Source: Escherichia coli | GTDB taxonomy: Bacteria > Pseudomonadota > Gammaproteobacteria > Enterobacterales > Enterobacteriaceae | Reading direction: 5' to 3' (one strand) | DNA: 64,000 bases | Assembly: GCF_003991155.1 (NCBI RefSeq) | Contig: NZ_CP031294.1 | Part shown: piece after piece, positions 1 through 64,000 of the stretch | How positions within the stretch are numbered: the first letter of the stretch is position 1 | Layout: every line of letters begins with the position of its first letter | Notes under the pieces: generated by a model | Databases searched by the model: none | The model's input: only the letters and a program-made list of their open reading frames with translations | What the model was told of the DNA's origin: nothing | Translations under genes and position numbers: made by a program

Positions 1-1056
1 ATGAGCGAAAACGGCAATAAAAACATAGCGATCGTTGAAGCATTTTCAGAAACAGATAAAAAGACAGGCGAAGTTGTTACGTTGGTTCCTAACACTAATA
101 ACACTGTTCAGCCTGTTGCTTTGATGCGTCTGGGCCTCTTCGTTCCGACGCTGAAATCGACATCCAGAGGAAGAAAGGGGCAAATGGTCTCTATGGATGC
201 CTCTGCTGAACTCAAACAGCTGTCTCTGGCAAAAGCCGAAGGGTACGAAGACATAAGGATCTCTGGCCTTCGGCTTGATATGGATAACGACTTTAAAACG
301 TGGGTGGGAATAATCCACGCGTTTGCCAAACACAAGGTTGTTGGCGATACTGTCACGTTGCCGTTCGTTGAGTTTGTAAGGCTGTGTGGCATTCCGACCG
401 CCAGGTCATCAGCGAAGTTACGCAAACGCCTGGACAGTTCGCTAAGCCGTATTGCCACAAATACCATCTCGTTCCGTAGCAAAGGCTCTGATGAGTTTTA
501 CGTAACGCATCTTGTGCAAACGGCAAAATATAGTGTCAAGCACGATACGGTCGAACTGAAAGCAGATCCCAAGATTTTCGAACTCTACCAGTTCGACAAA
601 AAGGTTCTTCTGCAACTCCGGGCTATAAACGAACTCTCAAGAAAAGAATCCGCTCAGGCGCTTTATACTTTTATTGAAAGTTTGCCGCCTGATCCGGCAC
701 CAATATCACTAGCCCGTTTACGCGCCAGACTTAATCTGACAAGTCGCACTATTACTCAGAATGCGACGGTAAGAAAGGCTATGGAACAGCTGCGAGAGAT
801 AGGATATCTCGATTACACGGAAGTTAAGCGCGGAAACTCGGTCTACTTCGTCATCCACTATAGGCGGCCAAAGTTACGCCAGGCACAAATATCAACAAAA
901 ATCGATAATGATGAGACGGAATATAGCCTCCCAGATGAGAATCAAGATGACATTATCGACGTTGTGCCTGACGAAAAAGAAGGCAAAATGGTCATGTTGA
1001 GTAAAGAAGAACTGGCGCTTCTCGAAGAGTTGCGCAAGGCAAAGACTCGCAAATAG
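1..1056 (+). CDS. Putative plasmid-type replication initiator (RepA-like, iteron-binding)
   Basis: 351-aa ORF starting at window position 1, immediately followed by a dense array of direct and inverted short repeats (iterons). Family assignment is by context only, not by recognised motif. Confidence 0.5.
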
Positions 1057-1059
1057 CCC

Positions 1060-1540
1060 AACCACTGTAGTTAGTAGTAAGGCTCACTATCCACTGTAGT
1101 GAGCCTCACTTATATCTGTAATTCGCTATCCACTATAGTGAGTATCGTTATCTGTTGATAACCACTGTAGGCAGTAGAATGCAAATACTGAATTAAATGT
1201 TAGTGATCACTAACACTGATGAAACAAGGGCTGCGAGGTTAGTGGTCACTGGGTATCTTGGAAAATTTACTGTCTATAGTGGTTGTTGTCGCCCTCATCT
1301 TTGAGCGTATCCACTGTGGCGAGTGGATATCCACTGAAAACAGCAAAGGCTTACTCACCATAGTGGATACCCGCTGGACATCTCACTCCAATACTCACCA
1401 TAGTGGTTGTTTGATGCGAATGAAAGGTTGTCTACTCGCTACAGTGGTTAGCAGATATGTAGGAAGGGTTTGTTACTGACTACAGTGGATAATGAGCTGG
1501 ATACGAATGCGGTGAGCAGACTACTCACCGCAGTGGTTGG
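1060..1540. repeat. Iteron array: about 11 copies of a ~14-19 bp motif (core CCACTGTAGTGAG / CTCACCATAGTGGAT) in both orientations
   Basis: Read directly: copies near 1061, 1087, 1127, 1161 in one orientation and 1270, 1308-1335 (dyad), 1351, 1392, 1431, 1476, 1520 in the other. Confidence 0.75.
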
Positions 1541-1545
1541 TGCTA

Positions 1546-1758
1546 TTAGTGTATTTTCTTCAACAGACCCCAAAGTGTTCCGGCTTTTGTAGTCAGTTTT
1601 CCTGTTTCTGGATCGTACATACGCCATTCACGCCGCTGGTGGACGATATACCCATCTTCACGTTCCAGACGCTCAAGAATGCCAGGCTGCTTGAAACCCT
1701 TAGCACGCCAGTAGCCGCTTGTTTTCTCGATTTCCAGACCTGCCAGTGTTAATGCCAT
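1546..1758 (-). CDS. Hypothetical protein
   Basis: 70-aa ORF abutting the downstream gene (shared coordinate 1758); no recognisable motif. Confidence 0.3.
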   Translation of the reverse strand: MALTLAGLEIEKTSGYWRAKGFKQPGILERLEREDGYIVHQRREWRMYDPETGKLTTKAGTLWGLLKKIH

Positions 1759-2093
1759 TATCCAACCTCCTTGCAGTCATCGAAAAGGTAGCTTTGCTGA
1801 GAAGCGTGAACGCCATAGAAGCCCTTGTATTTGTTGTATACGAAGTGGTCTTCTCCGACGCCGGTTAATTTGCCATTACGATTTGTGAGATATGGGGATG
1901 ACAACACTCGATCGTCACGCACAACATAGAACTGGTCGCCGCTGTCTACGACCATCGCTCCATATGGTGCTTTTATGACGTCGGTAAGAGCGCCATTCTT
2001 AACGTCGGCTACAGACATTTCACACTGATAAACAGTGGTGTCGGCTACAACGATCGAAGAAAGGAACAACAGCGCGAATGGGATGGCCTTCAT
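1758..2093 (-). CDS. Hypothetical secreted protein
   Basis: N-terminal signal-peptide-like stretch MKAIPFALLFLSSIVVA. Confidence 0.45.
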   Translation of the reverse strand: MKAIPFALLFLSSIVVADTTVYQCEMSVADVKNGALTDVIKAPYGAMVVDSGDQFYVVRDDRVLSSPYLTNRNGKLTGVGEDHFVYNKYKGFYGVHASQQSYLFDDCKEVG

Positions 2094-2308
2094 GCTGCCA
2101 CCTCTTTGATTACATCAAATGCTGAATTAAATACGAGCACGATAGCCAAAGCGTTTATGACTACGTCGTGCACCGGGGAAAAGACTTTACGAATGACACC
2201 AGTGAAAATGCAGTCGATGACAAAAGCTATTGAAACGATGAGTAACAAGTATTCAATAAAAATCTTCATGATAGGTAGATACTAACTTATATAAATTTTA
2301 CTGTAAAC

Positions 2309-2584
2309 TCACTCAAAAGTGCTGATGCTTAAAATACGCTCAAGATGTTCGGCATCTTCATCACTGATTTGTTGAGTCTCTTCTACGTACCAACAGTTGC
2401 CGTTATGCCAACAAACACCATCATCATCAACCATCACTGAATCAGCGTCATGACCTGTATATTCAACGAGAATACGCTGGATCAGCGCGTCAGTTTCTTC
2501 GTCGTTAAGGCCATCGGCTTTGACCATAAAAAGCGGAAACACGTCATAGACAGTGCTGGTAACGATTCGAACTAAAACTCTCAT
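2309..2584 (-). CDS. Hypothetical protein
   Basis: 91-aa acidic ORF in the minus-strand gene run. Confidence 0.35.
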   Translation of the reverse strand: MRVLVRIVTSTVYDVFPLFMVKADGLNDEETDALIQRILVEYTGHDADSVMVDDDGVCWHNGNCWYVEETQQISDEDAEHLERILSISTFE

Positions 2585-2639
2585 GTGTTTTTCCTTTTGT
2601 GGTTAGTGTTTACTTATTTTGTTAGTTATGAATAGGCGA

Positions 2640-3065
2640 TCAATCTTCTTGTTTAGGGAAAAACTGTTCAATAACTCTGTCAACGGCTGTGTCTATATGG
2701 AGTAGATGCCACACAACCATATCTTTGCTTCCCATGCCTTGTGTGAATATCACGTCATACTTACGCCATGCGCAGTGGAACCAATATGCTGAGTCATCAA
2801 TTGGTAAATCCTCTCCCGCCTCTTTGAAGTATTTCAGCAGCATTGCCTGCTCTGCCGTTGGCGTTGGACCTATTTCCTGAGCGTACATACGGATGAATCG
2901 CTGCCAGTCTGTCTCGTCGGGGGTTGGATCTGGTGGGGTCATTTCTGCGATAGCGTTTCGTAGCTGATGCGCCCAATCAGGTTCAGGAAAGCCTTTTGCT
3001 ACTTCATCATCAATAACATCCAGAGCCACGTTTGCGGCATCGTAGAGTTTCTTAATAACTGTCAT
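2640..3065 (-). CDS. Hypothetical protein
   Basis: 141-aa ORF preceded by an AAGGA-type RBS and the conserved palindromic upstream motif at 3077-3100. Confidence 0.45.
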   Translation of the reverse strand: MTVIKKLYDAANVALDVIDDEVAKGFPEPDWAHQLRNAIAEMTPPDPTPDETDWQRFIRMYAQEIGPTPTAEQAMLLKYFKEAGEDLPIDDSAYWFHCAWRKYDVIFTQGMGSKDMVVWHLLHIDTAVDRVIEQFFPKQED

Positions 3066-3110
3066 GTTTTCTTATCCTTTTAAACAAATTGTTTTCTTAA
3101 TAAGATAATT

Positions 3111-3140
3111 GCGATAAAAAAGGCGTCCAACTGGACGCCT
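3111..3140 (-). terminator. Rho-independent terminator (minus strand)
   Basis: Hairpin AGGCGTCC-AACT-GGACGCCT followed on the minus strand by a T-run (plus-strand AAAAA at 3116-3120). Confidence 0.5.
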
Positions 3141-3156
3141 GAACTTTTTAGGGGAG

Positions 3157-3987
3157 TTATTTCACTGTAATGAAAGGAGTGTTAGCCCCTTGAGTCATGT
3201 ACTGCGGTAACTGGCCATTCCATTTATTGATGGCTTCCAGTTCCATAACGTTCGGGTTTTGACGCAGAGCTTCACCGCGCAGACGAATGGCGTCCGCTTC
3301 TGCTTGCGCACGAGCACGGATAGCATCAGCTTCACCATTAGCCTGTTCACGTAGCATATTCGCCTCAGCTTTACGTTGTTCAACTTCCTGCTGACGTTGC
3401 AGAGTACGCTGGTTAGCCGTTACTTTGGCGTTAATAGATTCAATGACAGTTTTTGGGTAATCAGGCTTTCCAACCCATGACAGGCTCAGTACCTCAATAC
3501 CAACCGGAGACATCTCTTTCTGAATATCTTTCAGTGCGTTGTCCAGCAATTGTGCCTTACCACCGTCGATAAATGAGTCAGTGGTCATACGGCTGGCCAA
3601 ACGGTTTAGAGAGTCGGCAATTTTCTGACGCAGATCTGATTCGGTGATATCGTCTACGCCTTTGCGATAGGTCTGGAACACCGTCGTTACCTTGTCACGA
3701 TTAACCAGATACGCAACGCCAATTTTGTGACCAATAGCAGTACCGTCACTCATCTGGAATGTGAACGGCTCGTCGTAGGTCTTCATTTGTTTGAAGGTCG
3801 GGAATACGTAAAGTTCGGTGTTAAGACCTGTCCATTGGCGACCAACGCCAACCACTTCACCAATCCCTTTGTCTTCACCTAATTTGTTTACTTTGATGCC
3901 AACGTATCCAGGCTCCACGCGATCGCAGCCAGTAAGACCCATTGTGCAAATAGCCGCCAGAGCAACTGCAAGTAAACCTTTCTTCAT
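3157..3987 (-). CDS. SPFH/band-7 (HflK/YqiK-like) lipoprotein
   Basis: Signal peptide with lipobox LTGC; C-terminal Ala/Glu/Arg/Gln-rich coiled region typical of the SPFH family. Confidence 0.55.
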   Translation of the reverse strand: MKKGLLAVALAAICTMGLTGCDRVEPGYVGIKVNKLGEDKGIGEVVGVGRQWTGLNTELYVFPTFKQMKTYDEPFTFQMSDGTAIGHKIGVAYLVNRDKVTTVFQTYRKGVDDITESDLRQKIADSLNRLASRMTTDSFIDGGKAQLLDNALKDIQKEMSPVGIEVLSLSWVGKPDYPKTVIESINAKVTANQRTLQRQQEVEQRKAEANMLREQANGEADAIRARAQAEADAIRLRGEALRQNPNVMELEAINKWNGQLPQYMTQGANTPFITVK

Positions 3988-3990
3988 TAC

Positions 3991-4191
3991 TTATTTCCCC
4001 TTTGCTTTGATTAATGAGTTGATAAACTTACGACCAGCAATAAGACCGATTACAGGAGCACCAAAACCAACGATAACTCCAAACATGACGGCTAAATCAC
4101 TCTTGGTAGAAATCAGCGACGGAACCAGTAAACCGTAGATGAGAGCCACTGAAAGGCCTGTGGCTACTGCCAATAGATAGATTTTGATCAT
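3991..4191 (-). CDS. Small integral membrane protein (possible NfeD-like partner of the SPFH protein)
   Basis: 66 aa with two hydrophobic helices; stop lies 4 nt before the SPFH start. Confidence 0.4.
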   Translation of the reverse strand: MIKIYLLAVATGLSVALIYGLLVPSLISTKSDLAVMFGVIVGFGAPVIGLIAGRKFINSLIKAKGK

Positions 4192-4251
4192 GTGTTTTCC
4201 TATGTGGTTGTTATGCGAAAATAATAAGTAAGTGCTTATATATTTTCAAGA

Positions 4252-4279
4252 GATAAAAAAGGCGTCCTGTGGACGCCTT
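4252..4279 (-). terminator. Rho-independent terminator (minus strand)
   Basis: Hairpin GGCGTCC-TGT-GGACGCC with a T-run on the minus strand (plus-strand AAAAAA at 4255-4260). Confidence 0.5.
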
Positions 4280-4283
4280 GTGT

Positions 4284-5357
4284 TTACTCTTCTACTGACT
4301 CGGTGGGGTTGTCTTTTGCTCTTCGGTCGTCGATTGCCTGCAAAGCCGCAATGATTTCAGCCAGTGGCTTCTCCCGATACATCTCGACGATCTGCGATTT
4401 GGTGTATTTCTTGTCACCAATTTCAACTCGCCCGCTGGCGTTCTTTGGCAGGTATCCTTCTTCCAGCATGTACTCGACGAGCGATTCGATAACGTCGAGG
4501 CCACGAGTAGGATCGAAGTAGAATTTCCAGGTGCATTTGCCATACGGTGGTGCAACTTTGTTTTTGATGCATTCTGCGCCTACGTCCTGGCCGATCTTCT
4601 CTTTACCATCCTTCATCACCGATGCACCAAGACGGATACGTACAGAAGCGTAGAACTTCGGTGAATCTCCACCTGGCGACGTAGTAGGGTCGCCAAACAT
4701 TACACCGATTTTTGTGCGAACCTGATTCAAGAAGATGATGCAGGCGTTGTATTTGCGTGCCCACAAAGCCAGAGTAGGGAAGTTCGCACTCGTCGCACGA
4801 GCCAGTGCCGTATTGTCGTTCATGTTTAGCTGATCTTTGTCTTTGGCAGTGCCTTCAGCCATCTTTTCGAACTTCTCGGCTTTGGAGTTCGGAACCATAG
4901 ACGCAAGAGAGTCAGCCACGATACAGATTGGTGCTGATTCGGGGATAAGCTCTTCATCACGAACCAATTTAAGTATTGTGCCGATCAACTCTACAGAGTC
5001 TTCGAAGGTATCTGGCTGCTTGTATACCCACTGACCGTCATCCTCATCTGCGTTCAGGCCATTGGCGACAGCCAGGCCAACGTCAAAACTGTTTTCATGA
5101 TCGAGGAATACCGCCAGACCATCTTGTTTTTGAGCGGAGATCATCGCTGCTGTTGCAAGGAACGTTTTCCCTGCACTTGGAGGACCGAATACTTCGACGA
5201 TACGACCACAAGGGAAGCCGCCATCGTAACGACCAGAAATAGCTTTGTTTAACGGTGGAAAGCCTGTATCAATCCAATGAGTTACTTTCTGAATTTCGTC
5301 GTTGCTACCGATTTTCTTTTTCAGAGCAAGTGCCAGTGCGGATTTTCCTTTTGCCAT
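4284..5357 (-). CDS. RecA-family recombinase (RecA/UvsX-like)
   Basis: Walker A GPPSAGKT, Walker B-like ICIVADS, RecA-like core of 357 aa. Confidence 0.65.
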   Translation of the reverse strand: MAKGKSALALALKKKIGSNDEIQKVTHWIDTGFPPLNKAISGRYDGGFPCGRIVEVFGPPSAGKTFLATAAMISAQKQDGLAVFLDHENSFDVGLAVANGLNADEDDGQWVYKQPDTFEDSVELIGTILKLVRDEELIPESAPICIVADSLASMVPNSKAEKFEKMAEGTAKDKDQLNMNDNTALARATSANFPTLALWARKYNACIIFLNQVRTKIGVMFGDPTTSPGGDSPKFYASVRIRLGASVMKDGKEKIGQDVGAECIKNKVAPPYGKCTWKFYFDPTRGLDVIESLVEYMLEEGYLPKNASGRVEIGDKKYTKSQIVEMYREKPLAEIIAALQAIDDRRAKDNPTESVEE

Positions 5358-5359
5358 GA

Positions 5360-5632
5360 TCAGGCTCCTTTTGTTTCGTTGATTCGTTTTAAAGCGGCGG
5401 ATTCATCGAATACAATCGCATCGTGGTTAAGGAGTCTGGATACACGAGCGAGGATTTTTACGACCTGCTCGCTGACTAATCCAAACTCGCGATCTGTCGC
5501 TTTCATTCCGGCAGCGCCTAGAATTGACGGCAGTGCGATGACAGCGTACTCACCGTGATAAAAGACAATCTCTTTTGCCAGTTGGGCAGGGGTGGTTGTA
5601 GCGCCATTGATAATCGATTTAAGCATTAGCAA
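5360..5632 (-). CDS. Hypothetical protein
   Basis: 90-aa ORF tightly packed between the recombinase and flap endonuclease genes. Confidence 0.35.
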   Translation of the reverse strand: MLMLKSIINGATTTPAQLAKEIVFYHGEYAVIALPSILGAAGMKATDREFGLVSEQVVKILARVSRLLNHDAIVFDESAALKRINETKGA

Positions 5633-6621
5633 TACCTTTCGAATGGAAGAACAAACACTTCAAGGTCTTCAAGGAACGAACGGAAATTCAGCTCGTAGCA
5701 CAGTTGCTCGAATGCTTTCACGTCACGATTGCCTTTGATTGTTTCGATTTCGGTAGGCGGAAACTTCGTCTCAATCAGGTTCATTAGCGTGATGTTTCTC
5801 TTGAACGCTTCGAGCATTCGACAGCCTGTTTTCTCGTTGAAGGCATTCTTCGCTAGTTTGTTGAAGGCGGTCTTATGACGCCCTTTATTAACCACGATTG
5901 AGCCGTCGTTGATGCCGCGTACCATCGTTGCGACACTTCCCCATTCATGCAGCAGCTCTTTCGCACCGCCAGCACCAATGCCACCAACACCGCTAATGTT
6001 GTCCGAGTTATCGCCTTGTAATGCTTTTGCTTCCAAAAATGCGCGAGGCGTGGCGAATCCTGTCAGCTCCGCAAATTGCTCAAAATTAACCTGCTTGTTT
6101 TTGGCGTCTTCACGCAGGCTTACCCAGCTTACGTTTTCACGAACTAACTGAAGCCAGTCGCTATCGCCTGTTAACAGATAGATGTGTTCAACGGTTGGCT
6201 GCGGTGCCATGCGGGATACCAGCAGCCCGGCCAGATCATCCGCTTCTGCATCTTTTGCAATGAGTTGGGTAACTCCAAGCGCGGTCATCATTTTGAGGAT
6301 GTATGGCTTCTGGATAGCAAAGCCTTCCTTCATCTTTTTCATATCAGGATCGTCGTCGCGATTTGCTTTGTAGTCCGGGTAAAAGTCGCGACGCTTGTCA
6401 CTAAATCCATCCCAAAGAATCATAGGTCGGGCATGGAGGATGGAGGCATAACGACGGACGTTCTTAACAAAGCCGAAAGCAGCCTGTACTTCCATTTCGC
6501 CGTTGTGCAATTTGTCAGATTGTTGGTGGTAATAACCCAGGCTATTGCCATCTACGAAGAGATAATTCACCGGTACATTCCTTCCAAAAAGTAAGGCGTC
6601 CGTAGACGCCTTACTGGTCAC
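5626..6621 (-). CDS. Flap endonuclease / 5'-3' exonuclease (RNase H-like, FEN family)
   Basis: Acidic catalytic clusters (AKDAEADD, TGDSDWLQL) and an H3TH-like glycine-rich segment (NISGVGGIGAGGAKELL). Confidence 0.7.
   Translation of the reverse strand: MTSKASTDALLFGRNVPVNYLFVDGNSLGYYHQQSDKLHNGEMEVQAAFGFVKNVRRYASILHARPMILWDGFSDKRRDFYPDYKANRDDDPDMKKMKEGFAIQKPYILKMMTALGVTQLIAKDAEADDLAGLLVSRMAPQPTVEHIYLLTGDSDWLQLVRENVSWVSLREDAKNKQVNFEQFAELTGFATPRAFLEAKALQGDNSDNISGVGGIGAGGAKELLHEWGSVATMVRGINDGSIVVNKGRHKTAFNKLAKNAFNEKTGCRMLEAFKRNITLMNLIETKFPPTEIETIKGNRDVKAFEQLCYELNFRSFLEDLEVFVLPFERYC
6584..6612 (-). terminator. Rho-independent terminator (minus strand)
   Basis: Hairpin AAGGCGTC-CGTA-GACGCCTT with a minus-strand T-run (plus-strand CCAAAAAG). 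Confidence 0.5.
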
Positions 6622-6630
6622 GTAATGGGA

Positions 6631-7659
6631 TTACAGAGAGTCCAGCTCTCTCAGTAGGTCATCCAGACCTTCATCTTCCGTCGCAGATGCGGTTGCTACA
6701 GATGTCGCTGCGACTGCTTCAGACTCTTTGACTGATACGGCAACGGCAGCGGAACTTGCCTCTGGTTTAAATTCAGTTTCAACGGCACGGAGGATTTCTT
6801 CATCAACCAGACTGGTTGGTTCAGAAGCCGGTGTGTGCGCGGTTGCTACAGCCGTCGCTCCTTCTGTATGACCAGTGACAGAGCCAAATCCAGGCAGTGC
6901 CGCGGTCGATGTTTTCGCGGTAGAGGAAATTGCTGGTGCAGATGCAGAGGCAGTTGGTGCTGCGATGCCAATCAGACGACCCATAGTGCGAACTGTCGAG
7001 AGAAGACGAGTTTCATCAGCCTGATTTGCGTATGCGATCAGGTCATGCTGGGTATTCCAGAATTTATCTTCGATATCGCCTTTGTAGACTTTACGCTTAG
7101 GCGAGACGTCATATTTGGTATCGCGACCAGAGCCAGTACGTTTAATCAGGAATGCGTAGCCTTCCTCTTTGCTCAGTGGATTGCCGATATCATCAGCGAT
7201 GTCTTCGGTGATTGCTTTGCAGATATCATCGAATACAGTAGACGGCAGCTCGATTAACTGGCATTTCTCAGCATCTGCGAAATCCTCACGAGCAGAAAGA
7301 ATGCCGTTGACCAGGTAGCGAGGCGTGGCACGCATTTGACCGATGCGTTCTTCCATTGCTTTGTTACCCTTGTGACGAGCGCGACCTTCCATCACCATTT
7401 CGCATAGCTGACAAGCGCGACCGTGAGTATGTTGCTCACAAATATAAGCGTTGGTTGCTTCTTTACCTTCCTCGTTCTGATACTTAACGTAGTGCATACC
7501 GAAAGTCTGGAAGAACTTACCGTTTGGGTCGTCTTTATTCGGGAAGATGCGGATATAGTTGACGCCGTCTTTTAAGCGAGTCAGATCAACGTTGTTACCA
7601 CGTTTGGCGGCAATGTCTTCACGAGTTTTGTTAAGCAAATCAAGTAATGTCTTAGACAT
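6631..7659 (-). CDS. Putative ssDNA-binding protein (gp32-like)
   Basis: Cys/His cluster CEQHTHGRACQLC resembling a zinc-binding subdomain, Ala/Ser/Thr-rich linker and acidic C-terminal tail (EDEGLDDLLRELDSL); sits between nuclease and polymerase genes. Confidence 0.4.
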   Translation of the reverse strand: MSKTLLDLLNKTREDIAAKRGNNVDLTRLKDGVNYIRIFPNKDDPNGKFFQTFGMHYVKYQNEEGKEATNAYICEQHTHGRACQLCEMVMEGRARHKGNKAMEERIGQMRATPRYLVNGILSAREDFADAEKCQLIELPSTVFDDICKAITEDIADDIGNPLSKEEGYAFLIKRTGSGRDTKYDVSPKRKVYKGDIEDKFWNTQHDLIAYANQADETRLLSTVRTMGRLIGIAAPTASASAPAISSTAKTSTAALPGFGSVTGHTEGATAVATAHTPASEPTSLVDEEILRAVETEFKPEASSAAVAVSVKESEAVAATSVATASATEDEGLDDLLRELDSL

Positions 7660-7776
7660 GTGTTTCTCCTTGTTGTGATTTGGCCGATGGCGCTATGCGC
7701 GTTGGGCTTTCGTTCATTCGTGGCTCTTTCGAGCTGTTAAATGATAGATCAGTACTTACTTATTATCTATCAAAAA

Positions 7777-8208
7777 TCAACGGGGAGTAATAAAGCGTTC
7801 AGAGCCTAATCGCTCTAATTCAACGATGGCCATCTTTGACGCCTGAACGATCATGTCTCGGCGATGCGAAAAGGCGGCGACAGCATGTTTGTATATGTCT
7901 GCGATGTGCCGTGCTTCATCCAACTTCTGCCGTTTAGACAGATACTGTGGGTTTGTTTTAACCTTAGCGTCCAGTACAGATTCGTTGAACTTAATGCCAT
8001 TCATACTCAAGTTCTTACGCTCTGTGTCGTATAGCTTTGCTTCAACAGCTTCAAGGTTAAGTTTTGCTTCTGCGACACTTCTTTCTGCATGGGCGAGTTT
8101 TGAGCCATATTCCATCAACAGGCGGGGTTGTCTACGCCAGACTTCTTCCAGATTGTCTCGGTCAAACTCGAGATCGGACATGATTTTTTCGTATATATTG
8201 GTGCTCAT
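7777..8208 (-). CDS. Hypothetical protein (predicted coiled coil)
   Basis: 143-aa ORF with no recognisable catalytic motif. Confidence 0.4.
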   Translation of the reverse strand: MSTNIYEKIMSDLEFDRDNLEEVWRRQPRLLMEYGSKLAHAERSVAEAKLNLEAVEAKLYDTERKNLSMNGIKFNESVLDAKVKTNPQYLSKRQKLDEARHIADIYKHAVAAFSHRRDMIVQASKMAIVELERLGSERFITPR

Positions 8209-8452
8209 TTTGATAGATTCTCACTTATCATGATGTATTGATTATAGAGCTTAAATTAACGCTAATCCAAGATAGACCGTTATGCTATCTGCTCGAACAA
8301 CCATTTCTTAGGGCTTGTTAATTGCAGGAGTTTCTCCTATTGTGTTCGTGGATTTAATCGAAAGAAATATGGGTTTTGAAAAGGATAGAATCTTCATGTT
8401 TCCGCACAGCATTTATCATTAATTATTCAAATTAAAAGGAAATATTATCCTC

Positions 8453-9043
8453 ATGTTTGATATTTATAATTTATTAAAGCAAATAGCAGAGAACACGAAA
8501 CCTGACCATTCTGCTATTTGGATTGCTGTAATATCTTCAATATCAGCTATTGCAGGCGCTGCTATTGGTGCATATTTGTTATATCGAGGCACAAACGAAC
8601 AAATTAATTCTGCTGCTGCTATTGAAGATAAAAAATTAAAAGCAACTATAATTACCGCAGAAAGACTTCGTTGGCTTCAAGAGCTAAGGTCAAGAAGTAG
8701 TGAGTTTTATGCGAATCTCGATATGAATTACAACTTATTAAAACGACCGATAAATCCGCAGGCAATCCCGACATATCAACAAGCTGGGGACGAACTGGCG
8801 AAAATTGTAATGATTCAATGCAATCAGATAATTGTATTGCTTAATCCTAAAAAAACTCATCAGCAAACTATTTTTAATAAATGTAATGATGCACTTAAAT
8901 TTTTCATGGAATGCGTCGAAGAAAAAAATAATGGTAATCTGAACTTTGATGATTCCAAGTATGCGGAAATAAAAAACGATTACTTTAATGCTTTAACTGA
9001 AATAGGTATTGAAACTTGGAAGCAGATAAAAGAGTTAAGTTGA
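8453..9043 (+). CDS. AT-rich accessory gene: membrane-anchored protein of unknown function
   Basis: Plus-strand ORF inside a minus-strand block; visibly lower GC than flanks; hydrophobic helix at residues ~20-45; own downstream terminator. Confidence 0.5.
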   Translation: MFDIYNLLKQIAENTKPDHSAIWIAVISSISAIAGAAIGAYLLYRGTNEQINSAAAIEDKKLKATIITAERLRWLQELRSRSSEFYANLDMNYNLLKRPINPQAIPTYQQAGDELAKIVMIQCNQIIVLLNPKKTHQQTIFNKCNDALKFFMECVEEKNNGNLNFDDSKYAEIKNDYFNALTEIGIETWKQIKELS

Positions 9044-9104
9044 TGTCTTATTGGCGGAAGATAATTAATAACTATCACTACACGGAATCTGCAATTAATA
9101 AATG

Positions 9105-9133
9105 AAACCCGCGATTGGCGGGTTTTTTATTTA
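9105..9133 (+). terminator. Rho-independent terminator (plus strand)
   Basis: AAACCCGC-GATTG-GCGGGTTT hairpin followed by TTTTATTTAT. Confidence 0.6.
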
Positions 9134-9261
9134 TGCGACTTTCTTACCCAAGATGTTGGATAGAGTGACTCTGGTCTGGCGTTTCAGCCTGTACTATCTC
9201 ACATCGCCAATCTTGTTTACTTTCATAAACTCTTTGGCCTCCTTTATGGTGTTTTCTTTAT

Positions 9262-12200
9262 TCATTTGCTAATAGTCTCCGCTACCTCTGCCAGAATTGC
9301 TTCCAGCTTTTCGCCTTCCTCTGGGCGAAAGTACAAAATATTCGGGTTAAATCCGTAGAAAACAGTCACATCCAGCTCCGGCAGATACTCTTTGCGTCCA
9401 ACCAGGTCGGATGGTTTGATCTTGTTGTTGAAGAGCGACGTTGCCCGGCTGCCACACGTCAGCACATAGGTCGGACGCACCAGATTGATCTCTTCACGCA
9501 TAAAGTCGGTGAACTGGCCGATCTCGTCTTTGGTGTAGTCTTTTTCTTTGTCTTTAACCTTCTTGCAAACGCCTGTGACATAGAGATCGCCCATGCGTAA
9601 ATCTCCAGCCGTCAATAGCTTGGCCTTAAAATCGTCGTATCCGTTCTCCATAAAGTAACCGGTTCGAGCATCATTGCCGTTCGCATTGTCCAGAATGATC
9701 ATGATTTTCGGCTTAATACCAATGCTGGGGCGGATTAGTTCATCACCTAAGCCCATTTCAGCCGCCATCCGTGTCATGAGCACGTTAATCTCAGCCGAAC
9801 GTTTGGGGTTCATCTCAAACGGACGAGAGGCTTTAACTGCATCTATGACAAGGTTTCCCATCAATTCAGCCTGGTCGCGGAGGCGCTCTGGATCAGTTGC
9901 TGGCAGACTACCTGGCTCGATGGATGCAAACGCCCCTACTTTTTGCAGCGATTCGCGCACTCGACTATTACAGGCACGTTTCTCGACAGCTTCTTCGAAT
10001 TGCGCAAGTGACTCGAATTTGCCGCCAACCTTTTCTCGCGCTCTCATGATGGCCTGGCAGCCATTCTCAGAACACCCCTTCACAGCAGAGAAGGGCGCAT
10101 ACAGCACCTGGCTGCCATCTTCAAGCGTGCGGATCTCGATTCGGTTAGATGACACGTTAACGTCTGGTGGCAATACGCGAATACCATAGGTCAGCGCATC
10201 TTTAACCAGCCCCTGGTGTTTATCTTCGCCAAGAATAGTGAGAGCAGCAGCGAAAAACTCTGCGGGATAATGAGTTTTCAACCACATAGATTGATAACTG
10301 ATTAAGGAGTAAGCAACAGAGTGTGATTTGTTGAACTGGTAGGCACCATTCTTTTCGAATGCGGTCCAGATCTCCTTCGCTTTCATCTCTGATAGCCCTG
10401 GATGTGACGCTGTAACGCGTACTGCGTTTATAGGTAGTTTTGCACCGAACTCAAGTGCCTCTTCGACAGTTTTCAGAGTTCCGTCTTCGCATTTAAAATG
10501 TTCCGCACGGTGAATGCGCTGTGTAGTGCCATCTTCCAGCTCAACGTCGATCCAGCCAGCTTGAGCCTGAACGATGAACTTCTCACCCATGCTCTTCATT
10601 TTCTCCATGTCTTTTTTGCCGATCGCTTTACGAACGCCGTCAGCTTCAGCCATTGTGAAGCCGGCAAGCAATCGAGTCGCGTTCATCGTCTGTTCCTGAT
10701 AGAGAATCACGCCATTTGTTTCTGCGGTAAGTTCATCAAGAACGGGGTGTAATGATTCCGGCGTCATAAAGCCTTTGGCGACAGAAACATAATCATCCAA
10801 CATGCCTGACTGAATTGGCCCCGGCCGGAAGAGCGCAGTCGTAGCAACGACCGTTTTAAAGCTCATTGGCTCAATTCCACCACCTAAATCTTTAAGCAGC
10901 TTGCGCATTGGGCCTGATTCAAGCTGGAAAACACCTTGAGTGTACCCAGCAGCAAAACCATCCAGCACCTTGCGATCTTCAAGAGAAATGGCATCAAGAT
11001 TGATATCCTCACCTGTGTTCTCTTTAATGTAGCGTTTTGCACTATCGAGCAAATCGAGAGTCGCCAGGCCAAGTACGTCCAGCTTAATTAGGCCCATAGC
11101 CTCGCAGTAACGCTTGTCAAATGCGATACAACGCGCGTCACCACGTCGTTCAACCGGTGTTCGTTCTGTCAGAGGAACACCTGCTACGATCATCCCTGCC
11201 GCATGTCTACCATAGCCACGCATAAGGCTTTGTAACTTGCAGGCTGCATTGAATGCATCAGGATATTTTGTCGCGTATTTGTCGAGGCTTGCCAGTTGTT
11301 CGCGCAGCTCTTCCAATGGAAGGCTATCATCCTCGACGTTCTTCAGTTCTTTTGATACCGCCATATCTGCGGACTCCACACCATAAATACGAGCGGTGTC
11401 ACGTAGTGCAGAGGCCGCGCCCAGGTAGGTGAAGTTCGGAATGCCTGCAACGTAATCTTCGCCGTAGCGTTCATTCAGATACTCGATCACCTCATGGCGA
11501 CGTGCCTGGCTGAAGTCCAAGTCCGCATCTGGCAAGTCGAGACGCTCAGGGTTGATGAAACGTTCAAACAGAAGACCGTGACGGATAGGGTCGACGTTGG
11601 TTATGCCTATGCACCATGCCACCAAAGAGCCAGCGGAGGAACCACGACCAGGCCCGACAGGAATGCCAGTTTCACGGCTGTGATTCATCAGATCGCGTAC
11701 CATCAGGAAGTAACCACAAAATCCCAGGCGAGTAAGCGTGTCCATTTCGTACTTAAGTCGCTCAACATAAACCCTGTTCTCAGAAGCCGGTGGTGTGTAG
11801 CCAAACTCTTTTGTGGTAAGACGTTTACGCAGCCCAGCAACGGCCAGTTTCATCAGCGTTGCAGGCTCGTCGTCTGCCATCTTTGGCAGTGCTGGTGGCA
11901 ATTCATGCCAGCGCCATGTGCAGGCATCGATAATGGTATCCTGCGTTGTTGAGGCCATTGCGGCTGTTACCGGCACATCCATGCGAACGGAGAAGGCTTT
12001 CAGCGCCTCAAGGAGATGGCGGCGACCATTGACGGCGTTATCTCGCTGGTGGGGGATACGCAGACGATGCGGCTGGTCGATTTTGATGTTGTTCGTAACC
12101 ATGTGCGCAATGTCTTTAATGTCTGCATCGTCGATCGATTCGTAATAAGCGGGATAGAACGCTACTGGCTCTATTTTCAGTGCGCTGGCGACTTTCATCG

Positions 12201-12780
12201 CCCGGACGTTAATCTGGTCGTAGAATGGGGTAGGGTGCGGATAAACCACACTATAGAAGTTGTTTTTTCCACCCGCTGTAATCAGTGAGCTTATGATTTT
12301 TGCAAAATCGTTGCGTTGGTACACGCTACCGATGTCGGCAGTGAGCAGGATGATGTTGCCTTTGGCATATGTAGAAACCAACTGTTCGAGCGAGAGACGC
12401 GGTACAAAGTAGAACTGTTCTCGTGTGTTGGCCGCCGTCATTAGTTCGCAGATGTCTCGATATCCCTGCTCATTTTTAATTAGAGCGGTAAAGGAGTAGT
12501 TCCGCCCACGCTCTAATGATTCCATACATCCCATAGACTCTTTAGCAAGTTTAGCCCGGTGCTCGTATGTGGGATCATCAACAATGTTTAGTTTCACACC
12601 ACAAATAACCGCCATGTCGTCACCAGCGGCACGTTGTAGTGGAATAACACTCGCAATATTCATGCTATCTGCCGAAATTACAGCGGTGTAGCCAGCTTCT
12701 CTGGCAATCTTCACCGCGTTTTCTGCTTTTAGAGCCGACTCCCCAAGAGAGAAGTCAGTTCGAACCATCAGAGCCTTCAT
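9262..12780 (-). CDS. dnaE: DNA polymerase III alpha-type replicative polymerase (DnaE family) with N-terminal PHP domain
   Basis: 1172 aa; PHP-like N-terminus and the conserved DnaE core segment GFCGYFLMVRDLMNHSRETGIPVGPGRGSSAGSLVAWCIGITNVDPIRHGLLFERFINPERLDLPDADLDF. Confidence 0.85.
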   Translation of the reverse strand: MKALMVRTDFSLGESALKAENAVKIAREAGYTAVISADSMNIASVIPLQRAAGDDMAVICGVKLNIVDDPTYEHRAKLAKESMGCMESLERGRNYSFTALIKNEQGYRDICELMTAANTREQFYFVPRLSLEQLVSTYAKGNIILLTADIGSVYQRNDFAKIISSLITAGGKNNFYSVVYPHPTPFYDQINVRAMKVASALKIEPVAFYPAYYESIDDADIKDIAHMVTNNIKIDQPHRLRIPHQRDNAVNGRRHLLEALKAFSVRMDVPVTAAMASTTQDTIIDACTWRWHELPPALPKMADDEPATLMKLAVAGLRKRLTTKEFGYTPPASENRVYVERLKYEMDTLTRLGFCGYFLMVRDLMNHSRETGIPVGPGRGSSAGSLVAWCIGITNVDPIRHGLLFERFINPERLDLPDADLDFSQARRHEVIEYLNERYGEDYVAGIPNFTYLGAASALRDTARIYGVESADMAVSKELKNVEDDSLPLEELREQLASLDKYATKYPDAFNAACKLQSLMRGYGRHAAGMIVAGVPLTERTPVERRGDARCIAFDKRYCEAMGLIKLDVLGLATLDLLDSAKRYIKENTGEDINLDAISLEDRKVLDGFAAGYTQGVFQLESGPMRKLLKDLGGGIEPMSFKTVVATTALFRPGPIQSGMLDDYVSVAKGFMTPESLHPVLDELTAETNGVILYQEQTMNATRLLAGFTMAEADGVRKAIGKKDMEKMKSMGEKFIVQAQAGWIDVELEDGTTQRIHRAEHFKCEDGTLKTVEEALEFGAKLPINAVRVTASHPGLSEMKAKEIWTAFEKNGAYQFNKSHSVAYSLISYQSMWLKTHYPAEFFAAALTILGEDKHQGLVKDALTYGIRVLPPDVNVSSNRIEIRTLEDGSQVLYAPFSAVKGCSENGCQAIMRAREKVGGKFESLAQFEEAVEKRACNSRVRESLQKVGAFASIEPGSLPATDPERLRDQAELMGNLVIDAVKASRPFEMNPKRSAEINVLMTRMAAEMGLGDELIRPSIGIKPKIMIILDNANGNDARTGYFMENGYDDFKAKLLTAGDLRMGDLYVTGVCKKVKDKEKDYTKDEIGQFTDFMREEINLVRPTYVLTCGSRATSLFNNKIKPSDLVGRKEYLPELDVTVFYGFNPNILYFRPEEGEKLEAILAEVAETISK

Positions 12781-12958
12781 GTGTTTTTACCTTTCTGGTT
12801 TTTTTGATTTTGTCATTGGGGAAGCCTACGAACTTCCCATACATCGAAATCGCAACTTCTTTTGCTGATTGGTGACAATCGGGCTTGTCTGGACACACCA
12901 GACAAGCCTTGCCAGTTTCAGAAGCAGCGATAAGAGAGCCGAAACATCCTTTACGCAC
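12755..12958 (-). CDS. Small Cys-rich hypothetical protein
   Basis: 67-aa ORF overlapping the dnaE start by ~26 nt; contains CLVCPDKPDC; may not be expressed. Confidence 0.25.
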   Translation of the reverse strand: MRKGCFGSLIAASETGKACLVCPDKPDCHQSAKEVAISMYGKFVGFPNDKIKKTRKVKTHEGSDGSN

Positions 12959-12960
12959 GA

Positions 12961-14196
12961 TTAACCAAATATTTTTTGAACAACTTCACGTGCCGCTTGC
13001 GCAGAAGCTGAAGGGAGTTTGTTAATGAAAGAACGCTCAATACCTGTCACAAAGTCGCCTCGCATCATTCCAATCTTGGCCGACAACAAAAGTTCACGAG
13101 GGCCAATCGGCTGACTGATCAGGTGTTCTTCGTATCCATCGCGAACGATACCGGCAAACTTAACCATCTTTTCAGCGTATTCATCCACGATGCCAGCATT
13201 TATCAACATGTTGATCTCTGCCTCTTTGCTCATGTATTTCACATTCGAAACGATGCCAAAACGCGAAAAGTTAGCGGCGTTCTGGATGTTTGTACCCTGG
13301 TACAAGCCGGTTTCATCACCAGATCCGTTCGTGTTGCCAGTGCCAATGAAAGCAAACCGTTCATGCGGAGTAATGCGACGCCATTCTTGAGTCGCCTCTT
13401 TGATGACCAACGCTTCACCTTCCAGCACTGGCTGATACACGCCAAGAATCTGTGGAAACGCAAAGTCGTATTCATCCGCGAGGTAAACCCAGCCATGCTT
13501 CATTGCGAGCGCAAGCAAGCCAGGCTCGAAATACGTAGAGCCATCACGCGCCAGAATTTGTCCCGTAACATGAGCCTCTTCCATTGATGCTGTATGTTGG
13601 GCACGGATTAACGGACGATTGAGCAAAGCACATAGTTGTGTAGGCAATGAAGATTTGCCTGTTCCTGCATGACCCCACAAATAGCCTGGTATGCCAAGTT
13701 CAAGCATCATGAAAATGTCTTTGATCAGTTCGAAGTCGCCATATACGTATCCCTTCTTCACTTCTGGAACGAACTCTGGAAACGGCGTATTGACGTTGAC
13801 GCTAACCATGAGCGGCGTCCCACGTTTTGTTCCGAGTTCTTTCACCGTTACATTTAGCAGTTCGTGAGCTGCGACCAGATCTGTCTTGTACTCAACTGTG
13901 CCTGTATAGCCTGGGCTATTGGTCACGCCAGATGATTTGGCCATTTCGCTTATTTGCTCGGCACGTTTAGCTTGAATTGCATCAAGTGCCTTTTTCGATA
14001 GCGTTGGCTCATCTGGAAACTGCGTTGTGTACATTTTCAGTACGGTGTCAGGATCGGCATCTTTTACTGACTCAGGAATGCCCTCGCAATTACCATTGGC
14101 TACATGGGACTTAAAATAGTGAAATGATTTTCCGCACCACTTGCAAACAAGGTAATCAGAAGGATTTTTTTCATTTTGCAGTGCAGTAGTAGTCAT
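12961..14196 (-). CDS. AAA+ ATPase, CobS/MoxR-like
   Basis: Walker A GHAGTGKSS, Walker B VYLADEYD, N-terminal Cys/His cluster (CKWCGKSFHYFKSH). Confidence 0.65.
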   Translation of the reverse strand: MTTTALQNEKNPSDYLVCKWCGKSFHYFKSHVANGNCEGIPESVKDADPDTVLKMYTTQFPDEPTLSKKALDAIQAKRAEQISEMAKSSGVTNSPGYTGTVEYKTDLVAAHELLNVTVKELGTKRGTPLMVSVNVNTPFPEFVPEVKKGYVYGDFELIKDIFMMLELGIPGYLWGHAGTGKSSLPTQLCALLNRPLIRAQHTASMEEAHVTGQILARDGSTYFEPGLLALAMKHGWVYLADEYDFAFPQILGVYQPVLEGEALVIKEATQEWRRITPHERFAFIGTGNTNGSGDETGLYQGTNIQNAANFSRFGIVSNVKYMSKEAEINMLINAGIVDEYAEKMVKFAGIVRDGYEEHLISQPIGPRELLLSAKIGMMRGDFVTGIERSFINKLPSASAQAAREVVQKIFG

Positions 14197-14291
14197 GCGT
14201 TTTTCCTTTGTTTTCTAATGAGCTTTCAACTTCTTATATAAATATACCATCAAATATCGTAAGTGATTACTTATCATTAAGGCTGTTCTAA

Positions 14292-16400
14292 TCACTTCAA
14301 AATGATACGAGATAGTTCAGTAACTACAGATGAACCAAGACTATCAACGCTCGTTACCAGGGCATGGTTTGCGTAAAATCTCTCCGGTGCGTCAGTCATG
14401 ATGCCAATTGCCATCAAATCAATGTCAGTCTGCGTTTCAATTTGCTTCGCAACCGAACGCAAATGAGCGTCAAAACCTCTCCCAACAGCCCACGGCGCGC
14501 CATCGCTTAGAACAAGCATGATCTTCTTGTCCTCCATGCGACCAGAAAATAACGATGCAAGGCTGGCTATGCTTTCACCATCCACGTTATTAAGAAGTGG
14601 GAATGTGTAGCCTACGCACCCCATACGTGAGCGAACTTCGCGAGAATTGGCCTTTTCATTCCAATTTTTGATGATAGGTAGCATTAAAGATTCAAAGCGA
14701 GAGAACTCATACTTGATTGCCTTAAGCTCTCCTGCTGCCATATGACTACCAAATGTAGTGAAGCCGGTGATAATGTTGGGAACATTTATTCGATCAAGGG
14801 CATCGGCGATGGTATATGCACTTGCAAGAGCCAATTGTATCGTTATACCACTCATTGAACCTGATAAATCAATCACTTGTTGAACACAGGCGTTAACGGC
14901 TTTAGATTCTTCTTTTTTACGAAACACGCGATCATCATTCATTGCTAATCTGTAGATACTAGAACCATGAATGCGCCCCCGACGCTGGCCCGGTATAAAC
15001 TGAACTCTGTTTCTGCTTGCTATTGCTCGCTCCAGGTCTTTTGCCAGCGTCGACGAAACACCTGACGAAAGATGCTTTTCAATATATTTGTCGAAGAGCT
15101 GGTTGCCTTCAGGAACGATGCGATAGCGGCTGATTGGATATCCTCCTAAATCAATATCGGAGAATGTTTTAATAAGCCGTTTGATATGGGCTTCTGCCTG
15201 ATCAATCGAGCCGATGAAGTCGTATGAGCGATTGTATGGCCTGTATTCGCTTTTCGAGCTTTCTGTTAACTCGCTTTTAATCGTTTCGGATAGAGCATCT
15301 TCTGTCATACCTCCGACTTCATCTTCTATGCTATCCAGCTCCTCTAAAGCCTCTTCCAGACTCATTTTTGACGGAGTTGGAATATCTGAAGAGCCGTCTT
15401 CTGTCGTTTTTCTTTTTTCGTGGTCAGCGGTTAATGATTCTGACGCCGCGTTATCAGAAGCATCAGAATCTGATACCTCTTTATCATTTTCTGTATCATC
15501 GAATATTGTTTCTGATGATTCAGAATTATCTGAATCATCACTGTCGTTATTATCATGTTTGTGCTTACTGTGTGGTTCTGATTTGATAGATTTGTGATTA
15601 TCTAACATTGAGGGTGTCTCATGATCTTCGTTATCTTCATTGTTTTCTCTAGAGGCATCCGTCTGGTCAGCGTCTGAAGGATCGGAAGTTTTTCCCGGAG
15701 CTGACTCCTTACCTTTGCTTTCACTTTCAGTGTCTTTGAGGATCTTAGCTATGGTCGCAGCCACCTTTACACAATCATCGGTGCAAGACATGTTACGCAC
15801 GGCCACATCGATACCATGTTCTTTTAATAATGAAATTGGTTTCTCAATGACAGGCCAATATTCATCCATGAAATCTACGAACGGTGCTTGGCCATCCCAG
15901 GCTCTTACAACCGGACAGAGAAAGAAGTTTAGAAAAAGCGCACGCTGATCTTTGCCACAATAAGCAATAGCCTCTGAAGCCTTTGGTTTAAAGACTTTTT
16001 CGATTATAAGGCGCTGAGTTGCCATCAGATTACGTCTTGTTCCGTTAAAGACCTGACCCATTTTTCGCTCGATGAACACGTCTTCTAAGGCATTCCATAG
16101 CGACCAGGAAGGAACGCGTCCTTTTTCTCTCATTTTGTTGGACACACGAATATCGGTAAACAAAATGTGAGCAACCTCATGATCGAGAAATCCGCGCACA
16201 GCATTCATCAATGCCGGTGTTGCGTTATCCGGGATTGATGGGATGTTTACGAGAATTGGCTCTCCATCATCGTTATAGCGTACATAAGCGTCGTCCCCTC
16301 GTTCTGCAACAGGGATGTTTTTACCTGAAAGGAGAGCGACTACTCGTTTTACACTGTCACGGAAGTCCTGAACCTCTTTGATGGAACGTTTTTTAGACAT
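14292..16400 (-). CDS. CobT-like protein with C-terminal von Willebrand factor A domain and long acidic low-complexity insert
   Basis: 702 aa; ~150-aa Asp/Glu/Ser-rich central segment; C-terminal VWA-like region (DLSGSMSG resembling a MIDAS DxSxS motif); adjacent to the AAA+ partner. Confidence 0.6.
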   Translation of the reverse strand: MSKKRSIKEVQDFRDSVKRVVALLSGKNIPVAERGDDAYVRYNDDGEPILVNIPSIPDNATPALMNAVRGFLDHEVAHILFTDIRVSNKMREKGRVPSWSLWNALEDVFIERKMGQVFNGTRRNLMATQRLIIEKVFKPKASEAIAYCGKDQRALFLNFFLCPVVRAWDGQAPFVDFMDEYWPVIEKPISLLKEHGIDVAVRNMSCTDDCVKVAATIAKILKDTESESKGKESAPGKTSDPSDADQTDASRENNEDNEDHETPSMLDNHKSIKSEPHSKHKHDNNDSDDSDNSESSETIFDDTENDKEVSDSDASDNAASESLTADHEKRKTTEDGSSDIPTPSKMSLEEALEELDSIEDEVGGMTEDALSETIKSELTESSKSEYRPYNRSYDFIGSIDQAEAHIKRLIKTFSDIDLGGYPISRYRIVPEGNQLFDKYIEKHLSSGVSSTLAKDLERAIASRNRVQFIPGQRRGRIHGSSIYRLAMNDDRVFRKKEESKAVNACVQQVIDLSGSMSGITIQLALASAYTIADALDRINVPNIITGFTTFGSHMAAGELKAIKYEFSRFESLMLPIIKNWNEKANSREVRSRMGCVGYTFPLLNNVDGESIASLASLFSGRMEDKKIMLVLSDGAPWAVGRGFDAHLRSVAKQIETQTDIDLMAIGIMTDAPERFYANHALVTSVDSLGSSVVTELSRIILK

Positions 16401-16498
16401 GGCTAATCCTTTGTTATGAAAACAAATTATTTACTAGTGTGTTTAATGTAGCACTGCGCGAACAGGGAACTAAGCCATTCGCGCAGGGAGAAGAGGGG

Positions 16499-16711
16499 TT
16501 AACAGATTCTGACGGCTAAAGACCCGGAGCCGGTATTGAGAAGCGTGAAGCGTTTGTTGTTAAGTTCGAATATAAAGCCAGTTGTGTCATTCACACCAAC
16601 CTGAATCTGCTCATTCGGTAGATCGGTGAGGATGTCAGCTACACACTCAACAGCTAATTTTTGTACGTGTCCGATCTCAAGAGCGATTAGGCTGGAAATA
16701 GTGGTGTTCAT
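16499..16711 (-). CDS. Hypothetical protein
   Basis: 70-aa ORF; weak support. Confidence 0.3.
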   Translation of the reverse strand: MNTTISSLIALEIGHVQKLAVECVADILTDLPNEQIQVGVNDTTGFIFELNNKRFTLLNTGSGSLAVRIC

Positions 16712-16888
16712 TCAATCAATCCATTCTAACTTATACTATGGTAAGGAATACTACTAAAATTTGTATCAATACTGAATACATTCATATCATATGCAAGTTA
16801 CTTTTCTTACCTATTTTGGGCTAATTTTTCTCCGTGCAATGGCCTTTAACCGGTCTTTTAAGTGCCTATCGAAAAAAATGATAATAGC

Positions 16889-16916
16889 TTTACAACCCTA
16901 ACCTTTGATGTAATAT
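16889..16916 (+). promoter_or_regulatory. Candidate sigma70-type promoter for the HTH regulator gene
   Basis: TTTACA, 16-nt spacer, TAATAT, about 45 nt upstream of the ATG at 16963. Confidence 0.4.
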
Positions 16917-16962
16917 CGGTAAGCACTTACCAGAGAGAATTGAACGCGCAAAGGTTGTAACC

Positions 16963-17349
16963 ATGTCTGATAACAAGATTGAATTTATAGAAAGTCGCTA
17001 CGCTGCTTTTATCGCAGGGTTGATTGAATCCTCACCTATGAGCCAGGCCCAGATAGCCAAAACAATTGGGTATAAAAACGCCAACAACCTTTCTTTAATT
17101 AAAAGCGGCAAAATTCCTTTGCCTATCGATAAGGTTCGTCCGCTGGCGCTGGCACTGGGCATTGAGCCAAGTCGTCTTATGATGATGGTGCTGGAAGAAC
17201 GCCAACCCGAACTCGCAGCATTTTTATACAAAGAAGGCACTGCTCCTCTTAACGAGGACGAAAAACAGGTTCTTGCTGCATATAACGAGCGATTCGGTAA
17301 AGAGAAAGGCGCATCACAAAAGGTTGTTGAGGCCATAAAGTCTCTATGA
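16963..17349 (+). CDS. HTH transcriptional regulator (XRE/Cro-like)
   Basis: Helix-turn-helix signature SQAQIAKTIGYKNANNLSLIKSGK; 128 aa; convergent with the recombinase gene. Confidence 0.6.
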   Translation: MSDNKIEFIESRYAAFIAGLIESSPMSQAQIAKTIGYKNANNLSLIKSGKIPLPIDKVRPLALALGIEPSRLMMMVLEERQPELAAFLYKEGTAPLNEDEKQVLAAYNERFGKEKGASQKVVEAIKSL

Positions 17350-18447
17350 AAAATTTACACGAATAAGCTCTGTTGATAGACGATCTCCCTTAAATTTGTG
17401 GTCAATTTCGTCTAAATCCGGTTGCTCTACGATTGATGCGATGTACGTCGAGAAACTTTCTAAGGCGTCTCGCATCTCGTCCATATAATCGTGCCGGTCG
17501 TAGACCCGATCTATCCCCTCAAGACTGTGGTTCATGATTTTACGTGATACCTCCTGGCTTATGCCTAATGCTGGGAAGTAACTACGCGCAGTACGGCGCA
17601 AATCTCGGGGTGTAAATGGCTCAAGCTCCATCAGTTCTGGTCGTTCCAGAATACGACGTAATGCCTGGGCTATTGCCACTTTAGACATAGGAAGGTCTTT
17701 CCCGATTTTTTTATTCGAAGGCACGAGCCACTGGCTGTCTTTACCATATTCGAACAACTCTTCAATACAAGTGCGCATTAATGAGCTTAAAGGCAGAGAA
17801 TGCTCACGGGCAGATTTGTTCCTCTTGCCTTGATTCCAAACCCCACGCTTAAGATTGAACTCACTTTTTTTAGCCCGCAGTACTTCGTCAGGTCGTCTTG
17901 CGGATACAAGACATAGCCTGGCCGCCCATTTTGTACCAGCGCACACATTGAAGTAGTCCCATATATTCCAGAACACCCATACCTCTGCGTCGGTCAGCTT
18001 CCGCTCGCGAGGTGTGGGCTTTGCGCCACCGGCAACTTTGTTAAGTGACATATCGTTTAACGGTGACACGTCTATCATCCCCTGGAAGGCGCACCAGCTA
18101 AGGAACTGCTTCATCAGAGAGAAAACGCGGCGGCCCATAACAATTTTGCCATCCAGTATTAGTGGGTTGACCAGTTGGTTCACCATGAACCTATTAATGT
18201 CACTTACTTTTACATCGGCAATGTGCGGCAAAACATGTATCAAAATACAATGAACAGCGATCTCTGGCCGACGTCTGGTTATCAGCAGAGATAAGCGAGT
18301 GAATAACATGAATGCGTCCGAGAATCTCATGTCATTGCTGACCTGGGAGATCATAACGGCCTGCATTTGAGATGCTCTTTCGAGATACTCTATCGCCTCT
18401 TTTGAGGTGTTCTCCGCAGCGCGTGCTCTGTCAAAGCTATTTTTCAT
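17344..18447 (-). CDS. Tyrosine site-specific recombinase (integrase/resolvase family)
   Basis: Catalytic-domain boxes: ARLCLVSARRPDEV (box I Arg), HSLPL, FTPRDLRRTARS, and HSLEGIDRVYDRHDY with the terminal Tyr. Confidence 0.7.
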   Translation of the reverse strand: MKNSFDRARAAENTSKEAIEYLERASQMQAVMISQVSNDMRFSDAFMLFTRLSLLITRRRPEIAVHCILIHVLPHIADVKVSDINRFMVNQLVNPLILDGKIVMGRRVFSLMKQFLSWCAFQGMIDVSPLNDMSLNKVAGGAKPTPRERKLTDAEVWVFWNIWDYFNVCAGTKWAARLCLVSARRPDEVLRAKKSEFNLKRGVWNQGKRNKSAREHSLPLSSLMRTCIEELFEYGKDSQWLVPSNKKIGKDLPMSKVAIAQALRRILERPELMELEPFTPRDLRRTARSYFPALGISQEVSRKIMNHSLEGIDRVYDRHDYMDEMRDALESFSTYIASIVEQPDLDEIDHKFKGDRLSTELIRVNFS

Positions 18448-18620
18448 ATGACAATCACCGAGTTACGCCGATGCACTGTATAAGTAAACAGTATATTAGG
18501 CATAGATTCTTATAGGATCAAGAGTAAAAGTAACTCATTTTCAGCAATGATTCCATACATAGTAGGTATGGAATCATTTAAGGGAGGAATTTAAATTCTG
18601 AGGCGTTATTAATATGATTG

Positions 18621-19031
18621 TTAAGGGTTAGTGAGAGCTTGAAATGCGGCCGCGTAGGTAGCGATATCGACCATAATTTTTGGATCTTTCGCGTACTGAT
18701 GTGCGTTGTTAGGGAAGATTGCCAATAGGCTATACACATCTTGGAAATGTGCATGTTGACTGTAAACGAGTGCACGGTCGCTTGTGCAATTGAATCTGCT
18801 GCGGCTGCTGGTTCGTTCTTGCTTCGTGAACAAGAGATGAACGTGATAAACGCGGGAGGACACGATAGCACCAGGAGCCGTATACGGGCCATCTTTGCCG
18901 AATATGGCTGGGTACATGCCTTGTTTAAACGACTTGAAATCGTTGAGTAACGTAATCTCTAAGTCAGGCTTTATATCGAAGGTCGGCTTTAAAAATTGGG
19001 CGTAACTATCACTGTTCCATGTGATCTTCAT
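18621..19031 (-). CDS. YafO-like toxin domain protein (putative type II toxin)
   Basis: 136 aa; segments FGKDGPY, VYHVHL and LLAIFPNNAHQYAKDPKI resemble my recollection of E. coli YafO; unverified. Confidence 0.4.
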   Translation of the reverse strand: MKITWNSDSYAQFLKPTFDIKPDLEITLLNDFKSFKQGMYPAIFGKDGPYTAPGAIVSSRVYHVHLLFTKQERTSSRSRFNCTSDRALVYSQHAHFQDVYSLLAIFPNNAHQYAKDPKIMVDIATYAAAFQALTNP

Positions 19032-19040
19032 CGTTCAACC

Positions 19041-27946: not shown

Positions 27947-29191
27947 TGCTGCAATGCCTTTCACCTTGCTTAAGAGTTCAAGCTGTCGTGAGTAAGGTTT
28001 TGCGCAATAGTAGGCTTTGATAATCTGCCCCGGGGTCGCATCGCCGGGGTCGAGTCCTTCCTCGCCCAAACATGCAATTTTCACATTAAGACCAATACTG
28101 CTCAGTCGCCTGGCTGCGGCCATAGTGTTGCGTATAGCTTGCTTTTCACTATCCCACATCATGATCACATTACGTAACCCACGCGCCTTGAGCGTCAGGA
28201 ACGCGCCTAACTGATCTTCTGCATCCTGAGTGGTGTTACCAGATAGATGCATCCCGAACGTTCCTATTGGTTCCACGTAATCACGTAATGTTTCTTCGTC
28301 AAAAATAGCTCGTTTAACCCCCATAACATCGAACGCCCCCTCACAGACAACTACAGTCTGTTTGCCGACTGCATTATGGCCGTTGTAGAGAAACTTACCT
28401 GAAGCTGGAAGCTGCATAGGAAAGAGGTAGCGGCGTTCTGCTGTACCGGTAATGTCTCGTCCCTGAAATGTCTTCATTACCCCATCCAGATCGTAAACCG
28501 GTATCAGTATTCGCATATCGAATATCTGCCCTTTTACCTGATCTGTATACGGATCTACATAAGCGTGCTTGCCTTCGACGCAGTATCGTAGGTCAAAATA
28601 CTTTGCCATTTCAGGTGATATGTTTCGTTCAACCAGATAGTCTGGAAGACGGCCATCTATAGGAAGCTCGTAATGACGAGGGAGTGCAACTGGCCCCTCT
28701 AACTCGACTGTGCTTGCAAGCACTAGCTCTTCTTTCTTTGGTGCCCACCCCTGGGAAAGAAGGGCGTTCTGCACATATTCCTCGAACTGTCGTCGTGATT
28801 TGCCGCTGTAGTGCTTGAGGAAGACCAGCTTATTGAACTGAATCTCTTCGGGATGATCACCAGCGAAGCATTTACCGACGCCACTGGTCAGATTGAAATA
28901 TACCTTCCAGTTGGAGCTGCCGCATACCGGACACTCTTTGATATTCACTTCACGACCGCGAGCACTCACACCTCCACGTCGATAAACGATACCTTCAGTA
29001 TCCAACCATTGTTCAAAATCTAATTCGGCAATTAGCTCTTTCAGCTCGCTCACGATAATTCCACTTTTAACAGGCAATATTGTGACCAACCTAAATGTTG
29101 ATATAACATAAAGGCTCATGTGTTTTTCTTTTGTGGTTTGGCAAAAGAAAAGTTGTTTCACCAATGAATCAAGCGTGGAGGTGTTCTCCAC
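27938..29191 (-). CDS. DNA primase (zinc-ribbon + TOPRIM, T7 gp4-primase-like)
   Basis: Zn-ribbon CPVCGSS...GKCF, TOPRIM-like VVVCEGAFD and acidic MWDSEK. Confidence 0.7.
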   Translation of the reverse strand: MENTSTLDSLVKQLFFCQTTKEKHMSLYVISTFRLVTILPVKSGIIVSELKELIAELDFEQWLDTEGIVYRRGGVSARGREVNIKECPVCGSSNWKVYFNLTSGVGKCFAGDHPEEIQFNKLVFLKHYSGKSRRQFEEYVQNALLSQGWAPKKEELVLASTVELEGPVALPRHYELPIDGRLPDYLVERNISPEMAKYFDLRYCVEGKHAYVDPYTDQVKGQIFDMRILIPVYDLDGVMKTFQGRDITGTAERRYLFPMQLPASGKFLYNGHNAVGKQTVVVCEGAFDVMGVKRAIFDEETLRDYVEPIGTFGMHLSGNTTQDAEDQLGAFLTLKARGLRNVIMMWDSEKQAIRNTMAAARRLSSIGLNVKIACLGEEGLDPGDATPGQIIKAYYCAKPYSRQLELLSKVKGIAALV

Positions 29192-29200
29192 GCTTATTTT

Positions 29201-30541
29201 TTAGGTAACGTCTAAGATTCGCTCAATGAAGCGCATTTGTTCGAGGTTTTGTTTAACGCGAATGCTGATCCCTCCCTGCTGGTTACGCGAACCAGCAAAG
29301 TAGAGACGAGCCTCTCCTTTCGCTTCTTCTTCTTCGGTTTTGTTGATCGTTATTACCAGGTCAGCAATACGTACTTTTTCGATGTTGTCGGCAGCGTGCA
29401 TCATTGTGGCAACTTCTGACGCGCCACCTTCACGGTTTGTTTGCGATGCTGTGATACCAGCAACGTTGTGTTTGTCATAAAGAGCACGTAAATCGGTGTA
29501 GATACTACGAATGTTGGCGCGATCATCACGAAGGTCATAACTGGCACGCATCAAATCTGCGTAGTCGACAACAAGCATGTCAGGCACCATGCCATTGGCT
29601 TTCATGCTGTTAAGCATACGGTCCAGATCTGCCGGTGACATACTTCCTGACGGACGCTCAACAACCCACAAACTACCAATCCCCTTAGTGGCTCCCAACT
29701 CTGCCAACTTACGATGAACTTCATCGCGCCGTTCCACCAGCTTGGACATTTCCGTCTCCGACAATCTTGCATCAAAGCGGTCGGACAAAATGTTGGTGTG
29801 AACCTCCAGCGAGAGATACAGAACATTGTAGCCAGCAAGCGTTGCGTTTATGGAAAACTCACCCATTGCGGTCGATTTACCGGATTTAGCGAACCCCATG
29901 AAAAGCACCATTTCGCGCTTTGCCCAGCCTTTTTGGTACAGCAACCTATCGAGAAGAGGGAGTCCTGTTGTAATACTGTTTGGTACATACTCCTCTGAAG
30001 CCTCATATTCACGCGCTTTCAATCGCTCACTTGCGGAGGTGTAGTAGTCATAGATTCCGGTCGCTTCGTTCGATCCAATCTGCTGAACCTTGGCCATGAT
30101 TGCCATCGCCCCCTGAAAGTCGCCTTTCTCTTTCAGTTCAGCAGCCTTAATCAGAGCATCATCAAACGCTACGCTTTTTGCGAAGGTTGATACCTGGTCA
30201 ACCATGTACGAGGTATCGGACAATTTTTCTGCAAGGATGCGCTTAAACGCAGCAACAACATCGGCGAATAGTTCCTCACGGATAGTCTTATCGCGTTTCG
30301 CACGCTTAAGCATATCCAGAATTGCAGATGAAGAGGGCGCGCTCTTGTACATACGGTAATAGCCCGAAACCATATTAACCAATATGGCATTGGCCGCATT
30401 GGCAAATTGGCTAGGCACAACCAGATCTCCCGCACGAGTAAGAAACTCGTGATCACGACAAAAATATGCCGTCAGTCTGTTCTGGAAATCTTCATCAAAC
30501 TCTTCGGACAGCCCGCGTCCTGTATGGCAAAGTTCGGTCAT
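29201..30541 (-). CDS. Replicative DNA helicase (DnaB-like)
   Basis: Walker A GFAKSGKST, Walker B LVVDYADLM, RecA-like C-terminal domain. Confidence 0.75.
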   Translation of the reverse strand: MTELCHTGRGLSEEFDEDFQNRLTAYFCRDHEFLTRAGDLVVPSQFANAANAILVNMVSGYYRMYKSAPSSSAILDMLKRAKRDKTIREELFADVVAAFKRILAEKLSDTSYMVDQVSTFAKSVAFDDALIKAAELKEKGDFQGAMAIMAKVQQIGSNEATGIYDYYTSASERLKAREYEASEEYVPNSITTGLPLLDRLLYQKGWAKREMVLFMGFAKSGKSTAMGEFSINATLAGYNVLYLSLEVHTNILSDRFDARLSETEMSKLVERRDEVHRKLAELGATKGIGSLWVVERPSGSMSPADLDRMLNSMKANGMVPDMLVVDYADLMRASYDLRDDRANIRSIYTDLRALYDKHNVAGITASQTNREGGASEVATMMHAADNIEKVRIADLVITINKTEEEEAKGEARLYFAGSRNQQGGISIRVKQNLEQMRFIERILDVT

Positions 30542-30584
30542 GTGCTTTCCTTTGTTTTTTAAACAAATTGTTTTCTAGTATTAG

Positions 30585-31334
30585 TTAATTAGATAGGGGA
30601 TCAATAAACCGCCGTGCTTCTTCCAGTTCTTCTGGAAAGTGGGCGGAAATAAGGCGCTCTGGAACGATTTCCATTAGCCAGATAGCGGAGAAAATTGCGC
30701 GTATGCGCTTGCTGCGGGGGATGGTGCGTAAACGCTCCAGAATCCACTCAAAATAGCTTTCCTGGATCGGGTTGAACTGCATGTCTCCTATATGCTTAAA
30801 GCTAACCAGAGAGTCATCCAGACGGGTTGTTGCGCGTCTGGCTAATTTCTCTTCAAATATCTCAATCAGTTCTGGCTGCCACAAATGCTGTGGGCGAGGC
30901 AGCTTGTCCCACAGACGTCGTGCAGCTGCGGAAAGAACGGTGGAGATAAAGTAGTCGTATGAGCAGCAATAGCGGTCAGCAAACTGGCGTGCTTTCCATA
31001 GCGACGTTTTATTGGCAGTCGACAACTCCTGATAAGGCAGGCGTTTTAACCCGGTGGTGAACGGAGCTGTTTCAAAGTGTTCGCGACCGTGCGTCAGCAT
31101 GATATTTGAGTACTGACGTTTGTATGCCTCCGTAAACAGACAGGTGGCCATAAGAGGATGCATGTCGCGGTAATCAAACCACTTCGTATCGAAGAGTTCA
31201 GCCTCGTCTTTGCAGCGCGACAAACCAATGTTTTCAGCAACCCACTTATCCATAACAGCGGTATTCCACTCTGTCATGAAGTCGTACTGGTCGTTGTCGA
31301 TGGTGTCGAAAAAGATTTGGCTCATGTGGCTCAC
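30585..31334 (-). CDS. Hypothetical protein
   Basis: 249-aa ORF; upstream region carries both conserved intergenic motifs. Confidence 0.45.
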   Translation of the reverse strand: MSHMSQIFFDTIDNDQYDFMTEWNTAVMDKWVAENIGLSRCKDEAELFDTKWFDYRDMHPLMATCLFTEAYKRQYSNIMLTHGREHFETAPFTTGLKRLPYQELSTANKTSLWKARQFADRYCCSYDYFISTVLSAAARRLWDKLPRPQHLWQPELIEIFEEKLARRATTRLDDSLVSFKHIGDMQFNPIQESYFEWILERLRTIPRSKRIRAIFSAIWLMEIVPERLISAHFPEELEEARRFIDPLSN

Positions 31335-31503
31335 CTGGTAGGTAGTTACTTACTTATCACAATGAGCTGATGATAGCGATTGGTGGCAGTTTTTGGAAGT
31401 GGAAACGGAAGGGAGTTGTTCTGGTGGGTATCTTTTGAAAGACCTGCTTCCGTATATTTAATAAGTTACTTATTATTTATATACAGAAACAGGTCATGAA
31501 TAC

Positions 31504-33207
31504 TTAATTATTAAGCAATCTGCTCACACGTAGTTTGTTAAGACTTGATCTAGAGGCCAGTTTCGTTAATGCACCTATTGCTTTATTCGTGATTTTTTGC
31601 TGTTCTTCTGTTAGTTCTTGCATACTTTTGAATCTGAGCAACCCCTTTCTCACTAAATCCAAAGCATCCTGATTGCGGGATAATATCCACTTTAAATAAT
31701 CATCTTCAGAGAAACTGTTAAGATATGCTATGTCACTATGATTAAATTTGCCTTCAATTATTTTGTATAAAACATTCTCTAAATTAGTCTCTTCAGGCTT
31801 CTTATCCATCAATTTTTTTTGAATTAGCAGACCTAACGTTTCGTTACCAAATATCTCTACATACAAATTCCGAAAAGCAGTATAAGCATCATCTTGGCTA
31901 ACAAAGGCATCTGCATATGCCTCTATATAACTATCACAATCAATCTCCAATCTATTTAAGATATCAATCAAGCCTATGAAGTGAGCAACAGGTATGTGTG
32001 AAAGATTGTCGTTAATTACACATTTTATCTTAGAAATAAACTCAGATTCATTGTCCTTGAATGAGTCACTAAAAATATCCCAAACATTGTTAACCTCACA
32101 TAAAGCCTTGTGTTCTTTATATTGTTTATTTTTTTCTTCTATTATACCTCGAATATTGCTTTCAGTAGAAAGATAACCATTCTTGAGATAAAAATCTATG
32201 TCATCATCGAAAGCAATTTCCGCTCGTTCATAAATAATATCAAGACTATTAATAAATGAATATACAGAATCATCCTTTTTATCATCTAACATGTAATCAA
32301 ATACATGTATGTTTTTAATTGATTCTTTAAACAAGGCATAATCAACACCTGGAACACCAGAATAGTAAACCACTGAAAACAGAACCAATCTATTGATAAA
32401 ACTTTCTCTAACCTTATCCTCTGCCAAGCTTAGCTCATTCCTAAGATTAACCAGAGATGTTTTTATTTTATTTAATATACGGATATTTTTAATGCCTAAG
32501 TCATTTGCTAAGACTTTTAACAAAAGAAAATCAGAATCAGTTTCATAAAAAACTTTACGTAAGTTCTTCTCAGGCGTAGGATCGTATTTTATTTCGACAT
32601 CAATTACTTTTTCTCTGTACTCTAAAAACTGTTTTTTTGCAGTTTCATCATGTAAATTATCTTCATTTAAAATTAGAACAACTTTGCAACCTTTTCTTCT
32701 TGCTAATTCATCAATTACCCCCATAATTTCTTTAACTTCTAGCGAATTACCTTTTCTTTCAACATCATCAATACAAACCAAATAATTATTAACAAATTTA
32801 TACTCAAGAGATGACAGCAGGTTATCTGTTTTGAACCCAAAAAAATCGTTCTTTCCGAAATGTATTAAAAATTTTGACAAGGAGTTGTATTTCAACCATC
32901 CCCAAAACCCATTTCTATAACGAATCATAGTTCGATCCGTTTCAGATAAAATTAGTTCTTTATATTTCTTTTCATTAATTGGTGTGGCACAATGATAAAG
33001 AGTTTTTTTAATATCACCAATAGAGTTAACCCCAAACAAAGAAACATACGAATATGCATTAAAATCTAATCCTTCAGAATGCTTAGTATAAAAACTATTC
33101 CAATAATGAGTTTTACCAACGCCCCAATCTCCTTTTATGACGGCAACCCGATGATCTGAAACTAGAAAATTTTTTAGAAATGATTCTATCGATTCCATTA
33201 GTATCAA
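31504..33207 (-). CDS. AT-rich accessory gene: P-loop NTPase, KAP-family-like
   Basis: Walker A GDWGVGKTH near the N-terminus, Walker B LVCIDDVER; 567 aa; markedly lower GC than neighbours. Confidence 0.5.
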   Translation of the reverse strand: MILMESIESFLKNFLVSDHRVAVIKGDWGVGKTHYWNSFYTKHSEGLDFNAYSYVSLFGVNSIGDIKKTLYHCATPINEKKYKELILSETDRTMIRYRNGFWGWLKYNSLSKFLIHFGKNDFFGFKTDNLLSSLEYKFVNNYLVCIDDVERKGNSLEVKEIMGVIDELARRKGCKVVLILNEDNLHDETAKKQFLEYREKVIDVEIKYDPTPEKNLRKVFYETDSDFLLLKVLANDLGIKNIRILNKIKTSLVNLRNELSLAEDKVRESFINRLVLFSVVYYSGVPGVDYALFKESIKNIHVFDYMLDDKKDDSVYSFINSLDIIYERAEIAFDDDIDFYLKNGYLSTESNIRGIIEEKNKQYKEHKALCEVNNVWDIFSDSFKDNESEFISKIKCVINDNLSHIPVAHFIGLIDILNRLEIDCDSYIEAYADAFVSQDDAYTAFRNLYVEIFGNETLGLLIQKKLMDKKPEETNLENVLYKIIEGKFNHSDIAYLNSFSEDDYLKWILSRNQDALDLVRKGLLRFKSMQELTEEQQKITNKAIGALTKLASRSSLNKLRVSRLLNN

Positions 33208-33249
33208 TCCTTTAATTCATATATTGGGCGTAACAAACGCCCAATATAA

Positions 33250-33609
33250 TCAACCTTTCTTCATCAACTCTCGTTTAATTTCATCGGTACGCATCGTAAC
33301 GTCGGCAGCTGTGATCGCCTCGTTAAGCTTCACGATGTCCTCGATTTCCTGCGGTGACTTCTCTGCCAGATGGAAAATGGCTGCTCGAATCACGTCAGAA
33401 CGAGTGAACTTCTCGAAGCGAGGGATGAACTTCATCATCTCCAGCAGTTCGAAGTATTCGTCTTCCAGTGACATTGTGCGGCTTTTAATTTTCTCTTTGC
33501 CACGAGTCGGGCGTCCCTGTGGTCTGACTGGTTGGCGCAAAGGAGTTGTGTTCTTAGCCGGTGCATCAGGCTCTTTGCGCTTTGCTAGGTCACCCATTTT
33601 CATGGACAT
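33250..33609 (-). CDS. Small basic protein downstream of parA (possible ParG/RHH-like partition adaptor)
   Basis: 119 aa, translationally coupled to parA (shared coordinate 33609); role inferred from position only. Confidence 0.35.
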   Translation of the reverse strand: MSMKMGDLAKRKEPDAPAKNTTPLRQPVRPQGRPTRGKEKIKSRTMSLEDEYFELLEMMKFIPRFEKFTRSDVIRAAIFHLAEKSPQEIEDIVKLNEAITAADVTMRTDEIKRELMKKG

Positions 33610-34277
33610 TATTCTTCTTCCTCCAGACTCAACAGATAATCTACAAATTCTTCAAACTCGGCTTCCGCCTTTTTGTCGCGCTCGTTACCGGTCATTTCAA
33701 AGATAGAACGACCAGACTCTTCCGCATCATCATAGACGTTGCGGTTATATAGATTGACTGGCGCAGACTCGATGCCAAACGTCTCAACAATCTCTTTAGC
33801 CGCCAGAATGCGAGACACTTGTGATGGCAAAGCCGGGCACTGGTTCATGACCGCGCGGACCTTCACTTTATCGTTTACATTACGAACATTGTCGATAATA
33901 GGATCAATGTCACGTAAAGATTTCAAATCACGACGCTTAGGACGCAGCGGGATAATGATAACGTCAGCCATCAGCATCGCTTGTCGCTGAATTTCGGAGT
34001 CGAAGCCACCAGCATCTACCACTACAAACTCAGCTCTACCCTGAAGCGATTTTAGGTGCTTAATGATGTCATCCTGAACGTATGCAAAAGGAATCAGCTC
34101 AAGGTCTTCGTTCTGTCGACGGTCTTCACACCAGCTCGTTGTCGTGCGCTGAATATCTATATCGGTAATATAAACCTTCTTCTTCTTTTTGACTTTCAGG
34201 CAAACGGCAATTTGCTGGGCAACGGTGGATTTGCCAGGCCCGCCCTTTGTGCCGCCAACCACAAAGATCTTGGTCAT
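33609..34277 (-). CDS. parA: ParA/Soj-family partition ATPase
   Basis: Deviant Walker A GGTKGGPGKST at the N-terminus, ParA-like Walker A' and B segments (VVVDAGG). Confidence 0.65.
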   Translation of the reverse strand: MTKIFVVGGTKGGPGKSTVAQQIAVCLKVKKKKKVYITDIDIQRTTTSWCEDRRQNEDLELIPFAYVQDDIIKHLKSLQGRAEFVVVDAGGFDSEIQRQAMLMADVIIIPLRPKRRDLKSLRDIDPIIDNVRNVNDKVKVRAVMNQCPALPSQVSRILAAKEIVETFGIESAPVNLYNRNVYDDAEESGRSIFEMTGNERDKKAEAEFEEFVDYLLSLEEEE

Positions 34278-34453
34278 TGGAGAGTTCCCTTTGCGTATAT
34301 AATTATCGTCTGAAACAACTTGTTTTCTTATATGTGATATAGCCTAAATGCCTACGGCTGTGGTGTAAAGGTTAAATGGTAGGTGCTGCCTTAGAATTTT
34401 TAGGCGAGAATTAATGGCTGTTAACAAAAAAGGCGACCAAAGTCGCCTGATTT

Positions 34454-35206
34454 TTAATCTTTTAGGTATAAACCTACTGGAGTTCTTGTTTTGCGGGAGA
34501 TGATAAGTACGATAAATTTCTGAACGTTAACTTGCACTTTGTTTGGGAGCCAAGAGCTTAACTCTGCATCAAGCAACAATCCTCTGTTCCACGGCAAAAA
34601 TCCGGTTTCTTTCCCCATCCCGTACTCACCTAACACATCTTCGAACGTTTCTGTTTTGGCATTGTATATACGCACATCGCCGGTTCGCATGAGAGGCCCT
34701 GCCCAGATCTTAGCACCAGGAATGGTTTGTGTATCGTCGCAGACTAAATGCTCATACCAATGAAGAAGAAAGAGATAGGTACGGTGACACAATCCTCGCT
34801 GACGACGCTCTCTGACAGTTTCGACACCAGCTACCTGGTAACATTCGATCTCATTACCGTCTTCAACAAAACTATATTCACGCAGAGCTATCCTACCAGC
34901 GATCGTATTTTTGTTTTCGTCCAGAAGCCCGGACTGGAGCACCTCTTTGATAATCTCTTCTTCAGGGGCATCTTCATCCGCTCGATCTAAGATGAATTCG
35001 CTCAGGTCGCCTTGGTCGCGCGCACCTACACGTTCCATAGAGACATACAGGCAAATGTCATCTTCTGGTTCAATGATTTCAATTTCTGAGATTTTATAGA
35101 GGTAGGCTTCATTGATAAGAAAGCCAAAACGAACAACACGAGTCTCCCCTTTATGAGGAAACTCGCTTAGATCTTTTGAATATGCGCTATCTAGTGTAGG
35201 AGCCAT
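34454..35206 (-). CDS. Hypothetical protein
   Basis: 250-aa ORF. Confidence 0.45.
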   Translation of the reverse strand: MAPTLDSAYSKDLSEFPHKGETRVVRFGFLINEAYLYKISEIEIIEPEDDICLYVSMERVGARDQGDLSEFILDRADEDAPEEEIIKEVLQSGLLDENKNTIAGRIALREYSFVEDGNEIECYQVAGVETVRERRQRGLCHRTYLFLLHWYEHLVCDDTQTIPGAKIWAGPLMRTGDVRIYNAKTETFEDVLGEYGMGKETGFLPWNRGLLLDAELSSWLPNKVQVNVQKFIVLIISRKTRTPVGLYLKD

Positions 35207-35574
35207 TTTGTAGCAGAATCATCAGCCTTAACCGTGCTGACAATGCTACCATGATTGCGTAAGAAGCGGCGAATAGAATGTTCAATAACCTCCGAAAAAG
35301 CCTCGATAAAACGAGACAGCTCAGGGTACTGTTTAGCTGGCTTGACTACAAAACGAACACGACCATTCAGGTAAATTGCTTCAGCTAATGGCTTCACGCT
35401 TGCACCAGCGCGCTCAACATCGTCTTTGAAGGTAACGATGAAGCGTGAGTCTTCCGGTTCAATAGCGTCATTATTGAGCTTACGTACTTCAAGCTTGTGC
35501 TGATTCAGCACATGAGTCTCGATAATACTCGTGCAATCGCGAATAGTTTGTATAGAACGTTTCTCGTTCAGCAT
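35191..35574 (-). CDS. Hypothetical protein
   Basis: 127-aa ORF overlapping the downstream gene. Confidence 0.4.
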   Translation of the reverse strand: MLNEKRSIQTIRDCTSIIETHVLNQHKLEVRKLNNDAIEPEDSRFIVTFKDDVERAGASVKPLAEAIYLNGRVRFVVKPAKQYPELSRFIEAFSEVIEHSIRRFLRNHGSIVSTVKADDSATKWLLH

Positions 35575-35798
35575 GTGTCCACCTTAGCCGTTAACACAAG
35601 TGTCATTGCGGCACCCCTCTCGGGGTTGAAGGCTACGAGGATGCGTAGCCTGTATGTGCCCACTTACGTGGATGCCTAATAAATCTACATCAAATTACTA
35701 AATGATTCAACATGAGCTTGAGTGAACAGGCGTGTATATGAGTGAAGATGCCATCTTTAGGATAAAAGGTAAACTGAGACCACTCATCAATCATCGCC

Positions 35799-36026
35799 TC
35801 AGTTCAGGTGCCCCCACTCACACAGCCTTTCACCTATCGTATTGTGGATAAGCAACTGTCGCTCCGTTTCCTCAGTCATAAAATCCTCTCTACTCACATA
35901 GATAGGATTTGCAGCATCGCAGAATAGCACGCCTGGAGCCTGCGTCTTAATCACGCACCCATTTATCAAGCAGCTCGCGATGAACACCAGAGGCATCTTT
36001 TTGCCGCACTTCATTAACCGTTTCAT
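35799..36026 (-). CDS. Putative o-spanin (Rz1-like outer-membrane lipoprotein)
   Basis: Inside the 35799-36131 ORF, internal start MKRLMKCGKKMPLVFIASC gives a signal peptide with lipobox; overlaps the 3' end of the i-spanin gene in another frame. Confidence 0.4.
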   Translation of the reverse strand: MKRLMKCGKKMPLVFIASCLINGCVIKTQAPGVLFCDAANPIYVSREDFMTEETERQLLIHNTIGERLCEWGHLN

Positions 36027-36198
36027 TTTTGACATCCACTGTGCTTTGAAGTCGTTTTCTGTCTTCCTGTTTTGCCTTCTCTTCCATTGCTCGTCGCGCC
36101 GCATTTCCGCCCATCGTGTAAGCGCCGACAAGAACGAAAAGAACGGCAGCCAGCGTAATCAAAGCAACTTTTAGCTTTGTCATCAGGCTGCCTAGCAT
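35947..36198 (-). CDS. Putative i-spanin (Rz-like)
   Basis: N-terminal TM helix then charged periplasmic domain; directly downstream of the putative endolysin. Confidence 0.4.
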   Translation of the reverse strand: MLGSLMTKLKVALITLAAVLFVLVGAYTMGGNAARRAMEEKAKQEDRKRLQSTVDVKNETVNEVRQKDASGVHRELLDKWVRD

Positions 36199-36199
36199 A

Positions 36200-36919
36200 T
36201 TAGACCATCCCTTTCTGGTGTCTTCTTACCTGCGACCAGGCGATAAATCCAGCCACAACAATAGTGGCAATACCGAAGATGATGCGTACTGTATCCCCGC
36301 TAGAGATATGACCTTGTGCTTTATCCATAGCAGCGGAAACCTGCGGCATAACATCGGCCAGCTGCGCCAGACCAATACCTGCTGTAACAGTTGCGCCAGC
36401 GGTTTCTTTAGTTACAGGAACAGCCTTCACGGTTTTCACCGGCTTAACGACGCCAGCTCGACGCAGACCTTCCTCAATAACTTCTGCCGCATACCAGGTG
36501 TTCAGCGTTTTTAGTGGACCTCGACCATTCTCGTGGCGAATGATTGCCTCAACCAAAGGTCGAAGGATGTCGTAATCATGCAGATCGATGATCATGTCTG
36601 CGGTTACACCAACGGCTTTAGACACCTCATTAATGTAGGCGTCAGTGTTGTTTTCATTCGGCGGTGCCCAACGTTCAATAACTTCACGAATGGTATCGAT
36701 ACTTGAGCCGTCTTTTGCGCGACGTTTGTCGTGGTAGGTAATTAGAGTCACCGCCAGCGCACGAATCCCCCAAACAGGGTCTTTAAACGTGCAAAAGCGC
36801 GGTTCGTCTGGATTCGCAACCAGACCTTGCCACGGTGATCCTTTATCAAGATTACCGGGGTTATTATTACGAATGCCTCTCGGAGTCTTCATCCTTGATC
36901 TCCTGTTATTGCAGTCCAC
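36200..36919 (-). CDS. Putative endolysin / peptidoglycan hydrolase with C-terminal membrane anchor
   Basis: Position between holin-like and spanin genes; conserved-looking N-terminal segment GIRNNNPGNL; C-terminal hydrophobic helix (IIFGIATIVVAGFIAW). Enzymatic class not resolved. Confidence 0.4.
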   Translation of the reverse strand: MDCNNRRSRMKTPRGIRNNNPGNLDKGSPWQGLVANPDEPRFCTFKDPVWGIRALAVTLITYHDKRRAKDGSSIDTIREVIERWAPPNENNTDAYINEVSKAVGVTADMIIDLHDYDILRPLVEAIIRHENGRGPLKTLNTWYAAEVIEEGLRRAGVVKPVKTVKAVPVTKETAGATVTAGIGLAQLADVMPQVSAAMDKAQGHISSGDTVRIIFGIATIVVAGFIAWSQVRRHQKGMV

Positions 36920-37241
36920 TTTTTACGCCATACGCGGCTAACCCCAAAAGCAGTGCGGTAATAATGAACGACGTTATTTTAGAAACAATGCCGCCAAAGA
37001 ACCCACTTGAGATGGAATCTAACCGGTTAAGGAGTTTGTCCAGATTGGAGTGTTGAATACTATGTTGCGCCGGGGTCATATCACCAAAGTAGGTTTTCAG
37101 CTGATCATTGACCTCCTGGCCAATTTCTTCACGTAGCTCTTTACCTAATTTGCCAACAACCTCCCGAGCAACGATCGCGGCAATACGCTCAACTTGCTCT
37201 GTTGTAACGCCCGCCATCTCGTTCGACATGTTTTCCTCCAT
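36906..37241 (-). CDS. Lysis-associated membrane protein (holin-like)
   Basis: 111 aa with a single C-terminal TM helix; first gene of the lysis cluster. Confidence 0.3.
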   Translation of the reverse strand: MEENMSNEMAGVTTEQVERIAAIVAREVVGKLGKELREEIGQEVNDQLKTYFGDMTPAQHSIQHSNLDKLLNRLDSISSGFFGGIVSKITSFIITALLLGLAAYGVKSGLQ

Positions 37242-37431
37242 GAAAAGTCAAATCGGGATGGCGGATTTATATCACACTTCTCCTTTCAATTATAGGTATA
37301 TACTTACCTACCTATGCATATACCGTTTAACGGCTGTTCAAATTCGTATCTAGTAACTCACTAATATATCCCTATGATTGCGGCTGTGAGATCGCATTTT
37401 AAACCTCACAGCCATATAAATAATGTCTAAA

Positions 37432-40400
37432 TCAGTTACTTGTTGCCCCAACAGTACCTGCAAATTTCAGCCATTGACCTGACGGACTTCTATTACTACG
37501 GTAATGATAAACGAGGATTGCGTTTGTAACTCCACCGTAGTCAGCTTTATGTGACGTTGTTAAACGAATTGTATAATCACCGTTAGGTAGATTAAAAACT
37601 TCGATTATAGATTCTGCTAATTCTACAGCACCAAATCCCGTTATATTGTTGATACTGCCAGCATTGAATCCCATAGCATCGCCAAAGCCAATCCAATAAC
37701 TTTTGCTAAACGCCCCATTTGATTTTAGGTGGCTAATGAATGTGGACAAACTCATGCCCATATCCCCACCTGAAACAGAGGAAGTTCGCACAGTCATACT
37801 TGGAAGAGCACTGCTCTTCACATAGGAACTTAGAAGGTTTGTTACCTCTGTTTTCGTATAGGCATTAAGGTTAGCCGCAGTCAAAGTAATATCGGCAGAG
37901 CCATCAAACGCCACACCAGCAATTTTCCTTGCTGTCTGCAATTTTGTGGCAGTGGCAGCATTACCAGTAGTGTTCTGATTACCGGTTGTATTCACACCAG
38001 GTATTGAATCCTTAGCGGTATATACCTGCGCCCACGCAGACCATGCCGCATCAGTGGTATCTCTTCGGGAGCGAATGAAAACCGGCGCATGTGCACCGCT
38101 CGTACCACTCCAGCCAATAAGCAACTCGCCCTCACCAGCAGCACTCGCACCTTTCATGTGCAATACGTTGCCATACGTGGTCGGGTAGCTATTGCTGTAC
38201 GCCTCGTACATTTGAATGCCAGCAGTACCTTGAGCAGAACCGCTTAACGCCGTAACTCGGCCACGAGATACCAATGTATTAATGTTGATATCGCCTGAGC
38301 CATCAAACTTAACACCATTGATGTTTCTCGCTGTTTGCAACTTCGTAGCTGTTGAAGCATTACCGTTCAAACTACCATTTACGCCACCAGTCACATTTAG
38401 TCCATTACCAATTGATACAGCACCGCTGGTATTATTAATTGTAATAGGTCGCAAACCGTTCCATGAACCTAATGTGTCTCCTGATGCTGTTAGCATGAAA
38501 TATGTGTTCGATCCATCATTACGGATAAAGAACCCAAAGCTACCGTAAGCAATGCGGAAACCATTTGCATATTTTGAAATGATCTCGCCAGAAGATGTCA
38601 AACCTCCAGATAATGTACCACCGGTAAGAGGTAATGCACCGACATCAGAGGCTGTTGGTTTGTTTTTCGTGTTATATACTCTTCGCCATCCTGGAGAATA
38701 ATCTGTGCCATTAAATACATAGATAAACTCCGCATTAGTGAGAGCACCAGAGACACTCGTCGTTGTGGCCGTTGTTATACGGATCGTATAATTGTTTGAG
38801 CTACTACCGTTATTAAATACCTCTATAACAGCTCCTGCCAATGGAATAACGCCACAACCAGTTTCACTATTTGGTATGGTTGCACTATTGGCATAGGCCC
38901 ACGCACATCGAGCAATCCATGACTTTGTGTTAAATGCTCCATTATTTTGCAATAACGTCACTAACTGTGCTGTTGTTATTGCTCCGCCATTACTTCCTGT
39001 AGTTAACCAACCAGTAGGAGATGCCGGGCAACCTATATTTGCTGGCGACAAGGAAATATTTGCCGAGCCGTCAAACGACACCCCATTAATAGTACGCGCA
39101 GTCTGCAACTTCGTAGCAGTAGCCGCGTTGCCCGTTGTATTCTGATTACCAGTCGTATTAACACCTGGCAAATTAATATTCGCAGTACCATCAAAGCTCA
39201 CGCCGCCGATAGTTCTTGCCGTCTGAAGTTTTGTAGCAGTTGCAGCATTACCAGTGGTGTTCTGATTACCCGTAGTATTTACACCTGGAAGGTTGATATT
39301 TGCAGAACCGTCGAAACCAACTCCACCGATAGATCTTGCCGTCTGCAATTTCGTGGCTGTACTTGCATTACCATTCAATGAACCAGTTAATCCACCTGTA
39401 ACAGACAACGGACCTGAAACTGTTCCTCCGGTTGTTGGCAGTGCTCCAATATCTGATGGTGTAGGTTTCTGATGTGAGCTATACATCGTATAAACAACAC
39501 CATCGGTAACGCTGGAAGGCTTACTCGCTGAATATGTTGGCGAGGTATAAATAGAAACTGTCGCATTTGCAGTACAATCCCAATGGATATTTACACGAGT
39601 CGCATAATTGCCAATCTCAACGTAAATATCATATGTATCGCCGGATGTGTTGATCCAGGCGAAATTCGTTAATCCGACAGCTGTACGCTTCCACAAAGCA
39701 CCTGTAATCCCTTTGGGGTTTCCATTGCCTGCTCGTAGAACCAGTTCTGAAATGCCTGCCTGATGTGGGGAGCCGACGTTGTAACCAGCGCCACCAATCA
39801 ATGCGATGTAAACGATGGAACTCGCTTGTGGCATGGTAACCGTAGCCAGTTTGAACCACCCTGCCCCGCCAGAGAAAGACATCGTTACTGAATTTAAAGT
39901 ACCAATATCTTTCGGCGTTAATGTGATATCCGCAGTCAGTGCTTTACCGTTAACTTTTCGGTTAGATGGCACCCTGCTATTCGCATTGTCATTGGCTGCT
40001 TTAACTGCTTTTGGCGTTGCGGCCAGCGATTCACTGGTGCTGTCGACAGCACTGCTAAGTTTCACAACACCTTTAGTTGTAAGGCTTGCGTCTTCCATCG
40101 CAACTGCACCGGCAATCTCTTCAGCACGATCAGCAGCAGCTTCCGCACGGGTCGCAGCGGATTCAGCAGCAGTTTTGCTCTGAGATGCTGCCGTCGCACT
40201 GCCTGCCGCCTCTGTTGCTTTCGTGGATGCCGTCGTGGCACTGCCCTTCGCTGCTGACGCCTGTCTGGTCGCCTCATCTTTTGAAGCAGACGCAGATGAT
40301 GCCGATGACGCCGCCGAACTGGCGGACGATGCGGCAGCCGTTTTTGAGGATTCTGCGCTGGTTTCCGACGCTTTCGCGTTCGTTTCGGATGTCTTCGCTG

Positions 40401-41460
40401 CGGAAGCAGACCTCGCTGCTGCGCTGGCCTGTTCAGTGGCTTCGCCAGCCTTCGTTGTGGCTGTTGAAGCAGACGATGCGGCACTTTCTGCCGATTTTCC
40501 GGCGGCGGTGGCACTGGCTGAGGCCTGCCCGGCACTTGTTGACGCGGCACTGGCAGACGACGCAGCCGCTGTTTTTGAGCCTGCCGCAGCTGAGGCACTC
40601 TGTGCTGCTGCCGTCTCAGAAGACTTAGCGTTCGTCTCGGACGTTTTTGCCGCCTTCGCGGAATTGCCTGCCGCTGTTGCCGAGGAGGCTGCACTACTGG
40701 CGCTCAAGGATGCGTTCGTTTCTGATGATTTCGCTGCCTCTTTTGAGGCCGCCGCATCCCGGACTGAGGTGGCAGCTTCTGACGCTTTCGTGGTCGCGGT
40801 GGATGCAGAAGTGGCTGCTGATTGTTGTGACGCTGCGGCATTCGTTTCAGATTTTTTCGCAGCAGTTGCACTCGCACTTGCGGCACTTTGTGAGGATGCC
40901 GCAGCGGATGCACTTTGAGACGCTTGAGAGGCTTTTTCTCCAGCGGTATTGGCGCTTTCTGCTGCTGCGGCAGCACTGGCCGCCGCCTCACGAGCTTTGT
41001 CGCCAGCAGCATCAATCGCGTCAGTGTTATTTTTATACCACTCAACGTTTTCGTTGTGCTCGTTGACGATCTGCATTAGCGGCTTAACGGTTACTTCTGT
41101 ACCGTCTTCACGCTCGATTGTCACCTCATCCAGAGCAGTCAACCAACTGCGCATAGACTTGGAATCAGCCGACATACGCGACATTAGTGCTGTAAAGCGC
41201 GCGCTAAACTGTGTTAAGTCGCCTTCATAGGTCGTAATGATTCGGCACGGAACCTCAGACTGAGTTTCGCCGGTATAAGGTTCTGAGAGAACAATATTCG
41301 TATCGCTTATTACGCGCTTGATCTCATACAGCTTATTGTCGGGGCCAATGACGATCATCCCCGGCAACACACCATTAGCTGTTACGTTCCAGGCTGTCCC
41401 TGCCCCAACCAGAGTATTGCTACCCTGTGTAAATGTGATAGTACCTTCCCTGTACCACAT
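37432..41460 (-). CDS. Side tail fiber protein
   Basis: 1342 aa; long Ala/Ser/Thr-rich coiled segment; five copies of the fibre repeat ATKLQTAR.I.GV.FDG.A.I; C-terminal receptor-binding-like domain. Confidence 0.7.
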   Translation of the reverse strand: MWYREGTITFTQGSNTLVGAGTAWNVTANGVLPGMIVIGPDNKLYEIKRVISDTNIVLSEPYTGETQSEVPCRIITTYEGDLTQFSARFTALMSRMSADSKSMRSWLTALDEVTIEREDGTEVTVKPLMQIVNEHNENVEWYKNNTDAIDAAGDKAREAAASAAAAAESANTAGEKASQASQSASAAASSQSAASASATAAKKSETNAAASQQSAATSASTATTKASEAATSVRDAAASKEAAKSSETNASLSASSAASSATAAGNSAKAAKTSETNAKSSETAAAQSASAAAGSKTAAASSASAASTSAGQASASATAAGKSAESAASSASTATTKAGEATEQASAAARSASAAKTSETNAKASETSAESSKTAAASSASSAASSASSASASKDEATRQASAAKGSATTASTKATEAAGSATAASQSKTAAESAATRAEAAADRAEEIAGAVAMEDASLTTKGVVKLSSAVDSTSESLAATPKAVKAANDNANSRVPSNRKVNGKALTADITLTPKDIGTLNSVTMSFSGGAGWFKLATVTMPQASSIVYIALIGGAGYNVGSPHQAGISELVLRAGNGNPKGITGALWKRTAVGLTNFAWINTSGDTYDIYVEIGNYATRVNIHWDCTANATVSIYTSPTYSASKPSSVTDGVVYTMYSSHQKPTPSDIGALPTTGGTVSGPLSVTGGLTGSLNGNASTATKLQTARSIGGVGFDGSANINLPGVNTTGNQNTTGNAATATKLQTARTIGGVSFDGTANINLPGVNTTGNQNTTGNAATATKLQTARTINGVSFDGSANISLSPANIGCPASPTGWLTTGSNGGAITTAQLVTLLQNNGAFNTKSWIARCAWAYANSATIPNSETGCGVIPLAGAVIEVFNNGSSSNNYTIRITTATTTSVSGALTNAEFIYVFNGTDYSPGWRRVYNTKNKPTASDVGALPLTGGTLSGGLTSSGEIISKYANGFRIAYGSFGFFIRNDGSNTYFMLTASGDTLGSWNGLRPITINNTSGAVSIGNGLNVTGGVNGSLNGNASTATKLQTARNINGVKFDGSGDININTLVSRGRVTALSGSAQGTAGIQMYEAYSNSYPTTYGNVLHMKGASAAGEGELLIGWSGTSGAHAPVFIRSRRDTTDAAWSAWAQVYTAKDSIPGVNTTGNQNTTGNAATATKLQTARKIAGVAFDGSADITLTAANLNAYTKTEVTNLLSSYVKSSALPSMTVRTSSVSGGDMGMSLSTFISHLKSNGAFSKSYWIGFGDAMGFNAGSINNITGFGAVELAESIIEVFNLPNGDYTIRLTTSHKADYGGVTNAILVYHYRSNRSPSGQWLKFAGTVGATSN

Positions 41461-41553
41461 GTTGAATATGCTCCTTGATTTGGCGGGTTATCCTTGCCCG
41501 CCATTAAGTAAATACTTACCTATTTTTACCGATATAAAATTTTTTTTCCACCA

Positions 41554-44500
41554 TCACAGACGGCCAATTCTTACTCGTAGGACGTTGTTATCGTCATAAA
41601 CGTCAATCCGCTGACCATTTATAACCAATCTCCCATTGCCGCCGCTATTACCGTTGATCTCAAGCGTTCCATTTTTGCCGAACCGCCATCCAGATCTACC
41701 GCTAACAAAATTGGTAGATTGCAGATCGCCTACTTTTGCATTGGTGATTGTGCCATCCTTGATATACGCTCCATTCATATAGGCGATACTGTTTTCGATA
41801 ACAAATGGCGTTGTGATCTTCCCGTTAACAGAGTTGACCAAACCAAACCTGTCCGCCTGAACCAAAAACTGAGATAGCCCAGTGGTGTCAATACCAAGCG
41901 CAATACCGGCAACATACTTCTGCCCTCCGCTCGTTGAAGTCTCCATTTTCAACGTCCACGCGGTTGATACTTTTTTGTTGGTATCAGCAATAGCTGTTGC
42001 CTGCTGTTGAATTGTCGCGGTATTTCCATCCACCTCTGCTTTCAGAGTATCGATTCGCCCACTCAGAGCATTATCTGCCTGCGTTCTCGCTGTCGTTTCA
42101 GTTGTGACCGCCGCAGAAATGTTGGCTGCTGTTTGAGACTCTAAGTTTGTGATTTGAGTCGCCAATGCAGCATCTTGCTCTGTACGCGTTTTCGTTTCGG
42201 TTGCTACAGCCGCTTTAATATCCTCTTTGTATTGAGAGGTCAGCTTGGTGATCTGAGACGACAACGCCGAGTCAGCATCAGTTCGAGCCTGCGTTTCAAC
42301 TGCAACGGCCGCACTAATATCTTTCGCTGTCTGTGCTTTTAAACTTGAAACCTCTTTTGTTAAAGCGGTATCACCATCTGCACGAGCCGTTGTTTCTCTG
42401 GCAAGAGACGCCTCGAGATCATTAGCTTTTGCTGTAAGAGACGTAATCTGGGTAGACAATGCACTATCGGCATCAGTCCTTGCTTTTGTCTCTACAGCAA
42501 CCGCTGCGGCAATATCAGTTCCGGTTTGTGCTCGCAGGCTGTTAATTTCTCGTGAGAGCGCCTGGTCAGCACTTGCTCTGGCCTCCTGCTCCTGAGTGAT
42601 GGCCGCGGATATATCACCGTCAACCTTTGACTGAAGCTGGTTTATTTGTTTGGCTAACGCAGAGTCCCCGCTTGCTCGGGCCTCCTGCTCACTACGTATT
42701 GCAGCAGAAATATCATCATCAACCTTTGCCTGAAGTTGGGTGATCTGGCTTGCCAGAGCCGAATCTTCCGTTGCTCGGGCTTCTTGCTCTTCCTTAATAG
42801 CTGCGACGATATCGTTGCTTACTTTCGACTCAAGCTGAGTGATCTGTGTCGTCAGAGCTTCATCGGCAGATGTACGAGCCTCCTGCTCTGTACTAATCGC
42901 CGCGCTGATATCTCCTTCAAACTTAGATTGCAGCTGAGTGACACGCTTTGCCAACGCTTCATCGCCATCGGCACGAGCGGTGGACTCTTCCAGAATACTG
43001 GCCTTAATGTCTTCGCCAATTTCTACGCGAATTTCCTCAACCTTCGTGGCCATTGCAGACATATCATCAGCAAAGGTTTTCTGTGTTGTTGCGATCTTCG
43101 CGTTATTGACCATCTGCTTGTGCTGGTCTTCATCTTGACGAAGAGCCAGGTCAATATTTGTTTTGGCTAACGCCTCAATGTTCGTAGTCAGTTCTGCACT
43201 GGCACGATCGACCTCTGCAACCGTCTTTTTCATTTCTTCAACGGCAGCGGAGCTTTCCTCTACCGTTGACTGCAACACTTCCAGTTGTTTAGCGTTTGCA
43301 GCATCGCCTTCAACACGAGCCTCGCTTTCCTTAGCAATAAGAGCCGCCGCTTCATCTCTTGCAGCCTTTATTGCCTCGACTGTATTAGCGAGAGCTTTAT
43401 CGTGTTCAGATACGGTGTTTTCGATTTCAACAATTGCAGCATCAGTAGCATCAATTTTTTCAAACGCTTCATTGACCTTGTCGATCGTTGCCGAAACCTC
43501 ACCTTTAAGCTCGGTTTGTGCGTTCTCCAAAGCATCGCTACGCTCGTTGAATTTTATTTCAAAATCCGCGAGGTTATCGCTGAACTGCTTATCTAATTCA
43601 GCTATATCTTCCTTAACGTCGTTTACCGCCCCCTCCAAAGATTCGACGCTCTGGTTGATATGCTCATTTAACTCGTCAACTGCTTCTTGAGAGGCTTTGC
43701 TGTTGATGTCCTCAAGCAGAGCCTGACCAAGCTCGGAAGATGTAATTTTGCCAGTCAGGAACGACAGTACATCGCGAGTTGTCGCCTCTGTACCCAAGTT
43801 TGAGTTCGGAGGACTTAACATACCTCGCTTGTTCGATGCTCGAACCCAGTAATACCACGTTTCGCTATCCCCAAGACCAGCATGTGTAAAGGTGGTGCTT
43901 GCAGACTCTGCGATCAGTTTCGCCGTATCCAGATTGTTGGTCTGGGATGCGTAAACATTAATGTGATCAAGGTCTACCGAATCTGGATTAACCCAATTCA
44001 GTATCACATTACGATAGTCTCCAACGGCCGTTAATGACGTTGGGGCATCCGGCGGTGTCATTGTGCCCAACACCTGATAAACGGTACTGATAATCTCTGT
44101 TTTTTTACCGTTGAATGAAACCGCATACAGCTGGAAGTCGTAGCGTCCATTCTCCGCGACATTAACGATTTCGTATTGCTCTTCGGTTACACGCGCCGAT
44201 TGCCAGTTCGATACATTGTTTTCATCAGAACGTCGCCAACTGATCCAATACTCTGGAGATTTCCCTTCCCATGTTGCAGTCAGTTTTACTGACAGGTTGC
44301 CCGGGCTTGAGAGATAAGTCCCTTCAGTGATTTGCAGATTAGATGGCTTGGAGTAAGTTGGGTCCAATACCGTCGTATTCTGCGGGATCAGCGTTGCACC
44401 ATTGTCGATTGCCTCATATTTAGACGGATTGTTCTCAACAGCGGTGATGTCAAAGCTACCCGGCGTTTCCCCTTGCGCGATGTTAACGATGCGAACGCGC

Positions 44501-46287
44501 ATAGGTTCGAGGTCTGGTTCTGTAATAGTCCAGACGCCGTTCAAAACAGGCGTTTCAGCCGAAGACAGGGCTTTTGAAAACGTAACTTTTGTTATATTTT
44601 CGCCAGTTTCAAGAACATCGCGTTCAACGATTTTGCCTTCCTGATTCAGTATTCGAATAAAGCAGCCGCCTTTGGCTAACGACACAGGCGCATCGAGTGT
44701 GACGCTGTTTTTGGTAAACGCCACAATTCGACCTGAGTTACGTTTGCCTGCGCGATATTTGTTCTGAATCAGAACGGTTTCACCAGGCATCAGAAATGAC
44801 GCGTCTAAGCCGGCAGTAAATGTAATTACATCCGACTCCATTCTGGCGGTATATAAAAGCCACAAACCAACTCGGTGAGCCTGCCCTCGGCTTGTACAGC
44901 CAAATGCTACGACTTCTGTTTTACGCTCACCATAACGGCGCATTGCGTCCTGATCTTCGACGTACTCGATGTTTTGCTTATAACCGTCCTCCTTGTTGTT
45001 GTAGGTTACGAGCGCAACGGATGGGCGATCTTTACGCGCAGAACCTTTATAGGTAAACAATCCATCTTTGACGTTAGAGTTGGTAAACATCATTACCGGA
45101 TCTGATGGGCTATCCTGCATGATGTTAACCATCCCACCAGCCCAAAACACCATGCCGCGGAATGCTCCGGCAATATCCTGAATTAGCCGGTATGCGTCCT
45201 GTCGACTGGTGATCTGCGTATTGATTGCAAAGCGTTTCTCTTTGCCACCAAAGCCATCATCGACCTCTTCGTCACAATATCGACCAATCTGGTACAACTG
45301 GCCAAGGTCAATCATAGATTCCGACACATACTGACCAAGGCCATATCGAGCATTGGTCAGCAAATCAAAGAGAATCCACGCGGGGTTCGAAGAAGACAAC
45401 AGCTTAAAAGTGCCATCCCATACCCCAGCGTAAGTGTTACTGGACTCGTTATAGTTTGAAGGTACTCGAATTTTTAGGCCACGCACCAGATAAGAGCGAG
45501 ATGGCATGGTGCTGCCGAATTGCTCAGAGTTTACCTTCAATCCAACCAAAACAGAGTTTGGATAGTTCATCGGTGTATCGACAATTTCCCCGATTGAATC
45601 CACCCATGTATCGTTATAGAGATACTGGCTACTGTTATCATCGGTAATACGGACCACACGAACCTTGTATGCTCGTCCAGGCTTAGGCAGCTTCAGCTCA
45701 TAGCTACGGTAATAAACGCCGGTCTTCTTTGCTGTTAGCTTAATGCCAACGCTTTTTTCACCTTCAGCGACCACATCTACAAATGTTGAGTCGCCATTTG
45801 CTATCTGGAACTTGTACTCAACAGTCGTACCGTTCGTGTCACCAGTTTTTTTATCTATGCTTCGCAAAGAAGGAAACTTCATGATGACACGAACCCGATC
45901 AGCTTCATCGTTATCGATTGAAACCGTTACATAATGTGTTTTTTTTAACTGGATATTGACGGATTTAGGCGTTTCAACGAAATCAAAGCCAGACATTGGA
46001 GTCTGGTCTTGTGAACCGTCGCGAAAATCCCATGTGATTCCGCTGAAGTTGGAGGAACCGTCTTCATTTACAATCGGCAGATCGTCGATAAAAATAGATC
46101 TTGCGCCATTTACTAAGCCGCCAATTACCCCTTCCCCAAGAAGATCGAGGATAGCGGCCATTGCACGAGAATTTACGGTATCGTCGGCTTCAACCGGTGT
46201 ACGGCTGGAGCTTTTGCTGCTTTTTTTACCACCCGCACCGGCAATAAACAGCGGTAGCTTTTTCTTCTTGAACTGTTCCATGTTCAA
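41554..46287 (-). CDS. Central tail fiber / host specificity protein (lambda gpJ-like)
   Basis: Segments matching my recollection of lambda J, e.g. AFGCTSRGQAHRVGLWLL and C-terminal YVAGIALG...SQFLVQADR; 1577 aa with an inserted tandem-repeat coiled-coil region. Confidence 0.85.
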   Translation of the reverse strand: MNMEQFKKKKLPLFIAGAGGKKSSKSSSRTPVEADDTVNSRAMAAILDLLGEGVIGGLVNGARSIFIDDLPIVNEDGSSNFSGITWDFRDGSQDQTPMSGFDFVETPKSVNIQLKKTHYVTVSIDNDEADRVRVIMKFPSLRSIDKKTGDTNGTTVEYKFQIANGDSTFVDVVAEGEKSVGIKLTAKKTGVYYRSYELKLPKPGRAYKVRVVRITDDNSSQYLYNDTWVDSIGEIVDTPMNYPNSVLVGLKVNSEQFGSTMPSRSYLVRGLKIRVPSNYNESSNTYAGVWDGTFKLLSSSNPAWILFDLLTNARYGLGQYVSESMIDLGQLYQIGRYCDEEVDDGFGGKEKRFAINTQITSRQDAYRLIQDIAGAFRGMVFWAGGMVNIMQDSPSDPVMMFTNSNVKDGLFTYKGSARKDRPSVALVTYNNKEDGYKQNIEYVEDQDAMRRYGERKTEVVAFGCTSRGQAHRVGLWLLYTARMESDVITFTAGLDASFLMPGETVLIQNKYRAGKRNSGRIVAFTKNSVTLDAPVSLAKGGCFIRILNQEGKIVERDVLETGENITKVTFSKALSSAETPVLNGVWTITEPDLEPMRVRIVNIAQGETPGSFDITAVENNPSKYEAIDNGATLIPQNTTVLDPTYSKPSNLQITEGTYLSSPGNLSVKLTATWEGKSPEYWISWRRSDENNVSNWQSARVTEEQYEIVNVAENGRYDFQLYAVSFNGKKTEIISTVYQVLGTMTPPDAPTSLTAVGDYRNVILNWVNPDSVDLDHINVYASQTNNLDTAKLIAESASTTFTHAGLGDSETWYYWVRASNKRGMLSPPNSNLGTEATTRDVLSFLTGKITSSELGQALLEDINSKASQEAVDELNEHINQSVESLEGAVNDVKEDIAELDKQFSDNLADFEIKFNERSDALENAQTELKGEVSATIDKVNEAFEKIDATDAAIVEIENTVSEHDKALANTVEAIKAARDEAAALIAKESEARVEGDAANAKQLEVLQSTVEESSAAVEEMKKTVAEVDRASAELTTNIEALAKTNIDLALRQDEDQHKQMVNNAKIATTQKTFADDMSAMATKVEEIRVEIGEDIKASILEESTARADGDEALAKRVTQLQSKFEGDISAAISTEQEARTSADEALTTQITQLESKVSNDIVAAIKEEQEARATEDSALASQITQLQAKVDDDISAAIRSEQEARASGDSALAKQINQLQSKVDGDISAAITQEQEARASADQALSREINSLRAQTGTDIAAAVAVETKARTDADSALSTQITSLTAKANDLEASLARETTARADGDTALTKEVSSLKAQTAKDISAAVAVETQARTDADSALSSQITKLTSQYKEDIKAAVATETKTRTEQDAALATQITNLESQTAANISAAVTTETTARTQADNALSGRIDTLKAEVDGNTATIQQQATAIADTNKKVSTAWTLKMETSTSGGQKYVAGIALGIDTTGLSQFLVQADRFGLVNSVNGKITTPFVIENSIAYMNGAYIKDGTITNAKVGDLQSTNFVSGRSGWRFGKNGTLEINGNSGGNGRLVINGQRIDVYDDNNVLRVRIGRL

Positions 46288-46298
46288 AAAATCCTTGT

Positions 46299-46892
46299 TT
46301 ACATTAGCTGGTCAATCGTGATTGAAGAACTCACAACCTGTGAGCCAACCAGAATTTCCTCGCCATAGATAAGTTGTACTGGGTTGCCCTGGTTTTCTGT
46401 ATTTTGAGGGCCGTCGAAATAATAAGAGTTCGAGTTATCTGCCTGTCTCACACTTTCGTTAGTGGCTTGCGGCGATATGATTTGTGATATGCCGCCCATC
46501 ATCAGTGACAAACCGAGAGGTGCTAAAGCAGGCATCACTACCGCCGATACAACCAACAAAGCGGCCCCTACTACCGTCTGAAACCACCCAAAAGCAGATC
46601 CACCGCTTCCTCGCGGAACAGGTGTAATGCGGATTTTGGCAATGTTGTCAGACTGCCCCATCATCTGATATTCACTTTCGTCAACAGACCACTTGTGGCC
46701 CTGTTTATTGGTGATCTGGATGTGGTAACGGTCATAGGTTTTGATATTGCGCTTCATCCATGCTTTAAACCCAGGCTTGTTGGCCTCAATTAAATCCAGA
46801 GCCTGTTTTGTATTGCGCACCTTTAGATGCCAGTGGCGGCCAAAATGTTTGGCCATAGGGCCGCCAAGCTGCACATGAACTAACTCAGACAC
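46299..46892 (-). CDS. Tail assembly protein (lambda gpI-like)
   Basis: Position between K-like and J-like genes; C-terminal hydrophobic Gly-rich stretch; 197 aa. Confidence 0.55.
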   Translation of the reverse strand: MSELVHVQLGGPMAKHFGRHWHLKVRNTKQALDLIEANKPGFKAWMKRNIKTYDRYHIQITNKQGHKWSVDESEYQMMGQSDNIAKIRITPVPRGSGGSAFGWFQTVVGAALLVVSAVVMPALAPLGLSLMMGGISQIISPQATNESVRQADNSNSYYFDGPQNTENQGNPVQLIYGEEILVGSQVVSSSITIDQLM

Positions 46893-47704
46893 GTCTCATC
46901 TCCCTTGAGCAAGTCTCTGTGACGCAAGTGATGCGTCGTATGTTTCTGATACATTCCGCCGTAATAAGCACGACAACTAAGACGGTCGATCTGGTGATGA
47001 AGAATCATTCCATCGCCGATATAAACCGCGCAGTGATCTGGCATTTTCCCGTATTGAATAAAGAAGACGTCCCCACGTTGAGGCTCTGTTCCAGGTGCAA
47101 GCCGTACCAATCCCTCGTTTCGGTAGTTCTGGTCGAGAATGTCGTTATCGCCGGTGTACCACGATGGAATATGCAGGTGTGCGTTCGGGTTAAGCTCGAC
47201 GTTAAACTCACGCTTCAAATAGTCCCGACACAACATCCAGCAATCGAATACGCCAAATACATACGGTCTACCCAGGTATGGCATTTCGAAACCATCAGGT
47301 GTGATCACATTCATCTCGCTAAAATGGAAAGGGGCATCTCCCTCAACATTCTTGCGAATAGCCAGAATCATCCACGGAACTTCCGTCGCTTCACAGCCTG
47401 CACGATCGGCATCAGATGCTTCTGCTGATTCATCAGTATGTGAATGCCAGATTGCGATTACGTCACCTGCATCCTCTGCCGCCATAATGTCGTCAACGTG
47501 CATTACAAAAGTGTTCTGCGGGTTCTCCGAAACATTTCGCGCTTCCATAAAGCGATATTTGTCGCCATTAGTTCTCACCAGAAAGCCACACGCTTCATTA
47601 GGGTAGCGATTTATGGCGCAGAGATAGATTTGCTGCATAACATCAGAGCCAAGCTCAGGGATTGCTTTATTACCCATATCGCGTAGCTCCAATAAACCCG
47701 CCAA
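46880..47704 (-). CDS. Tail assembly protein (lambda gpK-like, MPN/JAMM + NlpC/P60 domains)
   Basis: MPN-type metal motif AIWHSHTDESAEASDADRAG; Cys/His peptidase-like C-terminal half; conserved gene order. Confidence 0.75.
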   Translation of the reverse strand: MAGLLELRDMGNKAIPELGSDVMQQIYLCAINRYPNEACGFLVRTNGDKYRFMEARNVSENPQNTFVMHVDDIMAAEDAGDVIAIWHSHTDESAEASDADRAGCEATEVPWMILAIRKNVEGDAPFHFSEMNVITPDGFEMPYLGRPYVFGVFDCWMLCRDYLKREFNVELNPNAHLHIPSWYTGDNDILDQNYRNEGLVRLAPGTEPQRGDVFFIQYGKMPDHCAVYIGDGMILHHQIDRLSCRAYYGGMYQKHTTHHLRHRDLLKGDETCLS

Positions 47705-48401
47705 AATGGATCACTCCGTTGGCAAAATAATTCCGACGCGCATTACAGGCGTCATAACGTTTTGTGCAGTAATCAGCACCAGACATAGACGTCTGCTGGT
47801 TATTTTTGTCGAAATATGGACCGGTATAGCCGCATTCTGGCCCTCGGTATTTCCACGGGCAGGTGTTTTTAATGATCTGACGATACGGCAGTTGCACCCC
47901 CATCAAATCGAACACACTGGACAATTCAAACTCGACAACCTGATGAGTTTCGAGAGTTTTCTGTTCGATAAACCACATTTCATCCGGGAAATGTTGGTTT
48001 GGATCTGCTGTTGGGTTGCCGTCTTTAAAATTAACGGCATCGAGGAAGCGAGCCAGCGTCATCTTGCGAATAATGCGGCAGCCAACAAGATCGTCGTTCG
48101 CCTGAACTTCCGCAGAGACGGTTCCGGCAAAGTTCGATACCTGAATTTTTGGACGTGGCAACGTTCCCTGGCCAGTTTTGTCAAAGCCTGATGCTTTGAT
48201 TGGCCACGGCTCGTATGTCACTCCTTGCCAGACGACCGGTTGCATCAGTTCGTTTGTTCCGGCGTGGAAGAATAACTTCCCCCCTGAAGTTGTGTTCGAC
48301 ATATCCAGTACGAACAACTCAATGAGTGCAGAGGGAGATAAGCTCTGAATATCAGCTTTAATTCCCATTGTTTCATCCTTGAAATAAGTAGGCGCTAACA
48401 T
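47670..48401 (-). CDS. Minor tail protein (lambda gpL-like)
   Basis: Matches my recollection of lambda L (RFLDAVNF, CPWKYRGPECGYTGP with conserved Cys cluster); true start may be the internal Met at ~48368. Confidence 0.8.
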   Translation of the reverse strand: MLAPTYFKDETMGIKADIQSLSPSALIELFVLDMSNTTSGGKLFFHAGTNELMQPVVWQGVTYEPWPIKASGFDKTGQGTLPRPKIQVSNFAGTVSAEVQANDDLVGCRIIRKMTLARFLDAVNFKDGNPTADPNQHFPDEMWFIEQKTLETHQVVEFELSSVFDLMGVQLPYRQIIKNTCPWKYRGPECGYTGPYFDKNNQQTSMSGADYCTKRYDACNARRNYFANGVIHFGGFIGATRYG

Positions 48402-48450
48402 CCTGTCAGCGCCACAATGATAGTAAATTAGTACTTACTTATCCAGATAC

Positions 48451-48786
48451 TTAAGCCTCAAATACTTGTCTGAATGTAGCAGTTAAGACACAGTACCCCT
48501 GATATCGCTTGACCGTATGACTGTCACATACAACTACAATCCGTTTTCCTCTTGGATTAACCCAATAGAACGACTCAACGCCTGCTCGCTCAGTCAGGAA
48601 GTCATCGATTGCATTAATTTCGTTGTATGATCTGGTAAAGGTTAACGACCATTCTTCTTTAATACGATTAAGACCTTGAGCCTGTCGCTGCTCGTAGTCA
48701 TCACCAAAATTAAGTACCGTTACATTCGGTTTTACGCTTTTTTCAGATTCGTAATCTGGATACCAATTAAACGTTTGTCTTTCCAT
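48451..48786 (-). CDS. Minor tail protein (lambda gpM-like)
   Basis: 111 aa, located between the tape measure and L-like genes. Confidence 0.6.
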   Translation of the reverse strand: MERQTFNWYPDYESEKSVKPNVTVLNFGDDYEQRQAQGLNRIKEEWSLTFTRSYNEINAIDDFLTERAGVESFYWVNPRGKRIVVVCDSHTVKRYQGYCVLTATFRQVFEA

Positions 48787-48828
48787 CTCACATCCTTGTG
48801 AGACTGCCCCGGTCGGGGCAGTCGATAG

Positions 48829-51800
48829 TTAGTTACGTTGAGTGTTTGGGTTGAGTGATCCGCCAGGGCGTTTCTCTTGAGCGATAGTCTCAAGCGCGAT
48901 TGCTTTCATCCGTTGAGCGGCATTGTTCCATATGCTTTCTGTATCGCCGGATTCAGTTGTGCTACCGTCACTATGGACGTTGATCTCAATTGATACAGGA
49001 GAAAGAACATTTCCTCCTCCACTCATACCATCGGTACTGAGCGTTACAGGGATTGTTCGACCATCAGGCAATGGAACATACGCCTCATTCATATCGCCTT
49101 CCCCAAACAACGCCAATTGAGGTGAGTTGGCGATACCGCCTTTCTGGTATGCCCGGAGCGGGATCACGCCGTCTTTTCCGAATATGCCACCATTTGCAAA
49201 CTTCGGAATTGCAGGAATACCATTCGTGCCATCGGCAGCAGAACTGGTCAGATTGTTGAACCCGGAAGTTGAGCCAGAAGAACCGGACATCAATCCATCG
49301 AATCCACCACCAGCCCATACTGAAACCAAACCAGATGCAACTGTCGCGCCGAAATTCAACCACTTATTACCAGAGCCGGAAGCATTAGCTCCAAGCATTG
49401 CAAACGCGGCAGACAGAGCGCCGGTAACAGAGCTGAGGTTCTGCATCGAGAAGATGGAGTCCTTCACTGCTTTTGTCTCAGCATCTTTGGCTTCGGTGCT
49501 ATTAAATAGCCCTGATACCCAGCTACCAATCGCATTTGTTGCTGTGCCAATTGCGCTGGTGGTCTGCTGTGTCGTTTGCCCCAATCCAGTTACCGAACTG
49601 GACGTCTCCTTCGTGGCTTCTCCTACCGACTTGTCGCCATTAACAGTGTTGCTTATGCGCACACCTTGATTGGCAACTGCGGAAGCAACCCCGGTGAGCA
49701 AATTACCACTCTGTGAACTACCAGCTGCGGTGGTTCCCATCCCCAACATGTTCATTAGAGGCAGCGTGATCTGCGACTTCACGACCATATTGGTGATATC
49801 TTTCAAAATGGACTGAGATAGGCTGGAGAAGCTCATCTTCCCGTTAATAACGAAATCAGTCAGGACATCAGTTAAGCCACTAAACAAATCAGTCCAGGTG
49901 CTTTCGATCTGCTCTGCCAGATTTTCGTATTCCAGTGCCAACTTCTGCGTCGCAGTCCCCGTCTCTTTAATAAGCGCGGTATTGCCAGCAGCAATCAGTT
50001 GATTGATTTTCTTTGTATAAAGCGCCACAACTTTAGGATCAGACGCCTTATCACGAAGTTCTATCAACGCTTTGAGATTGCGGTTGTAGGTGTCTTCGAA
50101 ATCAGCAACTTTCTCTTCGCGAGACGGCGTATAGCCAGCACTAATAATGGAATCCGCCTCCGGTGCCCAAGTGGAGATCATCTGCTCAACATTGCGGCGA
50201 TTAAACATCTCACGATATTCAGGTGTCGCATTTTTGAGGTCTTCAAGACGTTTTTTCGCCTTGTCGATCATCTCTTGAGTGATGAACTCGTTAGGAACCG
50301 CATTAGCCAAATCTGTCAGCGATTTCGTTGTATCGCGAAGAGACTGATCAAACGATACCGTAGCCTTAGAGCTTTCACCCATTTGCCCCATAAGCTGATC
50401 GGCTTTGTCCAGAGCCTTCTGGTATCCGGCTGCCAGTTTCTGTTGCGCTGCCTGTTCCTTCTTGGCCGCACGCTGCGAGGCGTTAGCTGATCGTTGGGCT
50501 GCTTTCTCGGCAGCTGCTGCATCCTGTTCACGAGCTTTAGTAAGTGCGGCAATGGCTGCGGCACGCTCTTCATCGCTCATTTTCTCCAGAGAGCTGGCAC
50601 TGGATGCTTTCTGCAAATTAAGCTGCGTCTTGAGTTGTTTAGGCCCAATAATCGGCTTACCTTCGAAGTCCATCATCGGAGTGCCGTCAGGCAAAGTACG
50701 CTGATAAGTCGCAGAATCCATCTGGTTTCGCATATATTGCGCCAACGCCTTCTGAGCAGCTTTATCAGTTGTACCTAACCCAAGAACAGTCCCCTGGTTT
50801 GACATTACGCCCTTACCAGTTTTGGCCGCGTTATCTCTCTCGAACTCTGCCTGAGTAAGTTCCTGAGCAACGGCTTCCAAATGCTCCTGATAACCACGAA
50901 TACTGCCTTGCAGTTTCTGGATTTGCTCGGTATTGCCATCCTTTTTGGCTTTTTCAAGCTGATCATTAAGAGTCGCGATTTGCTTCTCGGTCGCATTCTT
51001 ACGAGAAGAAAGTGAATCAACCAGTTTTTGCGCAGGCTCCAGATAGCTTTTGTTTACCGTTTCACGTAACGGTGCCAATAGCTTGTTCTTTTCGTCATCT
51101 GAAAGTGAACCGTCATCATTGATTTTCTGGATCTTATCCAGAGCCTCCTGCCGGGCTTTCACGAATGTTGCCGCGAAAATCTGGTTTTCCGCTCGAATTT
51201 TCTCAATCTGAGATTCGGCAGCCTCTTTAGCCAAACGCTTTGCTACAGCGCCGTCACCAAGAGCTATCGTGCCGGTTATCTTTTGATACTCTTCCTGATT
51301 TTTTTTCAGGCGTGCTTCGATGTCAGCCTTCGACTCTTTGTGAGTAATAACACCGGCAGAGTTAGATACGTAATTAACACCCTCACCAGTTTTTAATGCT
51401 CGTTGATCAGCAAGAATCTGCTTTTCGAGCTTTTCTGCGCGGTCGGCCATTTGTGCACGTTTGGCCGCCGTCATCGCCTCTGGTATTTTCCTAATCTCGT
51501 CAACGACCTTTGAAGTTTCGCTGCGGAGCATGGTCATGTACGTGATTAGGCCAGCAACAGCTACAGTGGCAACTGTAAATGCTGCCCCTATAGGGTTTGC
51601 TGCAATGAACGCCGTTAATCCAGCAAAAGCGCCTTTAAGCCCCGTAATCGCCCCACGGATGGCGAAAATAAGAGAGGGGATCGGAGCCAGCCCCATACGT
51701 GCCGCACGATTGAATCGGGTTACTGCTGTAGCGCCGAGGTTAAATGGAGTCTGTATGGCGGTCGCCATCGTGGCAAAGGTGCTAACCATCTGGCTGCCTG

Positions 51801-53421
51801 CGCCAACTACCCCCATGATCCCTGCTCGCATCAGTTTGAACGCAACCATCGCGGCCACGACCTTACCGAGATTAATTACCAGCTCTTGGTTCTTTGCTAA
51901 CCATTGAGCAAGCTGACGCAACCCATCGATTGCCGTCGTTAACCCCGAGCCTAAAGAATTGGCAAACGAAATCCCTTCGGCGCTATTCATGATTGAAGCC
52001 AGTTCTTTCATCCCCTTCGATAGAGAATCCAGATATCCGGCCTGACCAACCCGATCAGCAAATAACGTGAATGACGTCTGAAGTTGCGCCAGCGCACCTG
52101 TGTAGGTTTGCATCATGTCTTTCGCTGCGTTCTCATTCTCCGCACGCAGACCAACAAACATCAGAGACAACGCCTGTTTTGCCTCAACCGTACCGCTGGC
52201 AACGGCTTTAGTCAGTTCCCCCATAGTGATGCCTGCGGCGTCTGCCATTGCCTGCATCGCGTTAGGAACGGCTTCACCTAATTGCTGACGTAGCTCTTCC
52301 ATTGACACAACGCCCTTACCGGACATCTGCTGAACGGCCACAGCCGCACGTTTCAACAGCTCACTATCACCACCAAAACGAGCAACGGAGTCCACCAGCG
52401 CCTTCAGAGAACCATCGGTTGGATCTAAGCCAGCAGAACGAAACTTCACGAAGGAATCTGTTAACGCCTGCATCGCGAACGGCGCATTTTGCGCCATGTC
52501 TACGATGTACTTCATATCATCAGCGGCAGCCTGGCCCGGGTTGGACTTCTCCTTATTCAACCCTCGAAGCATCACCCGCATACGTTCCATTTCGGCCGCA
52601 GCTTCAACAATAGGCTTCTGCCACCCAAACATGATGTCAGTAACCGTTCTGGCTGCATCTCCGATCTCGCCAAGCAGGAAAATGTTGCCACGAAGGCCAG
52701 AGAACATACCTCCTTCGTTACTTTTACCGCTATGGCCAGAAGCGCCGCTACGCCGCCCGCTACCACCATCGCCACTTCCAGATGTACGAACGCGTACCGG
52801 CTTGCTAATCAGTTGCTGACGTCCGATAACTTCGTCCATCTGCTCACGAACCTTTTTCAGTCCCTCGGCAGCCTGACTCGTTGTGACACCCCAATTACTG
52901 AGTCGCTTCGTCGTGGTATTAAGGCGCGTATTCATGCCACTCACGGACGCAGAGGCTTCTTTGGCCTCCGTACCAAAGCGGCTTGCGCTTTTGCTTGCAT
53001 AGGTCGCCCAATCAGAGAAATCATTTAGCTCTGATTGCACTTTACGTAATGACGCGGTGAGTTTATCTACTGAAGAAGTTGTCGTATCGACGCGCTCAAT
53101 CAGGGCTTTAAGACCAGAATTGAGGCTGGTGATGTTGCCACGCATTTTACGCGTAGCATCTGAAGCAAGCTCAAAACCGGCAGCTACATCCTGTAGTTTA
53201 TCTGCCGTAGAATCGAGCTTGCTTTCCAGAACGCCAATGATACGGGCGACCGAACCCAAAGAGCGTTCAAAGGTTTGGATTTTTTGAGCAGGCTTTGTTA
53301 CCTGCTCACCAAATCGAGTAAGCAGTTTCCCCGCACGATCGATTGACGCTGTAAACTGTTTGTCTTCCAGCGACAGGATAAACTCTACGTTTTGTGACAT
53401 TCCCTTGTCATCCTCTGCCAA
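48829..53421 (-). CDS. Tail tape measure protein
   Basis: 1530 aa, extended predicted coiled coil, hydrophobic Gly/Ala-rich internal segment, position after the G/T chaperone genes. Confidence 0.8.
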   Translation of the reverse strand: MAEDDKGMSQNVEFILSLEDKQFTASIDRAGKLLTRFGEQVTKPAQKIQTFERSLGSVARIIGVLESKLDSTADKLQDVAAGFELASDATRKMRGNITSLNSGLKALIERVDTTTSSVDKLTASLRKVQSELNDFSDWATYASKSASRFGTEAKEASASVSGMNTRLNTTTKRLSNWGVTTSQAAEGLKKVREQMDEVIGRQQLISKPVRVRTSGSGDGGSGRRSGASGHSGKSNEGGMFSGLRGNIFLLGEIGDAARTVTDIMFGWQKPIVEAAAEMERMRVMLRGLNKEKSNPGQAAADDMKYIVDMAQNAPFAMQALTDSFVKFRSAGLDPTDGSLKALVDSVARFGGDSELLKRAAVAVQQMSGKGVVSMEELRQQLGEAVPNAMQAMADAAGITMGELTKAVASGTVEAKQALSLMFVGLRAENENAAKDMMQTYTGALAQLQTSFTLFADRVGQAGYLDSLSKGMKELASIMNSAEGISFANSLGSGLTTAIDGLRQLAQWLAKNQELVINLGKVVAAMVAFKLMRAGIMGVVGAGSQMVSTFATMATAIQTPFNLGATAVTRFNRAARMGLAPIPSLIFAIRGAITGLKGAFAGLTAFIAANPIGAAFTVATVAVAGLITYMTMLRSETSKVVDEIRKIPEAMTAAKRAQMADRAEKLEKQILADQRALKTGEGVNYVSNSAGVITHKESKADIEARLKKNQEEYQKITGTIALGDGAVAKRLAKEAAESQIEKIRAENQIFAATFVKARQEALDKIQKINDDGSLSDDEKNKLLAPLRETVNKSYLEPAQKLVDSLSSRKNATEKQIATLNDQLEKAKKDGNTEQIQKLQGSIRGYQEHLEAVAQELTQAEFERDNAAKTGKGVMSNQGTVLGLGTTDKAAQKALAQYMRNQMDSATYQRTLPDGTPMMDFEGKPIIGPKQLKTQLNLQKASSASSLEKMSDEERAAAIAALTKAREQDAAAAEKAAQRSANASQRAAKKEQAAQQKLAAGYQKALDKADQLMGQMGESSKATVSFDQSLRDTTKSLTDLANAVPNEFITQEMIDKAKKRLEDLKNATPEYREMFNRRNVEQMISTWAPEADSIISAGYTPSREEKVADFEDTYNRNLKALIELRDKASDPKVVALYTKKINQLIAAGNTALIKETGTATQKLALEYENLAEQIESTWTDLFSGLTDVLTDFVINGKMSFSSLSQSILKDITNMVVKSQITLPLMNMLGMGTTAAGSSQSGNLLTGVASAVANQGVRISNTVNGDKSVGEATKETSSSVTGLGQTTQQTTSAIGTATNAIGSWVSGLFNSTEAKDAETKAVKDSIFSMQNLSSVTGALSAAFAMLGANASGSGNKWLNFGATVASGLVSVWAGGGFDGLMSGSSGSTSGFNNLTSSAADGTNGIPAIPKFANGGIFGKDGVIPLRAYQKGGIANSPQLALFGEGDMNEAYVPLPDGRTIPVTLSTDGMSGGGNVLSPVSIEINVHSDGSTTESGDTESIWNNAAQRMKAIALETIAQEKRPGGSLNPNTQRN

Positions 53422-53677
53422 ATATTTGCATCAGTTGCTCTTTGGCGTCAGGGTCTGCCTTATCCTGGCTTGGATCGTAGACTTTATCTGTTACGACTGG
53501 TCTTCCAATCCTGAGTTGCAAACCCTCCATGAACGCCTTCACAGCCTCGCCATCCGCCTGGGACGCACGAGCGACTTGTAAGTTGCGGACATCCTCTTCC
53601 GCACGCAGACGGTCTATATTGCGACTGAGCATCCAGAACATCGTGAGAGGAACGTTCAGTAGCTCTAATGGCGACAC
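53408..53677 (-). CDS. Tail assembly chaperone, T-like frame (probable -1 frameshift extension of G)
   Basis: Reading frame is -1 relative to the upstream G-like ORF and stays open back into its 3' end; overlaps the tape measure start. Confidence 0.4.
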   Translation of the reverse strand: MSPLELLNVPLTMFWMLSRNIDRLRAEEDVRNLQVARASQADGEAVKAFMEGLQLRIGRPVVTDKVYDPSQDKADPDAKEQLMQIFGRG

Positions 53678-53757
53678 GGCGTAGTGAGCAACTACACGAC
53701 TGAAATAGAATCCGAGATCTATTGAGACGGTCCTTGTCCCGGATTCATCGCGGGAAA

Positions 53758-54075
53758 TTACTTTGCCCCTTCGCCAGCCGCTTTTTCGTTTTCTTCATCA
53801 ATCACTTCCATAGCGAAGGTGAAGATCTGCTGGAGTTGCGGAACAGTCAGTTTTTCAAGAACTTCGTCAGGTACTGAAGGGATAACCTTACGAACCAGAT
53901 CTGCATAAGCTGTCACTTGCTCAACAGGAGACATGTTCATGAGATCTTTGCCTTCCATCTGCTTGATGGAAACGAACAGACCTACCGTCATTTCAACGAT
54001 GGGATATTCCTGACCGCCAAATTTGATGCTTTTCTTCGGAGGCAGAATGGAATCGAGATCGAGTAATTTGGTCAT
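53758..54075 (-). CDS. Tail assembly chaperone (lambda gpG-like)
   Basis: 105-aa acidic protein immediately downstream of the major tail gene and upstream of the T-like frame. Confidence 0.5.
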   Translation of the reverse strand: MTKLLDLDSILPPKKSIKFGGQEYPIVEMTVGLFVSIKQMEGKDLMNMSPVEQVTAYADLVRKVIPSVPDEVLEKLTVPQLQQIFTFAMEVIDEENEKAAGEGAK

Positions 54076-54130
54076 TGGTTAAAATCCTTTTAAAAGAGAG
54101 GCCCATCCTGAGCCTCTGCTTAATTACTGA

Positions 54131-54913
54131 TTAATCTGCGGGGTTAATCGTTACTGACTTAGTTGCCTTCTTACCACCGCTATTGCTGGTGAAGGAGATA
54201 TTTGTAGAACCCTGCGCCACACCACGTACCAGACCCGTTTGATCTACCGTGGCCTTTTCCTGGTCTTCGGATTCCCAAACACCGGTTTTGTCTGCGGCAT
54301 CAGCTGGAGTGATTTCGGCTGTCAGTTGCACAGTTTCTCCAGCTTTTACGGTTGGAGATTCCGGTGAGATCGACACAGTTTTTACCGGTTTAGGACCGCT
54401 CATTTTGCCCAGAACGCCTTCATCATCCGGGTATGCGCTGAACTGAACAGAGAACACACGAACATCATCAGACTGGTAGGTCATAGTGAAGTTGCCCGCG
54501 GTTGCCGCTTTCGGGATGGTCAACACATAGTCGGTGGTGTCCTGCGGAGTCAGAACCAGCTCCTTCGCCACATCAATCAGGTTAACGCCCTGTGCAGATG
54601 TGATCGTGACAGAGTTGTCATCTTCGCTCAGAGTAGAACCAGGCATCAGGTCAACCATGTTTTGGAGTACAGACTCAGCCAGAGGCGCGGTGATGGTAAT
54701 GTTGCGCCCCTGAACTAATTCGGAAATTACGGTCTGCCCCAACTGATCGACGGTGACTTTCAGCGTTTCAGTGGCTACTTCAACCTGAACACCACCTTTG
54801 GTGTAACCCAAATCCACACCACCAAACGACACCTTACAGGCACCAAGTTTGATGTTTTTTACATGGGTATTAGACATTGATGGAAAACTCCTTTTTCCGT
54901 TAATTCTACGCAT
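54131..54913 (-). CDS. Major tail tube protein with C-terminal Ig-like (Big_2-type) domain
   Basis: Position upstream of G/T; C-terminal segment VSISPESPTVKAGETVQLTAEITPADAADKTGVWESED resembles a bacterial Ig-like domain, as in lambda gpV. Confidence 0.65.
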   Translation of the reverse strand: MRRINGKRSFPSMSNTHVKNIKLGACKVSFGGVDLGYTKGGVQVEVATETLKVTVDQLGQTVISELVQGRNITITAPLAESVLQNMVDLMPGSTLSEDDNSVTITSAQGVNLIDVAKELVLTPQDTTDYVLTIPKAATAGNFTMTYQSDDVRVFSVQFSAYPDDEGVLGKMSGPKPVKTVSISPESPTVKAGETVQLTAEITPADAADKTGVWESEDQEKATVDQTGLVRGVAQGSTNISFTSNSGGKKATKSVTINPAD

Positions 54914-54951
54914 TCATTGCGCTAATAGTAAGTATATACTTACTAATTGAG

Positions 54952-55458
54952 TTAATTCAATAAATAGCCAGCAAATTCAACAGGAATGCCTGCTTCTATT
55001 AATGCCCCATCATTTTTGGGATAAATGATTGGCATCGCCATCGGTCGTACAAGTCGAAAATAAACACCACCAGATTCCGTTTCCTCTACTGGAAACATCT
55101 CAATGATTTTATGGGCTTTCTCAACCGTCGTAGTAATTGACGAACCACGCACAATGATTGTGAATGATTCGTGATAAAAGCCCTGTAGCTCATGATCGAT
55201 GCTGATGCCGGTATTTGGGTTAATAAGCAGGACGCCAGATTTCACATTGGCAGGCAAGTAGTGACAGAAAATGTCAGTCCCGACCGTGCCAATCTTTGCC
55301 TTCTGCATCAAACTTGCAAACGCTTCAATAAACACATTAACCTCTCGTAAATCCGGCTTTTCTGGCAGCCTCAAGAATCGCTTCTGAGAACTGCTTCTCG
55401 CTAATTTCCACCGCTCTTTCCAGAAAGTGTGGCCCAACACGGGGTTTAACACCGGCAA
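54952..55458 (-). CDS. Head-tail joining / tail terminator candidate
   Basis: Position only; real start is probably the internal Met (~55308), since the long ORF overlaps the upstream gene by ~120 nt. Confidence 0.35.
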   Translation of the reverse strand: MPVLNPVLGHTFWKERWKLARSSSQKRFLRLPEKPDLREVNVFIEAFASLMQKAKIGTVGTDIFCHYLPANVKSGVLLINPNTGISIDHELQGFYHESFTIIVRGSSITTTVEKAHKIIEMFPVEETESGGVYFRLVRPMAMPIIYPKNDGALIEAGIPVEFAGYLLN

Positions 55459-55810
55459 TTGGTGGGTTTGTCACGTTCTTCATTCGAGAAAGATAACCGA
55501 GTCGGTATTTACCCAGCTCCATGTACTTAGCATAGTCACCTACTTCTACGCCCGGATGCCCCTGACGTGGTTTTGCTCCAGACACAGAAAGCTCAATACG
55601 CAGCCCTGAATAACCTTCTTTAATCACCCTGGCAAAGATGGCTGTCTCCAGAGATCCGGTTTCCAGCGGGGCCATTGCACGGCTGAGACGCTCAACCAAA
55701 CGCGCCAGCTTTTCCATGTCCCGGATAAGATATCGCTTAAATGCTTTCTGGCTGTTGTTGAGTCGATTCCCCGCACGTTTGAACTGATGCGCATCGTATT
55801 TCAGACCCAT
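55337..55810 (-). CDS. Head-tail connector candidate
   Basis: 157-aa ORF within the head-tail joining block; position only. Confidence 0.35.
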   Translation of the reverse strand: MGLKYDAHQFKRAGNRLNNSQKAFKRYLIRDMEKLARLVERLSRAMAPLETGSLETAIFARVIKEGYSGLRIELSVSGAKPRQGHPGVEVGDYAKYMELGKYRLGYLSRMKNVTNPPIAGVKPRVGPHFLERAVEISEKQFSEAILEAARKAGFTRG

Positions 55811-56241
55811 ATATTCGCCCCTACTTCAAGATGCCCAGGTCTTCCTCGTAGCCCCCAGCGGCGATGAACACTGGACACCTTTAATTTTTGACCTTCAAGG
55901 ATCAGCACATCATCAAGTTGTACAGCCGCTTCTAAAGGGACAACTAACACAGCATCAAACAGCTCCAGACTCGCCTTACCACGACTACCAGAGCTATCAG
56001 CACGAACTGACGATTTCTCATTACTCTGTTCGAACTTAACCACGCCGACATTCGTCTTCCTGACGAATTGTAATTGCGCCTCGCCGTAAACGTTCTTTGC
56101 GCCAAAGCGGTAGATCGCAATTTCTGTTTGCCACGAAATATTCATGCTCTCTCTCTGTTGTTGTCGGTCGCTCTCATTACTGGCCAAAAACCCTTTCGAC
56201 CAAAAGTAAATAATGCGACTGGCGTTACGCACGGCGAACAA
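55801..56241 (-). CDS. Head completion / head-tail adaptor candidate
   Basis: 146-aa ORF, overlapping neighbours by a few nt; position only. Confidence 0.4.
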   Translation of the reverse strand: MFAVRNASRIIYFWSKGFLASNESDRQQQRESMNISWQTEIAIYRFGAKNVYGEAQLQFVRKTNVGVVKFEQSNEKSSVRADSSGSRGKASLELFDAVLVVPLEAAVQLDDVLILEGQKLKVSSVHRRWGLRGRPGHLEVGANIWV

Positions 56242-57058
56242 TCATACGGTTGTTGATGTAACTGACCAGCAAGCGCCAGGTACTGCGAGCCACATGAACG
56301 TTTGCAGCTTTACCGGTACGGTACATGTTGGTTGTTTCACCGATTGACTCTGACAAAATGCCATCCTCTCGTGCTGCGGCAACATCATTGCCATTTGCGA
56401 TCTCACACGCTTCGTTGACAACGGCAAGCATCAACGCTTCTTTGAAGTAGTCAGGGAACTCTTCAAACTTCTCCTGCGTCATCTTTTCCCAATCGACTAA
56501 ATCATGCCGGTACGCTCCATCTGCTCCCCACGGAATGTCATACACATTCAGCATATTTTGAGGGCGATCGTATCGGTCAAAGTCGATACGTAGAATTTTG
56601 CGGATTGAGAACGGTAAAGTTTTAATTCGTCTGGTAGCCTCAATGAGACGCTTGCGCATTAAGCCTTCACCATCCGACAGCAAAGTGTCCCCATTCAGCA
56701 TATCGATCGCCTGCATTTGAGCATCAGCGACAGTTGCAAACGACTGTTCTGGTATCGACAGTTCAAAACTATTCAGCAGAACATACATTTGCCGCTCTTC
56801 ATGCGTCAGACCCGATGCAACAGCCTTCACAATGACGTACCGCAGATCGCGTTCTTTCTCAGAGAGCTGGTTATATTCAGCCGACACGACAACCGGAATC
56901 GACATTTGACCGCTGGTAATTTCTAGCGGCTCGCCATCAACGAGAATAGCCCCGGTGCTGTCCTTTACTGTGTAGGTAGCAGATTCGATATCCAGCACGT
57001 TGAAGGCAAATGAAAGGGAAACAGCTTCACCGCTACGATACGAGTCGATCTGCGCCAT
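56225..57058 (-). CDS. Hypothetical structural protein
   Basis: 277-aa ORF in the head module. Confidence 0.4.
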   Translation of the reverse strand: MAQIDSYRSGEAVSLSFAFNVLDIESATYTVKDSTGAILVDGEPLEITSGQMSIPVVVSAEYNQLSEKERDLRYVIVKAVASGLTHEERQMYVLLNSFELSIPEQSFATVADAQMQAIDMLNGDTLLSDGEGLMRKRLIEATRRIKTLPFSIRKILRIDFDRYDRPQNMLNVYDIPWGADGAYRHDLVDWEKMTQEKFEEFPDYFKEALMLAVVNEACEIANGNDVAAAREDGILSESIGETTNMYRTGKAANVHVARSTWRLLVSYINNRMIVRRA

Positions 57059-57492
57059 TACTCACCGCCTTGTGCTTTCAGGATGCCTTCAATCATCTCG
57101 ACAATTCCTTTCGCTTTGACACCAACCTGATTACCAATCACACGTAGACCGGCAATGCCTTCATTGTCTGCAATTGACTCCAACTCTTCTCGTGTGAAAG
57201 TCTGGATCTGTTTGGCCGGTTCATCTGGTGTCCCACGTTTCATTGGCACAATGTCAGGTGCTGCTGGCTCGGTAATCAGGTCTGCGGTCAACTCGCCACG
57301 ATCACTGTATGCGGCAGACGGAGAAACATTTTTGCCCTCGACTGTTGATGCTCGCATTGAGGCACAAATCCTTTGCTGATCGATAAAAGGCAACTCCGCT
57401 ACGGACACCCCGTTCTCGAACTGAACGCCGCACAACATTCCCGAATAACCGGAAAATTGCGGTTCTAATAAAACAATTTTTGCTGGTTTCAT
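57058..57492 (-). CDS. Hypothetical structural protein
   Basis: 144-aa ORF sharing coordinate 57058 with the downstream gene. Confidence 0.4.
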   Translation of the reverse strand: MKPAKIVLLEPQFSGYSGMLCGVQFENGVSVAELPFIDQQRICASMRASTVEGKNVSPSAAYSDRGELTADLITEPAAPDIVPMKRGTPDEPAKQIQTFTREELESIADNEGIAGLRVIGNQVGVKAKGIVEMIEGILKAQGGE

Positions 57493-57536
57493 AACGCATT
57501 CTCTCTACATGGGCGGCTTTCGCCGCCCAATATTGA

Positions 57537-58457
57537 TTATTCCTGTGCAGCAGTGACTTCTACGGTCGCTGTCGCTTTGTGGCTACCATCTTGGGTAGTA
57601 ACCTCGATTGTGGCAGTACCAGCCGCAACGCCAGTTACAACACCGGTTTCGCTATCCACCGTTGCAAACTCGGTATTTTTGGATTCCCAAGTAACGGTTT
57701 TATTTGTTGCTCCTGCCGGCTCGACATTTGCGGTCAGCTGAACAGTTTTGTTTGCCTCAACGGTTGTGCTATTTGGGTCGATTTCGACGCCGGTAACAGC
57801 CACAACAGGCGCAGTTACTTCCACCGTTGCAGTTCCCTTTTTGCTGCCATCTTGGGAAACGATCTCAATCGTCGCAGTGCCAACTTCTACACCAGTAACG
57901 TTCCCGCTCTGGTCTACCGTTGCCTTGTCTTCATTTTTGGAAGACCAAGTAACTGCCTTATTCGTCGCATTTGACGGCTGAACATTCGCTTTCAGACTGA
58001 CTGATTTCCCTTTCTCAACAGAGGTTGAGTCTGGCGTTACCGTTACGGATTGAACGGCTACCGGATTTACGGTGACTTCCACTGACGCGGAAAGCTGGGT
58101 TTCCTGATCAGTTGCGGTAATTTTCACTTTGCCTGGTGCTACGCCAGTTACTAATCCAGTGCCGTTGACGGTTGCAATTTGATCATTGGCTGACTTCCAG
58201 GTGAATGAACTGGCACTCTTACCCATAGTAATACCTGCACTAAGTTGAACAGTTTTCCCAACCAAAACTGACGGTGAAGCCGGGGTTATGTTTACGGATT
58301 GGGAGAAGGGAACCGCCTGCAAACAAGCAGATAGCTGACTTTGTTGTCGCTCGGTTAAAGGTTCATCGGAGATAGAATTGGTAAATCCGGCACGGCACAT
58401 ATGCCCCGTAAAATCCGAAAATGCCTCTTCCGTAATCTTCATCTTTTGTTCTGGCAT
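57537..58457 (-). CDS. Ig-like domain protein (three Big_2-type repeats); probable capsid decoration or head fibre
   Basis: Three ~85-aa repeats of the pattern VT...V..GK...L.A.V.P..ATNK.VTW.S.N...ATVD..G.VTGV..G.ATI; directly downstream of the capsid gene. Confidence 0.55.
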   Translation of the reverse strand: MPEQKMKITEEAFSDFTGHMCRAGFTNSISDEPLTERQQSQLSACLQAVPFSQSVNITPASPSVLVGKTVQLSAGITMGKSASSFTWKSANDQIATVNGTGLVTGVAPGKVKITATDQETQLSASVEVTVNPVAVQSVTVTPDSTSVEKGKSVSLKANVQPSNATNKAVTWSSKNEDKATVDQSGNVTGVEVGTATIEIVSQDGSKKGTATVEVTAPVVAVTGVEIDPNSTTVEANKTVQLTANVEPAGATNKTVTWESKNTEFATVDSETGVVTGVAAGTATIEVTTQDGSHKATATVEVTAAQE

Positions 58458-58500
58458 TTCTCGCTCCTACAAAAAGGGTGGGCGTATAGCCCACCCTTTA
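58458..58500 (-). terminator. Rho-independent terminator downstream of the capsid gene (minus strand)
   Basis: AAGGGTGGGC-GTAT-AGCCCACCCTT hairpin followed on the minus strand by TTTTTGT. Confidence 0.5.
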
Positions 58501-58530
58501 ACATAGATAATTACTTATCTACTTCACTGA

Positions 58531-59406
58531 TTAAATTTTTACATTGGTCAGTGCAGCGATAGCCTTATCGTGCTTATTCGCCAGAGAGCAGTACCACTTC
58601 ACACGGGTACGTACTGCGTCTTTGTTCTGTACAGTACCAATGTTTTCAACAACGATACCTGCGTTGTCGCCGCCATACAGACCAGTAACGCCGTTCTCTT
58701 CTGACAGATGCAGGCAGTAGATGCTTGCTTTGCCAGAATCGGTCGGGATGAAGTCGTTGATGATGAACGGAACGCCGTTATGACACAGCATCGGACGACC
58801 GAAGTTCTCCATCATGATTTCAGACGGACCTACGTTTACTGTACGCAGCAGCGCACGGTAAGCACGCAGGTGCTCTGAACGCATCATGATGCAGTCAGCA
58901 CCAAGATCTTTCACCGCATCGACCAGTTCGTCGAACATAGAGAAAGTCATAGATGCACCGGCGATATCGATCTTCTGATCTGCGTGCATCAGGCGTGGAA
59001 TGCCGTCAAACGCCTTGTTGTTGGAGCTGGAGTCACCCAAAATCAGGTTGCGACGGAACGCACGAGCCAGACCTTTAACTTTCTGACGAACCTGAATAGC
59101 CAACTGGTTGTTGGTGTCGGCCATAGTGGTCGCCAGGAATTTATCAACGTCTACGTCACCAGCCAGAATACGCAGTTTCGCAACGCATTCTTCGAAGGTT
59201 GCTGCACCTTCAGGGATGGTGTCGTTAACGTCGATGAAGGTAGCTTCACTCAGCGTTTTTTCACGGTTGTACAGATATGCCTTTGAATTAATTTTCATAA
59301 AAGGCAGGATGGCAAACAGGTCATCGCGATCGATGATAGTTTCGATCACACCCTGTTCAAGTTCGTTGTTAGACAGCTTTTCAGCTTCTTCACGCAGTAA
59401 TGGCAT
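58531..59406 (-). CDS. Major capsid protein
   Basis: 291 aa; position after the scaffold gene, strong terminator immediately downstream; no motif check possible. Confidence 0.55.
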   Translation of the reverse strand: MPLLREEAEKLSNNELEQGVIETIIDRDDLFAILPFMKINSKAYLYNREKTLSEATFIDVNDTIPEGAATFEECVAKLRILAGDVDVDKFLATTMADTNNQLAIQVRQKVKGLARAFRRNLILGDSSSNNKAFDGIPRLMHADQKIDIAGASMTFSMFDELVDAVKDLGADCIMMRSEHLRAYRALLRTVNVGPSEIMMENFGRPMLCHNGVPFIINDFIPTDSGKASIYCLHLSEENGVTGLYGGDNAGIVVENIGTVQNKDAVRTRVKWYCSLANKHDKAIAALTNVKI

Positions 59407-59431
59407 CTATCAATTCCCTTTGATTTAGATG

Positions 59432-60319
59432 TTACTTAAGTCCAATTTTCCCCAGACCGGAGGCCAACTTATCCATAGTCGACTTGTTCTTCGGTTGGGA
59501 TATTGTGTAGGTCGATTTGGAATGTGAGCCTACACCCTGCTTGGCTTCGCTACGCATCAATGCGTCAGCTTCCGGATCTGCCCGCACAATGCGTTCAATC
59601 GCGGATTCAAACGGCAACGGCTTACCTTCACCGTCAACCAGAACAGCTCGTTCTTTGTGACCTGCCGGTTTGTCATAACCCACTACGCTACCGTCTTCAC
59701 CCACTTCAAAATGAGAACCGTAGATCACGCGGGCTTTTGCCGGGGTCATCAGAACTTTGTCACGTAGGAAGAGAGAGTTACTGAAGGAAGCGCCCACGGT
59801 CATCTCGACTAATTGAGATTTCAGTGATGCGTTTTCACTTTCCAGTGCTGCATAACGTTCGTCACGCTGTGCCAGCTCTGCCTGGTGTGCTTCGATCATC
59901 TGTTTTTTAACAGCATCGAACTCACCACGACGCTCCAGTTCAGCTTGCTCCGCCTCACGACGTGCGTTTTCTGCGGCCTGTTCAGCTTCTAAAAGCTGGC
60001 GAGCACGAGCCGGATCGATATCACCGTACTGAGCAAGCTGATCGGCCAATGTGCGCTCTTTCTCTTTGCGCTTCATGTTCTCCTTCAGCAGTTCAGCACC
60101 AGCTTTCTTGGTTTTACGAAGTTCGGCCAGTAACTCTTCCTGAGTCATGCCAGCGTATTCGTCATCGCCCTTCGGCTGCTCTTTTTGTTCACCCTGTTTG
60201 TCAGGATCTTGTGTACTCTGCTCATTATCAGCAGCTACACCGCCAGCGCCTCCACGCTCATGCGCTTCAGCGACATCCATCAGACCACGACGGGCCAAAA
60301 GCATTTGCCACAGATTCAT
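59432..60319 (-). CDS. Scaffolding protein
   Basis: Highly charged Glu/Ala/Arg/Gln-rich predicted coiled coil, between portal and capsid genes. Confidence 0.5.
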   Translation of the reverse strand: MNLWQMLLARRGLMDVAEAHERGGAGGVAADNEQSTQDPDKQGEQKEQPKGDDEYAGMTQEELLAELRKTKKAGAELLKENMKRKEKERTLADQLAQYGDIDPARARQLLEAEQAAENARREAEQAELERRGEFDAVKKQMIEAHQAELAQRDERYAALESENASLKSQLVEMTVGASFSNSLFLRDKVLMTPAKARVIYGSHFEVGEDGSVVGYDKPAGHKERAVLVDGEGKPLPFESAIERIVRADPEADALMRSEAKQGVGSHSKSTYTISQPKNKSTMDKLASGLGKIGLK

Positions 60320-60340
60320 AAAAATTCCTTTTGTTACTTA

Positions 60341-61915
60341 TCACTCGTTCTCTTGAGTAGATGAGTCCCCATTCCCTCGGGGTTGATCTTGCCCGCTTTC
60401 TTGGGCTGCACCACGATCATAAGTAAGTACTGACTTATTTTCAAGGGTATTTAGATCATTTTTTGGAGGAAAATTCAAGAGATCTTTATCAAATTCCTTT
60501 TTCATCGCCTCAGTAATGTTCGGGAAAATCTTCTCAATAAGCATTTCCATCTGGTGACGACGTACAGAGTCCGGTGCCTGAAGTAATGACAGTTTCTCGG
60601 CAACAGAAAATTCATCAGTAAGGCCACGAATATCGAAACTTTCTGGATATGCAATTAAAGAGTGGTCTTCGTCCAGATCTACCCCCATCCATTTCGCAAC
60701 CAGTAGCATGATTTGGCGTTCAGCCCTTTCCAGACGCTCTGCTTTTGTGACAAGCAAGCTATTTACACGCTGGAAGTCATACATTTTTGCGGCACCAGAT
60801 GAATTATCGATTCCCTGTGCGTTGTCCTGCTTCGTTCGCTCACCAGCTACACCAACTGAATGGTAGATTTCGTTAATCACCGTCTTAATCGTAGTGATGA
60901 TCATCTGAGCTTGTTTCGGGTCTGGTGACAGATAAAACGGCTGGTTTCCACCTTCAGAATCGTAGGTGAAGACTCGCTTTGTGCCCATTTCAAGCACTTT
61001 AGTGTGGTTTTCATCACCAGGTAAAAGCGACTGTACCGGTATAGCCAACTGGCTAAATGTCTGATCCTGAATAATGGCATCAAGGTTTGACAGATAGTTT
61101 GCAACCGCACGATCAAGATAAGCGATATCATCGATCAACGATGGGCTGAAATACGGTGATTCACTTTCTCCAATACAATCAACAGGAAACACAGGAACTA
61201 CGCCGAGATTATGCTCACCGCTATCCTCTAAAATAACTTTTGCCTGACGGCGACCTGCTCCACCAGCGCCCTTCTTCACTTCCTCACGGAACAGATACCA
61301 CTCGTTTTGTGTCCACAGACGATAACGTTGGTATTCCTGACCTGTAGAAGTAAAAGGATCTGCGTCATCACGAGCGACTTCCACAATTAACGCCCACAAC
61401 ATATTCCCGTCGTCGTCCCATGCCACATCCAGCATTTGCTGAGGTGAAATCCAGTAGGCGTAGGCGCGAGCATCTTTCTTTTTCTCGTCAGCTACTGACT
61501 CAACATCACCACTCATCGTGCTATCGACAACAACCCATATGCGACCGTAAATAGACGACTGCAAATCAATAGCGGCCATAAATGAGTCAATAGAGGCATT
61601 CTGGCGAGTCGCACGTTTCCAGAAATTGCGGATCTGCTCTGGTGCCTCTTCGATATTTCTATGAATGTCTTCTTTAAAGAGATATTTGTTGATGAGGTTT
61701 ACCACCTCACGAGTGTGGTTGAAGCGATAAGCACGTTCAACTCGCTCCTTAAACTCCTGATCTCCCTCTTTAAAGTAACGAAAGATATTGTCTGTAAACC
61801 AACCACGCCCGCCAGCGTAAGTGCTGGCGAGGAAGTCCCAATGTTCTTTTTTCTTTTCGTATTCCGGGTGGCGTCGCGCCACCAGATCCTTAATTTGTTT
61901 GTCGTTCAATTCCAT
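60341..61915 (-). CDS. Portal protein
   Basis: 524 aa, immediately downstream of the terminase large subunit; position and size only. Confidence 0.6.
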   Translation of the reverse strand: MELNDKQIKDLVARRHPEYEKKKEHWDFLASTYAGGRGWFTDNIFRYFKEGDQEFKERVERAYRFNHTREVVNLINKYLFKEDIHRNIEEAPEQIRNFWKRATRQNASIDSFMAAIDLQSSIYGRIWVVVDSTMSGDVESVADEKKKDARAYAYWISPQQMLDVAWDDDGNMLWALIVEVARDDADPFTSTGQEYQRYRLWTQNEWYLFREEVKKGAGGAGRRQAKVILEDSGEHNLGVVPVFPVDCIGESESPYFSPSLIDDIAYLDRAVANYLSNLDAIIQDQTFSQLAIPVQSLLPGDENHTKVLEMGTKRVFTYDSEGGNQPFYLSPDPKQAQMIITTIKTVINEIYHSVGVAGERTKQDNAQGIDNSSGAAKMYDFQRVNSLLVTKAERLERAERQIMLLVAKWMGVDLDEDHSLIAYPESFDIRGLTDEFSVAEKLSLLQAPDSVRRHQMEMLIEKIFPNITEAMKKEFDKDLLNFPPKNDLNTLENKSVLTYDRGAAQESGQDQPRGNGDSSTQENE

Positions 61916-61941
61916 TTGAATAACCTTAGATAATTACTTAC

Positions 61942-63198
61942 CTATCGAGAACCACCAAGAATAACACGGTTTTTGACTGGATACCTACGATGTACTGGAT
62001 AGCCCAATGCGTCTGCACTATGCTCAATGCCACCTGTCTTATCCATATCTCGTGTTCCAGGCTTGTAGATGACTTTTTCCAGTGAATCAATCAAATGCTT
62101 GCACTTCGGATCGATATACAGCCGGATATCTCCAGATGCGGTCATCAGCATTCGGTTAACAGCATTAACACGATCCGCAATTGGCGGGTGCTTTTTCGAA
62201 TAATCGACACGTAAGAATCCCTTCTCTTTGAATATGTCGACGTCAGACTCCCCGCGAGCATGTTGGCGATAAGCACCTGCCGGATCTGGAAATACCGTTA
62301 TCTGTGATTTCCAGCGCCAGAAGCGTCTCTCAAGCTCATCACAAACCTCTGCCGTGTTAGAGGAAAAGAGCACCAATTCATCAATTGCCCATAGCTCACC
62401 ATTTGGCTGAGGTTGCAAAATTACTGAAGACATCGGGTCAATGTTGAAGTCCTGCCCTACCCATATAGGCAACCGAGGGTTGAACTGAAGCGGTTTTACA
62501 TGCACGTTACGATCGAACGGGTAGTAAACGCGCCCGGACATGTTCTCAAAGCTCGCCAGGTACTCCTGAGCGAACGATTTCGGGTCCATATCGTTCTTAG
62601 CAGCTTCAATTTCCGCCGTAGGTACAAACGGAGAATCGGCAGTTACAAACTGCCAGCTCTTCCACTGTCCCTTTCTTTGCAGCTCTACGTTCTGGCCTAT
62701 AGTCCACAGTTTGTGAAATTCCGAGAAGCCTTTTGGCGTACCAATGATCAGTGCACCGCCGCGTGTCGATGAAAGAGTAGGTCGTAACACCTTGTACCAG
62801 GTGTCAGCCTTCATATCCTGAAATTCATCAAGCACTACAAAATGCAACGCTACGCCGCGCAGAGTGTCAGGCTTATCAGCACCTTTGAGGGCGATCTCCG
62901 AACCGTTCTTCAACACGATTGTCATCGTGGTGTCGTTCTTTTTCCTAACCCACTTACGAGGCAGAACTTCCTGTAGATCGTCCCACAAAATCTGGCGAGC
63001 CATCTGGTAAGTAGGAGCGACATACCAGACTCTTTGCTTTTTTTCCTTTGCCGCCGCACGAATAATAGTGGAGATCGACAACCGGGATTTTCCCCAGCGT
63101 CGACCAGCACAAACAACTTTAAATCGATGCGGAGACTGGAAGACTTTCATCTGTCCAGAATGCAGTTGCACAAGACTGAGCGAGGACGGGATTGCCAT
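61942..63198 (-). CDS. Terminase large subunit
   Basis: Walker A CAGRRWGKS, Walker B VVLDEFQD, C-terminal nuclease-like region with acidic residues; 418 aa. Confidence 0.8.
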   Translation of the reverse strand: MAIPSSLSLVQLHSGQMKVFQSPHRFKVVCAGRRWGKSRLSISTIIRAAAKEKKQRVWYVAPTYQMARQILWDDLQEVLPRKWVRKKNDTTMTIVLKNGSEIALKGADKPDTLRGVALHFVVLDEFQDMKADTWYKVLRPTLSSTRGGALIIGTPKGFSEFHKLWTIGQNVELQRKGQWKSWQFVTADSPFVPTAEIEAAKNDMDPKSFAQEYLASFENMSGRVYYPFDRNVHVKPLQFNPRLPIWVGQDFNIDPMSSVILQPQPNGELWAIDELVLFSSNTAEVCDELERRFWRWKSQITVFPDPAGAYRQHARGESDVDIFKEKGFLRVDYSKKHPPIADRVNAVNRMLMTASGDIRLYIDPKCKHLIDSLEKVIYKPGTRDMDKTGGIEHSADALGYPVHRRYPVKNRVILGGSR

Positions 63199-63830
63199 TA
63201 TTCGTCCTCCCCTTCACTTCCATCATCTGTCGCATCAAATTCGCTTAGAGCTTCTTCTTCCAACGTCTCAAGCAATTCGTCATCGATGATTTCAGGCTCG
63301 TCGTCTTCCTGACGTAATTTCGCCACCTGGGAAGGCGTAAGCTCACCAAATACCAGGTTCGGAATTTCTTCCTCGTCATTTTCCGCATGATCCATGCCCA
63401 ATGCTTTGGACGAAACTTCAAAGCATTTTGCAAGGGTATTACTGGCTCTCTGTAAGCTCTTGAGAGAATCCTCAATCGCCCCTAAAGGCTTACCCTCACG
63501 TTTGGCCGTAGTGACTTCGACCATCACCATCTGCCCCAACGCATACGCCCAGCCGTCATAACGTGTACGACGTTCTTCTATCTTTTCCGCACGGGCTTTA
63601 GCGCGAAGCTCTGCGTCAGATTTAAGAGACTCACGAACCATCTTCCCAACAGAGTCCGCGCCTTTCTCTAATCCTCGCTTTTTGAAATGTCTGGAGAGTG
63701 TTTCACGACGAATGCCGTACTCTTCCTCCAGCTTTGAGAGTGTATATTCGCCTGACGTCCATTTGGCTTCAGCTTCGGCCCACTCCGCTGGTGTCAGGCG
63801 AGTTTTTACCTCGTCTTTTTCGACCGTCAT
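63198..63830 (-). CDS. Terminase small subunit
   Basis: 210 aa with acidic C-terminal tail and an N-terminal HTH-like segment; stop overlaps the large subunit start. Confidence 0.5.
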   Translation of the reverse strand: MTVEKDEVKTRLTPAEWAEAEAKWTSGEYTLSKLEEEYGIRRETLSRHFKKRGLEKGADSVGKMVRESLKSDAELRAKARAEKIEERRTRYDGWAYALGQMVMVEVTTAKREGKPLGAIEDSLKSLQRASNTLAKCFEVSSKALGMDHAENDEEEIPNLVFGELTPSQVAKLRQEDDEPEIIDDELLETLEEEALSEFDATDDGSEGEDE

Positions 63831-64000
63831 AGATCCCTCTAAAACACACAGAGCGCGTCCATGCGCTCTAAAACAACTTGTTTACTGCATCTGCTAACCA
63901 ACTTGTTTTCTGGGGTGTTTAATTAGGTCTGGCATGTCTTACGAAGCCTGCTTCCGTATATATTTAATAAGTTACTTATTATTTATATATACAGATGCAG

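Follow-up and report, generated by a model that had tools for sequence, protein, structure and literature searches.

Countertranscripts that control replication genes through their leader are well described for plasmids, as in the CopA/CopT system of tap-repA in R1 and the Inc RNA system of repY-repZ in IncI/IncB plasmids. In phage lambda, the 77-nt OOP RNA lies antisense between cII and the replication gene O, with an intrinsic terminator at its end; its overlap with the cII coding sequence amounts to tens of nucleotides and leads to cII cleavage. A third arrangement is found in the rpsU-dnaG-rpoD operon of E. coli, where an internal sense-strand terminator upstream of dnaG lowers primase relative to the upstream genes.

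SSU5/pHCM2-like phage-plasmids abound in clinical Escherichia, Klebsiella, Enterobacter and Salmonella and must switch between maintenance as a low-copy plasmid and lytic replication; one report describes them as carriers of resistance genes (PMC9600943). A description of how these elements control their own helicase/primase/polymerase module was not found in the literature searched. We analysed a stretch of 64,000 nt of E. coli DNA (contig NZ_CP031294.1; hereafter the window), in which a hairpin between the helicase and primase genes of such an element is, in our judgement and with moderate confidence, most likely the stop signal of a dedicated cis-antisense RNA of ~87 nt. This kind of system is well known; the RNA itself appears to be undescribed, as no RNA at the helicase-primase locus was described in the literature searched on SSU5, pHCM2 and phage-plasmids, and the one RNA-seq paper found on a near-identical element, LF82/Cyrano, gives gene-level counts only.

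Comparison of this locus with CopA and Inc RNA reveals several parallels: the predicted RNA would be short (~60–100 nt) with a candidate promoter inside the leader of a replication gene and on the opposite strand, it would carry a 5' stem-loop whose loop can kiss a loop of the mRNA and which is followed by an intrinsic terminator, and its putative target ends at a start region with a leader frame of ~20 codons, the stop of which overlaps the start of the downstream gene. Unlike in these plasmid systems, the downstream gene encodes a primase and not an initiator (Rep), repA being located at 1–1056, away from the helicase-primase junction; some lineages have the leader frame joined in frame to primase and a few lack it; a search of Rfam gave no antisense family that matched in sequence or structure; and the system described here is a prediction from sequence. 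As for OOP, a small terminator-ended antisense RNA is predicted that would lie inside the early/replication operon of a temperate phage, run counter to its main direction and extend at its 3' end as far as the end of the upstream gene. In contrast to OOP, the overlap with the upstream gene is limited to the helicase stop codon, and the RNA is complementary to the leader of the gene downstream; homology to OOP was not detectable in an Rfam search. The hairpin itself resembles canonical Rho-independent terminators in its G+C-rich stem of 8–10 bp, short loop and run of six U directly downstream, but differs from them in facing against both neighbouring genes. It also resembles rpsU-dnaG-rpoD in placing a hairpin directly upstream of the primase gene of an operon, plausibly in the service of low primase levels, although here it is the antisense strand that bears the U-tract, the tail on the sense strand being poor.

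Results

The helicase-primase spacer

The helicase and primase genes of an SSU5/pHCM2-like phage-plasmid are separated by 147 nt, and the hairpin and its T-run sit in this spacer. Annotation of the flanking genes was taken from an identical plasmid record and from the phages Cyrano and SSU5, and agrees with the initial annotation in placing both on the minus strand:

29201–30541, minus strand: DnaB-like replicative helicase gene (annotation of identical and related records)
27938–29053, minus strand: DNA primase gene with annotated GTG start at 29053 (annotation); the presumed regulated gene

A convergent accessory gene on the plus strand, encoding a TPR protein (26801–27946), is carried by some but not all E. 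coli-type plasmids. Plasmid records matching the helicase-primase junction numbered 760, and the comparative set consisted of 46 distinct spacers from relatives. The spacer is lineage-specific: in distant relatives the two genes overlap or are separated by a different spacer, and in the Xenorhabdus/Morganella-type spacer neither a promoter- or terminator-like site nor a covariance-model match, and hence no analogous unit, was found.

A predicted terminator facing against both neighbouring genes

The sequence at the junction is as initially annotated, a hairpin followed by a T-run:

29171–29195, plus strand: terminator hairpin with a 10-bp stem AAGCGTGGAG/CTCCACGCTT and loop GTGTT (sequence, terminator scan and 46 relatives)
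29196–29202, plus strand: A followed by T6 (T6 at 29197–29202), U-tail of the terminator (sequence)

The inner palindrome AGCGTGGAG-GTGTT-CTCCACGCT spans 29172–29194 and one further A-T pair at each end extends it to the limits given above, whilst the T-run extends into the helicase stop codon (29201–29203; TAA on the minus strand). The core stem has a folding energy of -13.7 kcal/mol with 10–11 pairs and a loop of 3–5 nt, and in a terminator scan of the region from 22 to 38 kb the hairpin was the second strongest terminator-like site (plus strand, 11 pairs, 6 of them G-C, loop of 3). We applied a strand-symmetric rule for picking the hairpin and scoring its tails across relatives: the hairpin is present in all 46 distinct spacers, and in every one of them the plus strand has the better T-tail score (mean 3.68 vs 1.52 for the minus strand). 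The sense-side tail scores only 0.3–0.5 in Enterobacter and Cronobacter types and reaches about 2.4 only in E. coli and K. oxytoca types; with this side so poor, the U-rich tracts on both sides that mark a bidirectional terminator were not found. In the Cronobacter type the stop codon lies ~8 nt further off, yet the A/T-run still adjoins the hairpin. The terminator loops of the K. pneumoniae and Cronobacter versions are unusually large (13–14 nt).

On the plus strand, the site thus combines the G+C-rich stem, the 3' U-tract and the compensatory changes of a Rho-independent terminator, in accordance with the initial proposal that it is built to stop plus-strand transcription, and the orientation of this predicted terminator is conserved throughout the phage-plasmid family. 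The further suggestion that the hairpin could be the remnant of an inserted cassette found no support, given its maintenance within the lineage, where 9 of the 10 stem pairs show compensatory changes. A dispersed repeat of REP/MITE type, which would be present in multiple copies per genome, does not fit: the palindrome occurs once in the window (chance expectation 0.02 matches with up to 3 mismatches), and there is one strong covariance-model match per genome.

A conserved fold on the plus strand

A unit on the same strand, with two further hairpins upstream of the terminator, can be delimited:

29116–29202, plus strand: predicted cis-antisense RNA of ~87 nt (5' end inferred to ±3 nt, 3' end in the T-run)
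29123–29152, plus strand: AU-rich 5' stem-loop, TTTTTCTTTTG / loop TGGTTTGG / CAAAAGAAAA (conserved fold)
29157–29168, plus strand: putative small middle hairpin TTCA-ccaa-TGAA, weak in the lineage of the window (hairpins of relatives at the same place)

The 87-nt sequence folds with -29.8 kcal/mol (z = -5.4), and the predicted length ranges from 85 to 99 nt across the lineages of the relatives. A covariance model matches the window at 29116–29203 on the plus strand with 92 bits and finds exactly one strong match per SSU5-like genome, always antisense at the helicase-primase junction; K. pneumoniae types, which were absent from the training set, were still matched at 47–52 bits. The middle hairpin is built from other stems in relatives (TCTC/GAGA, CTTCTC/GAGAAG, AATTTC/GAAATT and AATC/GATT) and is lacking in the K. 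pneumoniae type. With its stem-loops followed by a terminator in a conserved fold, the predicted RNA has the architecture of a countertranscript of the CopA/Inc RNA type. In Rfam, the predicted RNA had no match at the gathering score and fell into no antisense or sRNA family: sub-threshold matches on the plus strand were generic and sRNA-like (MicC, 25.7 bits against a gathering score of 90; STnc390, 20.3 bits against 50), and the best antisense family, ctRNA_p42d, was matched on the other strand with 14.9 bits (E = 4.4).

In order to count pairs we used the covariance-model alignment, as the MAFFT columns displaced the K. oxytoca-type terminator by 2. Over the whole fold, 97.3% of cells pair and double changes are seen in 10 of 21 pairs, 9 of which belong to the terminator stem; in this stem, 97.1% of cells are paired and both sides have changed in 9 of the 10 pairs. 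None of 500 shuffles attained these values, and slid controls gave 54–67%. The variation also has a strand: read as minus RNA, the proportion of paired cells falls to 88.2%, and in most lineages the plus RNA folds more stably than its complement does. A G-U pair could form in the plus RNA alone in 44 cells and in the minus RNA alone in 4, an asymmetry that comes from few independent events, on a G/T-rich strand and in an alignment fitted to the structure. The 5' stem-loop accounts for 30 of these plus-only cells and for none of the minus-only cells; it varies solely by U-A to U-G changes plus one compensatory C-G change. In SSU5, the sense form of this stem-loop has two A-C mismatches, whilst one common Enterobacter variant has an A-C mismatch in the terminator stem on the plus RNA.

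A candidate promoter

A candidate sigma-70-like promoter is found ~60 nt upstream of the terminator on the plus strand and is conserved in position:

29080–29109, plus strand: candidate sigma-70 promoter of the antisense RNA, with -35 hexamer TTGTGA at 29080–29085 (PWM and conservation)
29104–29109, plus strand: -10 option TAACAT, giving an 18-nt spacer
29102–29107, plus strand: -10 option TATAAC, giving a 16-nt spacer

In the E. coli lineage of the window this candidate barely rises above unrelated sites: TTGTGA-18-TAACAT has a PWM score of 8.6, expected by chance about once per 1.25 kb, and is missing from the listing of an independent scanner. Most lineages carry TTGATA-16-TACCAT, which scores 11.1 in the SSU5, Enterobacter, Klebsiella and Cronobacter types (chance 1 per 12.8 kb), and for 1 kb of SSU5 the independent scanner reports this promoter and the terminator as the sole such pair. 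The homologous plus-strand site is the top sigma-70-like site on either strand within ~800 nt in 42 of the 46 spacers. By majority fraction, the -10 hexamer is the most conserved element of the spacer region (0.97), followed by the -35 hexamer (0.85), with 0.74 for the stretch between the hexamers. As the complement of the -10 hexamer contains the second leader ATG (ATGGTA/ATGTTA), the conservation of the -10 could partly reflect a start codon.

The putative target on the opposite strand

On the gene strand, the predicted RNA covers a start region upstream of primase:

29117–29141, minus strand: leader translation-initiation region CCACAAAAGAAAAACAC-ATG, with the ATG at 29119–29117 (motif common to annotated starts)

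That the RNA is complementary to a genuine start region is indicated by the same extended motif of ~20 nt preceding the annotated starts of the helicase gene (30541), dnaE (12780), an AAA ATPase gene (14196) and three small or unknown genes (2584, 4191 and 7659). The complement of the 5' stem-loop holds the Shine-Dalgarno-like part of this region. In the window, ATG 29119 shares the reading frame of primase, whilst the frame of a second leader ATG (29109–29107, minus strand) stops at a GTGA that overlaps the primase start. In 43 of the 46 spacers the leader frame stops between -5 and +14 of the primase start or is fused to primase. It is absent in the lineages L090 and L087, shows only a far overlap in K. 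oxytoca, comprises 5–6 codons in L090 and K. oxytoca types, and is different in Cronobacter; in L084/Buttiauxella the first leader ATG is replaced by ACG. As the leader ORF is not universal, coupling of the CopA/tap kind cannot hold in every lineage. A conserved leader peptide as the cause of spacer conservation was rejected: the frame varies, yet the promoter hexamers are kept even where the leader ORF is truncated or absent.

Discussion

The combination of plus-strand terminator, promoter-like hexamers and stem-loop makes a discrete cis-antisense RNA the best reading of the locus. In such a model, a sigma-70-type promoter at 29080–29109 would start the RNA at about 29116; the transcript would fold into the long AU-rich 5' stem-loop, the small middle hairpin and the terminator hairpin, and would terminate in the U-run near 29202. 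On the opposite strand, helicase and primase appear to share a transcript, so that the RNA would be perfectly complementary to their mRNA from the helicase stop codon to the leader start region, which comprises a Shine-Dalgarno-like AAAGA and ATG 29119 and whose frames end at or run into the primase start. Pairing would probably open as a loop-loop contact of UGGUUUGG with CCAAACCA, would occlude the leader start and would possibly create an RNase III substrate. The outcome would be primase synthesis lowered relative to that of helicase, much as CopA acts on tap-repA; activity of the promoter, accumulation of the RNA and repression of primase are inferred from these sequences.

An unlikely explanation is a plus-strand terminator with no RNA gene attached, an insulator that would shield the helicase gene and the upstream promoter region of the operon from antisense transcripts arising in convergent accessory genes such as the TPR gene, or at spurious promoters inside primase. 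The conserved orientation would fit this, as would the weak promoter candidate of the window and the convergent plus-strand gene that adjoins the 3' end of primase in both the window and SSU5, with no other strong plus-strand terminator between this gene and 29171. However, the cassette is equally conserved in Cyrano and in K. oxytoca pCAV1099-111, which have no plus-strand gene downstream of primase, and the TPR gene is restricted to some E. coli-type plasmids; an insulator would further leave unexplained both the conserved 5' stem-loop with its plus-specific G-U pairs and the -35 and -10 hexamers conserved at fixed spacing. The initial suggestion that the hairpin may stop antisense read-through is incomplete: the cassette is kept with or without a convergent gene, and the conserved candidate promoter and stem-loop upstream on the same strand point to a dedicated small antisense transcript and not to a mere backstop.

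Somewhat more doubtful is a hairpin that serves the sense mRNA after the helicase stop, whether by stabilising the 3' end, by marking a processing site or by acting as a weak, U-tract-poor attenuator that sets the helicase:primase ratio, in the manner of the rpsU-dnaG-rpoD operon. In its favour, the sense RNA of many lineages forms the hairpin just as well, the spacer as a whole is strongly structured on the sense strand (z = -4.8), the sense tail is moderately U-rich in E. coli and K. oxytoca types, and the second hairpin, in its sense form, would sequester the Shine-Dalgarno sequence of the leader. Such a role leaves the invariant A-run on the sense side unexplained, and it sits poorly with a sense tail that is poor and variable over the family, with stem variation that favours plus-strand pairing and with the mismatched sense stem-loop of SSU5. 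A signal at the DNA level appears very improbable: the position between two replication genes and the several conserved hairpins in about 90 nt could suggest single-stranded hairpins that form a primase/helicase loading site or part of a lytic origin, or else a palindromic protein-binding site, and the hairpins of the spacer do resemble the multi-hairpin complementary-strand origins of G4-type phages and the ssi sites of plasmids. Against this, iterons or direct repeats were not found in the spacer, nor a GC-skew switch nearby; the asymmetry of G-U over A-C and the strand-specific T-run are expected of RNA and not of duplex or hairpin DNA, and the freedom of the stem sequence to change argues against sequence-specific protein binding.

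Should the antisense RNA exist, a conserved transcript aimed at the primase leader would represent a concrete control point, placed where it could restrain primase production; should it not, the element is a well-conserved antisense insulator of an ordinary kind. The RNA would be a useful annotation, because the helicase-primase spacer is blank in every record examined.

The RNA could in principle also act in trans, as a translational brake on the replication-module genes that share the start motif, which we consider improbable. Co-variation across such a regulon is unsupported, since in the Cronobacter type the 5' part of the RNA has diverged while the helicase start region is unchanged, and any such regulon is therefore not conserved across the SSU5-like family. 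Complementarity to the six starts may be no more than a consequence of lying antisense to one of several copies of a common translation signal. In the window, the 5' 34 nt of the predicted RNA pair with exactly these 6 of 37 annotated starts at -25 kcal/mol or below, which dinucleotide-shuffled sequences almost never do.

A probable plus-strand terminator between helicase and primase

The initial annotation described a terminator-like hairpin, AGCGTGGAG-GTGTT-CTCCACGCT, oriented towards the plus strand between two minus-strand genes. The sequence is present exactly as described at 29172-29194, and the gene annotation agrees on the neighbours:

29201-30541, minus strand, DnaB-like helicase
27938-29053, minus strand, DNA primase

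The stem can be lengthened by one A-T pair at each end (29171-29195) and is followed by an A and six T (29196-29202), with the T-run overlapping the complement of the helicase stop codon in a spacer of 147 nt. A consensus scanner ranked the hairpin second among the terminator-like sites between 22 and 38 kb (plus strand, 11 pairs, 6 G-C), and the window contains its palindrome a single time, where 0.02 occurrences would be expected by chance (up to 3 mismatches). The window is an SSU5/pHCM2-like phage-plasmid, whose identity across this region is 97.8% with Escherichia phage Cyrano and about 80% with Salmonella phage SSU5; in the E. coli plasmid NZ_OW849379.1 the 2.8-kb stretch adjoining the junction is identical to the window, at equal coordinates.

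Junctions gathered from 8 annotated plasmids/phages and 80 IMG/VR contigs yielded 47 distinct spacers, 46 of them SSU5-type. Every SSU5-type spacer carries a G+C-rich hairpin directly 3' of the helicase gene, with an A-run ahead of it on the gene strand, and the stem sequence varies by lineage.

Terminator stems by lineage
E. coli: GCGTGGAG/CTCCACGC
Enterobacter: GGCGTGGAGA/TCTCCACGCC
K. pneumoniae: GGCGTGGGGC/GCCCCACGCC, 14-nt loop
Cronobacter: GGCGTGG/CCACGCC, 13-nt loop
K. oxytoca / K. quasipneumoniae: GGCGTTCC/GGAACGCC

With the core stem set by a strand-symmetric definition, the d'Aubenton-Carafa T-tail score of the plus strand exceeded that of the minus strand in all 46 SSU5-type spacers (means 3.68 and 1.52), which bears out the proposed orientation. 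Cronobacter-type stop codons lie ~8 nt farther from the hairpin, and the A/T-run still adjoins the hairpin: the run thus belongs to the hairpin and not to the stop codon. Together with the uniform T-tail bias, this indicates that the plus-strand terminator architecture is selected in the family and no accident, and we regard it as highly probable that the hairpin is a selected plus-strand terminator. At the level of sequence it has the features of an intrinsic plus-strand terminator and lacks those of a bidirectional one. Another hairpin, AGGCGACCAAAGTCGCCT at 34431-34448, has T-runs on either side, is listed as terminator-like on both strands and looks genuinely bidirectional, unlike the spacer terminator. 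We also noted an inverted match, perfect over 11 nt, between 28968-28978 and 29174-29184 (ACACCTCCACG / CGTGGAGGTGT), joining primase codons ~25-29 with the 5' arm and loop of the terminator; through it, the spacer hairpin could pair at long range with the primase coding region in the mRNA, but the match is probably chance, because Enterobacter-type sequences are without it.

A candidate promoter and a predicted antisense RNA

A position-weight scan for sigma-70 promoters, covering both strands over about 800 nt around each spacer, placed the top site on the plus strand at an identical aligned position in 42 of 46 spacers. This candidate promoter reads TTGATA, TTGAAA or TTGATT-16 nt-TACCAT in most lineages (score 11.1), TTGCAT-16-TAATAT in the K. 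oxytoca group and TTGTGA-18-TAACAT in the window's E. coli type (score 8.6), with certain E. coli-type variants exhibiting a perfect TATAAT (score 13.1). In the window a score of at least 11.1 arises by chance once per 12.8 kb of strand and one of at least 8.6 once per 1.25 kb; thus, the site is significant in most lineages and unremarkable in the window itself. Majority fractions among ten lineage representatives were 0.97 for the -10 (the most conserved element of the spacer), 0.85 for the -35 and 0.74 for the intervening 16 nt. In SSU5, an independent scanner listed the candidate promoter as the only site of its kind within 1 kb; from it to the terminator, which follows on the same strand, the distance is 60 nt.

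With the start set ~7 nt past the -10, the predicted RNA measures 85-99 nt in every lineage; in the window it corresponds to:

~29116-29202, plus strand, predicted antisense RNA, 87 nt (-29.8 kcal/mol, z = -5.4)

Upstream of the terminator an AU-rich inverted repeat (29124-29133 / 29142-29151) is likewise conserved, and the interval separating the two contains, in most lineages, a small hairpin whose stems vary. With a covariance model trained on 15 sequences, each SSU5-like genome gave a single strong match, in every case antisense at the helicase-primase junction (29116-29203 in the window, 92 bits). The model also matched the K. pneumoniae types, which lay outside the training set, at 47-52 bits, scored the Cronobacter types at only about 19 bits and gave no match in the Xenorhabdus, Morganella, Aeromonas, Ectothiorhodospira and Halomonas relatives. 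In the covariance-model alignment, which was fitted to the structure and hence somewhat favours it, standard pairs fill 97.3% of cells and 10 of 21 pairs show changes on both sides, 9 of them within the 10 terminator-stem pairs. The observed pairing and covariation were reached by none of 500 shuffles, and sliding the partners by 1-3 columns lowered pairing to 54-67%.

Read as gene-strand RNA, the same columns pair in 88.2% rather than 97.3% of cells. G-U pairing is possible on the plus RNA alone in 44 cells and on the minus RNA alone in 4, and each single-sided change in the 5' stem turns U-A into U-G in the plus RNA. These patterns lean clearly towards the plus-strand RNA as the folded molecule, although they stem from a handful of independent events on a G/T-rich strand and, in one common Enterobacter variant, the terminator stem of the plus RNA contains an A-C mismatch.

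The terminator might instead act solely as an insulator against incoming plus-strand transcripts, with no dedicated RNA; the initial annotation had proposed that it may stop antisense read-through. In the window a convergent Sel1/TPR gene (26801-27946, plus strand) adjoins the primase, and SSU5 has a different convergent gene there. However, Cyrano and K. oxytoca pCAV1099-111 have no convergent gene and still conserve the cassette (candidate promoter, 5' stem-loop and terminator hairpin), some E. coli-type plasmids are without the TPR gene and keep the cassette regardless, and insulation leaves the 5' stem-loop and promoter hexamers unaccounted for. The other earlier suggestion, a remnant of an inserted cassette, is not supported in the sense of a neutral remnant, and neither is a dispersed repeat: the element is present in one copy and evolves by compensatory changes. 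A functional sense-strand RNA is a further alternative, the hairpin being able to fold on the mRNA as well, but this reading has a poor tail on the sense side, leaves the invariant A-run unaccounted for and is disfavoured by the stem variation, which points to the plus strand. A signal at the DNA level fits poorly with a spacer showing no iterons, no skew switch and RNA-like asymmetries. On balance, we find it somewhat more likely than not that the terminator ends a dedicated antisense RNA of ~87 nt.

The Sel1/TPR-repeat gene itself encodes a secreted-looking product and shares 9 nt with the 3' end of the primase gene. Most of its region is present in 49 of 189 matching records, Cyrano is without the gene and SSU5 has SSU5_041 in its place; judged from these records, the position is a variable accessory-gene slot.

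The primase leader as predicted target

The 5' end of the predicted RNA is complementary to AAAACACATGAG, a 12-mer occurring five times in the window with at most 1 mismatch, always on the gene strand (0.49 expected). These sites, plus several more from duplex energy, are annotated gene starts.

Start-region motif in the window
2584, 4191, 7659, minus strand, hypothetical genes
12780, minus strand, dnaE
14196, minus strand, AAA ATPase
30541, minus strand, helicase

An extended start region of about 20 nt, roughly AACCACAAAGGAAAAACAC-ATG-A, is common to six gene starts and to the spacer ATG 29119 (minus strand), which is very probably a real translation start because it carries the motif of the annotated genes. 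As the motif is far longer than a Shine-Dalgarno sequence requires, it suggests common translational control of the replication module by a protein or an RNA.

The leader, the mRNA region before the primase start, contains in 43 of 46 spacers a frame opening with ATG that stops near that start (at -5 to +14 nt, 36 spacers) and/or continues in frame into the primase (35 spacers). ATG 29119 of the window shares its frame with the primase, and the frame of ATG 29109 stops at a GTGA overlapping the annotated GTG start of the primase. The leader peptide sequence showed no conservation across the spacers compared, and two lineages are without any leader frame ending at or entering the primase.

The predicted RNA would cover the Shine-Dalgarno-like segment and ATG of the leader, with the loop of its 5' stem-loop (UGGUUUGG) facing a complementary mRNA loop. 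Such a layout would resemble that of plasmid countertranscript systems, e.g. CopA/tap/repA; unlike countertranscripts aimed at an initiator gene, the spacer RNA would target the primase leader. Repression of the primase via the leader is a tentative reading of this arrangement, and one that we consider less likely than not. The finding is unsurprising in kind. Rfam gave nothing at threshold, the best generic plus-strand sRNA models being MicC (25.7 bits; gathering 90) and STnc390 (20.3; 50), and the predicted RNA is outside every curated family; in the literature searched, no RNA at the helicase-primase spacer was found described. The candidate regulator is concrete and cheaply testable, in a clinically widespread and little-studied phage-plasmid family. 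Rfam also recognised three tRNA genes in tandem (21565-21808, minus strand; 76.5, 75.5 and 39.7 bits).

The 5' 34 nt of the RNA reach -25 kcal/mol or lower with exactly 6 of 37 annotated start regions, all remaining ones lying at -20.3 or weaker, and 200 dinucleotide shuffles of the RNA gave a mean of 0.01 start sites at that level. The complementarity is specific, but any RNA antisense to one member of a family sharing its start region would automatically show it. Cronobacter-type elements keep the helicase start region unchanged although the 5' part of their RNA has diverged, and their own-pair duplex reaches only -13 to -19 kcal/mol. This leaves a conserved trans regulon unsupported, and a trans regulon may possibly exist inside individual lineages.

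Origin and distant relatives

Among sequenced phages the cassette was found in the SSU5-like lineage only (11 records, 1 copy each). In junctions from Ectothiorhodospira (L098, ~3790-3802) and one metagenome-assembled genome (L102, ~404-422), the helicase stop overlaps the primase start (ATGA), likely the ancestral state, with coupled translation, that preceded insertion of the SSU5-type cassette. In Xenorhabdus (L094-L097, L101) and Morganella (L096) elements the spacer is unrelated: it shows a conserved TGACTCCCGATC in the first ~30 nt past the helicase stop and no promoter- or terminator-like site. These cassette-free junctions indicate acquisition of the cassette within the Enterobacteriaceae SSU5-like lineage.

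A related phage-plasmid, Aeromonas caviae NZ_CP068233.1 (L010), carries its own Hfq RNA chaperone gene directly upstream of the helicase (3817-4140), a hint that elements of this group may use RNA-based regulation. One contig labelled "MAG: Bacillota bacterium" (L093, JAEWTL010000041.1) has an Enterobacter-type SSU5-like junction with the antisense cassette and a helicase 93% identical to that of the window, and is probably mis-binned.

Finally, the palindrome GAAAACAAnTTGTTT occurs 7 times in the window with at most 1 mismatch (0.05 expected; 3082-3096, 16418-16432, 30561-30575, 34313-34327, 63869-63910), every copy lying 15-40 nt upstream of a gene start and one directly before the helicase-primase pair, upstream of the helicase start; it looks like a candidate operator or element-specific promoter motif defining transcription units.

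Follow-up and report, generated by a model that had tools for sequence, protein, structure and literature searches.

A hairpin-forming palindrome in three copies between the gene modules of an SSU5-type phage-plasmid

A near-identical repeat in the stretch of Escherichia coli DNA analysed here (the window, 64,000 nucleotides) is a 55-bp hairpin-forming palindrome; an SSU5-type phage-plasmid carries three copies of it, each at a boundary between gene modules. The window covers the first 64 kb of this replicon, which is 110.7 kb long and of SSU5/pHCM2 type; the full-plasmid reference was pEC17CM6_2 (NZ_CP190020.1, 110,667 bp), whose positions 1-64000 equal the window base for base, as checked over a 1-kb overlap. 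We tentatively read each copy as an atypical intrinsic terminator that insulates modules, rather than as a promoter or a DNA-packaging end, and give this reading slightly less than an even chance. The arm sequence was not found in the literature searched, and the element appears to be undescribed.

SSU5/pHCM2/pMT1-type phage-plasmids are common, with relatives in Klebsiella, Salmonella Typhi and Yersinia pestis, and some of these relatives carry resistance and defence genes. A conserved three-site barrier at module boundaries is a testable candidate for what keeps maintenance and cargo genes on and lytic modules silent. The palindrome also marks a site of cargo exchange and, in practical terms, it is a repeat that breaks assemblies and probably accounts for where the SSU5 reference record starts. 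If it is merely a terminator the finding is modest; if its arm is read by a dedicated factor, it would belong to a new regulatory circuit.

Structure and gene context of the palindrome

The initial annotation had reported a near-identical repeat of about 47 bp with two copies in the window. The gapped pattern CCTGCTTCCGTATAT(0-2)TTAATAAGTTACTTATTATTTATATA(0-2)CAGA has exactly two matches in the window, at 31443-31487 and 63947-63995 (45 and 49 nt), and none in 100 shuffles, which confirms the repeat but places its ends 1-2 nt further in than first noted. An identical 31-mer is common to 31453-31483 and 63959-63989, where chance expectation is 0. The copies had been said to differ only by TA/AT indels; this is true inside the span, which holds two indels, but substitutions lie just outside it (CAGAAACAGGTC versus CAGATGCAGGTC). 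The GACCTG/CAGGTC bracket described around copy 1 is present at 31441-31446 and 31490-31495 and, because the repeat is a 55-nt palindrome, it is the base of a stem. Copy 2 is bracketed likewise, its last bases and an outer box lying past the window end: when the alignment of both copies was carried beyond position 64000 on the full plasmid, the core of copy 2 reached 64003 and had the same build as copy 1. The palindromic structure and the third copy, at 94.2 kb, go beyond the initial annotation.

Each copy has arms of 14-17 bp (CCTGCTTCYGTATA / TATACRGAAGCAGG) around an AT-rich centre. The core of copy 1 (31441..31495, minus strand) begins 8 nt past the stop codon of the KAP NTPase gene and, read on the plus strand, is made up of the left arm GACCTGCTTCCGTATAT (31441-31457), the centre TTAATAAGTTACTTATTATTT (31458-31478), which is itself a dyad (AATAAGT-T-ACTTATT), and the right arm ATATACAGAAACAGGTC (31479-31495). 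On the minus strand a T-rich tail, TTTCAAAAGA (31431..31440), stands directly 3' of the stem and reads TCTTTTAAAAG or TCTTTTTCTATG in other lineages; beyond it is the downstream outer box CCACCAGAAC (31418..31427, minus strand), the counterpart of CTCCCAGACC at copies 2 and 3. The core of copy 2 occupies 63946..64000 on the minus strand, is cut by the window end and extends to 64003 in the full plasmid. One of its outer boxes, CTCCCAGACC, lies at 64013-64022 of the full plasmid, 3 nt past the stop codon of an 88-aa gene, and pairs in the consensus fold with the other at 63926..63932 (GGTCTGG on the plus and CCAGACC on the minus strand). Copy 3 is found at 94221-94275 of the full plasmid, in the same orientation as copies 1 and 2, between a dam-type methylase gene and a 76-aa gene.

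The inverted outer boxes stand about 12 nt outside the arms on the gene strand (GGTCTGGGAG upstream, CTCCCAGACC downstream), so that arms and outer boxes together make an imperfect palindrome of about 115 bp. Outer-box pairs 11-18 / 109-115 of the consensus fold are kept in 10-14 of 14 sequences; a comparison of flanks (118 elements among the matches listed) showed that the upstream partner box of copy 1 is missing in the KAP-cargo variant. The centre is AT-rich throughout and variable in sequence, with a length of 23-31 nt that changes mostly via (TA)n indels, of which the TA/AT differences seen initially are instances. Among the listed elements the tail reads TCTTTT.. at copy 1 and CTGTTTT.. 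or CTTTTT.. at copy 3 in nearly all lineages. The flanks of copy 1 diverge, yet the T-rich start is kept in nearly all of its listed variants. At copy 2 the stem is followed by CTTCGTAAG or TTCTGAA, with no T-tract in any lineage listed.

All genes flanking the three copies are on the minus strand, and the gene context initially claimed for the two window copies holds. The KAP NTPase gene (31504-33198, with a Pfam KAP_NTPase match) is upstream of copy 1 and the gene at 30585-31325 is next downstream, while the presumed small-terminase gene (63198-63830, phrog_867), whose start codon is about 115 nt downstream of copy 2, stands directly before the large terminase gene. At every site the element begins 3-8 nt past the stop codon of the co-oriented gene before it, and about 110 nt separate its end from the next start codon, a position at the end of a unit, where a terminator would be expected. 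Partition and cargo genes precede copy 1 and replication genes follow it, with helicase and primase genes as neighbours and parA close by. At copy 2, which has ParB-like and terminase genes as neighbours, a ParB-like/ABC operon gives way to the late packaging and structural operon. Copy 3, outside the window, separates nucleotide-metabolism and dam genes from the next unit. The plasmid's own origin, repA with iterons, lies at 1-1500, away from the copies.

Distribution, arm conservation and sequence exchange

The repeat is present in related genomes, at three syntenic sites. An exact-pattern scan of IMG/VR gave at least 120 loci, from which 118 elements were extracted; all 118, among the matches listed, map by their flanks to the three intergenic sites in one orientation (56 at the site of copy 1, 33 at that of copy 2 and 29 at that of copy 3). 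A scan of one genome per species, covering 100,044 species, gave 12 stretches. Five are genuine, with flanks that place each of them at one of the three sites; they come from Y. pestis pMT1, Buttiauxella, Kluyvera and two contigs of one MAG labelled Bacillota. The remaining seven resemble chance matches, of which about four were expected by our own estimate. Flanking probes matched 256-258 of 5,426 complete E. coli genomes (258 with a 601-nt probe of the copy 2 region), always on plasmids, with no chromosomal match in any of the 5,426. We therefore discarded a dispersed repeat of the REP, ERIC or MITE kind, as the element has no chromosomal places in these E. coli genomes and only relatives of the plasmid family carry it among the 100,044 species genomes. 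REP/BIME and ERIC sequences, which are thought to influence mRNA stability or termination, resemble it as imperfect palindromes that recur downstream of genes, in intergenic DNA that is transcribed; our element, however, keeps to three fixed syntenic sites, shows no sign of dispersal and is absent from host chromosomes and other replicons. Searches against Rfam returned only chance-level miRNA-hairpin matches to the element (E > 0.5), and over the whole window only tRNAs reached the gathering score.

The arms CCTGCTTCYGTATA / TATACRGAAGCAGG are nearly invariant at all three sites, across genera and in more than 100 genomes. Since they hardly vary, RNAalifold finds almost no covariation (covariation term -0.16), the exceptions being the stem base and the outer boxes; at the stem base compensatory changes do occur, with pair 32/94 being AU in seven sequences, GC in four and UA in one. 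Differences between lineages extend to all three sites at once. The 3' arm occurs as TATACGGAAGCAGG three times in the E. coli/SSU5 group, and the K. pneumoniae plasmid pVH1-2-1 has a 14-mer variant of it, TATAGGAGCCAGGC, exactly three times, one per site and always after an AT-rich stretch. At two of these sites the 14-mer is without a nearby partner arm, which implies that the sequence has a specific role in addition to pairing. A private centre variant (TTAAATAATAAAT..) is found at all three sites of one genome, and the centre types of copies 1 and 2 are combined differently in different genomes. Concerted change of this kind points to gene conversion or to a sequence-specific factor, and we infer that gene conversion, an arm-recognising factor or both keep the copies near-identical. 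The plasmid encodes RecA-like, exonuclease and SbcCD-like proteins, which are relevant to gene conversion.

With a probe spanning copy 1, most of the 256 matching E. coli plasmids stop being homologous at about 31494-31508, the outer edge of the palindrome, and only 27 of the 256 cover the KAP NTPase side. Together with the mixed centre types, this break indicates that a mosaic boundary lies at the element and that the element participates in the exchange of sequence. The earlier suggestion of a recombination site is borne out in this evolutionary sense only, as the element has neither a recombinase-type core nor cassette arrays and is confined to three fixed sites. Specifically, a site-specific recombination site of lox, dif or attC type, in which inverted recombinase sites of 11-13 bp enclose a spacer of 6-8 bp, was rejected on a spacer that is variable and 23-31 bp long, and an attC-like cassette arrangement was rejected on the finding that all 118 elements among the matches listed are at the three sites, none of them an additional copy among the cargo genes. 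The gene for the KAP-family P-loop NTPase (31504-33198) is itself variable cargo of low GC content (0.29); only about 27 of the 256 related E. coli plasmids have it, and other plasmids have different genes at that spot.

Folding, termination and alternative functions

In the predicted fold of the palindrome's minus-strand RNA, a 3x1 internal loop (AAA opposite A) separates a stem of 17 bp from a second stem of 7 bp, which a triloop closes. Predicted energies for the three copies are about -29 kcal/mol (z about -8) on the minus strand, against -19 to -27 on the plus strand; copy 1 gives -28.7 kcal/mol (z = -8.0) versus only -19.2 on the plus strand, and copy 2 gives -29.2 kcal/mol (z = -8.5). 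Single-stranded DNA adopts the same predicted fold with z of -6 to -8 (copy 1, z = -8.0), and an extended fold that includes the outer boxes reaches -44 to -54 kcal/mol for copy 2. The more stable strand is the sense RNA in 28 of 33 sequences of copy 1, 15 of 19 of copy 2 and only 10 of 20 of copy 3. Strand asymmetry, through G·U pairs in the sense RNA, was tried as a means of telling an RNA from a DNA function and was given up, as it fails at copy 3 and single-arm substitutions are found on both arms.

Under the reading that we favour, a strong hairpin at the 3' end of a transcription unit would act at the RNA level and halt transcription from one module before the next. Position, hairpin and T-tracts make termination the most likely function of the copies. 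Compensatory changes at the stem base and the greater stability of the sense RNA at copies 1 and 2 point the same way. Like intrinsic terminators, the copies place a stem-loop directly after a co-oriented stop codon, with a U-rich tail at copies 1 and 3 and a candidate promoter of the next unit downstream. The T-tract after these two copies is present in nearly all lineages listed, and candidate promoter or operator motifs lie 45-85 nt further downstream, the candidate promoters at 45-75 nt. The order at copies 1 and 3 is accordingly stop codon, palindrome, candidate promoter and next gene, with an operator-like motif between promoter and gene at copy 1. Copy 2, without a T-tract, would perhaps be only a pause or RNase III site, acting jointly with a canonical terminator 75 nt downstream. 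That canonical terminator-like hairpin, TAGAGCGCATGGACGCGCTCTG followed by TGTGTTTTAG (63849..63870, minus strand), lies between copy 2 and the ribosome-binding site of the presumed small-terminase gene, which it abuts; its T-tract and its place immediately ahead of that ribosome-binding site suggest attenuation or antitermination control of the late operon.

The main support for a terminator or insulator role comes from diverged relatives, in which the position is kept, the sequence has turned over and canonical terminators occupy the equivalent sites. Klebsiella relatives whose small terminase is 59-64% identical have the same gene order with other hairpins at the three sites, and in two Klebsiella plasmids the tool called canonical terminators at 4 of 6 equivalent sites. 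The copy 1 equivalent in K. oxytoca pCAV1099-111 is AGAATAAGGCGC-TTTTG-GCGCCTTATTCT followed by TTGTGT, called as a terminator on the gene strand and centred in a larger imperfect palindrome (about 170 nt). At its copy 2 equivalent, a degenerate left arm (CCTGATTCTGTATG) is accompanied by a hairpin, CAGAGC..GCTCTG plus T8, that was also called as a gene-strand terminator. In K. pneumoniae pVH1-2-1 terminators were called at the copy 1 and copy 2 equivalents, and at the copy 3 equivalent a hairpin with the tail TGTTTTTCTGG was seen by eye only and not called by the tool. Between the 88-aa and small-terminase genes, a palindrome is also present in Xenorhabdus, Moellerella and two further lineages, where its arms differ. 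A search for exact 10-bp inverted repeats in the Acinetobacter plasmid p2018HBAB1-1 (small terminase 32% identical) gave no obvious three-copy equivalent. In a further instance of concerted change, the copy 1 and copy 3 equivalents of K. oxytoca pCAV1099-111 have in common a 43-nt repeat, 97.7% identical, that overlaps the end of the dam gene.

Several features are nevertheless atypical of terminators. The terminator scan called none of the three copies. In place of the usual short GC-rich stem (about 5-14 bp with a loop of 3-8 nt), they have a much longer helix of 17 bp, an internal loop and 7 bp with an AT-rich top, and copy 2 lacks the U-tract. Unlike ordinary terminators they also repeat the same sequence three times, are conserved across genera and have extra inverted outer boxes. 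Ordinary GC-rich terminators exist elsewhere in this genome, and an outer box beyond the T-tract would be outside any terminated transcript, both of which count against termination at the copies, as do the missing sense-strand advantage at copy 3 and the pVH1-2-1 14-mers that lack a nearby partner arm. A plain terminator requires no fixed sequence, and the invariance of the arms argues against one because a hairpin selected for pairing only should drift by compensatory change.

The initial annotation had proposed a duplicated promoter, but no sigma-70 hexamers at 16-18 bp spacing were called inside any copy, where by eye there are only weak -10-like hexamers. A better candidate lies outside the repeat, 43 nt downstream of copy 1: a sigma-70-like TTCCAA-17-TATCAT (31398->31370, minus strand), identified by eye and with our own scan, which would serve the 30585-31325 gene and is followed by the operator-like motif at 31342-31357. 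Its equivalents were called by the tool in the K. oxytoca and K. pneumoniae plasmids, and downstream of copy 3 there is a candidate promoter, TAGAAC-16-TAAAAT. A LexA box in the arms was dismissed, as each arm has by eye only a CTGTAT half-site at the wrong spacing.

A cis site for an element-encoded factor would explain arms that are conserved rather than covarying and that have lineage-specific variants at all three sites, TATACGGAAGCAGG three times in one lineage versus TATAGGAGCCAGGC three times in the other. Such a site could serve antitermination of the nut/put type. Alternatively, the AT-rich centre and the 3' arm could together form an activator-dependent promoter with a terminator behind it, an arrangement like the late cassette PR'-tR' of lambda. 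During lytic growth the factor would allow RNA polymerase to pass into the next module. The spacing to terminators is suggestive, with the pVH1-2-1 unit 8-35 nt upstream of a terminator-type hairpin at its copy 1 and copy 3 equivalents and E. coli copy 2 about 75 nt upstream of the canonical terminator directly before the presumed small-terminase gene. An activator-dependent promoter may lie in the AT-rich centre: by eye, weak -10-like hexamers (AAATAT, AATAAT, TAATAT; A at 2, T at 6) precede the arm in every copy. We still consider such a site quite unlikely, since there is no -35 element and no tool-called promoter, a non-exhaustive search found no Q-, N- or RfaH-like protein, the T-tract right after the arm at copies 1 and 3 suits a terminator stem better than an initial transcribed region, and candidate promoters and an operator-like motif are found further downstream. 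The closest comparison is with lambda nutL/nutR and HK022 putL/putR, which likewise are a few near-identical hairpin copies at fixed positions relative to operons and terminators, kept in sequence within a lineage and different between lineages; here, however, the hairpin is far larger than boxB and stands at the end of the upstream unit. A more specific proposal, which is speculative and unlikely, is that the three copies are cognate sites for a phage-plasmid-encoded factor that reads the 3' arm and the adjacent AT-rich stretch, as RNA or DNA, and switches three inter-module barriers from closed in the plasmid or lysogenic state to open in the lytic state. Were it true, the arm variants would reflect co-evolution of site and factor, and SSU5-type phage-plasmids would have a three-site antitermination or regulated-insulator system specific to them.

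A site that acts as DNA, in duplex or cruciform form, is unlikely; it might be a lytic replication origin with an AT-rich unwinding centre between inverted initiator sites, present three times per genome like HSV oriS/oriL, an N15-like dispersed centromere or one of multiple headful pac sites. Fixed-sequence arms, (TA)n tracts, an AT-rich centre and the inverted outer boxes GGTCTGG/CCAGACC would all suit such a site, as would three dispersed co-oriented copies, with copy 1 by helicase and primase genes and near parA and copy 2 by ParB-like and terminase genes. The SSU5 record begins in copy 2, and the large terminase is of Terminase_6N type, compatible with headful packaging. This enzyme is about 25% identical to those of T5-like, Jersey-like and chi-like phages, and its match among solved structures is the P74-26 ATPase domain; both are too distant to infer cos or headful packaging. 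HSV-1 oriS/oriL and the N15 centromere repeats also have three or four dispersed palindromic copies per genome, and oriS has an AT-rich centre between inverted fixed-sequence sites, but in our element the distance between the arms is variable, the sites lie right after stop codons and relatives have GC-rich terminator hairpins instead. Arm spacing that changes from 23 to 31 bp via TA indels is unsuited to two phased duplex half-sites and argues for recognition of a paired stem or a single arm. Further, in the K. oxytoca / K. pneumoniae VH1-2 lineage the centres at copies 1 and 3 are GC-rich terminator hairpins and not unwinding elements, the plasmid origin is at 1-1500, GC skew is uninformative (along the full plasmid both the skew and its cumulative form run monotonically, track gene orientation and give no origin signal), and none of these functions needs tight packing just past stop codons.

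Cutting by RNase III between modules, leaving an mRNA-stabilising hairpin with little or no termination, would resemble the T7 early R sites and is very unlikely. RNase III substrates typically have an RNA helix of at least about 20 bp, frequently interrupted by an internal loop, and the predicted fold would offer one: a helix of about 24 bp with a conserved asymmetric loop (AAA opposite A) and a triloop, lengthened by the outer boxes at copy 2 (-44 to -54 kcal/mol) and in the palindromes of about 170 nt in Klebsiella. The absence of a U-tract at copy 2 also agrees with it, whereas the U-tracts at copies 1 and 3 do not. Invariant arms are left unaccounted for, because RNase III needs no fixed sequence, and the element matches no Rfam family except spurious miRNA-type ones. 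In the T7 early region, too, several hairpins of 50-60 nt that are related to one another and contain an internal loop lie in the gaps between co-transcribed blocks; here the arms are nearly invariant and U-tracts follow two copies.

Extremely improbable is a cos site, or part of one, at which the large terminase would nick inside copy 2 to give cohesive virion ends. The usual place of cos is just upstream of the small-terminase gene, and copy 2, alone among the copies, lies there, about 115-170 nt upstream of the presumed gene. What speaks for the cos-related role raised in the initial annotation is that the linear records of SSU5 (JQ965645.1) and Cyrano (OV696614.1) start and end inside copy 2, beginning at ...ACTTATTA|AATATATACGG, 9 nt from the dyad centre. 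Cos is a single site, however, and three copies per genome make it unlikely: copy 1 is identical to copy 2 over 45-49 nt, the putative cut position included, and with three co-oriented copies the cuts would yield fragments of 30-48 kb. Other phage records of this family have different starting points. Cyrano itself is a re-annotated circular plasmid, and its paper gives no termini; no report of SSU5 termini was met in the literature searched. An assembly break suffices to explain the records. The break in SSU5 is the exact point at which its copies 1 and 2 cease to be identical, and among the IMG/VR matches listed one unrelated metagenomic contig ends inside the element, at copy 1, which indicates that assemblers break in this repeat; none ends at copy 2, and contig ends therefore lend no support to physical ends there. 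The ends of the SSU5 and Cyrano records are probably such a break, later copied by alignment.

Operator-like motifs and other repeats

The operator-like motif downstream of copy 1 belongs to a family. A 20-bp quasi-palindrome with the consensus ATAAGTAAGTACTTACTTAT has about 25 copies, mostly intergenic, and same-strand copies lie about 17-330 nt upstream of the next start codon. Sites in the window are 2279, 2606, 4224, 7752, 14263, 20059/20067, 22555, 25208, 26079, 31342-31357, 41504/41512, 48431, 54936, 58507, 60419/60427 and 61934, with more beyond 64 kb. Judged from sequence, the motif looks like the operator of a master regulator, and related TTAGTAAGCACTTACTAA palindromes are present in the Acinetobacter phage-plasmid.

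Another palindromic motif, AGAAAACAAnTTGTTT, is found at 3078-3097, 30557-30576, 34309-34328, 63867-63886 and 63892-63911, and as an inverted pair at 78270-78333 of the full plasmid. One copy each directly precedes the DUF7238 gene, the helicase gene and parA, and two copies precede the presumed small-terminase gene; a second regulator or the RHH-type partition protein may have its sites here. The small protein encoded beside the ParA-like ATPase (33250-33603 and 33609-34277) has a weak RHH-type match, in keeping with a type Ib partition pair. Weak winged-helix matches, all under curated cut-offs, were obtained for the 88-aa protein whose gene directly precedes copy 2.

Repeats of other kinds are also present in the window. 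Iteron-like inverted repeats lie beside repA at 1082-1497, and at 21171-22194 pairs of 16-bp inverted repeats (CACAGCGTTGAGCGGT.., CACAACGTTGAGGCCA..) flank the tRNA cluster. Diverged repeats of 77-131 nt (37871-39372) are found inside the gene for a 1342-aa tail protein, and four tandem 99-nt repeats (42541-42936) inside the gene for a 1577-aa tail fibre.

Follow-up and report, generated by a model that had tools for sequence, protein, structure and literature searches.

It is twenty years since a role in phage exclusion was proposed for KAP NTPases, and direct evidence for defences that consist of a single KAP gene is only recent. To our knowledge, the mechanism of PifA, the plasmid-borne KAP NTPase with which the F plasmid excludes T7, is still not established. 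Single-gene KAP NTPases such as EF_KAP give phage resistance that depends on the Walker B motif, and both Tmn (Gao et al. 2020) and PifA have been recognized as KAP NTPases (PMC12632615). The role originally proposed for these proteins was to regulate how signalling complexes are assembled. KAP proteins go unmentioned in two recent large defence-discovery preprints. Next to experimentally characterized defences, the PDC systems are predicted candidates, nominated because their genes are embedded in loci for BREX, DISARM and type I restriction-modification (R-M).

The genomic sites at which defence genes accumulate have also been described. In temperate phages and their satellites these include the P2 gpA-gpQ hotspot and the P4 cos-proximal hotspot (Rousset et al. 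2022; PMC9122126). A large survey of SSU5 phage-plasmids gives the defence systems of these elements, but no hotspot and no KAP gene. Here we analyse a KAP gene in a window of 64,000 nucleotides of Escherichia coli DNA (contig NZ_CP031294.1), where the host element is an SSU5/pHCM2-like phage-plasmid.

The gene and its product

An earlier note on this DNA described an open reading frame at 31504-33207 on the minus strand, encoding 567 aa from a TTG codon. The frame is present and intact, but translation more likely starts at the ATG at 33198, which gives a protein of 564 aa and a gene at 31504-33198 (minus strand); the TTG at 33207 would add three codons. The ATG is preferred because the RefSeq entry (WP_000443723.1, 'P-loop NTPase fold protein') is annotated from it, because it is the first residue shared by all homologues in the alignment, and because AAAGGA is found 8 nt upstream. 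The assignment as a KAP-family P-loop NTPase gene is based on the open reading frame, the RefSeq entry, the homologue alignment and a match to phrog_4740 that spans the full protein (E 8e-166), this being a PHROG family without an assigned function. No partner gene accompanies it, and a literature search with the protein and PHROG accessions, and with the defence model PDC-S49 that is discussed below, yielded no mention.

The proposal that the product is a KAP-like P-loop NTPase was borne out by its relatives. The Pfam profile KAP_NTPase (PF07693) gives a marginal match with the window protein alone (19.1 bits, i-E 8.7e-4, residues 15-257), and it is matched by 31 of the 32 full-length family members at E<=1e-3, the best value being 6.8e-14; a precomputed PF07693 match is on record for nearly all relatives in the database. 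The KAP domain is N-terminal (residues 1-255; 32434-33198, minus strand), and both motifs quoted in the earlier note, GDWGVGKTH and LVCIDDVER, are indeed found in the translation. The Walker A motif GDWGVGKT covers residues 23-30 (33109-33132, minus strand) and the Walker B motif LVCIDDVER residues 140-148 (32755-32781, minus strand), and both elements of the KAP signature are present (Walker A GxxGxGK[ST] and Walker B hhhhDDh[DE]R). Residues G23, W25, G26, G28, K29 and T30 of Walker A and C142, D144, D145, E147 and R148 of Walker B are invariant in 32 homologues that have 27-77% identity to the window protein; about 38 residues in total are invariant in this set. An insert at residues 91-126, between the two motifs and at the place where transmembrane helices are usually inserted, is polar and non-hydrophobic and has low confidence in the structure model.

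The remainder of the protein (residues 256-564; 31507-32433, minus strand) is an all-alpha, alpha-solenoid-like domain, corresponding to the helical (alpha-superhelical) extension that is typically found C-terminal to the NTPase in KAP proteins. It shows no enzymatic fold and no winged-helix or other DNA-binding fold. It is always fused to the NTPase domain, and this two-domain architecture is kept in 1726 clusters at 50% identity. Transmembrane helices are typical of many KAP members, although they are not universal. Here, none is present in or before the NTPase domain (maximum Kyte-Doolittle 19-residue mean 1.35) and there is no signal peptide; the protein is a soluble, cytoplasmic KAP variant of two domains. 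No effector domain can be recognized in the protein, whether a nuclease, a pore, a TIR domain or one of another kind. When the family profile was searched against PDB sequences, no meaningful match came up (E 0.36), and Foldseek against the PDB returned weak generic AAA+/STAND matches only (TM 0.2-0.27).

The low GC content that had been noticed from the sequence is real. It amounts to 0.306 for the gene versus 0.464 for the rest of the 64-kb window, with sliding-window values of 0.29-0.31 inside the gene and 0.45-0.49 in its flanks, and the gene is the lowest-GC stretch of 1.7 kb in the 64 kb (mean 0.459, sd 0.038). The conclusion drawn from this, recent horizontal acquisition, stands in part. 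Horizontal acquisition is supported by the exact boundaries of the cassette in a variable slot and by a dS in the gene that is much higher than in the backbone, as described below. Low GC as a mark of a recent event was rejected: AT-richness is common to the whole family, with homologues at 0.27-0.35 versus 0.38-0.57 for their flanks in every host examined, so that it cannot date the acquisition. For two further low-GC islands of the window, no family matches were obtained.

A variable cargo slot downstream of parAB

The gene is the swappable single-gene cargo of a variable slot and not a part of the backbone. In pairwise BLAST comparisons, homology to 10 sister loci ends at 33249/33250 and returns at 31493-31501, which together with the junction sequences defines an exchangeable cassette of about 1751 bp (31498-33248, GC 0.307). 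The slot is limited by the parB stop codon on one side and by a conserved hairpin on the other. The conserved left flank consists of parA (33609-34277) and a small parB-like gene (33250-33609), annotated together at 33250-34277 on the minus strand. On the right, a conserved 246-aa gene (phrog_2500; 30585-31325, minus strand) with 97-99% nucleotide identity in the E. coli sister elements is followed by genes for a DnaB-like helicase and a primase. The hairpin on this side (31441-31495, minus strand; RNA fold -28.7 kcal/mol, z -7.9) has a 14-bp outer stem followed by TCTTT. It is kept, with two compensatory pairs, in elements of E. coli, Salmonella, Enterobacter and Klebsiella. In all elements the slot is bounded on the right by this hairpin, which probably acts as terminator for the parAB-cargo unit. 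At the parB-stop junction, each cassette type brings its own hairpin. That of the KAP cassette (33221-33247, minus strand; RNA fold -19.8 kcal/mol, z -3.8) follows directly after the stop codon according to the junction sequences and has no T-run. Inspection of the junctions by eye revealed neither target-site duplications nor repeats at the ends of the cassette, and exchange of cassettes through homologous recombination in the conserved flanks may be the simplest reading.

The backbone, recognized by its parAB flank, occurs in 263 of 5426 E. coli genomes and always on plasmids. A census of the slot in these 263 complete genomes found a gene for a PD-T4-3/CMoRE-like GIY-YIG nuclease in 106, a 357-aa gene without an assigned function (phrog_22329) in 37, the KAP gene in 27, a DUF2971 gene that matches PADLOC PDC-S31 in 21 and an empty slot in 6, whereas about 66 slots fell outside the classified types. 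A gene pair of 214/246 aa plus 136 aa was found as further cargo. In three of the 10 sister elements the site is empty and measures 23-29 bp. There are at least six states of the slot with identical junctions, so that conserved flanks, alternative inserts and empty sites, which together characterize a hotspot, are all present. A known defence is also found among the alternative inserts, since the commonest of them is the PD-T4-3/CMoRE-like gene (PADLOC PD-T4-3 E 1.3e-23; Pfam LEM-3 GIY-YIG match), to which the PDC-S31 match can be added. In the searchable literature, no earlier description of this slot between parB and the hairpin was found.

This distribution bears on the possibility that the gene encodes an ATPase of the backbone itself, either a third partition component or an ORC/Cdc6-like initiator or loader for the DnaB-primase module. 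Such a role would agree with the location of the gene 51 bp downstream of parAB, in the same orientation and without a promoter of its own, and with the structures that come closest to the N-terminal domain, those of Cdc6/ORC and TnsC/MuB. However, the gene is absent from about 90% of the elements that have 97-99% identical flanks (the flanks were found on at least 733 plasmids and the KAP gene on only 22), elements with an empty site are complete plasmids of about 109 kb, and unrelated genes, some of them on the opposite strand, take its place. Furthermore, homologues occur alone in chromosomes and in integrative and conjugative elements (ICEs), a DNA-binding fold is missing from the C-terminal domain, and the matches to Cdc6/ORC reflect generic P-loop similarity at 9-13% identity. 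A backbone function is close to refuted by the distribution and must be considered extremely improbable. An ORC/Cdc6-type AAA+ initiator was also rejected by class: the combination of an AAA+ lid with a winged-helix domain and the presence in all replicating relatives are both lacking. The earlier impression that the protein is no housekeeping ATPase is in line with this, as well as with the unassigned PHROG family and with the lack of any NCBIfam profile that matches the protein.

With respect to expression, a promoter scan gave a single promoter-like site upstream, at 34424-34396, and fewer sites overall than in shuffled sequences. Since no promoter-like site was found between parB and the KAP gene, we infer that the parAB transcription unit probably reads into the cassette. 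This may not hold generally, because the Salmonella cassette has a terminator-like hairpin after parB.

Selection and distribution

The KAP gene is under purifying selection. Between the compared alleles, which differ at 39% of the synonymous sites, dN/dS is 0.15 in the N-terminal domain and 0.31 in residues 401-564, and dS reaches 0.36-0.89 within the gene versus 0.02-0.11 in the flanking genes. The C-terminal domain evolves faster than the N-terminal domain; there are natural allele pairs in which the NTPase domain is 90% identical and the solenoid 66%. An intact open reading frame with at least 99% identity is present on more than 1000 contigs. A 99%-identical variant is found on more than 900 contigs, many of them from S. 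sonnei, and occurs very often in clinical isolates of S. sonnei and E. coli.

These figures are important for judging whether the gene is a passenger without current benefit, i.e. a selfish or decaying insert that is kept by linkage. The low GC content typical of xenogeneic DNA, the lack of a recognized effector or a known phenotype, and the apparent frameshift in at least two copies (NZ_CP053233.1, CP022461.1) would all suit a passenger. Yet the large number of intact copies, the low dN/dS between alleles that have diverged so far at synonymous sites, the invariant residues in 32 homologues and the conservation of the architecture in 1726 clusters are difficult to reconcile with decay, and we consider a passenger very unlikely.

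Homologues occupy the same slot in a Salmonella element (44% identity) and in a Klebsiella element (40% identity). One homologue lies between gpA and the portal gene of a P2-like prophage, a position known as the P2 gpA-gpQ defence hotspot (PMC9122126), and another on a conjugative element at 119 bp from a type I-B retron. Two Salmonella ICEs carry a homologue at the same cargo position, inside the transfer-gene region. The homologues are always solo, with no conserved partner gene in any of the 11 contexts examined, and 4 of these 11 are plain chromosomal sites where defence neighbours are absent or weak. Embedding in BREX, DISARM or type I R-M loci was seen in 0 of the 11 contexts, a small sample that was not designed for this feature.

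Some homologues are located among housekeeping genes, and a host-benefit accessory function unrelated to conflict between mobile elements can be envisaged, for example in stress tolerance or in virulence-linked signalling via an NTPase scaffold. The abundance of one variant in clinical isolates and the role in signalling complexes first proposed for KAP NTPases would be compatible with this. On the other hand, the protein has no signal peptide and no membrane segment, the turnover of the slot and the defence identity of its alternative cargo fit the dynamics of immune genes, and homologues are co-located with a retron and present in the P2 hotspot. A host-benefit role outside mobile-element conflict is therefore regarded as distinctly unlikely.

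A further possibility is that the gene serves as a weapon or shield between mobile elements, excluding rival phage-plasmids, plasmids or ICEs, or acting as counter-defence against host immunity. Members of the family are carried by phage-plasmids, a P2-like prophage and ICEs, in two ICEs amid transfer genes, and the slot is adjacent to the modules for partition and replication. Moreover, a protospacer in the gene (32470-32501, with an ATG PAM at 32502-32504; minus strand) is identical to a type I-E CRISPR spacer of five E. coli chromosomes, and the strains with this spacer have a sister phage-plasmid in which the slot holds another cassette. Against this, the identified co-occupants of the slot and neighbours of homologues (PD-T4-3, PDC-S31, retron I-B) are anti-phage systems or candidates for it and not anti-defence genes, the protein does not resemble a known anti-defence protein, and the KAP NTPases tested so far act on phages (PMC12632615). 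We consider a primary role in conflict between elements unlikely.

Possible function and implications

The status of good anti-phage candidate that was given to the gene by the earlier note is strengthened by the PDC-S49 match, by the defence-type sister cassettes and by the homologues in defence contexts. Position alone cannot separate defence from other conflict functions or from accessory functions. The explanation that we prefer, with a probability of roughly 55%, is that the gene is a single-gene determinant for exclusion of phages (or rival elements) that would protect the lysogen. The KAP gene would then be expressed while the element is a plasmid, with transcription probably reading through from the parAB promoter. 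The C-terminal solenoid could recognize a protein of the incoming phage, upon which binding and hydrolysis of NTP by the KAP domain might switch or oligomerize the protein. The protein would stop infection by sequestering or remodelling a complex of the phage or of the host, a mode of action suggested by the lack of a nuclease, pore, TIR or other effector fold, and the outcome may be abortive, as for PifA. These mechanistic steps are speculative, since no effector domain can be recognized.

A more far-reaching interpretation, which we put forward tentatively and at somewhat less than even odds, is that the protein is the founding E. coli member of a group of soluble, effector-less KAP immune sensors (about 1,700 clusters at 50% identity), and that the slot is an undescribed hotspot of SSU5-like elements. 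If so, a phage protein would be recognized by the fast-evolving solenoid, and the NTPase would bring about exclusion, through sequestration or remodelling. The 357-aa phrog_22329 gene and the pair of 214/246-aa and 136-aa genes would likewise count as new defence systems. The variant present on more than 900 contigs would be a defence that has been overlooked, in phage-plasmids where DefenseFinder gave no result. The KAP family would be a tractable model, being small, soluble, encoded by a single gene and native to E. coli, and the natural allele pairs that differ mainly in the solenoid could be used to map specificity. Recognition of the slot as a hotspot may allow cheap nomination of further phage-plasmid defence genes. 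Phage-plasmids occur frequently in clinical isolates of E. coli, Shigella, Salmonella and Klebsiella, so that their cargo bears on the outcome of phage therapy. If the gene has no phenotype, the finding shrinks to an ordinary accessory gene.

Comparison with known systems

In a PADLOC profile search, the best match was to PDC-S49 (model PDLC05031, E 4.9e-22), and all models that matched at E<=1 were PDC-S49 models. Like the KAP protein, PDC-S49 is encoded by a single gene and has a similar size (profiles of 619-629 positions). Membership was nevertheless rejected, as a full-length match fails: residues 6-226 align with positions 8-214 of the 624 in the profile, i.e. its N-terminal third only, and the C-terminal 60% is unmatched.

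Identity with PifA can also be dismissed. The hhalign probability is 30% over 83 columns, in the Walker B region only, and the PADLOC PifA model, which gives 963 bits with the F-plasmid protein, does not match the KAP protein at E<=1. PifA is larger (741 aa) and has the repressor PifC as its partner, whereas there is no pifC-like gene beside the KAP gene, its neighbours being the parB-like gene and the phrog_2500 gene. The two proteins are alike in being plasmid-borne KAP NTPases encoded close to a replication/partition region; in both, the C-terminal part is long and helical, and an enzymatic effector domain is lacking. Tmn and QatA were rejected as well, because neither PADLOC model matches at E<=1; the QatA model does match PifA, and is thus able to detect KAP domains. 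The partner genes qatBCD are absent beside the KAP gene. EF_KAP and its relatives, as well as Tmn, share with the KAP protein the single-gene format and a KAP domain followed by some 300 aa of uncharacterized sequence. EF_KAP has two N-terminal transmembrane helices and Tmn two that are inserted in the P-loop domain, whereas the window protein has none. These systems originate from Firmicutes or other contexts, and they are set apart from the window protein by their descriptions and not by sequence comparison.

The PD-T4-3/CMoRE-like system uses the same slot as the KAP gene and is likewise a single-gene cassette, but its gene is on the opposite strand and its protein and mechanism are unrelated to KAP: PD-T4-3 was experimentally shown to be CMoRE, a type IV restriction enzyme with nuclease activity on 5hmC/ghmC DNA (PMC12923530). 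The closest parallel to the slot is provided by the P2 and P4 hotspots. The slot differs from these in that the element is an SSU5-like phage-plasmid and the location extends from the parB stop codon to a conserved hairpin. The organization is otherwise the same, with conserved flanks, alternative short cassettes, AT-rich cargo, validated defences and empty sites, and with exchange that does not involve an integrase.

The gene and its place on the plasmid

The window corresponds to the first 64 kb, with identical coordinates, of the E. coli plasmid NZ_OW849379.1 (110,667 bp, IncFIB), which is an SSU5/pHCM2-like phage-plasmid. On the minus strand, parA is followed by a small parB-like gene, the KAP gene, a 246-aa gene, a DnaB-like helicase gene and a primase gene; as the earlier note had described it, the KAP gene is solitary and next to the partition module. 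The open reading frame of that note (31504-33207, minus strand) exists without interruption, encoding 567 aa from a TTG, and its translation contains both quoted motifs, GDWGVGKTH and LVCIDDVER. The true start is placed not at this TTG but at the ATG at 33198 (564 aa), since the RefSeq start (WP_000443723.1, 'P-loop NTPase fold protein'), the N-termini of all aligned homologues, which coincide with this Met, and an AAAGGA site 8 nt upstream in the junction sequences all agree. The low GC content was borne out as well: values in 500-bp windows are 0.29-0.31 inside the gene versus 0.45-0.49 in the flanks, the gene as a whole has 0.306 versus 0.464 in the remainder of the window, and it is the lowest-GC 1.7-kb stretch in the 64 kb. 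Since a promoter scan found no promoter-like site for the gene, which lies 51 bp behind parAB in the same orientation, expression by read-through from parAB is suggested.

A site of cassette exchange behind parB

When plasmid records were searched with a 5.2-kb query spanning the locus, the flanks were found in 733 records and the KAP gene in only 22 of these. The gene is therefore not fixed at its position in related elements. Alignment of ten sister loci to the window showed that homology breaks at 33249/33250, where the parB stop codon ends, and returns at 31493-31501, a few bases past the KAP gene stop codon, which defines a cassette of about 1751 bp (31498-33248). Unrelated inserts in sister elements share exactly these junctions, and in three empty sites (E. 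albertii pEA11_2, E. coli GTEN_23 and Salmonella pSTM_Phi) only 23-29 bp separate parB from the right-boundary hairpin. A small hairpin predicted by RNA folding straight after parB (33221-33247, minus strand) differs by cassette, each insert supplying its own. The long hairpin at the right boundary (31441-31495, minus strand; dG -28.7 kcal/mol, z -7.9) retains a 14-bp outer stem, followed by TCTTT, in elements of E. coli, Salmonella, Enterobacter and Klebsiella; the simplest reading is that it terminates the parAB-cargo unit. Every SSU5-like element examined, from four genera, has this hairpin, its centre AT-rich and its outer stem CCTGYTTCTGTATA/TATACRGAAGCAGG; since this conservation goes beyond the need of a plain terminator, a protein-binding or recombination role is possible.

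The slot holds homologues of the KAP gene in Salmonella (44% identity; pZ1322HSL0038-2) and Klebsiella (40%) phage-plasmids, a DUF2971 gene (phage Cyrano, FDAARGOS_1287), three genes including a DUF2971 gene (SSU5), a 357-aa gene (pERB3f3) or a 255-aa gene (PC-NDM34), both on the opposite strand, or a pair of 246-aa and 136-aa genes (Enterobacter ludwigii). In a census of 5,426 complete E. coli genomes, with occupants assigned by megablast at a coverage of at least 80%, the parAB backbone was present in 263, plasmid-borne every time. The 255-aa cassette occupied the slot in 106 of these, the 357-aa cassette in 37, the KAP gene in 27 (20 with the allele of the window and seven with an allele about 83.5% identical in DNA) and the DUF2971 cassette in 21; the slot was empty in six, and its content was not classified in about 66. 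The distribution of the KAP gene effectively rules out a backbone role for it in partition or replication.

The 255-aa protein matches the PADLOC model PD-T4-3 over nearly its full length (E 1.3e-23), as well as the Pfam LEM-3-like GIY-YIG domain. PD-T4-3, a single-gene defence characterised by experiment, has been renamed CMoRE and is a type IV restriction endonuclease that acts on 5hmC and glucosyl-5hmC DNA (PMC12923530); the commonest occupant is thus of a family with validated anti-phage activity. For the DUF2971 proteins, the matching PADLOC candidate is PDC-S31 (E 2e-33 to 3e-41). No recognisable family was found in PADLOC, PHROG and Pfam searches for the 357-aa protein (phrog_22329; sister loci L004, 3512-4585, and L008, 2696-3754, both minus strand) or the two-gene cassette (214/246 aa, phrog_22270, and 136 aa, phrog_17322; sister loci L010, 2656-3799, and L002, 2637-3681); by position, both are further defence candidates. 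A 2025 DefenseFinder survey of SSU5-group phage-plasmids listed PD-T4-3, PrrC, PD-T7-5 and R-M systems, but no hotspot and no KAP gene; for the S. sonnei pWPMR2-like clade of these elements, it reported that DefenseFinder detects no defence (10.1101/2025.09.12.675607). A 99%-identical variant of the KAP protein named from S. sonnei (protein P0003) is present in at least 928 contigs, in the same slot (loci L020-L022).

Evolution of the KAP gene

Conservation is higher in the N-terminal than in the C-terminal domain in every comparison: 90% versus 66% identity for the second E. coli allele (NZ_CP031136.1), 49% versus 39% for the Salmonella homologue, and 35-42% versus 20-26% for distant relatives. 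The two E. coli alleles, compared by the Nei-Gojobori method, give dN/dS values of 0.15 (N-terminal domain), 0.25 (C-terminal domain) and 0.31 (residues 401-564), which means purifying selection that is relaxed toward the C-terminus. By the same method, dS is 0.36-0.89 inside the gene, versus 0.02 (parA) and 0.11 (downstream gene) on either side; the alleles predate by far the backbones that hold them, as expected of exchanged cassettes. The GC content of the family is 0.27-0.35 versus 0.38-0.57 in the flanks (Salmonella, Pragia, Oleispira), and since it is low family-wide, it is a sign of foreign-type cargo and not of a recent event. The proposed recent horizontal acquisition thus stands as far as exchange is concerned, given the boundaries and dS values, but its recency does not, the family being AT-rich in every host checked. 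Two copies (NZ_CP053233.1, 31049-32753; CP022461.1, 50764-52466) align with a 1-bp length difference, and the annotation splits one copy into three fragments; either occasional frameshift inactivation or a sequencing error lies behind this.

A type I-E CRISPR spacer identical in 32/32 nt to the sense strand of the KAP gene (32470-32501) occurs in five E. coli chromosomes (F9792, F8111-1SC3, two O169:H41 strains and LR882990), and an interference-proficient ATG PAM adjoins the protospacer (32470-32504, minus strand). In the array between queE and ygcE (locus L016 from NZ_CP024273.1, 1501-1533), this spacer takes the second place from the leader. At least two of the strains hold an SSU5-like plasmid with the 357-aa cassette, not the KAP gene, in the slot (NZ_CP024271.1 and NZ_CP024264.1; search matches H138 and H139). 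Judged from these sequences, the spacer would spare the resident phage-plasmid and target KAP-bearing sisters.

Homologues elsewhere

A Rahnella homologue (42% identity) lies in a P2-like prophage between gpA, with a TacAT-like toxin-antitoxin pair, and the portal gene, a site that is a defence hotspot of Rousset et al. (PMC9122126). On the metagenomic contig ERR3416279, from a conjugative element, 119 bp separate a homologue from a type I-B retron (RT_I-B, E 2e-105; ATPase-Toprim_I-B, E 2e-140). In two Salmonella ICEs, the homologues share one cargo position, flanked by DtrJ-like and RAQPRD genes, the Oleispira homologue adjoins IS66 and a PDC-S57-like gene, and those of Pragia, Vreelandella and Ectopseudomonas stand alone amid housekeeping genes. 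No partner gene recurs among the contexts examined.

Other possible accessory sites in the window

A second variable slot lies just upstream of parA (34454-35574, minus strand). It contains two unknown genes (250 and 127 aa) in the window, and a GNAT-toxin/antitoxin pair (KacT/TacT-like), a HEPN-domain protein or others in sister loci (L003, 491-1325; L008, 491-1289; L010, 212-1411). Two low-GC islands (0.29-0.36), at about 19500-21100 (ORF 20164-21072, plus strand) and 8000-9250 (ORF 8453-9043, plus strand), may be additional cargo sites; neither ORF matched PADLOC or NCBIfam. Between the primase gene and a block of small genes, the opposite strand encodes a Sel1/TPR-repeat protein (26750-27946, plus strand; GC about 0.40, N-terminus signal-peptide-like), apparently the product of a further accessory gene. 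The 1342-aa tail-fibre-like gene (37432-41460, minus strand; RefSeq start shorter) has repeated 'GNASTATKLQTAR' modules and a long, Ala/Ser/Thr-rich low-complexity N-terminal third with a GC content up to 0.61.

Protein family and probable function

The assignment as a KAP-like P-loop NTPase holds through the family: the Pfam KAP_NTPase match of the protein itself is marginal (19.1 bits, i-E 8.7e-4), whereas 31 of 32 aligned members match at E<=1e-3 (best 6.8e-14), and almost all of 1,588 database relatives (full-length ones 562-597 aa) have a precomputed PF07693 match. Profile searches did not point to a housekeeping ATPase family, in agreement with the earlier reading: NCBIfam gave no match, and among PHROGs the entire protein falls in phrog_4740, of unknown function. 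A literature search on accessions gave no experimental or literature record of the family. The AlphaFold2 model (pLDDT 83.4) has a P-loop alpha/beta domain (residues 1 to about 255), with a polar, low-confidence insert (91-126) between Walker A and Walker B, and an all-alpha C-terminal half.

The KAP gene is a solo, mobile, selectively maintained cassette. Since, in addition, its slot-mates include a validated defence family and its NTPase class has several validated defence members, exclusion of phages or rival elements is its most likely function, with a probability of about 0.55. The C-terminal solenoid might then be the sensor, and the KAP domain an NTP-driven switch or oligomeriser; as the protein has no intrinsic enzymatic effector, exclusion could proceed by sequestration or remodelling, or via an abortive outcome.

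Neither defence hotspots of temperate elements nor single-gene KAP NTPases as candidates for defence are new as such; no earlier description seems to exist of the slot next to parB in SSU5-like phage-plasmids. The best PADLOC match is PDC-S49 (E 4.9e-22), in which residues 6-226 align only with profile positions 8-214 of 624; PDC systems are 145 predicted candidates defined by embedding in BREX, DISARM or type I R-M loci (10.1101/2024.01.29.577857). The PADLOC PifA, QatA and Tmn models did not match, and membership in PifA, Tmn, QatA or full-length PDC-S49 was rejected, as the models gave no match or one to the N-terminal part only. Many KAP proteins have transmembrane helices at the place of the polar insert, whereas this protein has no segment with the hydrophobicity needed for a membrane span. 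The F-plasmid protein PifA differs in its length of 741 aa and in adjoining pifC, and aligns with the KAP-family profile around Walker B only (probability 30%). PifA and Tmn are among the validated defence members of the KAP NTPase class, as are KAP proteins from Enterococcus and gut metagenomes, which need Walker B for their activity (PMC12632615).

Follow-up and report, generated by a model that had tools for sequence, protein, structure and literature searches.

The second gene of a putative lysis cassette in an Escherichia coli element encodes a protein with a hydrophilic N-terminus and a transmembrane (TM) helix near its C-terminus. This arrangement raises the question of whether the protein is the endolysin of the element and how an enzyme anchored in this way would reach the cell wall.

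The lysis cassette and its gene boundaries

The window, that is, the whole stretch of 64,000 nucleotides that was analysed, matched plasmid NZ_OW849379.1 at 100%, with identical coordinates. With megablast, its cassette resembled those of phage Cyrano (94%) and phage SSU5 (83%). A 5-kb stretch comprising the cassette and its flanks (33000–38000) matched 736 plasmid records from Klebsiella, Escherichia, Enterobacter and Salmonella. Judged by its sequence, the element is an SSU5-like phage-plasmid, and positions 35799–37229 on the minus strand are its predicted late lysis cassette. An earlier note on this DNA had recognized the gene order of a lysis cassette with overlapped spanins, and four minus-strand open reading frames (ORFs) confirmed it: the first encodes a single-TM protein of 107 aa, the second a protein of 230 aa, and the last two the i-spanin and its overlapped o-spanin. 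The genes were delimited as follows.

36906–37229, minus strand: holin-like gene, 107 aa (ORF; PGAP call; PHROG 5093; GGAGG before the ATG)
36200–36892, minus strand: putative endolysin gene, 230 aa (AGGAG; PDB 7Q47; PHROG 873; Foldseek)
35947–36198, minus strand: putative i-spanin gene, 83 aa (PHROG 1026 'Rz-like spanin'; N-terminal TM)
35799–36026, minus strand: putative o-spanin gene, 75 aa (start at 36026) or 71 aa (start at 36014) (PHROG 1275; lipobox)

For the endolysin gene, an ATG at 36892 with AGGAG 8 nt upstream was favoured over a GTG at 36919. The resulting length of 230 aa agreed with the PGAP call in the NZ_OW849379.1 record, and also with how SSU5 and Cyrano are annotated. For the holin-like gene, the ATG at 37229 with GGAGG upstream gave a protein of 107 aa, not 111 aa. 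The 239-aa and 111-aa ORFs thus begin too early, because the Shine–Dalgarno sites favour 36892 and 37229. With the corrected starts, the two genes were 13 nt apart and did not overlap. The PHROG matches had E-values of 9e-89 (lysin), 2e-68 (holin-like protein), 4e-25 (i-spanin) and 3e-25 (o-spanin), and we consider the four ORFs to be real conserved genes and not chance ORFs. In the RefSeq record of NZ_OW849379.1, the endolysin gene was labelled 'membrane protein', and 'hypothetical protein' was given for the genes beside it. When all four proteins were scanned against Pfam-A and NCBIfam, nothing but sub-threshold noise was returned (DUF6187, TraQ and similar). For the two ORFs that follow the spanins downstream, neither PADLOC nor Pfam gave a match, and a promoter and terminator scan of 35400–37600 was uninformative, with fewer matches than in shuffled controls.

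An identical order of the four genes was found in SSU5 (SSU5_026–030) and Cyrano, where their annotations read holin, endolysin and spanins (Rz, Rz1). Identities to the SSU5 proteins were 95% (holin-like protein), 94% (lysin), 82% (i-spanin, SSU5_028) and 75% (o-spanin, SSU5_029). Unlike the window, SSU5 had additional small membrane and Cor genes between tail fibre and holin, and Cyrano had a KacT toxin–antitoxin pair downstream of the cassette. No experimental tests of SSU5/Cyrano-type cassettes were found in the searched literature.

Catalytic domain of the predicted endolysin

Three features were located in the N-terminal part of the 230-aa protein.

36443–36892, minus strand: predicted catalytic domain, residues 1–150 (7Q47 alignment; conservation; AlphaFold)
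36851–36877, minus strand: GIRNNNPGN motif, within the catalytic domain
36530–36532, minus strand: Glu121 codon (RHENG motif; counterpart of the proposed catalytic Glu131 of Enc34)

A phmmer search against the PDB matched residues 1–151 to 7Q47, the crystallised catalytic domain of the Hafnia phage Enc34 endolysin (E=1.5e-54, 59% identity). The AlphaFold2 model had a pLDDT of 75–97 across residues 30–150, and its top Foldseek match was again 7Q47 (E=8e-16, TMt 0.82, 59% identity), with an all-helical fold. The protein also matched PHROG 873 'endolysin'. In the Enc34 endolysin, Glu131 was proposed to be catalytic and Trp79 and Tyr95 to be groove residues (PMC8943055). The aligned residues of the 230-aa protein (E121, W75 and Y86) were 100% conserved in 105 full-length relatives, among which the GIRNNNPGN motif was nearly invariant. 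The earlier note had been unable to place the protein in a standard lysozyme, amidase or endopeptidase family. In agreement with this, none of the standard lysozyme, transglycosylase, amidase and peptidase profiles in Pfam-A and NCBIfam (GH24, GH23/SLT, GH73, GH108, Amidase_2/3, M15 and others) gave a significant match. A distant structural kinship of the Enc34 domain to the alpha-lobe of GH73/GH23 has been claimed (PMC8943055).

The 230-aa protein is accordingly annotated here as a predicted endolysin of the Enc34/M4Lys type, with a PHA02564-family peptidoglycan glycosidase domain and a C-terminal membrane domain. Soluble domains of homologues degrade Gram-negative peptidoglycan (PMC8943055, PMC7143992), and muralytic activity was published for Enc34 ORF39deltaC (PMC8943055) and for M4LysdeltaTMD (PMC7143992). 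M4Lys is reported to act as a glucosaminidase; the 230-aa protein may be one too, or a lytic transglycosylase or muramidase. By analogy with these homologues, which are 55–59% identical, the 230-aa protein would be muralytic and would depend on its membrane domain for lysis. The match to the Enc34 structure (TM-score 0.82) and the activity of the homologues bear out the earlier idea of a non-canonical, membrane-tethered lysin.

The protein could instead be a virion protein or another membrane protein, with the endolysin encoded elsewhere. Its catalytic family is provisionally named 'virion protein' (PHA02564), the domain heads podophage internal core proteins (Gp29 of E1004 in 9VVP; 'internal virion protein D' of Kayfunavirus), and the RefSeq label is merely 'membrane protein'. 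However, the gene is flanked by the holin-like gene and the spanin genes, and full-length homologues lyse E. coli from within. A different endolysin gene, which the earlier note had named, together with a lack of muralytic activity, as the finding that would overturn its proposal, was looked for: no second endolysin was annotated in the related phage SSU5, and the tape measure, J-like and fibre proteins of the window had no lysin domain. We regard this alternative as highly improbable.

A PHROG 1768 'endolysin' match on the tape measure protein was rejected, as it covered a coiled region only and Pfam identified TMP domains only.

Relatives of the predicted endolysin

Enc34 ORF39 resembled the 230-aa protein in its catalytic domain (59% identical, with the same all-helical fold and the same Trp/Tyr/Glu groove residues), in its C-terminal two-helix membrane domain, in the order of the cassette and in the overlapped spanin pair. 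Enc34 is a Chi-related virulent siphovirus, whereas the element described here is an SSU5-like phage-plasmid. In addition, the first gene of the Enc34 cassette encodes a protein with an N-terminal TM helix, while the protein at this position in the window is unrelated and has its TM helix at the C-terminus. M4Lys of Salmonella phage BSPM4, corresponding to the Chi-like 'lysis protein A', was approximately 55–56% identical over the whole length and shared both membrane segments and the basic tail. In vivo lysis data exist for no other homologue. M4Lys differed in its genetic context: the upstream 'lysis protein B' had no similarity to the 107-aa protein, and the i-spanin was just 24–31% identical.

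The motifs GIRNxNPGN, RWAP and RHENG also occurred in Pseudomonas phage endolysins of 138–155 aa (JBD69 gp25, Komp_PAO1_1), in podophage core proteins (E1004 Gp29, PDB 9VVP) and in the P5 lysin of Vinavirales. Unlike the 230-aa protein, these soluble and virion-borne versions of the catalytic domain had no C-terminal membrane domain. A separate 73-aa two-TM holin was encoded directly after the lysin gene in Komp_PAO1_1.

A similar architecture was found in LysAP of Acidovorax phage AP1, an endolysin of approximately 227 aa whose TM helix covers residues 194–216 (PMC8879335). This helix is needed for membrane localisation and lysis, and LysAP alone lyses E. coli (PMC8879335). The holin of the same phage, HolAP, is described as type III with a TM helix at residues 32–54 (PMC8879335). 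Unlike the PHA02564-family domain of the 230-aa protein, the catalytic domain of LysAP is GH24 lysozyme-like, and the shared architecture looks convergent.

The membrane domain and its topology

Two segments were distinguished in the C-terminal part of the predicted endolysin.

36326–36403, minus strand: putative membrane segment 1, residues 164–189 (weakly hydrophobic, Gly/Ala/Thr-rich)
36227–36289, minus strand: predicted membrane segment 2, residues 202–222 (clear TM helix)

The Kyte–Doolittle 19-residue mean of segment 2 was 2.07, and values of at least 1.6 were reached in 99% of relatives. Segment 2 contained a conserved G207 and a small-residue face (T210xxxA214xxxA218) and was followed by the basic tail RRHQKGMV. 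Two features that the earlier note had described in the middle protein were confirmed, namely the C-terminal TM helix, now placed at residues 202–222, and the GIRNNNPGN segment, nearly invariant in the 105 relatives; the length of 239 aa was replaced by 230 aa. Segment 1 had a KD19 maximum of 1.11 (family median 1.18) and reached the usual TM hydropathy threshold in just 8% of relatives. It contained the invariant residues G174, Q177 and A188 and an acidic D180, and could be an interfacial helix instead of spanning the membrane. The AlphaFold confidence was below 50 for residues 156–199, so the model lends no structural support to a hairpin. The full-length protein, including both helices, was 56% identical to lysis protein A of Chi-like phages.

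The net charge was +3 in the linker before segment 1, −1 in the loop and +3 in the C-terminal tail, with family means of +2.1, −1.1 and +2.4, respectively. This conserved pattern, which is a new observation, suggests that the topology is an N-in/C-in hairpin and not a reversed SAR anchor. Residues 1–160 had a maximum hydropathy of 1.08 and no hydrophobic stretch, and the N-terminus (MKTPRGIRNNNPGNLDKGSPWQG) was hydrophilic. The hydrophobic segments were located solely in the C-terminal part, and the N-terminal weakly hydrophobic domain by which SAR endolysins are recognized was missing. Together, the charge pattern and the missing N-terminal export signal fit a cytoplasmic enzyme held by a hairpin better than an exported, tethered enzyme.

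In SAR endolysins, the SAR domain is N-terminal and Sec-exported, and P1 Lyz and R21 of phage 21 work with pinholins. These enzymes resemble the 230-aa protein as membrane-tethered muralytic enzymes with a weakly hydrophobic Gly/Ala-rich helix, and they can also cause lysis without a holin upon over-expression (PMC8943055). They differ in that the hydrophobic region of the 230-aa protein is C-terminal and its N-terminus hydrophilic, in that lysis by the homologue is azide-insensitive, and in their unrelated catalytic families.

The earlier note had considered a SAR-like mechanism in reverse topology. In this scenario, the distal helix would be the sole anchor (N-out/C-in) and would hold an exported, inactive catalytic domain on the periplasmic side, which would be freed or activated when the 107-aa protein acted as a pinholin and depolarised the membrane, as for SAR endolysins. 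The basic C-terminal tail favours C-in, and segment 1 is too weakly hydrophobic for a confident TM helix. Moreover, the topology programs used by the M4Lys authors gave N-out, and these authors predicted one TM helix with a periplasmic N-terminus (PMC7143992), while the Enc34 authors floated SAR-like tether and release as a speculation (PMC8943055). Against this, no N-terminal signal or hydrophobic stretch was present in residues 1–160. The scenario would require a folded domain of approximately 160–200 residues to traverse the membrane before its C-terminal anchor, for which no mechanism is known according to the Enc34 authors (PMC8943055). The linker preceding segment 1 matches the tail in basicity and the loop is acidic; a hairpin whose two ends both lie inside has this pattern. 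Finally, full-length M4Lys alone lyses E. coli without a holin, and inhibition of Sec by azide does not stop this lysis (PMC7143992). With a charge pattern of +3/−1/+3 and no N-terminal export signal, the reverse topology is not favoured, and we consider it improbable.

M4Lys without its membrane domain no longer caused lysis, and the membrane domain alone was bacteriostatic only (PMC7143992). In a divergent relative (locus L015), W75, Y86 and E121 were lost and the membrane domain was nearly intact, which suggests that the membrane domain has a function of its own.

The origin of the membrane domain by fusion with a free-standing holin was not supported for the holins tested: an HMM of residues 155–230 from the 105 relatives gave scores near zero. 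The targets were the 2-TM proteins beside PHROG 5093 members and the holins or small proteins beside soluble lysins in Pseudomonas phages.

The holin-like protein

The N-terminal region of the 107-aa protein was helical and acidic, and its single TM helix lay at the extreme C-terminus. The single TM helix described earlier was confirmed, and the associated length of 111 aa was corrected to 107 aa. Two features were mapped.

36924–37004, minus strand: hydrophobic C-terminal segment, residues about 76–102, core ITSFIITALLLGLAAYGV (Kyte–Doolittle scan; AlphaFold)
37050–37091, minus strand: conserved motif YFGDMTPAQHSIQH of the holin-like family (alignment of remote relatives)

AlphaFold predicted a helix at residues 53–104 (pLDDT 89.5). 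The TM helix was followed by just five residues (KSGLQ), and the charged domain was N-terminal. Holins typically carry a charged C-terminal tail, which the 107-aa protein seems to lack. The protein belonged to PHROG 5093 (function unknown), in which the family motif YFGDMxPxQHxxQH was conserved; G49, H56 and H60 were invariant across 35 remote relatives. In the annotations of Cyrano and SSU5, the gene is called 'Holin' or 'putative holin'. Pfam and NCBIfam revealed no homology to known holin families, BLASTP gave no match to the Chi-like lysis protein B, and a search of viral predicted structures (BFVD) with the AlphaFold model returned nothing below E=4. The literature that was searched contained no experimental work on members of PHROG 5093.

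A lambda-style antiholin dual start (MEENMSNEM) is not claimed, as a Shine–Dalgarno site was present only at the second ATG and no basic residue lay between the two starts.

The holin-like gene was always directly upstream of the lysin gene in SSU5-like elements. A PHROG 5093 gene directly preceded Enc34-type lysins in the window and in loci L007 and L011, a GH108+PG_binding_3 lysin in L010 and a Peptidase_M15_3 lysin in L014. The holin-like gene thus precedes three unrelated endolysin types, which is a new observation. Seven remote PHROG 5093 loci were inspected. In four of these (L009, L012, L013 and L014), the PHROG 5093 member adjoined a small 2-TM protein, one of which matched PHROG 1528 'holin'. 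This small neighbour could be the real holin in those four loci. In L010, with the GH108 lysin, no 2-TM partner was evident.

These loci also bear on the possibility that the 107-aa protein is no holin but acts as antiholin-like regulator, or as chaperone, of a two-helix hole-former, which would be the lysin's C-terminal domain in this element and a separate 2-TM protein elsewhere. The adjoining two-helix proteins are consistent with such a role, as are the conserved, cytoplasmic-looking helical domain, the invariant histidines and the near absence of a C-terminal tail. M4Lys lyses cells alone, and co-expression of its upstream gene slightly delays lysis (PMC7143992). However, that upstream gene belongs to an unrelated family, so the delay does not transfer to the 107-aa protein. 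The case is also weakened by L010, which had no evident 2-TM partner, by the lack of sequence similarity between the lysin membrane domain and the 2-TM proteins, and by a base of seven remote loci. A regulator of this kind is conceivable and, in our view, rather unlikely.

The spanins

The i-spanin had a TM helix at residues about 8–30, followed by a short charged periplasmic domain. The o-spanin was not the whole 110-aa ORF in which it was found: the start of its gene, at 36026 or 36014, lies within the i-spanin gene, and the end, at 35799, lies 148 nt past that gene, in an overlapped architecture. The PHROG 1275 match covered residues 40–108 of this ORF. The o-spanin signal sequence, MKRLMKCGKKMPLVFIAS-CLING-C, offered two possible lipobox cysteines (IAS-C or ING-C). 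The o-spanin was 47% identical to the Chi-like Rz1, and the SSU5 o-spanin has been placed in the 'Chi' family (PMC6139136). The last two genes are thus predicted to form an overlapped two-component spanin related to those of Chi-like phages.

Proposed lysis mechanism

We consider it probable that the locus is an SSU5-like cassette composed of an Enc34/M4Lys-type endolysin with a C-terminal hairpin, a 107-aa holin or timer, and the spanins. In this model, the membrane domain would insert post-translationally as an N-in/C-in hairpin, with a basic linker and tail and an acidic loop, and the enzyme would therefore gather at the inner membrane, on its cytoplasmic side. The hairpin, composed of the weak Gly/Ala/Thr-rich helix 1 and the strong helix 2 with its small-residue face, would help to form a membrane lesion. 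The lesion would let the catalytic domain reach the wall, making the hairpin a built-in holin-like module. The upstream tail-anchored 107-aa protein would act as a separate holin or timing partner, and the spanins would finally fuse the inner and outer membranes.

A weakness of the hairpin model is that a tethered cytoplasmic enzyme would have to pass through the lesion. No resolved mechanism of wall access for this endolysin type was found in the searched literature.

A further-reaching reading is that the C-terminal hairpin is an autonomous hole-former, i.e. that the protein is a natural holin–endolysin fusion, and that PHROG 5093 is an undescribed class of tail-anchored lysis timers. We put this forward tentatively, as a speculation with the odds against it. 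The PHROG 5093 timer may be either a holin or a holin partner that works with several unrelated endolysin types. If this reading were true, the membrane domain would do the essential job in the L015 lineage.

Significance

The architecture, structure and lysis phenotype of this endolysin type were published in 2020–2022; the finding is thus real but not new. Its value for annotation lies in the catalytic domain, which has no Pfam or NCBIfam model, and consequently the lysis genes of a clinically widespread group of phage-plasmids are systematically unnamed. The abundant E. coli phage-plasmids, together with the isolated phages Cyrano and SSU5, are a tractable system for studying how a signal-less, C-terminally anchored endolysin gains access to the cell wall.

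Lysis cassette and its genetic element

The stretch matched plasmid P2 of E. coli isolate 162 (NZ_OW849379.1), a 110,667-bp replicon typed as IncFIB and non-mobilizable, with 100% identity and identical coordinates, and shared 94% identity with Escherichia phage Cyrano and 83% with Salmonella phage SSU5. Based on this sequence likeness and the plasmid identity, the window was assigned to an SSU5-like phage-plasmid. Four consecutive minus-strand ORFs at 35799–37241, with a 1342-aa tail-fibre ORF directly upstream and two unknown genes and parA downstream, confirmed, together with their PHROG matches, the four-gene lysis cassette proposed earlier at this location:

Start 37229 (ATG preceded by GGAGG), minus strand: holin-like protein, 107 aa; PHROG family 5093, function unknown (E=2e-68)
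Start 36892 (ATG, AGGAG 8 nt before it), minus strand: endolysin, 230 aa; PHROG endolysin (E=9e-89)
Third gene, minus strand: i-spanin, 83 aa, N-terminal transmembrane (TM) helix; PHROG Rz-like spanin (E=4e-25)
Start 36026 or 36014 (both within the third gene), end 35799, minus strand: o-spanin, lipoprotein signal MKRLMKCGKKMPLVFIAS|CLING|C; PHROG Rz-like spanin (E=3e-25)

The start codons chosen in the earlier note (GTG 36919 for the endolysin, ATG 37241 for the holin-like protein) had no Shine-Dalgarno-like site in their context, and the boundaries were corrected. Since AGGAG and GGAGG precede 36892 and 37229, the proteins are 230 and 107 aa, matching the PGAP calls in NZ_OW849379.1 as well as the genes annotated in phages Cyrano and SSU5.

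The o-spanin was 47% identical to the Rz1 of Chi-like phages and the i-spanin 24–31% identical to its Chi-like counterpart. The SSU5 spanin pair has been listed as overlapped, with the o-spanin in the 'Chi' family (Kongari et al., PMC6139136). The possibility that the endolysin is encoded elsewhere was not borne out: the RefSeq annotation of SSU5 names a single endolysin, and only tail domains were detected with Pfam in the tape measure, J-like and fibre proteins of the window. A PHROG 'endolysin' match of the tape measure was rejected as a second lysin, as it covers a coiled region only.

Two overlapping genes between parA and the spanins (34454–35574, minus strand) encoded proteins of 250 aa (PHROG 3307) and 127 aa (PHROG 2594), neither with a Pfam or PADLOC match. 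In phage Cyrano this position is occupied by a toxin-antitoxin pair of the KacT type, which suggests that the locus is accessory and variable. A 567-aa KAP-family P-loop NTPase (31504–33207, minus strand; Pfam E=1.6e-5) was encoded two genes from parA, on the side far from the lysis genes. The tail-fibre gene (37432–41460, minus strand; PGAP start at 41016, ORF extending to 41460) contained five direct repeats of approximately 77 nt, 71–77% identical and three of them spaced 120 nt, which encode the repeated peptide NTTGNQNTTGNAATATKLQTAR..GV.FDGS.

Catalytic domain of the endolysin

The 230-aa protein gave no significant match in Pfam-A or NCBIfam, which explains why it could not be placed in the earlier note. 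In a search of PDB sequences, residues 1–151 matched 7Q47, the endolysin catalytic domain from Hafnia phage Enc34 (E=1.5e-54); a further match was to 9VVP, a phage core protein of 1295 aa, at its N-terminus (E=6e-22). An AlphaFold2 model, built with 39 relatives, was confident over residues 30–150, and Foldseek likewise returned 7Q47 as the top PDB match (E=8e-16, TM-score 0.82 on target, 59% identity). Glu131, named as catalytic in Enc34, and the conserved groove residues Trp79 and Tyr95 (PMC8943055) aligned with E121, W75 and Y86. These three residues were invariant in 105 full-length relatives, as, within the GIRNNNPGN motif, were G6, N11, P12, G13 and N14. Once their outer membrane is permeabilised, E. 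coli, P. aeruginosa and H. alvei are lysed by the soluble Enc34 domain; the full-length enzyme is toxic (PMC8943055).

Including its membrane domain, the protein shared 56% identity with the M4Lys-type 'lysis protein A' found in Chi-like Salmonella phages. Every sequence-testable defining feature places it in the Enc34/M4Lys endolysin type, and this match upheld the main interpretation of the earlier note, a lysis cassette with a non-canonical, membrane-tethered lysin. The same catalytic domain occurs without the membrane domain in soluble endolysins of Pseudomonas phages, in podophage core proteins and in the Vinavirales P5 lysin. A GH24 domain with a C-terminal TM helix, published for Acidovorax phage AP1 (PMC8879335), looks like a convergent architecture. 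In Pseudomonas phage Komp_PAO1_1 (locus L018, 1486–2171), the gene of a soluble 155-aa lysin overlaps by 4 nt the following gene for a 73-aa two-TM holin. From a gene order of this kind, a lysin could become fused to a membrane domain; the two-TM holin had no sequence similarity to the membrane domain of the 230-aa protein.

Membrane domain and topology

The C-terminal TM helix reported earlier was clear at residues 202–222 (Kyte-Doolittle 19-residue mean 2.07). A preceding segment, residues 164–189, was weakly hydrophobic (1.11) and Gly/Ala/Thr-rich; G174, Q177 and A188 were invariant, and an acidic residue was conserved at 180. It passed the standard TM threshold in only 8% of relatives, and AlphaFold confidence was low for residues 156–199. 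The linker before it was basic (window +3; mean of the 105 relatives +2.1), the loop between the segments acidic (−1; −1.1) and the C-terminal tail basic (+3; +2.4). Because of this pattern, we infer from the positive-inside rule that the membrane domain is a hairpin of two helices whose ends both face the cytoplasm. The earlier suggestion of a signal-anchor-release (SAR)-like mechanism in reverse topology is not favoured, as the charges do not follow the pattern of a reverse signal anchor. Nor is the protein a SAR endolysin, since, unlike in those enzymes, its N-terminus is hydrophilic; a hydropathy scan found no hydrophobic stretch within residues 1–160.

M4Lys of phage BSPM4 lyses E. coli when expressed alone, and this lysis is not blocked by azide. 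Removal of its membrane domain abolishes lysis, the membrane domain by itself is bacteriostatic, and peptidoglycan breakdown by the soluble domain shows an N-acetylglucosaminidase signature (PMC7143992). A hairpin at the extreme C-terminus would be inserted post-translationally, which fits the azide-insensitive lysis. The route of the enzyme to the wall was described as unknown by the Enc34 authors (PMC8943055), and no later resolution was found in the literature searched. The favoured model is that the enzyme would wait at the cytoplasmic face and the hairpin would help to create the lesion. Small-residue faces are common among self-associating TM helices, and the second segment has a conserved one (G207 and T210xxxA214xxxA218).

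A protein in the endolysin slot of a divergent SSU5-like contig (L015, 10241–10936; identical to L011, 2868–3563) is an oddity that supports this model. All three active-site residues were lost (W75 to E, Y86 to R and E121 to Y; RHENG to VMYNG), but the membrane domain was almost intact (98.5 bits against the TMD profile), and the hydropathy of its first segment sufficed for a TM helix call. The 15-kb contig showed no further lysin.

Holin-like protein

The 107-aa protein, with no match in Pfam or NCBIfam, consisted of an acidic helical N-terminal part and a single TM helix followed by only five C-terminal residues. It had no similarity to the first gene product of the Chi-like cassette. Among phage genomes, it was restricted to SSU5-like elements, and searching 1.84 billion representative proteins with a profile yielded only 57 relatives. 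These have the motif YFGDMxPxQHxxQH in common, and G49, H56 and H60 were invariant in an alignment with 35 remote relatives. In the window (37050–37091), the Gly and the two His four positions apart (QHxxQH) lie just before the membrane helix, and this invariance extends to relatives of 20–30% identity. A specific interaction or a metal site may account for this conservation.

Seven remote loci were inspected for gene context. Family members lay directly upstream of Enc34-type lysins (L007, L011), a GH108+PG_binding_3 lysin (L010) and a Peptidase_M15_3 lysin (L014), which supports a role in lysis regardless of lysin type. In four loci (L009, L012, L013, L014), a small protein with two hydrophobic helices also adjoined the family member, and one of these matched a PHROG 'holin'. 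Given both the placement upstream of lysins and these neighbours, the 107-aa protein may be either a holin or a holin partner.

Annotation state and significance

The architecture, structure and phenotype of this endolysin type were already published in 2020–2022, and annotation of the SSU5 cassette goes back years. In NZ_OW849379.1, RefSeq/PGAP lists the endolysin as 'membrane protein' and the holin-like protein and i-spanin as 'hypothetical protein'; the o-spanin is missing from the gene table. A 5-kb query covering the cassette and its flanks (33000–38000) matched 736 plasmid records, which leaves this group of phage-plasmids with largely unnamed lysis genes. The interest that remains lies in the export mechanism of the endolysin, in the PHROG 5093 family and in the poor annotation of the endolysin gene in RefSeq plasmids.

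Follow-up and report, generated by a model that had tools for sequence, protein, structure and literature searches.

A tail fibre gene in the 64-kb stretch of Escherichia coli DNA analysed here (the window) contains a repeated protein module, and the question is what this repeat does. The original prediction took its copies for a likely recombination substrate in receptor-specificity switching. We consider that the unit most probably serves as a conserved module of the shaft or joint type and is also a place where crossovers recur, involved in evolutionary exchange of fibre parts and not in a programmed switch, a reading to which we give a probability of about 0.72.

The fibre gene and its repeat units

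The window belongs to an E. coli phage-plasmid of the SSU5/pLF82 (Cyrano) type. Plasmid NZ_OW849379.1 is 100% identical to it, with the fibre gene at the same coordinates, and the tail fibre CDS of phage Cyrano is 96% identical to the window gene. The tail operon has the lambda-like order TMP, M-like, L, K (C40 peptidase), I and J-like (41554-46287), and the fibre gene comes directly after the central fibre (J-like) gene, as expected of a mosaic fibre of the Stf/gpS type. This position, together with matches of the proximal part to lambdoid 'side tail fiber' genes, supports its original identification as a tail fibre. Lysis genes, a holin and an endolysin according to the Cyrano annotation, are immediately downstream and are labelled hypothetical protein and membrane protein in the window's own record; these genes have no Pfam match, and no Tfa-like ORF that would encode a Tfa/U assembly chaperone was found there. 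The fibre is mosaic, resembling lambda Stf in its proximal parts and P1 gpS in its distal ones, and shows homology to the characterised fibres P1/P7 gpS, Mu S/S', T4 gp34 and lambdoid Stf. The gene and its parts, from the N- to the C-terminus, are as follows.

37432-41460, minus strand: tail fibre gene, ORF of 1342 aa, PHROG tail fibre families
41056-41460, minus strand: N-terminal domain, aa 1-135, 98-100% conserved in relatives whatever their distal modules
40096-41055, minus strand: Ala/Ser-rich low-complexity shaft, aa 136-455, defined from the translation, with degenerate short repeats D3-D8
39964-40086, minus strand: single Phage_fiber_2 (PF03406) motif, aa ~459-499, Pfam E=1.9e-20 on the isolated segment
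39904-39963, minus strand: putative half-unit NRKVNGKALTADITLTPKDIG, aa 500-519, resembling the C-terminal half of the repeat; weak evidence, by inspection
39409-39903, minus strand: module K, aa 520-684, globular 'bead', no Pfam family matched
39289-39408, minus strand: unit R1, aa 685-724, type A (LSVTGGLTGSLNGNAS + TATKLQTARSIGGVGFDGSANINL), first tandem unit
39169-39288, minus strand: unit R2, aa 725-764, type B (PGVNTTGNQNTTGNAA + core)
39049-39168, minus strand: unit R3, aa 765-804, type B, last tandem unit
38743-39048, minus strand: module M1, aa 805-906 with homology to ~aa 945, PDB 8ju3, E=1.2e-28
38401-38742, minus strand: module G34, aa 907-1020, Pfam PF21446 (E=5.7e-29), PDB 5yvq and 4uxe
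38281-38400, minus strand: unit R4, aa 1021-1060, type A, solitary, after the gp34-trimerization-like domain
38002-38280, minus strand: module X, aa 1061-1153, cassette between R4 and R5
37882-38001, minus strand: unit R5, aa 1154-1193, type B, solitary, before the C-terminal domain
37432-37881, minus strand: module M2, aa 1194-1342, C-terminal domain, diverged paralogue of M1

The repeat unit is exactly 40 aa (120 nt) long, with the consensus G-N-A-x-T-A-T-K-L-Q-T-A-R-x-I-x-G-V-x-F-D-G-S-x-x-I-x-L, and is found three times in tandem (aa 685-804) and twice alone (aa 1021-1060 and 1154-1193). TKLQTAR lies at aa 703, 743, 783, 1039 and 1172 of the ORF, and a DNA repeat finder returned one five-copy family (starts at 37889, 38288, 39056, 39176 and 39296); thus the five motif copies reported originally, and their location at 37880-39420, were correct. 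The finer description needs two amendments. The motif does recur, but its literal ending FDG.A.I fails in unit 4, which reads FDGSGDI, and the three tandem copies are there, but the sequence said to precede each of them, PGVNTTGNQNTTGNA, occurs at aa 725, 765 and 1154, ahead of tandem units 2 and 3 and of the solitary unit 5 and not of the first tandem unit. The sequence ahead of units 1 and 4 reads 'VTGG..GSLNGNAS'. Self-BLAST of the undivided fibre protein gave the trivial match alone, and the protein had to be split in two halves for the internal similarity to be seen. The half-unit at aa 500-519, absent from the earlier description, aligned to a true repeat unit of a relative (L049) by BLAST/MAFFT.

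Since the gene has low-complexity Ala/Ser sequence elsewhere, the repeats might be regarded as a chance or low-complexity artefact. This has a negligible probability and was rejected: a near-invariant core of 26 residues is present in all five copies at an exact 40-aa phase, Tandem Repeats Finder (TRF) reports a period of 120 with 2.2 copies at 39113-39373 (score 298), and the unit is present in about 19,000 protein clusters.

From its position, the N-terminal domain presumably serves for attachment to the tail. Lambdoid side tail fibre genes match the Ala/Ser-rich shaft at 87-92% identity, and the PF03406 motif, distinct from the 40-aa unit, is a repeat of the T4 gp12/gp34 type (described in PMC5537660) that also hosts a mosaic junction. 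Module K recurs in the fibres of relatives at 70-100% identity and in varying positions. M1 is homologous to a domain of the Mu tail fibre S' (gp52; PDB 8JU3, PMC11821841), and G34 resembles the C-terminal trimerization domain of T4 gp34 as well as Mu gp49. Comparison of R3 plus M1 with R5 plus M2 gave 43% identity (E=7e-31), and M2 is presumed to be the distal tip of the fibre.

Unit conservation, junctions and copy number

The original prediction spoke of near-identical DNA repeats, and this did not hold. The five units share 55-93% pairwise identity in protein and 53-79% in DNA over the 120-nt unit (71-77% against the reference copy in the 77-nt core), and the longest in-register exact DNA run between them is 14 nt, values unlike those of hypermutable (contingency) tandem repeats. 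R2 and R3 are 93% identical in protein and 72% in DNA, with different codons at 22 of their 37 identical residues. The pattern is the same in relatives, where 120 adjacent unit pairs have medians of 82% identity in amino acids, 68% in nucleotides and 11 nt for the longest exact run. In an alignment of 28 unit sequences, chosen out of 91 distinct units in relatives, 11 columns are invariant and seven nearly so. The protein sequence of the unit would be under strong purifying selection, with synonymous sites that have probably drifted nearly to saturation.

The best 120 database homologues of the fibre are nearly all more than 96% identical and hence uninformative on diversity; the comparison set consisted of 75 related fibre loci from IMG/VR. 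Among these, modules K, M1, G34, X and M2 appear in varying order, always with one to four units between them, as in the layouts F2[RR]X[RRR]M1-G34[R], F2[RR]K-G34[R]X[RRR or RRRR]M1 and N-F2[RR]X[RRR]M2, so that the conserved motif flanks variable domains. Related fibre genes have from 1 to 9 units, in line with the variable copy number on which the original prediction depended.

Junctions, defined as points where identity to a relative falls from ~98-100% to 70% or less, were seen in every unit: in R1 at unit nt 48 (L004/L005), in R2 at nt 58-77, the TKLQTAR codons (11 loci), in R3 at nt 72 (L051) and nt 104 (L026), in R4 at nt 77 (six loci, Cyrano and five others) and in R5 at nt 1-19 (eight loci). 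The relatives P0001/P0004 diverge just past R5, at aa 1198. Six of the ten junction classes fall inside units, which make up 15% of the gene (binomial p=1.3e-3), and four of the ten at TKLQTAR cores (p=7e-4), an enrichment that is weaker when the distal 2.6 kb alone is the null region (p=0.012); it must be taken into account that these classes come from BLAST segments and may not be independent events, and that conserved units can draw alignment ends toward themselves. Three of the ten classes are outside recognised conserved motifs, at gene nt 3374, 3640 and 1436; the one at nt 3640 lies 60 nt beyond R5 and gives eight loci a different tip from aa 1214 on. Another class, at gene nt 1466-1485, is just after the ATPKAVK motif of PF03406, and the junctions near that segment span gene nt 1436-1485. 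Cyrano differs by the exchange of a single cassette: it loses identity to the window only at ~38005-38278, between R4 and R5, where it has a gp37_C-type (PF12604) cassette that is non-homologous to X and of nearly the same length.

Changes in unit number can also be followed at the nucleotide level. One of the related loci (L013) and plasmid CP088392.1 have arrays of two units, of which the first is an in-register chimera of R1 and R2. The crossover points differ (unit nt 64-75 in one deletion and 77-83 in the other), indicating two independent unit losses, and the observed crossovers are at identical runs of just 7-12 nt. Two other loci, L012 and L018, were rejected as copy-number variants, as they have three units, with the variant core TKLQTTR.

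Thus, the notion of a recombination substrate stands in part: junctions and copy-number changes do map into the units, but DNA so diverged is a poor substrate for classical homologous recombination within the gene. Given this low identity, the co-localised junctions could reflect selection on foldable chimeras instead of homology-guided exchange. In its strict form, this alternative holds that the units are purely structural spacers and no recombination substrate, and that recombination is illegitimate or random, with only foldable chimeras surviving. The degree of DNA divergence, with exact runs of 14 nt at most and synonymous sites near saturation, argues against selection for DNA homology, and some junctions are indeed outside units. 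However, the crossovers of the two independent R1xR2 deletions are exactly in register, at 7-12 nt shared by the parental units, and four of the junction classes lie at the codons that are conserved best. We therefore consider the strict spacer explanation rather unlikely, although units that act as spacers and units that act as crossover sites are compatible with each other.

In the reading that we prefer, the unit most likely builds a shaft or 'neck', thin, trimeric and mostly of beta strands, between globular domains, and the fibre would resemble beads on a string with one to four units ahead of each bead. Comparison of the relatives shows that recombination among the fibre genes of distinct phages, prophages and phage-plasmids resolves repeatedly inside the unit, most often at the TKLQTAR codons, because it is the sole sequence common to otherwise unrelated beads and because a junction there keeps the phase of the shaft. 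Such junctions swap whole distal cassettes, and unequal crossovers within the array add or remove exact 120-nt units. This evolutionary mosaicism was probably aided by the element's own recombination genes; the close relative Cyrano is annotated with UvsY-like, gp32-like, RecA-like, SbcCD-like and RuvC proteins. Exchange of the distal beads presumably alters receptor recognition, and fibre length presumably depends on how many units there are. A tie between the repeat and receptor specificity may be proposed. One paper describes the host-range requirements of SSU5-like phage-plasmids as poorly understood (PMC9600943).

Programmed switching and known modular fibres

Switching in a programmed sense finds no basis in the window, which has no invertase, silent cassettes or inverted copies. 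If the units were part of an invertase shufflon as in P1/Mu/p15B, of a diversity-generating retroelement or of slipped-strand contingency repeats, the fact that the first unit of P7/P1 is just past the cix inversion site (~25 aa past the crossover in P7 gpS) and the presence of a Pin invertase near the fibre gene of the lambdoid relative phi458 would be in accordance with it. However, no second copy of the distal parts of the fibre gene was found on either strand in the rest of the window, which covers 64 kb of the 110-kb plasmid, no DNA invertase is among the annotated neighbours of the gene, and a single weak inverted repeat was found in the window, so that the invertase and inverted 3' segments of a Cin/Gin/Min host-range switch are both missing from it. 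Moreover, the repeats differ too much in DNA for slippage, and lysis genes directly follow the fibre gene. Programmed variation at this locus is thus largely refuted and very improbable; switching by an invertase, a retroelement or silent cassettes was rejected for want of copies and of an invertase in the window.

The closest known arrangement is that of P1/P7 gpS, which shares the module layout; P7 gpS has the layout R-X-R-M, in which a type-A unit, module X, a type-B unit and a Mu-S'-like domain follow in the same order as in the distal part of the window fibre; the Cyrano annotators likewise label the fibre protein as a homologue of P1 S. Unlike P1/P7 gpS, Mu S/S' and p15B, the window has no Cin/Gin/Min invertase, invertible segment or U/Tfa chaperone gene. 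Compared with P1/P7 gpS, the proximal half of the fibre is lambda-Stf-like, its gene is part of the siphovirus tail operon, of lambda-like order, that an SSU5-type phage-plasmid carries, and the fibre has three units in tandem and ends C-terminally in a second M-type domain. With lambda Stf it shares the location downstream of J and the Ala/Ser-rich shaft, and 1.76 kb of the lambdoid phage phi458 is 94.6% identical to the window, ending inside R2; it differs from lambda Stf in lacking a following tfa gene and in its P1/Mu-like distal modules.

As a principle this is not new, having been described for T-even fibres and in older studies of those of P1, Mu and lambda. In T-even gp37/gp38, short conserved motifs (His boxes and glycine-rich motifs) reportedly flank variable adhesin segments and are said to be the places where recombination exchanges specificity determinants; in T4, duplication of small domains is also said to alter host range. 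Here too, the junctions of natural variants map within a conserved motif. In contrast to gp37/gp38, this motif is TKLQTAR..FDGS, the phage is of another type, whole globular domains are exchanged instead of loops, and the case is one of sequence comparison. The modularity of gp38 is described in PMC3157838.

Breadth and structure of the unit family

At E<=1e-3, a search with the unit profile matched 19,462 protein clusters, and single proteins have as many as 20 copies. The unit is present in fibres of P1, P7, RCS47, Goslar, SSU5 and 9g, and also in phages of Acinetobacter, Aeromonas, Shewanella and Prochlorococcus. The unit has no solved structure and is uncurated in domain databases: no Pfam or NCBIfam model matches it, and a full-text literature search with the motif string gave nothing relevant. 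DUF6948 gave a sub-threshold match in two multi-copy proteins. Phage_fiber_2 (PF03406) is likewise a fibre repeat, of 33-47 residues, in many unrelated phages, and has one copy in the window fibre, whereas the five 40-aa units are a separate family that Pfam does not model. Identity of the unit with the PF03406 repeat was rejected, as the three-unit array has no PF03406 match at E<=10 and only aa ~459-499 match.

What is new here is a well-mapped example and the pointer to a very common repeat missing from domain databases. As the range of bacteria open to a phage, or to a phage-plasmid able to carry resistance genes, is decided by its tail fibres, a recognisable 40-residue joint in a large family of E. 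coli phage-plasmids is a landmark for predicting host-range modules, and may also be useful for typing fibre variants and designing the joins of chimeric fibres. More tentatively, the unit may be an uncurated 'universal joint' used in the tail fibres of phages that range from enterobacterial to cyanobacterial ones. Selection against deletions within the gene would keep its tandem copies scrambled in their codons while the protein stays fixed. We consider this idea less likely than not. If true, globular binding domains could be strung in any order and number, there would be a general rule for where natural or engineered fibre chimeras can join, and such fibres would have a number of binding beads that each function independently.

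The only remote sequence matches with a structure are the trimerizing C-terminal spike of phage L Dec (6e3c, E=4.5e-4) and the PhiM1 tail fibre (8vbx). Residues 98-131 of Dec (NAETADKLSTARTI...SFDGSANVTI) match the unit profile. This C-terminal part is unfolded in the monomer (PMC6449081); it is responsible for trimerization and makes up a thin stalk (PMC6449081, PMC11398494). Dec differs in that it is a capsid decoration protein with one copy, interrupted by a seven-residue insertion, whose atomic structure is itself only modelled. AlphaFold2 gave an all-beta-hairpin model, of low confidence (pLDDT 45, pTM 0.51), for a glycine-linked 'trimer' of R1-R3, and Foldseek with this model found no significant neighbour, only meaningless beta-solenoid matches.

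The Dec authors speculate that its C-terminal beta-helix might bind carbohydrate (PMC6449081). By extension, the units could be ligand-binding, lectin-like repeats whose copy number tunes avidity for surface glycans, in which case they would be no neutral joint; their polar N/T/Q-rich loops and their extreme conservation in phages of such distant hosts as Prochlorococcus and Acinetobacter would agree with this. However, a receptor binder should vary with the host, whereas the unit is near-invariant and the beads between units vary. Moreover, the units are proximal to several different beads and not at the tip, which makes a lectin-like role improbable.

Organization of the fibre gene

The E. 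coli plasmid NZ_OW849379.1 (110,667 bp, IncFIB) begins with a 64-kb stretch identical to the window, coordinates included. Among named relatives of the window, Escherichia phage Cyrano is the closest; this is the pLF82 plasmid-prophage, a phage-plasmid similar to SSU5. The repeats lie in an ORF that PHROGs assign to tail fibre families and that comes after a tail operon resembling that of lambda, with genes for the tape measure, M, L, K, I and a J-like protein of 1577 aa. Along the fibre, 40-aa units (R1-R5) alternate with globular modules, or beads (K, M1, G34, X and M2), in the following order:

37432-41460, minus strand: tail fibre ORF, 1342 aa, intact, with all five repeats inside
aa 1-135, minus strand: N-terminal domain, the first part of the fibre
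aa 136-455 (40096-41055), minus strand: Ala/Ser-rich low-complexity shaft with short degenerate repeats (families D3-D8)
aa ~459-499 (39964-40086), minus strand: single PF03406 motif (E=2e-20 on a 69-aa segment scanned alone)
aa 500-519, minus strand: half-unit, after the PF03406 motif and before bead K
between the half-unit and R1-R3, minus strand: bead K, placed by protein order
aa 685-804 (39049-39408), minus strand: tandem units R1-R3 (DNA repeat finder and TRF)
after R1-R3, minus strand: bead M1, homologous to Mu gp52/S' (8ju3, E=1e-28)
between M1 and R4, minus strand: bead G34 (Pfam Gp34_trimer; also Mu gp49 5yvq and T4 gp34 4uxe)
aa 1021-1060 (38281-38400), minus strand: solitary unit R4 (DNA repeat finder)
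between R4 and R5, minus strand: bead X, placed by protein order
aa 1154-1193 (37882-38001), minus strand: solitary unit R5 (DNA repeat finder)
after R5, minus strand: bead M2, the last module, placed by protein order
41554-46287, minus strand: J-like central tail fibre protein, 1577 aa, with ~11 tandem 33-aa coiled-coil-like units at roughly 42180-43260

Public gene calls for the fibre are inconsistent: in RefSeq the gene begins at an internal codon, at 41016, giving 1194 aa, and in many records the call is limited to the last 888 aa, next to a "hypothetical protein". The 1342-aa ORF is supported because the Cyrano CDS agrees with it and the N-terminus is 98-100% conserved in relatives. A scan of the whole protein misses the PF03406 motif, and it appears that the biased, repeat-rich protein suppresses the match. 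The shaft shares 87-92% identity with "side tail fiber" genes of lambdoid phages, and has therefore passed between phage-plasmids and lambdoid phages that integrate. In some relatives (loci L031/L032, at gene nt ~2756-2863, and plasmid NZ_CP025883.1) an IS element annotated as IS2 sits in the fibre gene, which it presumably inactivates.

The genes after the fibre are annotated as holin and endolysin in Cyrano, and as hypothetical protein and membrane protein in the window's own record. No Tfa/U tail-fibre assembly chaperone was found there (36200-37241, minus strand), the next genes being holin-like and endolysin-like and without Pfam match; this contrasts with the homology of parts of the fibre to the fibres of Mu and P1, which depend on a chaperone.

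Divergence of the repeat units

The five copies proposed in the original prediction are real. Both the DNA repeat finder and TRF recover them, with TKLQTAR at aa 703, 743, 783, 1039 and 1172 and a unit of exactly 40 aa. Type A units (R1 and R4) begin "..VTGG..GSLNGNAS" and come after a globular domain, and type B units (R2, R3 and R5) begin "PGVNTTGNQNTTGNAA". The PGVN... stretch said to precede each of the three tandem copies is thus found at R2 and R3, both of type B, but not at R1, which is of type A. A larger duplication is also present, [R3+M1] matching [R5+M2] with 43% identity (E=7e-31).

The copies had also been described as near-identical DNA, which is incorrect: unit pairs are 53-79% identical in DNA (55-93% in protein), and the longest exact run is 14 nt. 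R2 and R3 agree at 37 of 40 residues, yet use different codons at 22 of these 37. Across 120 pairs of neighbouring units in relatives, median identity is 82% in amino acids and 68% in nucleotides, and the longest exact run in a pair has a median of 11 nt; the look of a recent duplicate is limited to a few adjacent pairs, with up to 92% nucleotide identity.

Recombination at the units

We mapped the modules of the window onto the fibres of 72 loci from IMG/VR, together with several loci of phages and plasmids. The same beads occur in different orders and combinations, in all cases with one to four units between them; each fibre has 1 to 9 motif copies, in tandem arrays of 1 to 4 units spaced by exactly 40 aa. 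P0001 and P0004, two homologues from the database, align collinearly with the window fibre until aa 1198, the end of R5, with extra modules beyond and eight copies in total. Two tandem units, against three in the window, are present in IMG/VR locus L013 and in plasmid CP088392.1, and each of these arrays opens with a chimera of R1 and R2 joined in register. The unit deletion arose at least twice, because the two chimeras switch at different points (unit nt 64-75 versus 77-83); the switches lie within identical runs of only 7-12 nt.

Mosaic junctions were mapped as the ends, trimmed to the local collapse of identity, of segments of 250 nt or more that the window gene and relatives share with 92% identity or higher. 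Six of the ten junction classes fall within units (nt positions in the unit: R1+48, R2+58..77 in 11 loci, R3+72, R3+104, R4+77 in 6 loci and R5+1..19 in 8 loci), which make up 15% of the gene (p=1.3e-3; p=0.012 with the null region restricted to the distal 2.6 kb), and four of the ten lie at TKLQTAR cores (p=7e-4). The others are at gene nt 1436, 1466-1485 (just past the ATPKAVK helix of the PF03406 motif), 3374 and 3640 (8 loci); two further segment ends correspond to an IS insertion.

Cyrano shows such an exchange cleanly: its fibre is 96-97% identical to the window on either side of a swapped cassette, in which a 92-aa gp37_C domain (PF12604; Cyrano locus L001, 4573-4846) replaces the non-homologous 93-aa bead X (38005-38278). 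Its left edge is at the TKLQT codons of R4 and its right edge at the first codons of R5. The lambdoid phage phi458 and the phage-plasmid CMS-2020a have the proximal gene in common with the window until the TKLQTA codons of R2, and their distal parts differ. The proposal that the repeats are recombination substrates holds in that recombination of fibre genes and changes in copy number take place at the units, but not if near-identical DNA is meant to drive it; receptor switching by unit recombination is hypothetical.

The distal half resembles P7 gpS, which has a type A unit, X, a type B unit and a Mu-S'-like domain, and whose first unit begins ~25 aa after the cix crossover separating the constant from the variable part. 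It thus corresponds to a P1-S-type fibre without the inversion system. Programmed variation was considered and rejected, as the 64-kb window has no invertase, silent cassette or further copy of the distal gene; variation of this fibre is evolutionary rather than programmed. The element may have recombination machinery of its own, judging from the annotation of Cyrano (L079, Cyrano 52241-67874), which lists UvsY-like, gp32-like SSB, exonuclease, RecA-like, SbcCD-like and RuvC proteins. For T-even phages it is an established idea that recombination swaps adhesin specificity at conserved motifs of fibre genes, as reportedly described by Tetart et al. in 1998 (cited in PMC10879196). Going by the references listed in PMC3945230, reports of horizontal transfer between the fibres of lambda, P2, P1, Mu and T4 date back to 1989-1994. 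As a good, well-mapped case in a common phage-plasmid of E. coli, the locus illustrates a phenomenon that is already known.

Occurrence of the unit and other repeats

There is no model for the unit in Pfam or NCBIfam. When 1.84 billion representatives were searched with a profile of 28 units, 19,462 clusters (50% identity) matched at E<=1e-3, and a single protein can hold as many as 20 copies. By tblastn it was found in fibres of P1, P7, RCS47, Goslar, SSU5 and 9g, and in phages of Acinetobacter, Aeromonas, Shewanella and Prochlorococcus. In the PDB the profile had only two matches. One is the trimerizing spike at the C-terminus of phage L Dec (E=4.5e-4), the other a part of the PhiM1 tail fibre that is apparently unmodelled in its structure. 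The Dec segment is disordered as a monomer and forms a stalk in the trimer (PMC6449081). A "trimer" of units joined by linkers was predicted to form regular beta-hairpins in all nine units, but with a low pLDDT of 45, and no structural neighbours were found for this model. As a mildly useful by-product, the analysis delineates a very widespread, uncurated fibre repeat without a solved structure.

The J-like protein carries a different repeat (DISAAI..EQEAR..AD.AL..QI.QL..K; TRF period 99 at 42572-42789), and an insert of this length is unusual in a lambda-J-type protein.
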